A stretch of 31,122 nt of DNA, from positions 1 through 31,122 of the IMG/VR virus record IMGVR_UViG_3300037185_000058; one strand, 5' to 3'. Under the pieces are notes generated by a model. That model was not told the origin of the DNA, did no database searches, and saw nothing but the letters and a program-made list of their open reading frames with translations. A program made the position numbers and the translations under genes. Numbering within the stretch: the stretch's first letter is position 1; every line of letters starts with the position of its first letter. Shown piece after piece: positions 1-31,122 of this stretch. The stretch comes from a virus (Duplodnaviria > Caudoviricetes).

Positions 1-2
1 CG

Positions 3-192
3 AGCGGGGCCGACCTGAGCGGGGCCGACCTGAGCGAGGCCAACCTGAGCGGGGCCAACCTGCGCCGGGCCAACCTGAGCGGGGCCGACCTGAGCGGGGC
101 CAACCTGAGCCGGGCCGACCTGAGCGAGGCCAACCTGAGCGGGGCCAACCTGAGCGGGGCCAACCTGCGCGGGGCCAACCTGCGCGGGGCCA
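3..192 (+). repeat. 15-bp tandem repeat encoding A(D/N)L(S/R)(G/E/R) pentapeptides
   Basis: About 12 units of gcc(g/a)acctg(a/c)gcnng are directly visible. Confidence 0.95.
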
Positions 193-440
193 AGACCGAC
201 GACAAGACGGCCATCGATCGTTGGTCGATGGTGATCGTCGGCTCAGTGCACGTGATCGCAGCCACTCAGTCCGAGGTGAGTATTGGCTGCCGCACTTACC
301 CCATCAATCACTGGTTGGAGCACTACGAGGAGATCGGGAAGCACGCCGGCTACACTCCCGAGCAAATAGAAGAGTACGGCGGGCACCTGCGGAGGGTGGC
401 GGCCGTGATTGCCGCGATGGCCGCGGGAGGTGCAGTATGA
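3..440 (+). CDS. Pentapeptide-repeat protein (5' truncated by window edge) with C-terminal 'V.IGC...I..W' domain typical of phage PRPs
   Basis: Frame 3 reads [25 protein letters not shown]... and runs in frame into ORF 228..440 (…[15 protein letters not shown]…). The stop TGA 438-440 overlaps the next ATG. Confidence 0.88.
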
Positions 441-1876
441 GCGCCGCGCCAGCCATGCAGATTGAGCGGCAGCAGCCCCACAAGTCGCCCGACTACATGC
501 GGGTGATTGAGCTGGTCAAGGAGATCGGCGGCAAGAACGGCTTCGAGCCGGTGCCGTGGGATCAGATCGGCTGGCACGGCCGCGCCGACCAGTCGCCCCT
601 TCAGCGCATGTGGGCCTGGCTCATCTCGAAGACCTTGCGCAAGGGCCACTGGTCGCCCTACGCGATCACCAAGCGCGAGCAGCACGGCGGCGAGGAGCTG
701 CACATCGAGCACGCCGCGCAAGCGCTTGGAATGGACGTAGCGAACGCCTACCGGACGTGGAAAGAGGGAGTTGCGCGCGGATTATGGCGCAACGGGACGA
801 AGGAGGAAGGGAAGCGCCGGATGTACATCTGCGGCTCGGTGCCTCAGGTGGAAGGCGAAGAGGAAGCGAAGCACCCCCCCCTTCAAATTGTCTGTACAGA
901 CAATTTGCCGGAGTACATCCTGTTGGAAATAAAGGCTTGGTCTCCGGAGAGGCAAGCGCAGTTCAGCCAGGAGTGGGCCATGCGCGTCAAGGTCCGCAAC
1001 ATCACCCTCGCGGAACTCGTCAAGGCTGGGCGCACGATACTCACTGAGGACGATGATACACAACTTCAGCGCTGGGGTCTACAACTAAAGCATCAGAAAC
1101 ATCCCTCATCCCAGCGGATCGCCGGCCGCGAGGCGCGGATTGCCACCGTCCTCCCAGAGGTTCGGCAGTCAGTACTGACAATATTCGAGTTAGTACAAAC
1201 TCAAGAAAAGGCCCAGTACAGACCCGAAAATCAACCGGTACAAACAGCCGCATCCTTATTGCCTGAGACTACTACCAGAGAGAAGAAAGATCGTGGAGCG
1301 GGCGGTACACCCGATAGGGTTTCCCGGCCCGTAGCTGCCCACCAAGCTGTTGATGGCAGGAAGGACAAGCAGCACCCCGCGCCACAACTGCCCGTTTTGA
1401 CCGATCTGGAAAACCAAGCCCTAATTCTGCTCTTTTTCGAGACGGGAAGGATGCAAGAGGCCTTTCCCCACACCGATTTCGGCTCTGAGCGGATTGATCC
1501 GCAAGACAAGGCCGATCAGATCTGGGCGCGACGGGTACTGCACCAGGTCGGCGCCGAGAATATGACCGGATTTATTCTCTCCGTGGCAGCCAAATTCAAG
1601 GGGCTGGACCGCAACGCTCTGGCGAAGCTGCCATCGCGCGCGCCAGGCACGGACATCGGTCCGCGCTCGCTCGGCTTGATCCTCGCCTGGGCTGGAGACT
1701 ACGCCCGCAGACTCAGTGAGGCCGCGCGGCCGGCAGAGATATCAGCCAAACAGCGGGCGGAAGAGGTACGCTCCTGCCGCTGGCTACTCGCACAGCCGGA
1801 CACCAGCGTCAAAGCCAAGTCAATCGCGCGCGACACGCTGCGCGCGTACGGCCAGAAGGTCGAGGAGGTGAGCTGA
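437..1876 (+). CDS. Putative phage replication initiator / replisome-organiser-like protein (479 aa)
   Basis: ATG 437 has SD GGGAGG at 425-430 and an ATGA overlap, so it is preferred over the ORF-track start at 221. There is a possible N-terminal HTH ([23 protein letters not shown]), a central low-complexity linker with 'ETTTREKK', and iteron-like repeats inside the gene. Confidence 0.55.
884..907. repeat. Perfect 24-bp palindrome CAAATTGTCTGTACAGACAATTTG
   Basis: Read directly. It is AT-rich relative to its surroundings and centred on GTAC. Confidence 0.9.
1168..1245. promoter_or_regulatory. Iteron-like array, candidate replication origin
   Basis: GTAC(A/T)(A/G)AC occurs at 1172, 1193, 1216 and 1238 (spacing 21, 23, 22 bp). 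The first copy lies in palindrome GTCAGTACTGAC (1168-1179). The same core is in the 884-907 palindrome. Confidence 0.6.
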
Positions 1877-2133
1877 TGGCACCCGCACCCGTCAGATCTC
1901 CGATTCCTCTCGCCACCCCCGCCGCCGTCGCGCGCAACCTGCTGGAGGCGCGGGCCATGCAGGCGCACGAGATCCACGCCTACCGGATCGGCTATCAGCC
2001 CGGATGGGCCAACCTAACCGAGCATCAGCGCCAGGCGTGGCGTGAGGTCGTCCAGTGGTTCGATAGCATAGAGCCACAGTGTTCCGAGTGCCACCAGCCT
2101 ATCTGGTGCCGGAAGTGCCGAGGGCGCGAATAA
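1876..2133 (+). CDS. Hypothetical protein with C-terminal CxxC...CxxC zinc ribbon (85 aa)
   Basis: SD GAGGAGGTG, TGATG coupling to the upstream gene, and motif CSECHQPIWCRKC. Confidence 0.75.
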   Translation: MAPAPVRSPIPLATPAAVARNLLEARAMQAHEIHAYRIGYQPGWANLTEHQRQAWREVVQWFDSIEPQCSECHQPIWCRKCRGRE

Positions 2134-2543
2134 TGCCTATCCGTATGCTTCCCGAGCCGCCGCCCGACCGACGGCTCACCTACCTGAACATCATCCTCCA
2201 CCAGCACAAGCCACACGGCACCTGGTACGCATATGTCCGCGGCTGCCGCTGTGTGGAGTGCCAGGCTGCGGCGCGCGAGTACCAGCGCCACATCCGAGTC
2301 GATGCGCAGCGCGCCACAGTGCCCTGGCAAACGAGAAGAGAGATGTACCTGCGAGCTAAGCGCCAACTGCGGAAACTAATTGACGATGGCTGGCCGCGCC
2401 CTCTCCTCTCACGCGAGCTGGGGTTTGCCGGCGGGTGGCTGCCGATCTACAGCCAGGCGCGCAAGTTTGAGGCGCGTACCGCCTCGAAGGTCGAAAGGCT
2501 CGCCAGGCGCATTGAGGGCGGCTACCTCCAGAGGCTCGCGTGA
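2133..2543 (+). CDS. Hypothetical Zn-binding/DNA-binding protein with HGT..Y..GCRC..C motif (136 aa)
   Basis: TAATG coupling at 2131-2135. Motif HGTWYAYVRGCRCVEC recurs in phage proteins. The C-terminus is basic and possibly HTH-like. Confidence 0.72.
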   Translation: MPIRMLPEPPPDRRLTYLNIILHQHKPHGTWYAYVRGCRCVECQAAAREYQRHIRVDAQRATVPWQTRREMYLRAKRQLRKLIDDGWPRPLLSRELGFAGGWLPIYSQARKFEARTASKVERLARRIEGGYLQRLA

Positions 2544-2965
2544 GCACCTGCGCGTTCTGCCCGGCCATCGGGGATCTGCAAATCTGCGGCTTTCCGGTTC
2601 AGGGCTTCGTGCCGTCGACGTATGGCCGGTTGGCGGTGGGCGACCAGGTGCGGCGGATCTCAGACAAGGCCGAGCGGCCGCCGGCTACGGTGGTAAGGCT
2701 CAAGGCGAGATGCAATGGTGTGGAAATTCCCTGGGGGAGTAAAGCGATTACACCCGGGACGATGCTCTACGCCTACGCTTCGGTTACGGTGATTCTGCAG
2801 AAGGCCAACGGCAAGGAGATTACCCGTGAGGTCTACGCCCGTTCGCCGGTTCGGGTCCTTCGGCAGATGGTTTGCGGGGCGCTGGTCTGCGAGTTGCACC
2901 GCTGCGAGCGCGGGCCAGGTGCGACGTGCTGCGCTGATCACTGGCGATCCCTATCATCTTCGTGA
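2540..2965 (+). CDS. Hypothetical Cys-rich protein (141 aa)
   Basis: GTGA coupling. N-terminal CAFC...C and C-terminal CGALVCELHRC...CCADHW motifs. Confidence 0.7.
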   Translation: MSTCAFCPAIGDLQICGFPVQGFVPSTYGRLAVGDQVRRISDKAERPPATVVRLKARCNGVEIPWGSKAITPGTMLYAYASVTVILQKANGKEITREVYARSPVRVLRQMVCGALVCELHRCERGPGATCCADHWRSLSSS

Positions 2966-2974
2966 CGTCACGAA
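2959..2974. promoter_or_regulatory. Perfect 16-bp palindrome TTCGTGACGTCACGAA at the convergence of the two operons (possible terminator or operator)
   Basis: Read directly. It spans the stop at 2965 and ends just before the opposing stop at 2981. No clear U-tract. Confidence 0.4.
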
Positions 2975-2980
2975 AGAGAT

Positions 2981-5900
2981 CTACGGGTGCAGCAGTTTTC
3001 TCTGTTCTCTCTTCATGTGCTCGATGACGGAGTCGGATTTTGAGGCTCGAGCTTTCGACTCGTTCACCCTGCCGGTTTTGATCTGATCCCAGATGTCTCG
3101 GGCCGTTCCTGGGGGTTTCGAGGGCTTCACGTGCTGAGGCGGCGTGCCAGCGAACAGGGTTGTGAGAAGCTCTTTGTTCTGGTACTTGTCGGCGTCGGGA
3201 CCGGCGAGCATTTCCCATGCGTTAGCGAAGCTCCAGGGGAAAGGCACGAGAGACTTTCCCATCTCGATTACTCCGCGCGCGGTGGAGGCCAGCGGGTTCA
3301 TGCCCTTCGGTGCGATCTCGCGGCCGAGAAAGGTCTCGTTCTTCTGCGATTCATTCCAGGCGCGCAGTCCTGGGCCGGCGGACTGGCCGATGGTGCGCAG
3401 GGGGCCTTCGATGCCACCGTACTCGATGATGTTCCCCAGCGTGTTCGCCAGTTGCCCTGCCGCGCCGCGAAGGAAGATGTTCTGGTAGACGTCGTTCCCG
3501 TCCTTGTCAGTTCCCATGTAGACCTGGGTGGGACGCTTCGAAGGCTTCCCCGAGAACATGAGGCTGGCGAGCTGGGTGGCGATCATACCGCCCGTGAGCG
3601 TTCGCAGCCAGAACATCCGCGCCATCTTGCCAGCCGGCGTGCCGCCCTCAAACGTATATTTCGCGTTGAGGATGTTGCTCCACCACCAATCCGGAGCGAG
3701 TTGGAGTACCCGCGCGAAGTTTAAGGTCATTTTGTTGACGCCAAGGTTTTCCCAGTGCAGCCCTCCGTAAACCGCGTTGACTTCCTTCGCCATGCTCCGG
3801 AGCGCGGTATCGAGCTCGTCGCGGGTTGCCCCCGGATGCCTGGCAATCCAGCCAGCCTCGTGGATGGCCATGTCGGTGACCTTGAAACGCCGCTGCTGGT
3901 TCTCAAACGTGAACGAAGTAATAGCGTGCGCGGTCTGGTCCACCTGGCGGATAACCGGCAGCGACCTGAAGGCCTCGCTCGGTGTGGGAAGCGAACTCAC
4001 AGTGAGCGGCCCGGTCGCCGCTAGGCCTTCCTCCATCCCTGGCGCGCTCTTCTGAATCGCCGTGGTCAACCCGTGGCCAATGTACCAGGCCTCCTGCCGC
4101 TCGAATTCGCGGCTGAATCGATCCGCCTTGAGCGCCTTCCAGTATCCGGTCGGCCCCATGTTGCCGAGCGCCATAGCGGTTTCGGCTGTGGCGTGGAAGA
4201 ACGACATGGAGAGCTGCGCGGCCTTGGTGAAGATCTGATAATTTCGAGCCAGCCTGAACGCCGTCACACGATTCAGGTAATCGGGATCCGTTATCGGCTG
4301 AAACGCCTTCTCGACCTTCGGCGCGACGAAGAATCTCTCCGCTCCGTTCTGGAAGAGTTGGGCATGGGGAGCCATCTCGACCCAGCCCTTGGGGATGTTC
4401 TCTCCGCCTTTGACGCCCCAGCGCCCGGTGTCCGCTTCCCCCATGTGCTGGAGCAGCATGTGCGTGGCGCGCGCGGTCGCGAATTTATCGCCGTAGACCT
4501 CGAACGCCTTGAAGGGATCGAGGGTCCTCGGGCGCTGGTTGTTCGCGATGGCCTCCAGGATGGTAGGGAATTCGCGCTCCTGGTTGTAGGGGAAGTTGCG
4601 CCCGATCTTGCCACCGAGGGCGCGGCCCATCTTGTCGAAGGCGCCCTCTTTCTCTTCCGCCGGCTGCAACAAGTGAGTCACGTACTCGTCGGGCGAGACG
4701 TGCTCCTCGATGAACCCGAGCTTCTGGCCTTCCCGTAAAGAGACCTCTGCGATCGCTGTCAGTTCCTTGTCGGCCTTCAGCATGGCCGGCGTGGGATTGA
4801 GCGCCCGCTCGATCGACGGCTTGAGCTTGCGGATGTTTTCCTGGCCGATTGTGACGTCGGGAACGGTCATGTAGCCCATGTGCGTTCCGGCGAGCCATTG
4901 CTCCATCTGTCCTGGGGCGATGCGCGAGTCGCGCATTAGGTAGAGGCCTTCGCGGTCCACCGCTGAGGGAATCTCTCTCCGTAGCCTTCCCGTGATCTGA
5001 CGCACCCGCGCGCTCCACAAATCCCGCTGGCCGGTGTAGTGCCAGACCTCGTTTTTCCCGTAGCGCTTTTCGGCTTCGGCGTTTACCTGCTCGGGGGTCT
5101 TCTGGATTTGCTTCAGGCTGAAGGAGCCGCGCTCGGAGCCGAGTCGGGAGGCGTTGAAAAGCGCGCCCTGCTCCGGGCCGTCCTCATCGAAGAGGCTTCG
5201 GTTTTTGGCGGGTTTGAGTTTCGACGGGCCTTTTGCCAGACCGGAGTTTATCTGCGCCGTGAGTTGATCGTGCAGCAGCCGATTCTCGCCGTGCTGGTTG
5301 TCTACTTGGGATTGCCGCTCGGCTTCGGGGCCGAAGAGGGAACCTTCTGGGTTTTCGCCGGCGGCGTTCCCGGCGGGTAAAAGATCGCGTGGCTGGCGCT
5401 CATAATCGGCACCCGTCGCATTCCGGAAGGCGGATGTATCAGGTTTATTTCCCGCTCCAGTCCGGCCTCTCCCTCCTGGTCGTAGGCGTCCAGGCACCTC
5501 ACCAGGTTTTCCTCCACTTCCTTCAGGTCCTCTTCGGAGAGCGGAGATAACCCGCTTCGCGATTTCCCTTGGTTTGACACTGCCGTGCTCCCTCCTCAAC
5601 TCTCGCACATACCGCGCTCCGAGAGACCTGGCCTCCGAATGGGAGAGGTCAAGTTGCTGGTAGCGCTGTGGCTGCATTAGGCGCGCGCCCACTTCGGCGG
5701 CGGCTTCTCCGGCGGACTCGAACTGATACCTCGATAACGCTGCGGTGGCGCGATTGCCTTCCGCGCTTCCCGCGACGAATGAGGAGGCGTTTGCCTCCGA
5801 AAGATGCCTATTGGCGGAGCGACCGCCGGCAAGCCTCGACTGCGCCGCGTGATCCAATTCTTCCCGCAACGCAGCCGTCTTCGTCTCGTCCGTGGCACCC

Positions 5901-8900
5901 TCGTGGTCACCGACGACGATCAGAGATTTTCCGGAAACGGCCGCGCGGGTCGCGGCATCTATGAGGTTCAGAACGGATTGCGGCGGCGTCGTGTACTCGG
6001 CGGCAGAGGAACGCGCCAATGCGGCCACTTTCCCGGCGTCCCCTGGTGCCAGGTGCAGGGCTCCCGCACCGCTAAGCTGCCCCGCCAACCGGCTGATATA
6101 CTCGATGCCGCTCGGATTCGTTACGTAGGCTACCGCGTGCTTCGCATCCTCCGGGTCGAGGGGGTGCTCCTCGAACTGCATGTGCCGAGCGTGCCAGTCG
6201 GCGCTCAGGTTCGGGGAGTATATCGCGTTGCGCCCGGTTGAAAGGCGGGGGACGCGGGAAGCGTTGAAGGGCGCAGCGGGAGAGTGCTGCGCGGTGGGTT
6301 CACTCGTTTGCTCGGCCTTGCGAGTCCAGTGCCTTCGAGCGTTCAGCGGGTTGGCCCCTTCGACATGGTAGAGACTGCCATCGCGGAATTCGTAGAGGCC
6401 CTCCACTTTGGCGCGCCTCACCAGAATCTCTCCTGGCTCGATGTAGCGCCCTCCGCTGGAGTGCGTGTTTTCTTCCGGTACGACCTCGCCACTCAGTACA
6501 GCGAAACGACGGTGCGCTTCCCAGTAACCAACGTGCCAGTCACGCGCCTGCTCGAATGCGCGATCCAAGTCCCCGCGCGCATCGAATGCGCTCGTCCCGG
6601 GGAGGAGGCCTGTTGGCTTATAATTCGCCCAGGCCTCGGACGGGCCGATGATTTCGCCTACTTTGGGTGTTTCGCGGGGGTCAAGCGCCCGCACCGCGAT
6701 GACTTTCCCCTCGGGCGTTTGCGGCTGTTTCTCTAGGGGATTGTCGCCCGGGCCGCCCTGTTTGGGCACCGGATGCGATTGTAGCGCAGGTACGCGGGAA
6801 GCGTTGAAGGGCGCAGCGGGAGAGGCCTTCGGCAGGAGGTCGGGATATTCTGCCAGCACTTCGGGTGGAACGGGATTTCCCTCGCGGATAGCCTGGATCG
6901 CCACAGCGCGCATCTCCCTCATGAGTTCGATGCGCCGTTTCATAACCGTGGCGGGATTCCAGTATTTCCCAGTTGGCGGCGGCAAGCCTGGAATCTTGCC
7001 GTACCCCTCTGGCATGTTCTTCGTTGCAGCTGCGAGCTTCGCGTCCTCGGCCTGAATTTCGGCGATCGAGCGGGGCGCAGTAGGTGTGGTGGAGGGTTTG
7101 GACTGAGAGGGGGGGCTGCCTACCTGCTGCTCTGGCTCGGCTGCTCTTGCGGGGCCGCGCGCTTCGCCTGGGCCTCTCTGAGGTCCTTCTGGCGCATTCT
7201 CTCGCGGAGCCACGCCACGTTCGCCGGGTTCGCCGGGAGGTTGAACGGCCGCTTTGTCTCCGAAGAGGTCTTTCTGCGGTTCCCAGCGCTGCTTGGCTCG
7301 CTCATAGGCCGTCTCCAGAATATCAGCTTTCGACAGCGGAGCGGGAGGTCCGAACATCGAATCCTGCTTCGGGCTGCCGGCCTCATGCGCTACCTCGCTG
7401 TACTCCTTCAGAACCTCGCCGATTTTCTTTGCCGATTTCCGATTGTCGGCGAAAATCTGCACCAGCTTCTCCGCTACCGGGTCGCGCTCCTGGCCGGCGA
7501 GATCGCCTTGCGCCATCCAGTCTTTAACCGGCGTTCCCTCGCGGTGCAGATTGTCGAGGACTGCTGCCGCATCCGAGATCTCCTGGCCGAGTCCGACATC
7601 GAAGCGATCCCCACGCGAGACGGCTTCCTGGAACTGCGCCACCTTCGGCGCGGCTTGCAGCATTCCGGCGGTGATGTTCTTCAGCGACGGATTCTCGCTT
7701 TCAGCCATGCGCTCCAAGGCGCGCGGATCGGGGTAGGCCTTCGCAAAGACGGTGTTTCTGACGATACGGGCCCCGGTTTGCGAGAGCTTCCCGCTCGCAT
7801 CCATGAAGACGCCCTGCTCTTCTACCGGCAGGCCTTTGATGAGTTCCCGCACAAACTCGGGATTCGGCGTGCCGTCCTCCTTCGGCTCGAAGGAATCCAT
7901 GAGCGGCCCGGTCATGCGCCGGGAAAGAACCGCGGCCACTTCCGCATCGGACATGCGCGCGGCAGAACTCATGTTCGCTTCCTCTGCGAATTGGGCCACG
8001 TCCGCAGGCTTCATCGCATCGGTGATGACGCGGGTCAGCACGGGATTGGGAATCGCAGCCACCCGTTGCGGATCGTCGCCGTAGTCCGCCGCGTGGTCGA
8101 TGAGGTCCTGCTTGTAGGCAGCCGCCCTGGGGCTGCCCTCCGCGTAAAGTTCCTTCAGGGCTTGCGTTCCATGATTTCGGGTAATCGTGGTTCCGTCCGG
8201 CAAGGTGATCGGCGCGCCATCCGAGGCCAAGCGCGAATCCGCCATCAGGGCAAAATTCATATCGCCCTTACGCTGGTCCACGCGCGCGCGACTCGCCACC
8301 CGATCCGTGTTTCTCGGCTGATACTCCTGCGGGTAGCCCGGTCGGAAGGAGTTGGTGAGCTCCGAGGCATCGCGAATGTCGTACTGGACGCCCACCTTGC
8401 GCCCCGTGATGGTGTAGACCTCGGCGGCTTTGCCGCTGGCAGCTGTGGGAACGTCCGGGCCGGCGACCGGCTTCTGGCTTGGGGCAGGCAGAAACTCTTT
8501 CGGGATTTCGGGCTGCTGAGGCTCTGGAGGCTCAGGAGCCGCTTTCCAGCCCTTCCCCAGGTCTAACCCGCCCTCGGATGGCGATACAGTCTGTGGCTGT
8601 TGAGCCACAGGGGCGGGAAGGAACTCAGGGGGAACGTTGGGTTTCTCCTCAGCCAATGTCGCGGCCGCTGGCGGCTGATTCGCCGATGCTGCCGGCGGCT
8701 GGGGAGAGTTTGCCCTACGTTCCTGGATTGCTGCCGCCCTCTGCTCCGCTATGGCGTCTTCGATAGGATTGGAGGTCCAGCCCTCGCCAAGATCTGTAGG
8801 GGGTGGCGCTGGCGTGGGTTCGACGGGCTGGGCGGGGGATGGTGGCGGGGAAGGCGGTGGAGGGGCTGGGGCCGATTCTGGCGCAGGGGCGCCCGGTCTG

Positions 8901-10039
8901 AGGCCTTGAGCCGTGGCCATCCTGTCAGCCTCGTAGGCTCCCTGCCTGCGGATGCCCTCTTGGCCGAAGATTTCCATTTTCGGGCGGTCGCCGGCCTGGC
9001 GCGCCGCTTGGTAGCCGTACATCACCTGGTGGTCAGTCAGCGAGGTGGGGTCGATGCCCTGACCGAACATTCCGCCGGGGCCGAATAGGCCGGAGACTTT
9101 CGCCACCGCGCCGCCGACTCCCAGCCCGGCAAGGTTTCCGCCTAGTTCGGCGTAGTCGGGCTTGGCTCCTGCCGCTTCGAGGGCTCTCTTGGCCCCTTCG
9201 CTGGCCAGATCGTACCCTGCCAGCGTCGCCACCGTGCGGATCGGCGCCTGCATCGCGGCGTAGGGAATCAGCACGCTCCCGATCTCAAGGCCGCCCTTGA
9301 CGACTTTCCCGGTCCCGCCTACCAGTTGATTGAGACCTTCCGGGAGATAGGTCTCACCTTTGAGCCGATTCGCCTTGGACTGTCGGGCGGCCTCCTCCGG
9401 AGAGGCTGCTTTCGCCATGTCCCCGATTTCAGAGAGACCTTGCGCCACGTTATCGAGCGCCTGGAATCCGAGGTCGAAGGGACCGAGGCCGAACTTCTGC
9501 CGCGCCTCGTCGACGACCTTCTGCGCGGGCGCGGGAAGGATCGACGGCTTCGGCCTTGAGAAATCGACCGGCTGCGTTCCCCGCGGCCCGGTGTAGGTTT
9601 GCGTGCCGGGCGTGCGGGTATAGACCGAGAGCGGCGCGCCGGGGCCCGGCGGTTTCGGAGGATTCGGCTCCTCGGCGAGAATCTGCGGACCTGGTTGCGT
9701 CGGCGCTTTCGCCTTCCACGCGTCCAGTTGTCGGTTGTAGGCTTCGGCGGCTTGCCGCTGTTCGGCGGTATCCCAGAAGGGAGCTTCGTCCCCTTCGGCA
9801 TCCTCGGGGAGGGACTGTCCTGGTCGAAAGCGGGGATAGTCGAGGCCCTTGGGAAGTGAAGGCGCTCCGGAAGTATCGGCGCGTCCACCGGCGGTGGATC
9901 CGCCGACCGGCGCCAGCGCCGCGGCGGAGGGCTGCGGCGCCACTTTCCAGCCTTTCCCCAAATCGACAGACGAATCCTCGGGCACAGGCGGGGGAGTTGC
10001 CTGGCCTGGCGGCCCGATGATCCAGCCCTGGGAACCCAT
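2981..10039 (-). CDS. Large polyvalent / DNA-ejection (internal virion) protein, 2352 aa, with ddrB-like ParB domain, ART-like cassette, zincin-like domain and helical C-terminal region
   Basis: Last gene of the late operon, after two ejection-like genes. Motifs: YQPRNTDRVAS...SDGAPITLPDG...FAEEANMSSAARMSDAEVA (ddrB-like ParB, ~7310-8430), GNPVPPEVLAEYPDL and REELDH. The N-terminus is Pro/Ala-rich. Confidence 0.85.
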   Translation of the reverse strand: MGSQGWIIGPPGQATPPPVPEDSSVDLGKGWKVAPQPSAAALAPVGGSTAGGRADTSGAPSLPKGLDYPRFRPGQSLPEDAEGDEAPFWDTAEQRQAAEAYNRQLDAWKAKAPTQPGPQILAEEPNPPKPPGPGAPLSVYTRTPGTQTYTGPRGTQPVDFSRPKPSILPAPAQKVVDEARQKFGLGPFDLGFQALDNVAQGLSEIGDMAKAASPEEAARQSKANRLKGETYLPEGLNQLVGGTGKVVKGGLEIGSVLIPYAAMQAPIRTVATLAGYDLASEGAKRALEAAGAKPDYAELGGNLAGLGVGGAVAKVSGLFGPGGMFGQGIDPTSLTDHQVMYGYQAARQAGDRPKMEIFGQEGIRRQGAYEADRMATAQGLRPGAPAPESAPAPPPPSPPPSPAQPVEPTPAPPPTDLGEGWTSNPIEDAIAEQRAAAIQERRANSPQPPAASANQPPAAATLAEEKPNVPPEFLPAPVAQQPQTVSPSEGGLDLGKGWKAAPEPPEPQQPEIPKEFLPAPSQKPVAGPDVPTAASGKAAEVYTITGRKVGVQYDIRDASELTNSFRPGYPQEYQPRNTDRVASRARVDQRKGDMNFALMADSRLASDGAPITLPDGTTITRNHGTQALKELYAEGSPRAAAYKQDLIDHAADYGDDPQRVAAIPNPVLTRVITDAMKPADVAQFAEEANMSSAARMSDAEVAAVLSRRMTGPLMDSFEPKEDGTPNPEFVRELIKGLPVEEQGVFMDASGKLSQTGARIVRNTVFAKAYPDPRALERMAESENPSLKNITAGMLQAAPKVAQFQEAVSRGDRFDVGLGQEISDAAAVLDNLHREGTPVKDWMAQGDLAGQERDPVAEKLVQIFADNRKSAKKIGEVLKEYSEVAHEAGSPKQDSMFGPPAPLSKADILETAYERAKQRWEPQKDLFGDKAAVQPPGEPGERGVAPRENAPEGPQRGPGEARGPARAAEPEQQVGSPPSQSKPSTTPTAPRSIAEIQAEDAKLAAATKNMPEGYGKIPGLPPPTGKYWNPATVMKRRIELMREMRAVAIQAIREGNPVPPEVLAEYPDLLPKASPAAPFNASRVPALQSHPVPKQGGPGDNPLEKQPQTPEGKVIAVRALDPRETPKVGEIIGPSEAWANYKPTGLLPGTSAFDARGDLDRAFEQARDWHVGYWEAHRRFAVLSGEVVPEENTHSSGGRYIEPGEILVRRAKVEGLYEFRDGSLYHVEGANPLNARRHWTRKAEQTSEPTAQHSPAAPFNASRVPRLSTGRNAIYSPNLSADWHARHMQFEEHPLDPEDAKHAVAYVTNPSGIEYISRLAGQLSGAGALHLAPGDAGKVAALARSSAAEYTTPPQSVLNLIDAATRAAVSGKSLIVVGDHEGATDETKTAALREELDHAAQSRLAGGRSANRHLSEANASSFVAGSAEGNRATAALSRYQFESAGEAAAEVGARLMQPQRYQQLDLSHSEARSLGARYVRELRREHGSVKPREIAKRVISALRRGPEGSGGKPGEVPGRLRPGGRGRTGAGNKPDTSAFRNATGADYERQPRDLLPAGNAAGENPEGSLFGPEAERQSQVDNQHGENRLLHDQLTAQINSGLAKGPSKLKPAKNRSLFDEDGPEQGALFNASRLGSERGSFSLKQIQKTPEQVNAEAEKRYGKNEVWHYTGQRDLWSARVRQITGRLRREIPSAVDREGLYLMRDSRIAPGQMEQWLAGTHMGYMTVPDVTIGQENIRKLKPSIERALNPTPAMLKADKELTAIAEVSLREGQKLGFIEEHVSPDEYVTHLLQPAEEKEGAFDKMGRALGGKIGRNFPYNQEREFPTILEAIANNQRPRTLDPFKAFEVYGDKFATARATHMLLQHMGEADTGRWGVKGGENIPKGWVEMAPHAQLFQNGAERFFVAPKVEKAFQPITDPDYLNRVTAFRLARNYQIFTKAAQLSMSFFHATAETAMALGNMGPTGYWKALKADRFSREFERQEAWYIGHGLTTAIQKSAPGMEEGLAATGPLTVSSLPTPSEAFRSLPVIRQVDQTAHAITSFTFENQQRRFKVTDMAIHEAGWIARHPGATRDELDTALRSMAKEVNAVYGGLHWENLGVNKMTLNFARVLQLAPDWWWSNILNAKYTFEGGTPAGKMARMFWLRTLTGGMIATQLASLMFSGKPSKRPTQVYMGTDKDGNDVYQNIFLRGAAGQLANTLGNIIEYGGIEGPLRTIGQSAGPGLRAWNESQKNETFLGREIAPKGMNPLASTARGVIEMGKSLVPFPWSFANAWEMLAGPDADKYQNKELLTTLFAGTPPQHVKPSKPPGTARDIWDQIKTGRVNESKARASKSDSVIEHMKREQRKLLHP
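5302..5580 (-). CDS. Putative nested gene (92 aa) in +1 frame of the polyvalent gene
   Basis: SD GAGGAGGGAG ends 7 nt before the GTG. The product has an acidic amphipathic helix (EEDLKEVEENLVRCLDAYDQEGEAGLEREINL) while the host frame is R/G/P-rich linker. Confidence 0.55.
   Translation of the reverse strand: MSNQGKSRSGLSPLSEEDLKEVEENLVRCLDAYDQEGEAGLEREINLIHPPSGMRRVPIMSASHAIFYPPGTPPAKTQKVPSSAPKPSGNPK
6252..6824. repeat. Perfect 33-bp direct repeat (6252-6284 and 6792-6824), 540 bp apart, encoding SPAAPFNASRV
   Basis: acgcgggaagcgttgaagggcgcagcgggagag occurs twice. A degenerate third copy (cgggaggcgttgaaaagcgc, ALFNASR) is at ~5145-5164. Confidence 0.95.
7120..7305 (-). CDS. Putative nested gene (61 aa, MSEPSSAG...) in +1 frame of the polyvalent gene
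   Basis: GGAG lies 7 nt before ATG 7305. The product has a helical segment NPANVAWLRERMRQKDLREAQAKR. The host frame is P/G/E/R-rich linker right after the ddrB-like domain. Confidence 0.42.
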   Translation of the reverse strand: MSEPSSAGNRRKTSSETKRPFNLPANPANVAWLRERMRQKDLREAQAKRAAPQEQPSQSSR

Positions 10040-10043
10040 GAGG

Positions 10044-11369
10044 TTAGTTCATGAAGTAGACGATGCCGTCCTTCTTGATCCAGGTGTGCCCGTCTGGAGC
10101 GGTGGCTTGCTGGCCCTCCTGGAGTTTGTCCACCACGTCCCGGGGAGGCTGCGCGGCCTTCAGAACCCTGCCCTTGCGGTACTGCACGTCCTGAAGGTTG
10201 TTTGTCGCCTTCGCATACTGAGCCTGGACCATCGGCCTCGCAATCGGCTTGCCGGCGTCGTCCGTCCCGCTCGCGAGTTGGGGCCCGAGCCGATTCCGAA
10301 CGTCGTGATAGTCCTGCTCCTCTTTCGCCAGCGCGTTCAGCCGCGAGATCTCGAAGCGACTCTGTACGCCTTGCTGCCCCGGGGTTGGCGCGCCTGAGCC
10401 GCGCAGCGCCGCGCGAGCGTTCGCTCCAGCTTGGTTCCCCTGCGCTATCTTCTCTTTGGTCGCGTTGTTCTGCCCAGTGATGTCTTCCTGGGTGCCGAAC
10501 TTCAGCCCGGCGATGTCGGAGAGCGTCTGGTTTCTTCCTGCCGCGATGGTCTCGCCGGATGTATTCTTCGCCGCGCTTCGATCGCCCGCTGCCTTGTTCG
10601 CCGCCGCCGCGGAAGCCGCGCGCAATGCGGAGCCGTAGAGTCTGCCCGGTACGGTCGGCGGCAAGAGCCCGCTGGCCTGTGCGTCGGTTGGGGTGGCGAT
10701 CGGCGCATTCTGCCCGGTAGCGTTCTTGTACGCGGCCCAGTGCGCCGGGTCGATGTAGCTCCTGGTGCCGTCCGGTTCGTCTACCGAGATGGCCGTCGCC
10801 ATGAACTTCGACTTCGCCGCCGCCGCGGCGCGGTCGTTATCCCGCTGCGCCTGCTCTTCCGGCGTGTACACCTCTCCCGGAATCTTATTTCCCTGCCGAT
10901 CCCGATAGAAGACCTGGCGAGACGCGTCGGCCTTGCGCATGTACGTTGTGGCTGGAACCGTGGCCTGCGTTCCGGGAAGACCGGATACCGGGGCCGATGG
11001 CTGAGGCGCGGTCGGGCCGCCTGGATCTTGATACGGATCCGCTGGCCCAACGGCAGGAGATTGCGGAGTCGGAAGAGCTGCAACCCGATTCTGCGCCGTC
11101 GCCACCTGTGGGCTCGGCTGGTTGTAGGTTTGCGCCGGCAGGGTATCCTGCACCATCCCGTTGACCACGGGCCGTGTGTTTTGCTGGAACGCCTGTCGGT
11201 TCATGATGTCCTGAATCGAGGCGTTCGATTCATCCAGCGCCGCTTTTCGGGTGTACGCTTCGTTCTGCTGCTTGTAGTTCAGAAGCTGCTGCCGAAGGCC
11301 GTAGCCGTTGACGATGCCGTGCAGCAATCCGCCGATCGCGCTCTCTACTCCGCCTGCTGTCGTTCCCAT
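10044..11369 (-). CDS. Putative DNA ejection/internal virion protein (P22 gp20-like position), 441 aa
   Basis: Gly-rich amphipathic N-terminus (GGVESAIGGLLHGIVNGY), Ala/Gln-rich helical body, and a short C-terminal beta motif. SD GGGGAG. Confidence 0.6.
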   Translation of the reverse strand: MGTTAGGVESAIGGLLHGIVNGYGLRQQLLNYKQQNEAYTRKAALDESNASIQDIMNRQAFQQNTRPVVNGMVQDTLPAQTYNQPSPQVATAQNRVAALPTPQSPAVGPADPYQDPGGPTAPQPSAPVSGLPGTQATVPATTYMRKADASRQVFYRDRQGNKIPGEVYTPEEQAQRDNDRAAAAAKSKFMATAISVDEPDGTRSYIDPAHWAAYKNATGQNAPIATPTDAQASGLLPPTVPGRLYGSALRAASAAAANKAAGDRSAAKNTSGETIAAGRNQTLSDIAGLKFGTQEDITGQNNATKEKIAQGNQAGANARAALRGSGAPTPGQQGVQSRFEISRLNALAKEEQDYHDVRNRLGPQLASGTDDAGKPIARPMVQAQYAKATNNLQDVQYRKGRVLKAAQPPRDVVDKLQEGQQATAPDGHTWIKKDGIVYFMN

Positions 11370-11371
11370 GG

Positions 11372-11977
11372 TTAATCTCCCCAGCCCATCATCGTGCTCG
11401 AGTCCGGCGCCTGGACCGGCATATTCATGACGGCCCCACCGGAGGAACCGCCGCCGCCGCCGGTCGGCACGGCCATTAGCAAGCTTGCCAGGCTGCCGAG
11501 AATATCGCCTAGCCCCGGCGTGCTCGTCTGCGTCGACGTCGAGTTGCTCGTGCCGGTGGTGGACGTGCCCTTTCCGGTGTTCAGGAGTTGCTCTCCCAGC
11601 GAAGCGCCGAAATTCTGCTGATTGATCGCATCCGTAGCGATTCCGCCTTCGAAGTTCGAAACCGCTCCAGCCCTTGCCAGACCGGTGTTAAACATCGCGT
11701 CGCCCATGGTGCCCGAAGATCCGTAGCCGCGGCTGGCCATGTTCTTTGCCACCGTGGCTGGCGCCGTGGCATACGTCTGGTTGATGGAGTTCAGCCCGGC
11801 GTTCTCGACGGGTTTCAGCGCCGCAGTCGGATTCGACATCGAAGTGCTCGAGTAGTTGAGGAGATTGGTCATCAACTGTTGGAGCTGGGGAGAGAACGTC
11901 GGCGTTGCGCTGGCGCTGGTCGATCCCGATGTGTTGGTGGTTTGGCTACCGCCGAGAAGGCCCGATAGAAACGACAT
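11372..11977 (-). CDS. Putative DNA ejection/pilot protein (P22 gp7-like position), 201 aa
   Basis: MSFLSGLLGG N-terminus, Ser/Thr-rich tracts, the MASRGYGSSG motif and a hydrophobic Gly-rich C-terminal segment. It follows the GNAT gene. Confidence 0.65.
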   Translation of the reverse strand: MSFLSGLLGGSQTTNTSGSTSASATPTFSPQLQQLMTNLLNYSSTSMSNPTAALKPVENAGLNSINQTYATAPATVAKNMASRGYGSSGTMGDAMFNTGLARAGAVSNFEGGIATDAINQQNFGASLGEQLLNTGKGTSTTGTSNSTSTQTSTPGLGDILGSLASLLMAVPTGGGGGSSGGAVMNMPVQAPDSSTMMGWGD

Positions 11978-12011
11978 GGTGATTATCCTTGAATCCCTGT
12001 AAGCTCGGAGC

Positions 12012-12227
12012 GTGCCGTCCTTGGCCCACTACAAAAGAGTGCTGCTCCAATCGGTCCAGGCCCAGGCGCGTCGCCAAGGATTAGAGGTCCCGGCAGGAGC
12101 TTTCCGCTTCGTCAGCTACGATTTCCACGGGGAGCCGGTGCTCGCCGTCAGATGCACTTCGCATCCGGATCTGCGCCTCGCGCTGTTCCACCGGGTATGG
12201 AACGCCCATCGGCGTGGCGAGTACTGA
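12012..12227 (+). CDS. Putative small antisense (moron-like) gene, 71 aa
   Basis: Fills the 11977-12148 gap with protein-like composition. TAAGCT at 12000-12005 is 6 nt before the GTG. It overlaps only the unstructured tail of the GNAT. Confidence 0.45.
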   Translation: MPSLAHYKRVLLQSVQAQARRQGLEVPAGAFRFVSYDFHGEPVLAVRCTSHPDLRLALFHRVWNAHRRGEY

Positions 12228-12723
12228 GGCCGGCCTCGAACCCTTCTTTGCTCAACCCGTAGAGCCACACGTCCCGCGGATGGCCGCCCGACATCGTGTG
12301 CCCGATGAGGGTTCCCTCGCGTCTGGCGCCGAGCGCGCACACGAGCGAGCTCGTGGCGCAGTACGGCGCCGCAAGGACCTGGAACTCCAGCTTCCCTAAC
12401 CCAGGCTCCGCAAACATCTCTGCGACCGCCAGCCGCGACGCCTTCAGCGTGAAACCGTGCCCCTGGAAGTCCGGCTTCAATAGATAACGAACGCTGCCCA
12501 ACCACGGCGACATGCGCTCGAACGTCACCAGGCCGCCCAGTTCGCCCCCGCCGTGCACCGCCCACGTCCTCAGCCGCCCCCATTGCGCCTGCATGCAGTC
12601 CAGAAAGGCCGTCAAATCCCGCGGGCTGAAATCGTCCGAGACTTTTTCGCGGAAAGGCTCGATCCACCGCCACACCCGCGGCAACGCTTCGAAGGGGAAC
12701 GGGGTGACAACTCGAATCTGCAC
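12148..12723 (-). CDS. GNAT/RimJ-like acetyltransferase-fold virion assembly protein
   Basis: Motifs LLKPDFQGHGF and LGARREGTLIGH...GHPRDVWLYGL (RimJ/RimL-like). Probable GTG start at 12723 with GAGG SD. Typical position before ejection genes in podoviruses. Confidence 0.82.
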   Translation of the reverse strand: MQIRVVTPFPFEALPRVWRWIEPFREKVSDDFSPRDLTAFLDCMQAQWGRLRTWAVHGGGELGGLVTFERMSPWLGSVRYLLKPDFQGHGFTLKASRLAVAEMFAEPGLGKLEFQVLAAPYCATSSLVCALGARREGTLIGHTMSGGHPRDVWLYGLSKEGFEAGLSTRHADGRSIPGGTARGADPDAKCI

Positions 12724-12730
12724 CTGAACC

Positions 12731-15700
12731 TCAGAACGTCGCAAAACTGAATCCCCCCGAAATGTAGAGGCATCCCGCTGCGTTGAACACCGCGATGCTC
12801 CCGTTTGGAAGCACCTGGAATTGCGCTGCCACGCCCGCGGCTCCGGTCGAACCGGCCATCGGGAAGATCACGATTGCAGCCGGTCTGTAGCCCACTGGAA
12901 GCACTCCTACGACCGTGGTGTTCGCTGGCCCTGCCGACCCGCTCCTGGCATACCGCACGAAGACCTCACCCCGGCTGTTTTTTCGGTAGCTGGATGGCGC
13001 ATCACCGCTGCCTAGATCCGTTCCCCAGGTGTCGCCAGCTATGGGCGTCCAAGGGCTGTATCCCGTGCCGGGAGCGCTCGATTCCACGATGTTTCCGACT
13101 CCGGCGTCCGAGATGGAGCCATACTGCGCGTTGGTAACCAGGTTGTAGGCGTCCGTGGCGTTGAACACGATATCCGCGCCTCCGTTGCCGAATGCCTGCA
13201 CGTTGTTCATCGTGTTGTACACGTTCTGCGATCCCTGGAAATGGACTCCGTTTGATGTGCAAGCGGTTGAAATCACGTTGTCAAACTGGTTGCGGTAGCA
13301 TCCCAGTTGAATCGAGAGTCCGGTCTCGCCGTTCGCCGCGTCCGAACCGTCCACGTTTACGAAGTTGCTCCAACAGACGCCCATCAGCTTGATGGACCGC
13401 CCCGCCGAGCCACCGGAGATCAGGTTCGTCACCTGATGCCCGAGGCCCTCTATCCACAGCATTCCGAAGTTGCTATTCGTAATGTTGATGTCAGAGTAAA
13501 TACAGAACGACTCATGGTACGAGATGAACGAAGCCGCCGCGCCGTTTCCGCACCCGTCAAACGTCAAGCCGCTGAACCGTGTCCGGTAGCACAAATTCGA
13601 ATAGATGCCCGTGCTCCCGTAAATCCCGGAAGTGGGTCCGAAGTTCTTAAAGTTCAAATTTTCCAGCCGCGAGTTCGCCAACCCGGTCGCATATATCCCG
13701 TTGTAGCCAATCGTCCCGGTTGCGCTGATCCCGTCGAACGTCAGGCCGGAAATGCAAACGTTCTGCGCCAATGTGGCTGGCGCCACACCGTACCCAGCCG
13801 CCGCCAGTGGTATTCTGATCGCCTCATAGGGCGTGATCGTCGTGCCCACAATGCTCTTGATCTTCACAATTTGGTACAACTCGTAAGTTTGCGTGCCGCC
13901 GTAATAGGCCTGCGCAGAGGAGTACCCCAGCATCCCGTACCCGCCCACTGAAAACCCGGAGGCGGAGGCTACTTGGAAGGAAGGCGTTATGGTCGAATGC
14001 CGCGTGGCGAACGTGCCGTAGTCCGAAGAGAAATTGGTCGGCGCTCCCTGCCCGTAGCCCAGCACGCTCAGGCAGGATACAGGCCCTGACCCGGGCCCCG
14101 AGGCGGAATAATTCAGCGAGATCGTCGGATTCCCGATACCAACCAGCGAAAAGTTTGAAACCCCGCCGATCGTGATTGTCGCGTAAACCGTGGTGTTCTG
14201 AGTCACCGCGACACAGAATGGAACGCCCGCCGTCTTGCCGTGTTGCAACGCCTCGTGGATGCCTCCGCTGGAACTGCTGATCGTCCAGGCACCGGTGTGC
14301 GTATGGGCGCAACTGAAGCTCAACGTGGCCCCCGCTGCGGCGCCTTCGACCGCGTTGCCCCCGGTGATGCACACCGCCTCCGGTGTGCCGCCGCCGCCGC
14401 TGATCAAAAAGTAATGCGCCACGTCCGATCCGTTCAGGCCTAGCGGAACCGACCCCGGCAGCGTGATAGTGTTCAGTCCCACGCCGAGGTTCCCGCTTGT
14501 CGGCGTCTGCGAGAACTGATAATCGGTCGCCCGCATCATCAGCGAACTGGCCGCCGCGCTCGGCGTCCAGGCCGACCCGTTCCACGCGAGCGCCTGGTTG
14601 ATGGCTGGCGCGGTGGACGAGATGTTGTACCCTTGCAATTGGCTGGCGTTAGCACTGGCCCCGCCCGCTGCCGTGGGCTGCCAGCAGTTATTGGCCGCGC
14701 TCCACGCGAGAACCTGCGTATCGACCGGCGCTGTGGCCGCCACGGCGTAGCCTTGCAGGGCCGTGATTGTCGGCGAGAGCCACGATCCGTTTTCGCACAG
14801 GAACCGCGCGCTTCCAGCCATCGCGCCAGGATCGGGCACGATTCCGGGCGAATGGCCCGGGCCGCTGGCCGCCATCCTCGGCAGATCTCCCGTGCCAATC
14901 GGGTTTCCCGGCATGTAGACGTCCGAGGTGGCCGCGACCCGCGTTACATTCAAGGCCGTACGGAGGACGAGGCCGTTGTTGCCTGGGTCCGCGAGCCCCC
15001 CGCCGCCGACGCTTCCCGCCGGCACAGCCCAGGTCGAATTTTCGCAGAGGAACCTCAGGGAGCCGGCAGCCGGCCCCGGGTCTGGGACCGCGCCCTCCGC
15101 GTGCGTCGCGCCCGAGGCCATGAACACCGGAAGATCCGCGGCAAGCAAGGCGTACCCGGGCGCGTAGTAATCGCCCGCGTTCCCCGGCGTGGCAACCGTC
15201 GTGGTGTTAAGGGACGTGCGCTTCAGTAGCCCGTTGGCCCCTGAGTCCTGTAGGCCTGCTGCCACCCATCCCGATCCGGAGTTGACCCAGAGTTTGAAAC
15301 TCGCGTCCACTGCGAGTTTCCCGGCCGCGTTCGCCGGCAGAGTCCCCGGCGTCAGCGTGATCGAGGCGCAGGCCAGCAGGTTATGAGCCGCCGCGTTGAT
15401 ATCCTGTCCCCAAGGGGTCTGAGCGAGAGCGGAGATCGCCGACCACGCGCCCGAGAAGTAGATCTGCGGAACTCCGTACCCGTCGATGGCCATCATTCCG
15501 GACGCGAGCGTCCCGCCCACCGTTACCGTGCCACCGCTCGACCATCCGGCCAGGCTCGCCGCCACCGCGTAACTGATGGTGGTCGCTCCCGCGGATGTGA
15601 CCTGGACCTTGACGACGTTGTAGCCGGAGGGTGTTGCCCCGGCAACCGTAACGAGCTGGCCGGCCACCATCTTGTGAGGCCCGACCGTCACAGTGGCGAT

Positions 15701-15910
15701 GCCGCCCGACCAGGAGCCGCCGGTTACCGTGAAGACGGTTCCTGGAAGACTGGCCGCCTGATACTGGACCGCCCCCGCCGTGCGGATGTAGTTCCCGGCG
15801 TAAACCACATCCCCGCCGGGGTACTGTATGTCGCTGGCGATGTTTCGGAAGTCGAGCGGAGCCAGCCCGCGCGTGGACTGCCAGCCGGACGGATTAAAGA
15901 GCCAGGCCAT
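12731..15910 (-). CDS. Tail fibre/tailspike with pectin-lyase-like beta-helix and C-terminal receptor-binding head domain (1059 aa)
   Basis: Duplicated shaft motifs (VPDPG..AGS.RFLCEN..W; LQGY.....AP...Q.LAW). Asn/Gly/Ile-rich beta-helix at ~13080-14230 (QNVCISGLTFDG). C-terminal YRK...GVLPVGYRP motif. Confidence 0.82.
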   Translation of the reverse strand: MAWLFNPSGWQSTRGLAPLDFRNIASDIQYPGGDVVYAGNYIRTAGAVQYQAASLPGTVFTVTGGSWSGGIATVTVGPHKMVAGQLVTVAGATPSGYNVVKVQVTSAGATTISYAVAASLAGWSSGGTVTVGGTLASGMMAIDGYGVPQIYFSGAWSAISALAQTPWGQDINAAAHNLLACASITLTPGTLPANAAGKLAVDASFKLWVNSGSGWVAAGLQDSGANGLLKRTSLNTTTVATPGNAGDYYAPGYALLAADLPVFMASGATHAEGAVPDPGPAAGSLRFLCENSTWAVPAGSVGGGGLADPGNNGLVLRTALNVTRVAATSDVYMPGNPIGTGDLPRMAASGPGHSPGIVPDPGAMAGSARFLCENGSWLSPTITALQGYAVAATAPVDTQVLAWSAANNCWQPTAAGGASANASQLQGYNISSTAPAINQALAWNGSAWTPSAAASSLMMRATDYQFSQTPTSGNLGVGLNTITLPGSVPLGLNGSDVAHYFLISGGGGTPEAVCITGGNAVEGAAAGATLSFSCAHTHTGAWTISSSSGGIHEALQHGKTAGVPFCVAVTQNTTVYATITIGGVSNFSLVGIGNPTISLNYSASGPGSGPVSCLSVLGYGQGAPTNFSSDYGTFATRHSTITPSFQVASASGFSVGGYGMLGYSSAQAYYGGTQTYELYQIVKIKSIVGTTITPYEAIRIPLAAAGYGVAPATLAQNVCISGLTFDGISATGTIGYNGIYATGLANSRLENLNFKNFGPTSGIYGSTGIYSNLCYRTRFSGLTFDGCGNGAAASFISYHESFCIYSDINITNSNFGMLWIEGLGHQVTNLISGGSAGRSIKLMGVCWSNFVNVDGSDAANGETGLSIQLGCYRNQFDNVISTACTSNGVHFQGSQNVYNTMNNVQAFGNGGADIVFNATDAYNLVTNAQYGSISDAGVGNIVESSAPGTGYSPWTPIAGDTWGTDLGSGDAPSSYRKNSRGEVFVRYARSGSAGPANTTVVGVLPVGYRPAAIVIFPMAGSTGAAGVAAQFQVLPNGSIAVFNAAGCLYISGGFSFATF

Positions 15911-15921
15911 AATGGGTCACC

Positions 15922-16224
15922 TCACACGTTCGGAGCTTCGGAAGGCGGTACGGATTCGGCGGATAATTCACGAGCTCGCAGAAACACCTTGCCCTCATCG
16001 GGGCCGTCGCCCTGCCAGAGGCCGCAGTTCTTGAACTCCTCGGGAGCGAATCCCCCGCCTTCGATCACGGCGAGCATGAAGGGCGAATGAACGTTCTGCA
16101 CCGCCTGAAGCCGCTGCTGCAGATTGTCGATCTCCGACTGGAGATTGTTGATCTGAACCAGGGCTTGATTGATGGCCTTCGCCATCGCTTTCGTCAGTTC
16201 GATTTGTTTGGGCTGGTTGGTCAT
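15922..16224 (-). CDS. Small coiled-coil protein, possible tail-fibre chaperone (100 aa)
   Basis: Heptad-like INQALVQINNLQSEIDNLQQRLQAV. ATGA-coupled between two tail genes. Confidence 0.6.
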   Translation of the reverse strand: MTNQPKQIELTKAMAKAINQALVQINNLQSEIDNLQQRLQAVQNVHSPFMLAVIEGGGFAPEEFKNCGLWQGDGPDEGKVFLRARELSAESVPPSEAPNV

Positions 16225-18260
16225 GTGATAAGTCCGTGCGTTCGAAGTGAGGCGAGAAGGAGATTGAAGCGCGTCGCCACATCGGTAGCGTCTGTCGTGT
16301 TTCCGGGCCCGGTCTGCCGCGTGGTCAGAACCTGCAGCGCGTTAACCCAAACACCCGGAGGGGCGCCCGCCAGCGTCGTAAGCATAACCGTGTTCGCGCC
16401 GGAGTAGTCCCAAAGGCCGAGTACCGAACCATTGGTACCGACGGCTGTGGAAAATCCCGCTCGCGCCGGGCCGCCGCCGCCGGACCCGCCGGGGCCGTAC
16501 CCCATAGTCACGATGCCTGGGCAGATGGCGATTTGGTATCCATCTACCGAACTTGCAACGGTCACACCCGCAGTACGACTCAGGACGGAGATCGTCCCCG
16601 CCGTCAACTGGCTACACTGGATCGTCCCCGCGTAGTTCAGCGCAGTAGTCGCTGTCTCTGCACTGGTCGCCGTCCCTGAATTTCCCGCGTAACTCGCCTG
16701 GCTCACCTGCCCCACAATCAGCGATCCGGAAATCTGCACGTTATGGAAGAAGGCATTCCCGCTCGAGTCCGTGCCGAAGGCTGGTTGCCCTGGAGTCCCG
16801 CCTACTCCGAAAGGCCCTTTGAACCAGGCTCCATAGAAGCCCGATCCATTCGGATTCAACGGGCCTACCCGGTCGTCGCCGATCAGCCCGGTCAGCACTA
16901 GTCCCGTCAGCGCATCGAACTGCTTGATTAGCGACATCCGGCCGCCGCCGCCGACCTGCAATTCCCCCGTTACGATGAGGTCCGCCGCCAGATTCGTGAT
17001 GGTCTGAAGGCCGCCCTTGATCGCGAACTGGCTGCTCAGGTTCGCGGCCTTCGTCATGTCGATGGAACTCATCGTCCACAGCCCCGTGGCCTGGTCGACA
17101 CAAAACTCGCTGGAATAAGATCCCACCATGGCCGCCGCCATGTCCGCAACGCCCGTCGTGGTTCCCACGGTGATGTGCACTGCGGGCGTTACCCCCGGGA
17201 CAATCGTGTTGCGCTGGATTCCCGCCGTCCCATGCGGCGCGCCGATGACAGTAGCGGCGTCCACGGCTTCGGCTTCGGCCTGCATCCCGACTCCTCCTCC
17301 GCGGTTCGGGGGCGCGGAGAGAATCCGAACCGAGCGCGCGTAGAGTGTCATGCCCATGACTGCGGTTGGAGTATCGAGGAGAAACGAGTGCGGGGCTACA
17401 ACCGCATCCGGGACCGAAAGCGGAACCAGGCCGCCTGGGCCGGTTGCGGTTACCTGGGTCGACAGCCCATTCTGGATAGCGTTCGGATCGTTGTCCCAAA
17501 TGCCGACGATTTCGAACGCGAAACCACGCGGCAGCGTCCCCAAGTTGCTCAGATCGACGTACACCGCGACCGGCGTTGCCAGCTTGCCCGTGGAGTTGTC
17601 GTCGATGAGCGCCGAACCACTCTTTAGAGGATAATCCGCCGTGATGCCGCCGACCAGCGGTTCGTACTCGACGCCGCTCCCTGGCTTGGCGACGTAGGCA
17701 GGCACGGTAAAGGTCGCGCTGGGCGTAGGCTCGGCATCGCCATACTCCGCCGGCGCCGGATCGACGTACTCGCTGTAGGCCTGCACATAGACTCGGATCG
17801 AAGTGCCAGGGGTGGGGTCGGCGATGGTGAACTGCCAGGGTTGTGTTGAAACGTCGTAGGGAAACTGGCCGTAATCCTCCGGGTCCCAGTTCCCTTGTAG
17901 GGTCGTCGTGCCATCGAGCGCCGTCGAGCCGCTGAGATCCAGCCCCGTGCTCAACGATTGATCCGGATCCTCCACGTAAATGTGGCCGCCGGCCGCGGTG
18001 AATCCCGACACCTGGACCGATACATTCAGTTCCTGGCCGTCCCACCCGGCGGTAACCGATTGGATCTGGAAGTTTTGAGAGGGCGCGGGTGGCGCGCCTC
18101 CGTTGCCTCCCGTGCCGCCTGTGCCCGAACCGGTTACGAGCTTGGCCACTTCCGCGACCGCCTTCTCCGCGCCTTCCTGTAGCGAGCGAAAACGGTTATT
18201 CAGCGTCTGGATGAGCTGGTTGCCCGAGAGGTTCGGAGGGATCGGAAGAGGTTTATTCAT
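16221..18260 (-). CDS. Tail protein / fibre-related structural protein (679 aa)
   Basis: N-terminal LIQTLNNRF helix, beta-rich Ig-like middle, fibre-type motifs (ITNLAADLIVTGEL, IQCSQLTAGTI) and C-terminal NLLLASLRTHGLI. Confidence 0.7.
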   Translation of the reverse strand: MNKPLPIPPNLSGNQLIQTLNNRFRSLQEGAEKAVAEVAKLVTGSGTGGTGGNGGAPPAPSQNFQIQSVTAGWDGQELNVSVQVSGFTAAGGHIYVEDPDQSLSTGLDLSGSTALDGTTTLQGNWDPEDYGQFPYDVSTQPWQFTIADPTPGTSIRVYVQAYSEYVDPAPAEYGDAEPTPSATFTVPAYVAKPGSGVEYEPLVGGITADYPLKSGSALIDDNSTGKLATPVAVYVDLSNLGTLPRGFAFEIVGIWDNDPNAIQNGLSTQVTATGPGGLVPLSVPDAVVAPHSFLLDTPTAVMGMTLYARSVRILSAPPNRGGGVGMQAEAEAVDAATVIGAPHGTAGIQRNTIVPGVTPAVHITVGTTTGVADMAAAMVGSYSSEFCVDQATGLWTMSSIDMTKAANLSSQFAIKGGLQTITNLAADLIVTGELQVGGGGRMSLIKQFDALTGLVLTGLIGDDRVGPLNPNGSGFYGAWFKGPFGVGGTPGQPAFGTDSSGNAFFHNVQISGSLIVGQVSQASYAGNSGTATSAETATTALNYAGTIQCSQLTAGTISVLSRTAGVTVASSVDGYQIAICPGIVTMGYGPGGSGGGGPARAGFSTAVGTNGSVLGLWDYSGANTVMLTTLAGAPPGVWVNALQVLTTRQTGPGNTTDATDVATRFNLLLASLRTHGLIT

Positions 18261-18981
18261 CGACGGGCACCTGGACCCACTGCGGAACCGGAGGCGTAGG
18301 TTTCACTGGAATCGACACCTCGGCAAAGCTCTCCGGCGTCGGCTCGACGGGTATTCTCAGCGGTGTGAAACTATCGGGAGTAGCCTCCACGGGAATCTTT
18401 ACCTCACTGAAGCCCTCCGGTGTCGGCTCGACCGGAATCGGCACAGCGGTGAATTCCGCCGGCGTAGCCTCGACAGGGACATTCACCGGGCTGAAGCCTC
18501 CCGGCGTAGCCTCCACGGGAATTCTCACCTCGCTGAAACCCTCCGGGGTGGTCTCCACGGGCACTGCTTCGGCAGTGTAGCCCTCCGGTGTCGGCTCGAC
18601 CGGAATTGGCACAGCGGTGAATTCCGCCGGCGTAGCCTCGACAGGGATGCTCACCTGCTGGTATTCCTCCGGGGTAGCCACCACCGGCAGAGGAAACCAG
18701 CCCCACTGACCATCCGGAAGCTCCCGACACCACACGCGCAGGCCGTAGATCTCCGCCTGGCCGGTTCCCGGCGTGAACTTCGCAGAGATCAAGTGGCCCT
18801 GCATGCTCCCAGGCAATCGCGAACTCACGGGGCGCCGGGTCGCACAGGTCGGAGTTGCCACCGTGGCGCGCAAGGCCATCGCATTGCCGGGAAGATCCGT
18901 ATAGAGCGTGAGGCTGCCGATCGCGCTGGCGATCAGCTCAAACTCGACCTTCCCGAACAGATGCGATTTCTCGAAGCCCAT
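18253..18981 (-). CDS. Tail-associated protein: nozzle-C-terminal-like domain plus ten 14-aa Pro-rich repeats (242 aa)
   Basis: ORF lies in the operon. Repeat consensus VE(A/P)TPxxFxxVxIP. Confidence 0.8.
   Translation of the reverse strand: MGFEKSHLFGKVEFELIASAIGSLTLYTDLPGNAMALRATVATPTCATRRPVSSRLPGSMQGHLISAKFTPGTGQAEIYGLRVWCRELPDGQWGWFPLPVVATPEEYQQVSIPVEATPAEFTAVPIPVEPTPEGYTAEAVPVETTPEGFSEVRIPVEATPGGFSPVNVPVEATPAEFTAVPIPVEPTPEGFSEVKIPVEATPDSFTPLRIPVEPTPESFAEVSIPVKPTPPVPQWVQVPVDE
18265..18684 (-). repeat. Tandem 42-bp (14-aa) repeat, 10 units
   Basis: Units 2 and 6 are identical in protein (VEATPAEFTAVPIP). DNA 18440-18479 equals 18608-18647 (168 bp, or 4 units, apart). Confidence 0.92.
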
Positions 18982-18987
18982 GGAACC

Positions 18988-19368
18988 CTACTGGCCCCCG
19001 CCCGCTCCCGGCGCGATCGGCACCGTCTGCCAAACTTCACCCTGCGGCAAAGCCGAGCCGTCGATGTAGACGCCCAGCGGTCTCACGTAGACCACCATGG
19101 AGTACAGCTCGAACTGAGCTGTGGAACTCGGGGTGATCTGCGGATAGAACTCCGTCCCGCGGATTCCGTCGAGCGGAACAGTCACTGTCTTGCGGCCCGT
19201 AGTGGCAGCCAGCGCCACGCCCGCGCCCAGGCGGGTCGCCAGCGTTCCCGGAGGACTCGCGGCCGGCATGTCGGTGTAGAATTGCAGCGTCGCGGTCGGC
19301 GTGCCCGTGCCGGTCAGCGCGTATTGCAACGTCACTTCCTTGAACTCGTGTACCTTCCTGAAAGCCAT
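18988..19368 (-). CDS. Tail-associated protein, paralogue of nozzle C-terminal domain (126 aa)
   Basis: SD AGAGGGGTG. PLGVYIDGS...WQTVPIAPG matches the end of the upstream protein. Confidence 0.8.
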   Translation of the reverse strand: MAFRKVHEFKEVTLQYALTGTGTPTATLQFYTDMPAASPPGTLATRLGAGVALAATTGRKTVTVPLDGIRGTEFYPQITPSSTAQFELYSMVVYVRPLGVYIDGSALPQGEVWQTVPIAPGAGGGQ

Positions 19369-19380
19369 CGAAACACCCCT

Positions 19381-21714
19381 CTATTGAGCGCCCTGCTCGC
19401 CTGGCGCAATTGGCAGCGTGTGCCAGTAATCGGCCTGCGAACCGTCCGCGTAGACTCCCAACGGCACGATGCGCACCTTGTAGCCGTAGACCCCGAAGAC
19501 TCCGCTCCCGCCGATCAACTGGTGGCGGAAGAGCCGCCCATAAATCGTCTTTCCGATCCCTACCACCGGATCTGTGAGGACAACTCGAAGAACCTGCCTG
19601 CCGCTGGTTGGCCCGACCAGTAGGCCCAAGTTACCGGTTCGCAGCGCCATGACACCGCCCGGAACGTCCGACGAGATGTTCAGCGTTGGCCCTCCCAGCG
19701 AGGCGTCGAAGTCAATCTCCACCTGGTCGATTACGCCGACTCCCTCCAGACCGTGGTTCGTGATGCCGCTGTCCCACGTCATGCCCTGCCGTGCCTCGAT
19801 ATAGTAGTGGAGCAACATCGGGCTCTCGACGACCGCCGGCTGTGTTCCGCTGGCCCCGGGCCCGGTGATTCGGATCGAGAGGTTAAAGCTCTTGATCGGT
19901 TTCCCTACCAGGGCCGAGACGTAGTAGCCCGTGGGGTACACCAGGGGAATGACCTGCTTCGTAAGAGCAGTCGAGGAGATTGTGGCCAGAGTGAACGAAT
20001 CGACCGGATGAGCGGCTCCAGCGTCCGCGTTCTTGTCAATACGGCAGATGATGGTCAGCGTCGCCCCCTGGGTGTTGTGCGACAGCACCAGGTCACCCCA
20101 GGTTTTCAGCCTGTCGGGCAGTCCGCAATCGTGATATTGCGATTGAAACGCCAGACGGCCCGTTCCGAGGTAGCCACTCTCGACGTTGAACACGCCCGCT
20201 GCCGCTCCCAGAAATGTCGTGCCGACATCCAGGAACGCGCCATAGCCGGTCGAGGCCGCGAACCAGCGCCCAGAGGGGATATGCAAAACGAGACTCCCGA
20301 CCGGCGTGCCGCTCGAGGTGGTCGAGGGATACGAGACCCATAGGCGGCCGTTGCGGTGCCCAATCGCGCAGGGCCCCATCGACGCAGTAGCAAACAAAGG
20401 AAAATTCTCGGTCGCCAACCCACGGAAAAGCGGATCGACCTTAAAGCTGGCCTTCCCCGGCACGTCGTTATTGAACGTGTAAACACCGTCGGTCGAGACG
20501 AAGTGGTCGTTTGCCGCAGTGCTCACCACCGCCCGCGGCCCCACAACGCCCATCTCCGGCACTGCGACCTGAATCACCGAAGCCGAGTCCCCGCAGTCGC
20601 CGATCAGCACCCAGATCGACTTTGCGCGGTAGATCGCCAGGAAGCCGGGCCGGGCGATAATCGCCCTAATTTCGTCCCCTGAGTCAGTCCCGATATCCGC
20701 CCAGTTGCCGTCGTAGTCGTCGCCTGAGCCGGGGAAGAAAGCCGGTTGAAGAGGTGGTGTCCACCAGATGCGGTTTGGATGGTCCGCGGAATTGCCCACC
20801 ACGATGCGCCCGTTATAGACCTGGTTGCACATGATGCTCGCCTTTGGCGGCTTATCGTGATCGGCTTCCATGATGGTGCCGAGTAGCAGCAGTGAGGTGT
20901 CGTCGAAGCCATCCGAGGGGTTGCCGGTATCTACGAAGGTGGCCGTCGTGACGGGAATGGGGTTCGGGTTGACAAGGTACGGAGTGGCAGCCACGTCCGG
21001 ATTGTCCGAGGTGTACGCCGGCACGTTGCGGTAGACATTCCAGCCCGTCGCCTCCGGCGGAGCGCCCGTTGGTTGCGTGATCGTATTGGCGTAGCTGTCC
21101 AGGTTGGTGCCGTGGCTGCCGCTGCCGCTGCCCGCGCTGGCCGAGGGCGATGGATTCGTCTCGCCGAGAGCGTCAGTCACCCAGGTGACGTAGTAGGTGT
21201 CCCACCAGTCGACCTTCTTTGATCCCGTGGCTGGCAAGGTGGGAACCGCACTCGTCGGGGTGGCCAGGTTGGTAGGCGCCGAAACGGTCCAATCGCTCGA
21301 CGCGATGCCGTTGTCCCTGCGCTGCTTCGCCTGGTTCATGATCCACAAGTACCCCTGGTAGGAAAGCATCCCGAGGGGATAGCCGTCGTAGTCTGTATTT
21401 ATGGGCGCTTCCGAGGCGCGCCCGACCTGGCACAGCTTCGAGCCGTCGGAGAAATACAGGCGGTTGGCGCCTGCGGAGCTGACCTGGCACAAGCTGTTCT
21501 GCCCCGTGGGGCTCGTCGAGCTCAGTAAGCCGGGCTGCGGAGCCTGCTCCAGCCTGCCATCGGACCCCGCGAACCAGTCCGTGAGGTCCAGGCATTCGCC
21601 TTGCGGAACATTCACCAGGTCTGTCAACGCTGCGCGCCGCGGGTTCTGGTCGGACGGCACAAGCAGGTCCAGACCTCCGGGGGTGATGCGCTGTTCGTTA
21701 AGCTTGTAGGACAT
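19381..21714 (-). CDS. Tail nozzle / head-stabilisation protein (P22 gp10/T7 gp12-like, probable beta-propeller), ~777 aa
   Basis: N-terminal GGLDLL...ECLDLTDW, GWNVYR motif, and blade-like VYNGRIVV...NRIWWT, LAIYRAKSIWVL, GVVGPRAVV, HFVSTDGVY. Follows the adaptor genes. Start is ATG 21714, or TTG 21726. Confidence 0.72.
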   Translation of the reverse strand: MSYKLNEQRITPGGLDLLVPSDQNPRRAALTDLVNVPQGECLDLTDWFAGSDGRLEQAPQPGLLSSTSPTGQNSLCQVSSAGANRLYFSDGSKLCQVGRASEAPINTDYDGYPLGMLSYQGYLWIMNQAKQRRDNGIASSDWTVSAPTNLATPTSAVPTLPATGSKKVDWWDTYYVTWVTDALGETNPSPSASAGSGSGSHGTNLDSYANTITQPTGAPPEATGWNVYRNVPAYTSDNPDVAATPYLVNPNPIPVTTATFVDTGNPSDGFDDTSLLLLGTIMEADHDKPPKASIMCNQVYNGRIVVGNSADHPNRIWWTPPLQPAFFPGSGDDYDGNWADIGTDSGDEIRAIIARPGFLAIYRAKSIWVLIGDCGDSASVIQVAVPEMGVVGPRAVVSTAANDHFVSTDGVYTFNNDVPGKASFKVDPLFRGLATENFPLFATASMGPCAIGHRNGRLWVSYPSTTSSGTPVGSLVLHIPSGRWFAASTGYGAFLDVGTTFLGAAAGVFNVESGYLGTGRLAFQSQYHDCGLPDRLKTWGDLVLSHNTQGATLTIICRIDKNADAGAAHPVDSFTLATISSTALTKQVIPLVYPTGYYVSALVGKPIKSFNLSIRITGPGASGTQPAVVESPMLLHYYIEARQGMTWDSGITNHGLEGVGVIDQVEIDFDASLGGPTLNISSDVPGGVMALRTGNLGLLVGPTSGRQVLRVVLTDPVVGIGKTIYGRLFRHQLIGGSGVFGVYGYKVRIVPLGVYADGSQADYWHTLPIAPGEQGAQ

Positions 21715-22051
21715 GAGGCTGTACAACCGATCGGACTTCTTGCGGCTTCCCGAAGGCGTTATCTACTGCAAAGGCGAGCCGTACGCTTTTGGCGAACTCT
21801 CAGTGAAGGGAGAGAGTTGGACAAACGACTTTCTCTGCCTGGGCCTCCAATGGATCGAGGCCGACGACTCCGGCCAGGCAACCGACCACTTGGACTCAAT
21901 GCTCACGACAGGGGCCACTTTCCCCTTACAGAATTCCTACGGACGCGACGGCCTCTTCAATGAAAAGGACATCTTCCTCGTCTACGAACCATCCGATTTG
22001 CGCGCCATGGTCGAGCACTTCACACATGCCCTCGGCCTTCCTGTGCCGTAG
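21713..22051 (+). CDS. Phage hypothetical protein on opposite strand (112 aa)
   Basis: Occupies a gap in the - operon. The pattern NR..FL.LPEG...K..P..FG.L..KG.S...DF...DSG...RDG.F...F.V.E resembles a recurrent phage hypothetical family (recognised from memory). Confidence 0.78.
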   Translation: MRLYNRSDFLRLPEGVIYCKGEPYAFGELSVKGESWTNDFLCLGLQWIEADDSGQATDHLDSMLTTGATFPLQNSYGRDGLFNEKDIFLVYEPSDLRAMVEHFTHALGLPVP

Positions 22052-22062
22052 ACGCCATGGAT

Positions 22063-22068
22063 TACAAT
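22063..22068 (+). promoter_or_regulatory. Candidate -10 element (TACAAT) for leaderless transcript
   Basis: 5/6 match to TATAAT in GC-rich DNA, 7 nt upstream of the start codon. No good -35. Confidence 0.4.
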
Positions 22069-22075
22069 TGAAGGC

Positions 22076-22369
22076 GTGAACCGCCGTGGTTTTTTCTCAC
22101 TGATTGCCGCCCTGGCGAGTCCGACGCTACTTGGCGCTATTCCCCAGATGCCACCGCAGGTATCCTGCGTGCAGCGCCTGCGGTCCTTCCGGATCTGCTA
22201 CATGCCAACCGACCAAAAATTACGCACGGCGCTCGTCACTCCTGAAGCTCTGGAGGGCGGCCGCATCGTCCACCTCTCCGGCGGAGTCGCCGTTCAGCTC
22301 CGCGCGGACGGCATCTTAATCAACGCCAGTTCTAGGCCCATCCGCATGGGTTACGCCCCCTTGCCGTAG
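22076..22369 (+). CDS. Small protein with twin-arginine-like N-terminus (97 aa)
   Basis: MNRRGFFSLIAALA. TACAAT at 22063-22068 is 7 nt before the GTG. Fills a gap in the - operon. Confidence 0.6.
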   Translation: MNRRGFFSLIAALASPTLLGAIPQMPPQVSCVQRLRSFRICYMPTDQKLRTALVTPEALEGGRIVHLSGGVAVQLRADGILINASSRPIRMGYAPLP

Positions 22370-22974
22370 TACTTCTCAAAAATCTGCTCGTACATCTTGA
22401 CCCGCGCCGCGCAGTGCTGCGCCAGGTCCGGAATCTCCGACTCGCCTTCTCTCCCGTAGGCCTTCGCGAGAACGAAGAAAGCGAGGTAGCCTGCCACCGG
22501 AGCGGGCGCTTGCAAAAGCACGTTCACCCCGGCCACGTCGATGTCCGGCGGGTACATACTACAAATCATGGGCAGCGAGACCGCCGTTGTGGGGACTGGC
22601 GCCAGGCCCACTGCCGTGATGCCGATATCGTCCTCATACCAATGGTCCGGAGCGCCAGCCGTGGCCTGAAAGCCTGGGTCTCTCGATTCCAACTCGATCA
22701 CGGTTGCCGGCCGCAGGGGTGACGTGCCGAAGGAGATATGCAGCGTGGCGCTGTGGCGGGAGGGAAGAGAGTATGTGGCCGTACCGCCGGCAGTCGTGAT
22801 CGAGGTGTCGCGCTCCACGAAGAGCATGGCAGAGCGTGAAAGCTGTTTTGCCGCTTCATCCACCCATTGGATGAGGTCGGTGGAGCCCCAGAAGGTCAGA
22901 TGCGCCAGGCTGTCCGAATGCAAATCGGGCAGCAGGTTGGAGATTACCGTCGTCGTGTTGATCTCACCGGCCAT
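22351..22974 (-). CDS. Head-tail adaptor paralogue 3 (207 aa)
   Basis: True start MAGEINTT at a TAATG overlap (22972-22976). Adaptor-type motifs FWGSTDLIQWVDEA, ATYSLP, GAPDHW, GLAPVP and LAFFVLAKAY. Confidence 0.7.
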   Translation of the reverse strand: MAGEINTTTVISNLLPDLHSDSLAHLTFWGSTDLIQWVDEAAKQLSRSAMLFVERDTSITTAGGTATYSLPSRHSATLHISFGTSPLRPATVIELESRDPGFQATAGAPDHWYEDDIGITAVGLAPVPTTAVSLPMICSMYPPDIDVAGVNVLLQAPAPVAGYLAFFVLAKAYGREGESEIPDLAQHCAARVKMYEQIFEKYYGKGA

Positions 22975-23696
22975 TACTTCTGCTCCCTTGCCGCCTGGCG
23001 CTTCAGAATCTCGTCGATCAAATCCGATCTGTCGAACAGCGCCAACTCGAAGGGCTGCACGTCGTACCGCGCTGCTTGGCTTCGCGCTCTCACGTAATCG
23101 CCGAGCCCCGTCATTGAGTCCAGAAACGTGTTCAGGCAGCCGAGGCCTCGCGCGAGTTGCTGCGCGCCTTCCTTCAGCCGGCATCTGTATACGCCGTACT
23201 CCACCAGGTCCTGGTGATAGCTGGCTGGAATCACCGGCGTATCGTTCGCGCCGAGGGCCGCCGGCGAGTAGGCGTAGGTGAATTGGGCCGTGGCCGTCTG
23301 CTGCGGGGTCACCATCAGCAGGTTCGATCCCAGGGTGCAGTACCGCGCCGCCGTGCCTGCGGTGGCCTGCCATGCCGGGTTCCAGCCGTCGAGCTCGCCG
23401 ATTGTCGACGGCCGCAGCCTCACGCCCGCCACCGTGATTCTCAGCGGAACAAGGAAATCGGTCAGCGTCGAGCGTTGGGTGTACCAGCAGCCGCTCAGAG
23501 AGAAGGCCACCGTCTTCTGTAGGCAGAGGGTCAAGAGCACCGCGAGTTGTTGCCCCTCGTTGATGGCCGCGAGAACCTCGTCCGCCACCACCACGCCGCC
23601 CACGGTTGGCCCGCTTCCCACTACGACCGATACCGGCGCAGCCGGGCTGTCGTCGATCCGCGTGATGATCCTGCCGGCGATGTCCGCGACGGTCAT
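22974..23696 (-). CDS. Head-tail adaptor paralogue 2 (240 aa)
   Basis: Motifs MTVADI...RIDD, EVLAAINEGQ, GTAARY, LMVTPQ and DTPVIPASYHQDLVEYGVYR. Confidence 0.72.
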   Translation of the reverse strand: MTVADIAGRIITRIDDSPAAPVSVVVGSGPTVGGVVVADEVLAAINEGQQLAVLLTLCLQKTVAFSLSGCWYTQRSTLTDFLVPLRITVAGVRLRPSTIGELDGWNPAWQATAGTAARYCTLGSNLLMVTPQQTATAQFTYAYSPAALGANDTPVIPASYHQDLVEYGVYRCRLKEGAQQLARGLGCLNTFLDSMTGLGDYVRARSQAARYDVQPFELALFDRSDLIDEILKRQAAREQK

Positions 23697-23712
23697 GCTT
23701 GACCTGAGTGCC

Positions 23713-24048
23713 TCATAGCCCGCACCTTTTCCAGATCTGCCACCAATGCTTCGCGCGCCGGCACGCGACGCACTGATTGATCCTGTCGATGAGATCCCTC
23801 AGCCCTCGCGTCGCCTGTTCAACCGTGGTCGCGTTGGCTCGCAACTCATTGGAGATCGCCGTCTCCACTTCGTCGGATGCCAGCCAGTAGGCTTGGCGCT
23901 CGGTGTCGCACGCGTCGGTCGTTCTCAGGCACGCCAGCAGCGCCTGTTCCGCGGCGGCGCTCTTGGAGACGGCTGCCTGATACTCTGGGGAACCCTGCTG
24001 CGCCGTCGCGGCCATAGCCACGAGAATCACGCTAATTAAGAGCCTCAC
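23713..24048 (-). CDS. Small secreted helical Cys-containing protein (111 aa)
   Basis: GTGA coupling at 24045-24048 and SD GAGGAGGGGG. Signal peptide MRLLISVILVAMAATA-Q. C-terminal KHWWQIWK. Confidence 0.7.
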   Translation of the reverse strand: MRLLISVILVAMAATAQQGSPEYQAAVSKSAAAEQALLACLRTTDACDTERQAYWLASDEVETAISNELRANATTVEQATRGLRDLIDRINQCVACRRAKHWWQIWKRCGL

Positions 24049-24893
24049 CGGTACCCCCTCCTCAGCCTGTGCCGCGTGTAGTAGCTGTCCAACTGCATGA
24101 CCGCCGGCGCCATCCCCTGGGCTTCCGATGTCCGCATATTCTGAAGCGCAGCCTTGGCCAGGGTGGCGTGGAACGTCGCTCCCGTGTAGTCCTTCAGATG
24201 CGCCTTGATGCGCCCTGTCACCCCTTCCACCAACGCGGCCGGCTGCATCCACACCTGGAGGATTGTGCTCGTGGAACTGAGGTCCGCGGCCTCCGACACG
24301 TAGGTGTACGGAATGCCGATGGCCTGGTCGGGCACTGGATAGAGCTCGACCTCCATGTTCGGAGGCGTCGAGTTGTCGTCCATTCTCGATGCCCAGGCCG
24401 TGGGAGTACCTGACTGCACCCTGCAGGGGTCGCTCTGGTTCAACTGCGCGATCGAGAAGCGCTGCAACTTGTCGAAGGCCGTGTCCTGGAGCGTCCGACA
24501 ATTCGCCGGCAGGGCGTAGACGTTCTGAAAGATCGAATAGCTGGAGCCTGCCGCGCTGGGGCCTTCGTAGGGCCGATCCAGCGTGCCCGTGGTGGCTGTC
24601 AGCCAGGTGAACGTGTAGAACTCATCCCGCCCAGCCACGCGAAATTGTAGCCCCGACATGCCCGTGACCCAGGTTGTTCCGGTGCCGGCGATTGCCGTCG
24701 ATCCCCGAAACACTGCCACCGGGCCCGTCGTGTAGGGCGCCGTGGTTTCCAGGACCGCATCGACGTTCAGCCGCGACCAGGGCAACTCGCCCAGGATCTC
24801 CGCGTAGCGGTCGCCGATCCAGCCCTCGATGAGATCGAGGGACACCCCTGGGAAGGCTTGGGTGAGACGTAACTTCAGATCGCCGTAGGTCAT
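24045..24893 (-). CDS. Head-tail adaptor paralogue 1 with inserted beta domain (282 aa)
   Basis: Motifs MTYGDLK...WIGDRY...LPW, YALPANC, GTPTAW and ELYPVPD. Insert YTTG.V...GST.I.GTGTTW...LDRPYEG. Confidence 0.72.
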   Translation of the reverse strand: MTYGDLKLRLTQAFPGVSLDLIEGWIGDRYAEILGELPWSRLNVDAVLETTAPYTTGPVAVFRGSTAIAGTGTTWVTGMSGLQFRVAGRDEFYTFTWLTATTGTLDRPYEGPSAAGSSYSIFQNVYALPANCRTLQDTAFDKLQRFSIAQLNQSDPCRVQSGTPTAWASRMDDNSTPPNMEVELYPVPDQAIGIPYTYVSEAADLSSTSTILQVWMQPAALVEGVTGRIKAHLKDYTGATFHATLAKAALQNMRTSEAQGMAPAVMQLDSYYTRHRLRRGYR

Positions 24894-24907
24894 AGATTCT
24901 CAGTTCG

Positions 24908-25045
24908 CTACCACGCCATGCAAGGCCTGTAGGCTACATAACCACAGGTAGAAGTCGCTGGGTTGTAACTGTACCCCGCCGGGCACGTCTGCGCCCAGCA
25001 GGACATTGCGGCGACCATGGCCGCCAGAAAAACAGTCGGTTTCAT
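24908..25045 (-). CDS. Putative 45-aa secreted Cys-rich peptide (not in ORF track)
   Basis: Manual translation gives MKPTVFLAAMVAAMSCWAQTCPAGYSYNPATSTCGYVAYRPCMAW*. ATGA-coupled to the upstream stop and fills the gap. Confidence 0.55.
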   Translation of the reverse strand: MKPTVFLAAMVAAMSCWAQTCPAGYSYNPATSTCGYVAYRPCMAW

Positions 25046-25368
25046 TGACTCATCCTCGGTCTACCCCTCCTCGCTTCTCCCACACCCGCCGCTATCAGCC
25101 GGTCCAGCTCCGCGAACCGCCGCTCGCGAATCGTGATGGTCGTCCGGATCTCCGGCTGAGGCTCAAAATCCCCTTGTTCTTCGCCGCGGCGCTTAGTGCG
25201 CAATGCGGGCCGCCGGAAGGTCCCATACACCATCCCGAGTCGGCGAAACGCCTGCTCCACCGCGAACCAGGAACTTTTCAGCCGGCCATCCGGTCCGCCA
25301 TATTCACGCACAAATCGGAAAGCTTGGTAATCCGATTCCGTGATTGGCGGGATGAAGCTCGGGCTCAT
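25042..25368 (-). CDS. Hypothetical protein (108 aa, MSPSFIPP...)
   Basis: ATGA overlap at 25365-25368 and SD GGGAG. ATGA-coupled downstream too. Confidence 0.6.
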   Translation of the reverse strand: MSPSFIPPITESDYQAFRFVREYGGPDGRLKSSWFAVEQAFRRLGMVYGTFRRPALRTKRRGEEQGDFEPQPEIRTTITIRERRFAELDRLIAAGVGEARRGRPRMSQ

Positions 25369-25886
25369 CGGCTCCCGTCCACCACCAGCCGCGCGCCCGG
25401 TGCAATCACCGTCGTATGCGTCGGGCGGATCACCCAGCCGTTGTCGCTCGATATGGTGCCGGATGTGATCGTGGTATCGTAGTTGCCCGCGTTCGTGCCG
25501 CTCAGCGCGAGCGGCCCAGCCATTCCCACCGGCCCCAGCATCCACACGCCCGTGAGTGAGCTCGTTGTCCCGCCCACCGTCACCGCTCCACCATCGCTGT
25601 CGATGGTGCCCGTCCCGGCTACCGTTCCCTCGACCAGTAGCGAGCCGCCCTGAACGTCGATTGTGCCGCTGATCGTGCCGCCCTGCCAATCCACAGCAGT
25701 TCCCGCGCCCGCGATGGCGTAGCCGCCGATCTCAGTCGCGCCAATAAAAGTCGCGGTGTACCCTACGTACATTGGCTCCGACGCGTCCGCTTCGTACCGC
25801 GGAGCCGATGCAGTGAGTACCCCCCATGCGGCCAAATACAAGCAGAGCACAGCCCCGCCGATTGCCAGAGGCCTTACGGTTCGCAT
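25365..25886 (-). CDS. Signal-peptide/TM protein with Gly/Thr-rich beta-solenoid-like region (173 aa)
   Basis: Start MRTVRPLAIGGAVLCLYLAAWGVL. The upstream part of the 489-aa track ORF is shadow of the neighbouring gene. Confidence 0.62.
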   Translation of the reverse strand: MRTVRPLAIGGAVLCLYLAAWGVLTASAPRYEADASEPMYVGYTATFIGATEIGGYAIAGAGTAVDWQGGTISGTIDVQGGSLLVEGTVAGTGTIDSDGGAVTVGGTTSSLTGVWMLGPVGMAGPLALSGTNAGNYDTTITSGTISSDNGWVIRPTHTTVIAPGARLVVDGSR

Positions 25887-27016
25887 ATGTAGGTCACCGT
25901 CCCCGTCGCCGGCGTCGAGATGGAAATCCCCCCGGTCCCGCCATCCACTCCAAACGCTCCCACATTCGTGATCGTGATACCGGTGCTCGCCACCGAATAA
26001 GTGAACAGCAGCCCGGTCGAGCTGCTCACTACACACTTCGCCGTCGAGTGCGTGGCGCTGAATGAGACCGTGCAGCCGGTGGCCGCCGCGCCTTCCACCA
26101 CGGTGCCGATATGATCCGTACCTGTGATGGATGGCGAGGTCCCGCACGAACTCGTAGCGATGGTCGCGGTACCCATCCACGAAGCGGCGCCCATCACGTC
26201 GCCGATGTTGAGCGACACCGCTCCGGTGTAACCATTGACGCTCTGCACGGTGCCGGGTGGCCCCTGAATCTCCGTCCAGTCGGCCATCGTCCCAGACGTG
26301 CCGCCGTTCTGGATGAATGTCTGGCTGAGATCCGAGCGGATAACAACATCCCCCTGCTGTACGCTGAGAGCCAGTTGAGCCGCCTCCGAAGCGACTACGT
26401 ACGTGTTGATGATCGCGAGCGCCGGCATCTGGGCGCTCGGAATCTTGCCGGCCCCGTCCAGCGTCGCCACACCCGATGCGACGCCCATCTCGGAACGCTT
26501 CACCTGCGCATCGTTGGTCACGCTCGCCAAACAACCGATTGTGAGGACGCTTCCCAGAACGCTTGTGCTGCAATTCGCGGATGGCTTGATCCTCAGCACG
26601 CTCGGAAAAGTCCCGAGGACGTTGCCGCTCCCGTCCAGCCCTTGCACCAGGAAGCTGTTGTTCTGGCAGTGCGCCGTGGAGCAGGCGATCCACGCCAGCA
26701 GCAGCAGCACCGCCCCGCGCCAGAGCCACTGGCCGATGCGCGCGGCGGCGCCGGTCGCCGATGTCGCCGAATCTACCTGCGCCGCCGGCTCCCGAATCGC
26801 GGCATCCGTCGAGAGCTCCGTCGCCGGGCGCCAACTGGGATGCGTAAGCGCCGCGAAAATCACCGCCGCTTCCCGCTCGGCTTCCTCCAAGTGCGCAAAT
26901 CCGCGATCCCCGCGCAGCACCTCGAGCGCCGCGGCCGGCACCTCCACGCTCAGCTCGTGGCCCACCAAGCGGGCGAGTTCCGGGAAGCTTTCCACCTTCA
27001 CGCGCTCACTGGGCAT
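25874..27016 (-). CDS. Fibre-like protein with internal TM/signal segment (380 aa)
   Basis: Phage fibre motifs GVATLDGAGKIPSAQMP, VVASEAAQLAL...GDVVIRSD and VQSVNGYTGAVSL. Hydrophobic WLWRGAVLLLLAWIACSTAHCQ near aa 100-118. SD TAGGGAGG. Confidence 0.7.
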   Translation of the reverse strand: MPSERVKVESFPELARLVGHELSVEVPAAALEVLRGDRGFAHLEEAEREAAVIFAALTHPSWRPATELSTDAAIREPAAQVDSATSATGAAARIGQWLWRGAVLLLLAWIACSTAHCQNNSFLVQGLDGSGNVLGTFPSVLRIKPSANCSTSVLGSVLTIGCLASVTNDAQVKRSEMGVASGVATLDGAGKIPSAQMPALAIINTYVVASEAAQLALSVQQGDVVIRSDLSQTFIQNGGTSGTMADWTEIQGPPGTVQSVNGYTGAVSLNIGDVMGAASWMGTATIATSSCGTSPSITGTDHIGTVVEGAAATGCTVSFSATHSTAKCVVSSSTGLLFTYSVASTGITITNVGAFGVDGGTGGISISTPATGTVTYICEP

Positions 27017-27329
27017 AGCCTACCGGCCTCCCTACCGCGTGCTCGTCCTGGAAAAAAGTGCTGGTAGTAGTCGGCTGAATGTACCCGACCACCTGCCCCT
27101 GCGCGAATGGCGCGCCGCGCGACTCGAAGGCGTACTCGCGCCCGAGGGCCACGCGGCGCGGCCCCACCGTCGCTCCCGACGCGGTCACTTTCCAGACGTC
27201 GTAATCGGTGGTCGGCCAGTTGGCGACGCTCGGGTTCTCGCCCACCACGATCAAGCTGGTGAAGGTCTGCGCGGTGATCGGCGTTGTCGCCGCCGGCGCC
27301 TGGGTTGCCGTGAAAGTTCCGGCGTACAT
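27006..27329 (-). CDS. Small beta-rich putative virion protein (107 aa)
   Basis: Strong SD AGAGGAGGAG. Located in the head-gene cluster. Confidence 0.7.
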   Translation of the reverse strand: MYAGTFTATQAPAATTPITAQTFTSLIVVGENPSVANWPTTDYDVWKVTASGATVGPRRVALGREYAFESRGAPFAQGQVVGYIQPTTTSTFFQDEHAVGRPVGYAQ

Positions 27330-27342
27330 TGGGTCTCCTCCT

Positions 27343-27762
27343 CTACGGCAAGTACTCGACGTCCACGGTGAGCGTGGCCGAGTTGTTCGCGCCCGTGATG
27401 AGCCTCACGGCAAAGGCAGCCGGTGGATCGATCCCCGCCGCTCCCACCAGACCGCCCGAGGCGTACAGCCCACTCGCCGGCAGCCAGGCGCCCGGATAGA
27501 AGTCGAAGAAGTAGGTGCCATTAACCGACAGTAGGCTTGCGGCGGTGAATCCAACGAGCGCGACGAGAGTTGTACCTCCGGGGACCGCGCCGCAGAGTAC
27601 GAAGGAATCGTTGCCTCCGGTCGTAGAGGCGCCGGCCACCGTCACGGTGAAACGGAGGCCCCGCACCCACGCGGCCGGCTGGAGCGCCGAGTCGTAGGTA
27701 TGCGAGGCCACCGCCGCGAAGGCCGGCAGGATATTGCGATGTGTGCCTTTGCGTTGAGCCAT
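27343..27762 (-). CDS. Small beta-sandwich putative virion protein (139 aa)
   Basis: SD AAAAGGAG. Alternating beta pattern (GLRFTVTVAG, AVRLITG, ATLTVDV). Confidence 0.72.
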   Translation of the reverse strand: MAQRKGTHRNILPAFAAVASHTYDSALQPAAWVRGLRFTVTVAGASTTGGNDSFVLCGAVPGGTTLVALVGFTAASLLSVNGTYFFDFYPGAWLPASGLYASGGLVGAAGIDPPAAFAVRLITGANNSATLTVDVEYLP

Positions 27763-27773
27763 TGGTACTCCTT

Positions 27774-28751
27774 TTACGCGAGTGTCACATTCACGCCGAG
27801 GCCGAAGGTGGCCGAGGCGGGAGTTCCGCTGACCGCCACCACGTTGGCCGTGTTCGCCGAGTTCCAGTGGCTGAAGCCCACACCCGCCGTTTTGCCGCCC
27901 GCCAGTACAACCGAACCGCCGGCTGCCGCGTCCACCACGAAAGCTGAGGTCAGGCTGGTCGATCCCGAGTTCACCGGGTTAATGAACTGGCAGTCCTCGA
28001 AGATGAGGAACCTGTCGATCGAGGCCGCCGGAATCCGCGCGAACACGTGGTTCGTCGCGTGGCTCGTGTTGCAGACAAAGAGGCAGCGGCGGAAGATATT
28101 CCGCGCCGCGCCGCCGCCCATCAGAAGCTGGGAGTTCAAGGCCGCGCCCAGGGTGATCGTGTCCACGCCAATGACGCAATCCTCGAAGAGGTTTTCCTGG
28201 CCCGAAATCCGGAGCGAGTAGGCGCCCGCGATGTCGTTCGCGCCCGCCGCGCCTCCCAGGCCCGCGATGTGGCAGTTGACGATGTGATTGCGCTCGCCGG
28301 TGACATTGAAGCAGCCGGTCGGCAGCACACTTGCTACGCCCGCGAAGAATTCCATGTTGGCAATCAGGCAGCCATTCGCCGAGAGAGTGAACAGATTGGA
28401 AGCCGTCGCATAAGTGCTGGCAAACGCCACGCGAGACCGCTGGCTCAGAGCTTGCCGCGCGTTCACGCCGACTAGGTGGACGCCGTCCTTGGCCCATGCC
28501 AGAGTGGCGCTTTGGTAATCCGTTGTCAAAGAGGCGGTGTCGCTTTCGGCAAACATATTCACCACGTCGTTCTGATTCGCCTTCGCCTGGCTCTGCGCCT
28601 GAAGAAGCGTCTTCAGAGCGCTCCGCGGACTCAATCCGTCCCGGTTATCCGAGCCGCTGTAGGCCTTCACAAACCAGGTCTTGCCCTGCGTCAGAAGCGG
28701 CGAGCCGATGAAGGCATTCGCCTGCACGATGTCAAAATTCGTCAGTCCCAT
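27774..28751 (-). CDS. Head-fibre/decoration-like protein with pectin-lyase-like beta-helix (325 aa)
   Basis: Immediately after the capsid gene. MGLTNF start, WFV...GSDNRDGLSP.SA.KT motif and repeated N.F.(N/D)C.(I/F) coils. Confidence 0.7.
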   Translation of the reverse strand: MGLTNFDIVQANAFIGSPLLTQGKTWFVKAYSGSDNRDGLSPRSALKTLLQAQSQAKANQNDVVNMFAESDTASLTTDYQSATLAWAKDGVHLVGVNARQALSQRSRVAFASTYATASNLFTLSANGCLIANMEFFAGVASVLPTGCFNVTGERNHIVNCHIAGLGGAAGANDIAGAYSLRISGQENLFEDCVIGVDTITLGAALNSQLLMGGGAARNIFRRCLFVCNTSHATNHVFARIPAASIDRFLIFEDCQFINPVNSGSTSLTSAFVVDAAAGGSVVLAGGKTAGVGFSHWNSANTANVVAVSGTPASATFGLGVNVTLA

Positions 28752-28825
28752 CTTGAATCTCCGTATCTCCGTTCATGTTGCCGCGCGATCGAGGGAGATA
28801 CCTTCGCGCGGGTGGTTTCAAAACT

Positions 28826-28853
28826 GGGGCCGTCTCCTCACGGCTACGGCCCC
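28826..28853 (-). terminator. Putative intrinsic terminator/attenuator after capsid gene
   Basis: 8-bp stem GGGGCCGT/ACGGCCCC with a 12-nt loop, followed on the - strand by AGTTTTG. Confidence 0.5.
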
Positions 28854-28876
28854 GAAGCAAATGCCAGGGAGAACGC

Positions 28877-29812
28877 TTACTGTCCGGGCGTGCCAAAGAC
28901 GCCGCGCCATCCGTAGAAGCCCACCGTCGCCCGGTAGCTCATCTGGATGTAGCCGGTCTGGTTCTTCTCGACGAAGTACGACTCCGTGTTGGGGGCCTTG
29001 CGGTCCAGCCACAGGGTTTCGGTTTCGTCCGGAGGAGCGACCAAGAACCATGCCTTCGAATTCGTCAGGTAGGCCCAAACGATGCCCTGAATCGTGGCTC
29101 CGTCTTCGTTGCCTTCCTGCACGGCGTTGATCGACACACGGTTAGCCGTATCGGGCCGCGTCTGCGACTTCAGCAGCTCGGCCTGGTTCCAGCGATTGGC
29201 CGGCGCCACGAGCAGGCGCGGAGTGGGCAACCTCTGGAGAAAGCCTTCATGCGTGAGCAGTAGCTCGTAGTTGGTAAGAGCCAGTTCGAGAGAGCCGAAG
29301 TCGAGGTCCGCTCCCACGGAGAGGATGTTGGACTGGGTCCCGCCCGCCTTGATGAGGGGATGAGACGCGCTGCACAGCGGGTACCCGTCCGACCCGTAGT
29401 AACTGCCAGTGGAGTCGAAGGCGTTGTTGTACACCGAGGCGCCTTGGATCTCGCGCGCCTGGTAGATCGAGTTCGAGAGCGCCGTCGCGCGCTTGGAGAT
29501 GACGCCGAATTTGTCGTCTTCGACGAGCTCCTGGCTGGCACCGATGGCCAGGCCGTACTTGGCCGGCTTGAAGTTCGTGTAGAATCCTTGCACCAGGCTG
29601 TCGGTCGGGATGTCTTCACCTTCGCCCACCAGTGTGGGCAACCCGACGCCCGCCATGTTCGCGTACTGCTCGATCGAGCGGTTGGTGGTACTGGAACCGA
29701 GAACCAGCTTGGCCAGGAACTTCTTAGCCTTGAAGGTCTGCCAGATCTTGGCATTCAAGGCCGGGAGCATCGTCTCGTTGAAGAAGTAGGAAAATTGACC
29801 TCTGAATTCCAT
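28877..29812 (-). CDS. Major capsid protein (HK97 fold, Mu gpT-like family), 311 aa
   Basis: Motifs EGEDI..D, KYGL...SQELVEDD, DGYPLCSASHP...GGTQSN...DL...LE.A, LLVAP, YLTNSKAWFL and R...G..GWRGVFGTPG. Confidence 0.9.
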   Translation of the reverse strand: MEFRGQFSYFFNETMLPALNAKIWQTFKAKKFLAKLVLGSSTTNRSIEQYANMAGVGLPTLVGEGEDIPTDSLVQGFYTNFKPAKYGLAIGASQELVEDDKFGVISKRATALSNSIYQAREIQGASVYNNAFDSTGSYYGSDGYPLCSASHPLIKAGGTQSNILSVGADLDFGSLELALTNYELLLTHEGFLQRLPTPRLLVAPANRWNQAELLKSQTRPDTANRVSINAVQEGNEDGATIQGIVWAYLTNSKAWFLVAPPDETETLWLDRKAPNTESYFVEKNQTGYIQMSYRATVGFYGWRGVFGTPGQ

Positions 29813-29815
29813 GGT

Positions 29816-30355
29816 TTACACCCCCGCCTTTTGGTCGGCATCGACCAGGTTGTTGAAGCTCATGTACACCTGGGCATACTGCCCGGCCGCGTTCGTCGGC
29901 GACTGGTAGATTCCGCGCATGTGCGCGTCCATGGTGTTTGTGGTGGCGATGGAGCTTTCCACCAGCGCATGCTTGCTGATCTTGGTACTCGTGTTGCCCG
30001 CACCAAAGGCCAGGTTCGCGTTGTACTGCGATTTCGCGACCGTGAAGTTGTTGCTCGATCCGTCGAGTTGCGCGACGAAGATAGCCTGCGCGGCCAGCAC
30101 GAGGATGTGGTAGGTGAGCGTGGAGAGAGCGCCATAGATCAAGTTGACGCCGAGAACCACGGCAGACCCGGCGCTGGACGCCTGGGTGATACAGCGCGAA
30201 TTGTCCACGCCGCTGGCAGCCTGGTTCACGGCGTCATTAATGAAGAGCGCCGTGCCGTTGCCTACGAGTTTGTGAGCCGGGATGCAGCTTCCGCTGCCCC
30301 CGCTGAGGGTGCGCATCGTCGGCCGGAAGCCGAAGGGCGCGTTAACGTTTGCCAT
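29816..30355 (-). CDS. Capsid-associated/decoration protein (179 aa)
   Basis: MANVNAPFGFRP N-terminus, characteristic of the gene preceding this capsid type. SD AAGGAG. Confidence 0.75.
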   Translation of the reverse strand: MANVNAPFGFRPTMRTLSGGSGSCIPAHKLVGNGTALFINDAVNQAASGVDNSRCITQASSAGSAVVLGVNLIYGALSTLTYHILVLAAQAIFVAQLDGSSNNFTVAKSQYNANLAFGAGNTSTKISKHALVESSIATTNTMDAHMRGIYQSPTNAAGQYAQVYMSFNNLVDADQKAGV

Positions 30356-30481
30356 ACACTTTCACTCCTTGAGTTGGAACTACTGCCTCACTGGAGCGAA
30401 GACTGTGGCAAGGCTGAGGTATGCCGCGCTCGTGTGCCTGTTTCCAGGACTGGATTGAGCGCGCCTGCTTCGCGTTGCTTG

Positions 30482-31108
30482 TTACCGCTGCGACTGACCG
30501 GCGAGTACCGAGTCGGGACCGTTCTCCGCTCTGTGCTGCTCGCCGATCTGCTTCAAAAGCTGATTGCCCCGCTGTTGACAGTTGCGGAGGTTCGCTTCGA
30601 CCAGTTCCGCCGGGGCGTGGCCCAAGACCATTCCTTTGACCATCACGGGATCGCCGTTGGCTTTCTTCACAATCTCGTAGTCGCCGGCGCCGCCGTCTTC
30701 CTTCATCAGCCGCTGAGAGAGAAACTTCGGCCTCATGCCCGCTACTGCGTATTTGTCCGCGACTTCCTTGAGCGGGTCGCGGGCGTCGGACATGGGGATG
30801 CCGCGACTCAGCACGTCGTTCCTGCGCTGATCCAGGGCCTTTGTGAAAGGCTCCGCCGTAACTTCGATGCCGCTGGGCTCCCGGACGTCCGGCCGCGCGT
30901 TCTTCGCCGCGATGCCCTCATCGGTTGCGCCGTAGTCGAGCGCGCACAGCACCTGCGGATCGAGGTTCATCGCCGAGATTTCCACTCCATTGATGTGGCA
31001 CTTCAGAATGCGGTCGACGCCCGTCTCTCCCAGACTGCCCTCGGTTCCGATGAACGTCTTGGACGGCCCGAAGCCGCCCGCGCTTCTGATGGTCTTCTTC
31101 GCTGGCAT
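30482..31108 (-). CDS. Hypothetical head-module protein (208 aa)
   Basis: SD GAAGGAG. C-terminal YEIV...V.VKGMVL...P.E pattern as seen in genes upstream of such capsid pairs. Confidence 0.7.
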   Translation of the reverse strand: MPAKKTIRSAGGFGPSKTFIGTEGSLGETGVDRILKCHINGVEISAMNLDPQVLCALDYGATDEGIAAKNARPDVREPSGIEVTAEPFTKALDQRRNDVLSRGIPMSDARDPLKEVADKYAVAGMRPKFLSQRLMKEDGGAGDYEIVKKANGDPVMVKGMVLGHAPAELVEANLRNCQQRGNQLLKQIGEQHRAENGPDSVLAGQSQR

Positions 31109-31122
31109 CTACCGTCTCCTTC

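Follow-up and report, generated by a model that had tools for sequence, protein, structure and literature searches.

We found that the linkers of one giant phage gene carry two candidate small genes nested in the +1 frame, and that relatives of one of them stand outside giant genes on bacterial chromosomes. Judged from the comparison of sequences, ORF B is almost certainly a real gene and ORF A very probably one. The chromosomal copies of the B family outside giant genes, found in a Bryobacteraceae-centred sample, are what is new here. With modest confidence, we read the conserved +1 ORFs as being translated into small partners that would restrain the domain encoded upstream, and B as being held by bacteria as an antidote. 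The features considered in the window, i.e. the whole stretch of DNA that was analysed (31,122 nucleotides), are the following:

2981..10039, minus strand: giant polyvalent-type phage gene (2352 aa), which closes the virion-gene cluster
7295..8449, minus strand: conserved ParB unit, i.e. the ParB domain and its C-terminal extension, about aa 531-915
8024..8404, minus strand: ddrB-like ParB domain, aa 546-672 (Pfam match)
7313..7316, minus strand: SD motif GGAG of ORF A, 7 nt before the ATG
7120..7305, minus strand: nested ORF A, +1 frame, ATG start, 61 aa, over host aa 912-974
6789..6831, no strand: copy 2 of a 43-bp direct repeat (91% identical)
6292..6788, minus strand: module of unknown family between the 43-bp repeats, aa ~1085-1250
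6249..6291, no strand: copy 1 of the 43-bp direct repeat
5531..6259, minus strand: candidate zincin-like domain, aa ~1261-1503, in which EELDH replaces HExxH
5588..5596, minus strand: SD motifs AGGAGG / GGAG of ORF B, with GGAG 7 nt and AGGAGG 10 nt before the start
5302..5580, minus strand: nested ORF B, +1 frame, GTG start, 92 aa, over host aa 1487-1580

A first-pass annotation had pointed out the two ORFs as lying on the same strand in the +1 frame, each with an SD 7 nt before its start, in R/G/P-rich linkers and liable to escape gene callers. All of this holds: GGAG is at the same distance for A and B, the host sequence over the ORFs is P/E/A/G/R-rich and G/P/R-rich, and both ORFs were missed by gene callers. 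That they start where domains end is true in part. ORF A starts at the end of the ParB unit and not at that of the Pfam match, and B begins ~17 codons into the final helix predicted for the zincin-like domain.

Giant proteins that phages inject are common, and the linkers in them are regarded as filler without structure. The giant protein of the window matches PF18763 (E 7e-21) and phrog_5143 (E 6e-61); upstream on the same strand lie a capsid gene (PF25209), an adaptor gene (PF24175) and tail PHROGs, i.e. a late-gene context. PF18763 and a separately shuffled, well-folded second domain give at least two unrelated conflict domains in one polypeptide, as in polyvalent proteins. Phage polyvalent proteins with DdrB-like ParB and zincin-like MPTase domains are described in the main text of Iyer et al. 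2017 (PMC5512222); like them, the protein studied here is a giant multidomain protein encoded beside virion genes, with a ddrB-ParB and a zincin-like domain. From what that text says of the family, we infer that the giant protein would be packaged in the virion and injected. The same main text contains "overlap", "linker", "frameshift" and "small protein" 0 times, and "nested" for a hairpin only. Among the papers listed by searches of the open-licence literature, no description of nested genes in polyvalent proteins was found.

No assembly artefact was seen: the contigs of one run, from another study, span the whole stretch with 1 substitution and 0 indels, and the contigs of four low-share runs show no listed difference within ORF A. 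Neither a sigma-70-like promoter nor a terminator was found on the coding strand between 5200 and 7900, and no RNA dataset is among the listed holders of the stretch. Viral-contig scans with the window's own stretch or a close ParB alignment found only the window's contig.

An excess of such ORFs over codon shuffles, implied by the initial proposal, is not seen in this gene. It contains 2 SD-led +1 ORFs of at least 60 aa for a mean of 1.56 in 1000 synonymous shuffles; 492 shuffles gave two or more, so the two ORFs are not significant from this gene alone. The stretch of ORF A is moreover open in 85% of codon shuffles. These figures are in line with A and B being shadow ORFs of a GC-rich, Gly/Pro/Arg-rich linker, a reading that is extremely unlikely given the comparative data, and refuted by them for B. 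Across relatives the occurrence of nested ORFs is far above background. At the B site, an SD and a start followed by at least 30 codons are found in the +1 frame of 14/14 giant-gene loci, compared to 0/14 in the +2 frame and 3/42 for windows inside the domain. Of 29 lineages, 23 have an SD-led +1 ORF after the ParB unit, compared with 20 of 145 background windows (14%); in the +2 frame there is none. The expected conservation of SD and start in homologues is thus observed at both sites. In composition also, the B core differs from a shadow ORF, with 19% acidic residues vs 3% for the +1 frame overall.

Selection on ORF B was examined in seven giant-gene copies. Over the B core, pN/pS is 0.56 in the nested frame and 1.54 in the host linker; in the control, i.e. 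the 30 codons of the domain just upstream, it is 0.44 in the host frame and 1.13 in the +1 frame, where each copy has 1-3 stops. In the domain, the codon position that varies most is host position 3 (0.65); over B it is nested position 3. This qualifies the anticipated overprinting of partner genes on linkers: within the overlap the relaxed frame is that of the host linker, so that a giant gene extended across a small one would explain the data no less well than a new gene overprinted on a linker. A 6-row B profile retrieved 139 clusters at 50% identity (median 87 aa), a large, unnamed family across which hydrophobic exchanges are conservative. With the nested product as the only query, 12 new loci were retrieved; in 9 of them the zincin-like domain, or its tail, precedes the match in the expected frame. 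In AlphaFold2 the B product is predicted as a two-helix hairpin (residues 16-48), with a pLDDT >90 over residues ~21-50. Conceivably, translation itself would matter (ribosome traffic, coupling, folding pauses between domains) and the peptides would not: the ORFs sit at domain boundaries and the A family is very divergent. The residue-level conservation of B over 139 clusters and the purifying selection in its own frame make this highly unlikely.

The position of both ORFs at domain ends is also what a programmed +1 frameshift would give, with an alternative short C-terminus and a truncated giant protein. SD-like motifs can stimulate frameshifting, as in prfB, and the motifs of A and B could do the same. 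This explanation is very unlikely, since an ATG or GTG stands at the right spacing in all 14 B-site loci and at the same codon in the closest relatives of A, B with its own start survives where the upstream host frame is broken, and the DNA upstream shows no obvious slippery site in common.

ORF A likely belongs, as a divergent member, to a family of single-helix products of 40-60 aa that follow the ParB unit. Its ATG falls at the same host codon in the four closest DNA relatives (47-53%). The nearest relatives of the giant gene, represented by protein sequences, are 60-83% identical. An in-frame ATG at 7386 (88 aa) was rejected as its start because relatives begin at the codon matching 7305; one related contig alters the ATG at 7386. 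Against its relatives, ORF A has a mean z of 0.67 in the +1 frame and 0.55 in the host frame, and is a poor member of the family. A profile matches it with E 0.0037; a host-frame control profile matches equally (E 0.0023), so that only the shuffle test of the match (2/2000) remains. The +1-frame selection put forward for both ORFs is found for B, and pN/pS is saturated and uninformative for family A. Sequence homology is weaker for ORF A than for ORF B.

The pairing of nested ORFs with domains was then considered. In 16/16 within-cluster nested pairs the upstream host sequence was homologous, and nested families never crossed domains. The idea of dual-coding linkers is borne out: relatives keep the nested frames together with their SD and start, and each family is tied to one upstream domain. 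The initial suggestion of a nested partner after each domain needs qualifying. The ORF is missing from several ParB subfamilies and, among ParB lineages with a long host, from 6 of 29; nor is there an SD-led nested ORF after the module at aa ~1085-1250, for which the Atlas gave nothing usable.

The identity of the second domain as zincin-like is weakly suggested by several observations. The top three VIA rows are zincin peptidases (Z 5.4/5.0/4.9, rmsd 4.6-4.7, 139-158 aligned residues), below the trust threshold of the tool. Residues E1394, H1397, Q1400 and E1449 are invariant in 21/21 aligned rows; E1449, in a predicted helix (193-204), corresponds to the conserved Glu of zincin-like MPTases. 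The HExxH/HExxxH motif is absent: aa 1393-1397 read EELDH, unlike the zincin-like MPTase of Iyer et al. 2017 (PMC5512222, main text), the first His being replaced by Glu and the second E and H being invariant. The modelled domain is a possible peptidase, and with EELDH it may be inactive. Foldseek with the domain model gave no match at E 0.001, the Atlas returned unnamed viral clusters only (0.93, 0.92), and Pfam, PHROGs, NCBIfam and PADLOC had no name for this domain or for either nested product. A zincin scan of viral contigs added no new locus; one genome match to the zincin profile (G381) was discarded, inspection pointing to an unrelated enzyme.

As to the function of the nested products, we consider it rather probable that they bind their cognate domain. 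A and B would be initiated independently on the late mRNA, giving small helical proteins, each of which would attach to the domain encoded immediately before it and keep it in check. In late expression, and until packaging, these partners would keep the ParB unit (a predicted nuclease/NTPase) and the zincin-like domain silent or folded; injection of the giant protein would leave the partner behind, and the domain could act in the next cell. If linkers do encode such partners, this would explain how active conflict domains are produced late without harm to the phage cycle; a layer of phage genes would be missing from annotations, and every enigmatic domain would get a candidate inhibitor. A domain and its nested gene may also travel between giant genes as a single cassette.

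A close known arrangement is that of embedded two-component spanins such as lambda Rz/Rz1, in the available text of Kongari et al. 2018 (PMC6139136): a small +1-frame gene lies wholly within a phage gene, and its product complexes with the product of the host gene. ORFs A and B likewise are in a shifted frame, wholly inside the host gene, with their own initiation site, and kept in relatives. They are not spanins proper, both products being hydrophilic with no signal-like N-terminus (by inspection) and the host being a giant gene of the virion cluster. According to the same text, spanins serve in envelope lysis and have a single embedded gene, for a lipoprotein; in the present case the linkers of a single giant protein would encode several small soluble products, each for a different domain.

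Chromosomal copies of B were searched in a Bryobacteraceae-centred sample of 401 genomes. Eleven matches were obtained in 10 genomes: one in an intact giant gene, one in a giant-gene fragment, and 9 without giant gene in the stretch read, i.e. present without an intact effector as orphan immunity genes are. These orphans lie mostly between housekeeping genes, with a mere stub of the zincin-like domain, and their neighbours differ in every genome. Where the host frame is interrupted upstream, B retains a start of its own. As a control, all ParB matches are in frames of at least 437 aa (17/17; 15/15 over the cut-off), and no ParB stub was seen. Four other domain stubs had no clear B, and PADLOC matched 0 of 21 proteins, 17 of them orphan neighbours. 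In the tree, orphan and phage B copies are interleaved, with 5 changes, and one origin is recovered in 0% of 200 bootstrap trees; two branches are strongly supported, and the supported branches force only 2 changes. The orphans were found via the B profile, and their selection statistics are therefore biased.

By analogy, B copies that stand alone, with no ParB reduced to a stub, show the pattern of orphan immunity genes. Such genes, left from T6SS effector-immunity pairs, are described in the available text of Kirchberger et al. 2017 (PMC5361080). In both cases a small downstream partner is kept without an intact effector; repeated acquisition, apparent for the T6SS orphans, may apply to B too. 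The T6SS orphans, which form arrays of separate genes at secretion loci, protect against bacteria, whereas B is nested in a phage gene, with copies spread among housekeeping genes and a putative protective role. An immunity-like role of B is indirectly supported by the copies without giant gene, and those of soil-type bacteria are likely a stolen antidote. A bacterium retaining a short piece of phage DNA with B would have the antidote beforehand; that the copies protect the cell is a tentative proposal, somewhat doubtful at present. Host capture of polyvalent proteins for defence is proposed in the main text of PMC5512222; the piece captured here would be a nested small gene and not an effector domain.

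An alternative, rather unlikely, is that A and B are real genes for non-inhibitory assembly, processing or ejection helpers, or independent late proteins, the chromosomal copies being harmless debris. It agrees with a domain that may be inactive (EELDH), with the proposal of Iyer et al. (PMC5512222, section 8) that peptidase domains of this kind often act on the polyprotein itself as processing enzymes, and with the degeneracy of some orphans: among the 9, two have diverged cores and one has no nearby SD-led start. It is less easily reconciled with every nested family following one domain only. Debris should also include ParB stubs, and none was found; at one locus (L125) the B motif is kept although two stops interrupt the host frame within the 30-codon core.

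More speculatively, polyvalent proteins would be chains of effector-antidote cassettes with a +1-frame antidote in each linker, and Acidobacteria would have repeatedly stolen the anti-zincin-like one as a single-gene defence. If this cassette reading is true, +1 scans of giant phage genes would list unknown inhibitors and unknown anti-phage genes. Chromosomal B would offer a direct test of a rarely considered defence route, that of keeping the phage's own antidote. One orphan B, close to the end of its contig, may be what is left of a prophage. Unrelated-looking +1 products are found at the B site of L006/L008 and of L011.

The minus-strand virion-gene cluster of the window contains phage capsid (PF25209), adaptor (PF24175) and tail-like genes, with a GNAT-family match (PF13302, E 3e-8; phrog_651 head morphogenesis) in their midst at 12148-12744. 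Its last gene is the giant gene in which two small ORFs are nested:

2981-10039, minus strand: 2352-aa ORF, last gene of the virion cluster, with a ddrB-like ParB domain (PF18763) at aa 546-672
7120-7305, minus strand: ORF A, 61 aa, +1 frame, starting at aa 912 of the giant protein, where the conserved ParB unit ends
5302-5580, minus strand: ORF B, 92 aa, +1 frame, GTG start at aa 1487, within the final helix predicted for the second, zincin-like domain

The first-pass annotation was correct on the coordinates, the frame and the SD (here GGAG) 7 nt from each start. It also had both ORFs begin where a domain ends; ORF A begins at the end of the larger ParB unit, past the ddrB-like ParB domain itself, and ORF B starts inside the last helix. 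Neither product is in the protein collection; gene callers thus overlooked both in this window, as anticipated. The expected excess over codon-shuffled controls was not observed: synonymous shuffles of the giant gene (n=1000) yielded 1.56 such ORFs on average, with two or more in 492 shuffles. On the giant gene alone ORFs A and B are thus unremarkable, and the decision rests on relatives only. Among the seven runs holding at least half of the window's words, six are labelled peat metagenome and one is unlabelled. Among sequences from genomes, those closest to the ParB unit (46-53%) come from Acidobacteriota and Terriglobia MAGs, which makes an acidobacterial phage host likely.

The conservation of ORF A was analyzed on 89 usable ParB-unit loci (47 clusters at 80% identity) obtained by metagenome and genome scans, three truncated loci being dropped. 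Excluding the window, an SD-led +1 ORF was present at the A site in 23 of the 29 lineages where the main frame continues for at least 600 aa; with the cut-off set at 140 aa, the window again excluded, the counts were 24/35 for a continuation of at least that length and 5/11 for a shorter one. No SD-led ORF was found there in the +2 frame among the lineages scored, and the background of SD-led +1 ORFs was 20/145 windows in the ParB unit and 181/1278 over the whole main frame. In the four nearest lineages the A start lies at the same main-frame codon as in the window. Given this conservation of position and start, ORF A is likely a real gene. A-family products have in common a short helix, aromatic-x-x-x-R/N-P-x-V-V-x-x-L, and resemble each other at the A site with a mean z of 2.0 in +1, against 0.81 in the main frame and 0.54 in +2. 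Judged by its sequence, A of the window is a divergent family member: it outscores 1998 of 2000 shuffles against the family profile, with an E-value equalled by a compositional control, and its pairwise scores with relatives do not separate the frames.

For ORF B, eight other viral contigs were retrieved with a profile built on the domain before it, and further loci with a DNA pattern and by searching genomes. Of these loci, L006 and L008 are near relatives; the nested product led to L108. The proposed conservation of SD and start was confirmed, an SD-led +1 ORF of at least 30 codons being present at the domain tail in all 14 giant-gene copies, compared to 0/14 in the +2 frame and 3/42 windows within the domain. 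Selection in the +1 frame agrees with the initial proposal. Over a 30-codon core in seven giant-gene copies, identity is 54% in the nested frame versus 35% in the main frame, and pN/pS (raw proportions on an ungapped anchor, uncorrected for multiple hits, L009 excluded for lacking the anchor) is 0.56 versus 1.54. The pattern is reversed over the 30 domain codons just upstream (0.44 in the main frame versus 1.13 in +1), where the +1 frame has stops in every copy. The single substitution between the window and two other runs of this phage (one case) is silent in B and alters the main-frame residue. Searched against 1.84 billion representatives, a six-row B profile matched 139 clusters; 130 of these are no longer than 135 aa. 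A profile of 99 rows less than 50% identical to the window's B found B at E 3e-25 and the next window segment at E 2; its rows were retrieved with a profile containing B, so it is not fully independent. The product is predicted to be a helical hairpin. Within the overlap it is the main frame that is relaxed, so the reading frame of the giant gene may have grown across small genes that were already there. At locus L126 (5344-6132) the zincin-like domain forms a separate 263-aa gene amid housekeeping genes, ending inside a diverged B; this arrangement fits such an origin and could equally be derived.

Over about 104,000 aa of giant proteins, SD-led ORFs numbered 92 in +1 versus 9 in +2. Nested ORFs formed five clusters, with a homologous upstream main-frame segment in 16/16 within-cluster pairs. 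The suggested link between a domain and its nested ORF holds for each nested cluster but does not extend to every domain: no nested ORF was found after the 540-bp module of the window or after several ParB subfamilies. Two further features concern this organization:

L004:3977-4195 and L005:5828-5995: third nested +1 family with SD, common to two phages, after another main-frame domain
6249-6291 and 6789-6831 of the window: 43-bp direct repeat, copies 91% identical, bracketing the in-frame 540-bp module

By inspection, the domain preceding the third family is a ParB-like unit and belongs to another subfamily. Modules are swapped between giant genes, since the 81% identical relative P0002 has both flanks in common with a different middle domain and linker, and since the repeat surrounds the module. 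A contig from another run is joined across the repeat, omitting exactly 540 bases; it may represent a naturally occurring deletion, or the assembly may have joined the two repeat copies. The globular-looking module itself (6292-6788, aa ~1100-1245) matches nothing in Pfam, PHROG, NCBIfam or the Atlas; the pattern R / G-x-S-x-F / E-P-G-E in it may resemble that of ADP-ribosyltransferase folds. In P0002 (aa ~1085-1260) and another close relative, P0004 (aa ~895-1055), the middle is replaced by a different HExxH (HEHLH/HEHVH) domain, and the R/G-rich linker after it is a candidate site for a further nested gene. QxxLF/QxxMF motifs, which we take to resemble the sliding-clamp-binding motif, are repeated at aa 892, 922, 1565 and 1624, on either side of the two nested genes, and are seen again in relatives. 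A short D-L-G-x-G-W motif occurs three times in the Pro-rich N-terminal arm (8545-8564, 8776-8795, 9946-9965).

The zincin-like domain is modelled confidently (pLDDT 88.9). It has EELDH at the position of the zincins' HExxH, with an invariant later Glu, and the top rows of its structural comparison are zincin peptidases, with weak scores (Z 4.9-5.4); the model and motifs suggest at best a zincin variant, not to be classed as MPTase. We lean slightly towards a model in which the nested ORFs would be independently translated into cognate partners of the upstream domains, restraining them in the producing cell. That bacteria would in addition reuse B as a protective orphan antidote makes a fuller case, which we hold as rather doubtful. 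Polyvalent proteins and their capture by hosts are described in PMC5512222, nested genes being absent from its main text, and no description of nested genes in polyvalent proteins was found in the literature searched. Spanins have the same embedded +1 layout, and their embedded products bind the product of the surrounding gene (PMC6139136), as the products of A and B would in this model. Orphan immunity genes are known at T6SS loci (PMC5361080).

In 401 genomes sampled from the family to which a Bryobacteraceae MAG belongs, the B profile matched 11 places, spread over 10 genomes; a class-wide sample gave 2/401, both also in the family sample. Two matches are inside giant-gene sequence, one in an intact gene of 2279 aa and one in a fragment. 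Around the remaining nine, the stretch read shows no giant gene, and the main frame is open for just 13-547 codons. Among the genes beside them are ccm genes, msrA, a ChlI/ComM-type ATPase with an IS, homoserine dehydrogenase, rhaA and an integrase. Six of these nine B copies look intact (one near a contig end), two have diverged cores and one has no start. Most of these loci retain the domain tail alone, frequently without the EELDH motif; at L125 the main frame has stops inside B, which starts 3 nt past a housekeeping stop. The zincin-like domain profile gave 18 matches, 10 of them tail stubs, four without a clear B. Control searches with the ParB unit and the 121 positions of PF18763 (the latter in 376 genomes) found no stubs, all matches being whole domains in frames of at least 437 aa. 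The proportion of orphans is 9/11 for B versus 0/15 for ParB (Fisher p 2e-5, for a contrast chosen post hoc after a loose first search pass). In a weakly resolved tree, orphan Bs are dispersed among phage copies. The near-complete chromosome G739:C1 has three separate zincin-like stubs, near 975,400, 1,147,500 and 2,461,300 (L147, L146, L123), with a recognisable B at just one. A DMP19-like gene (PF14300; L125:1963-2421) lies about 4 kb from an orphan B.
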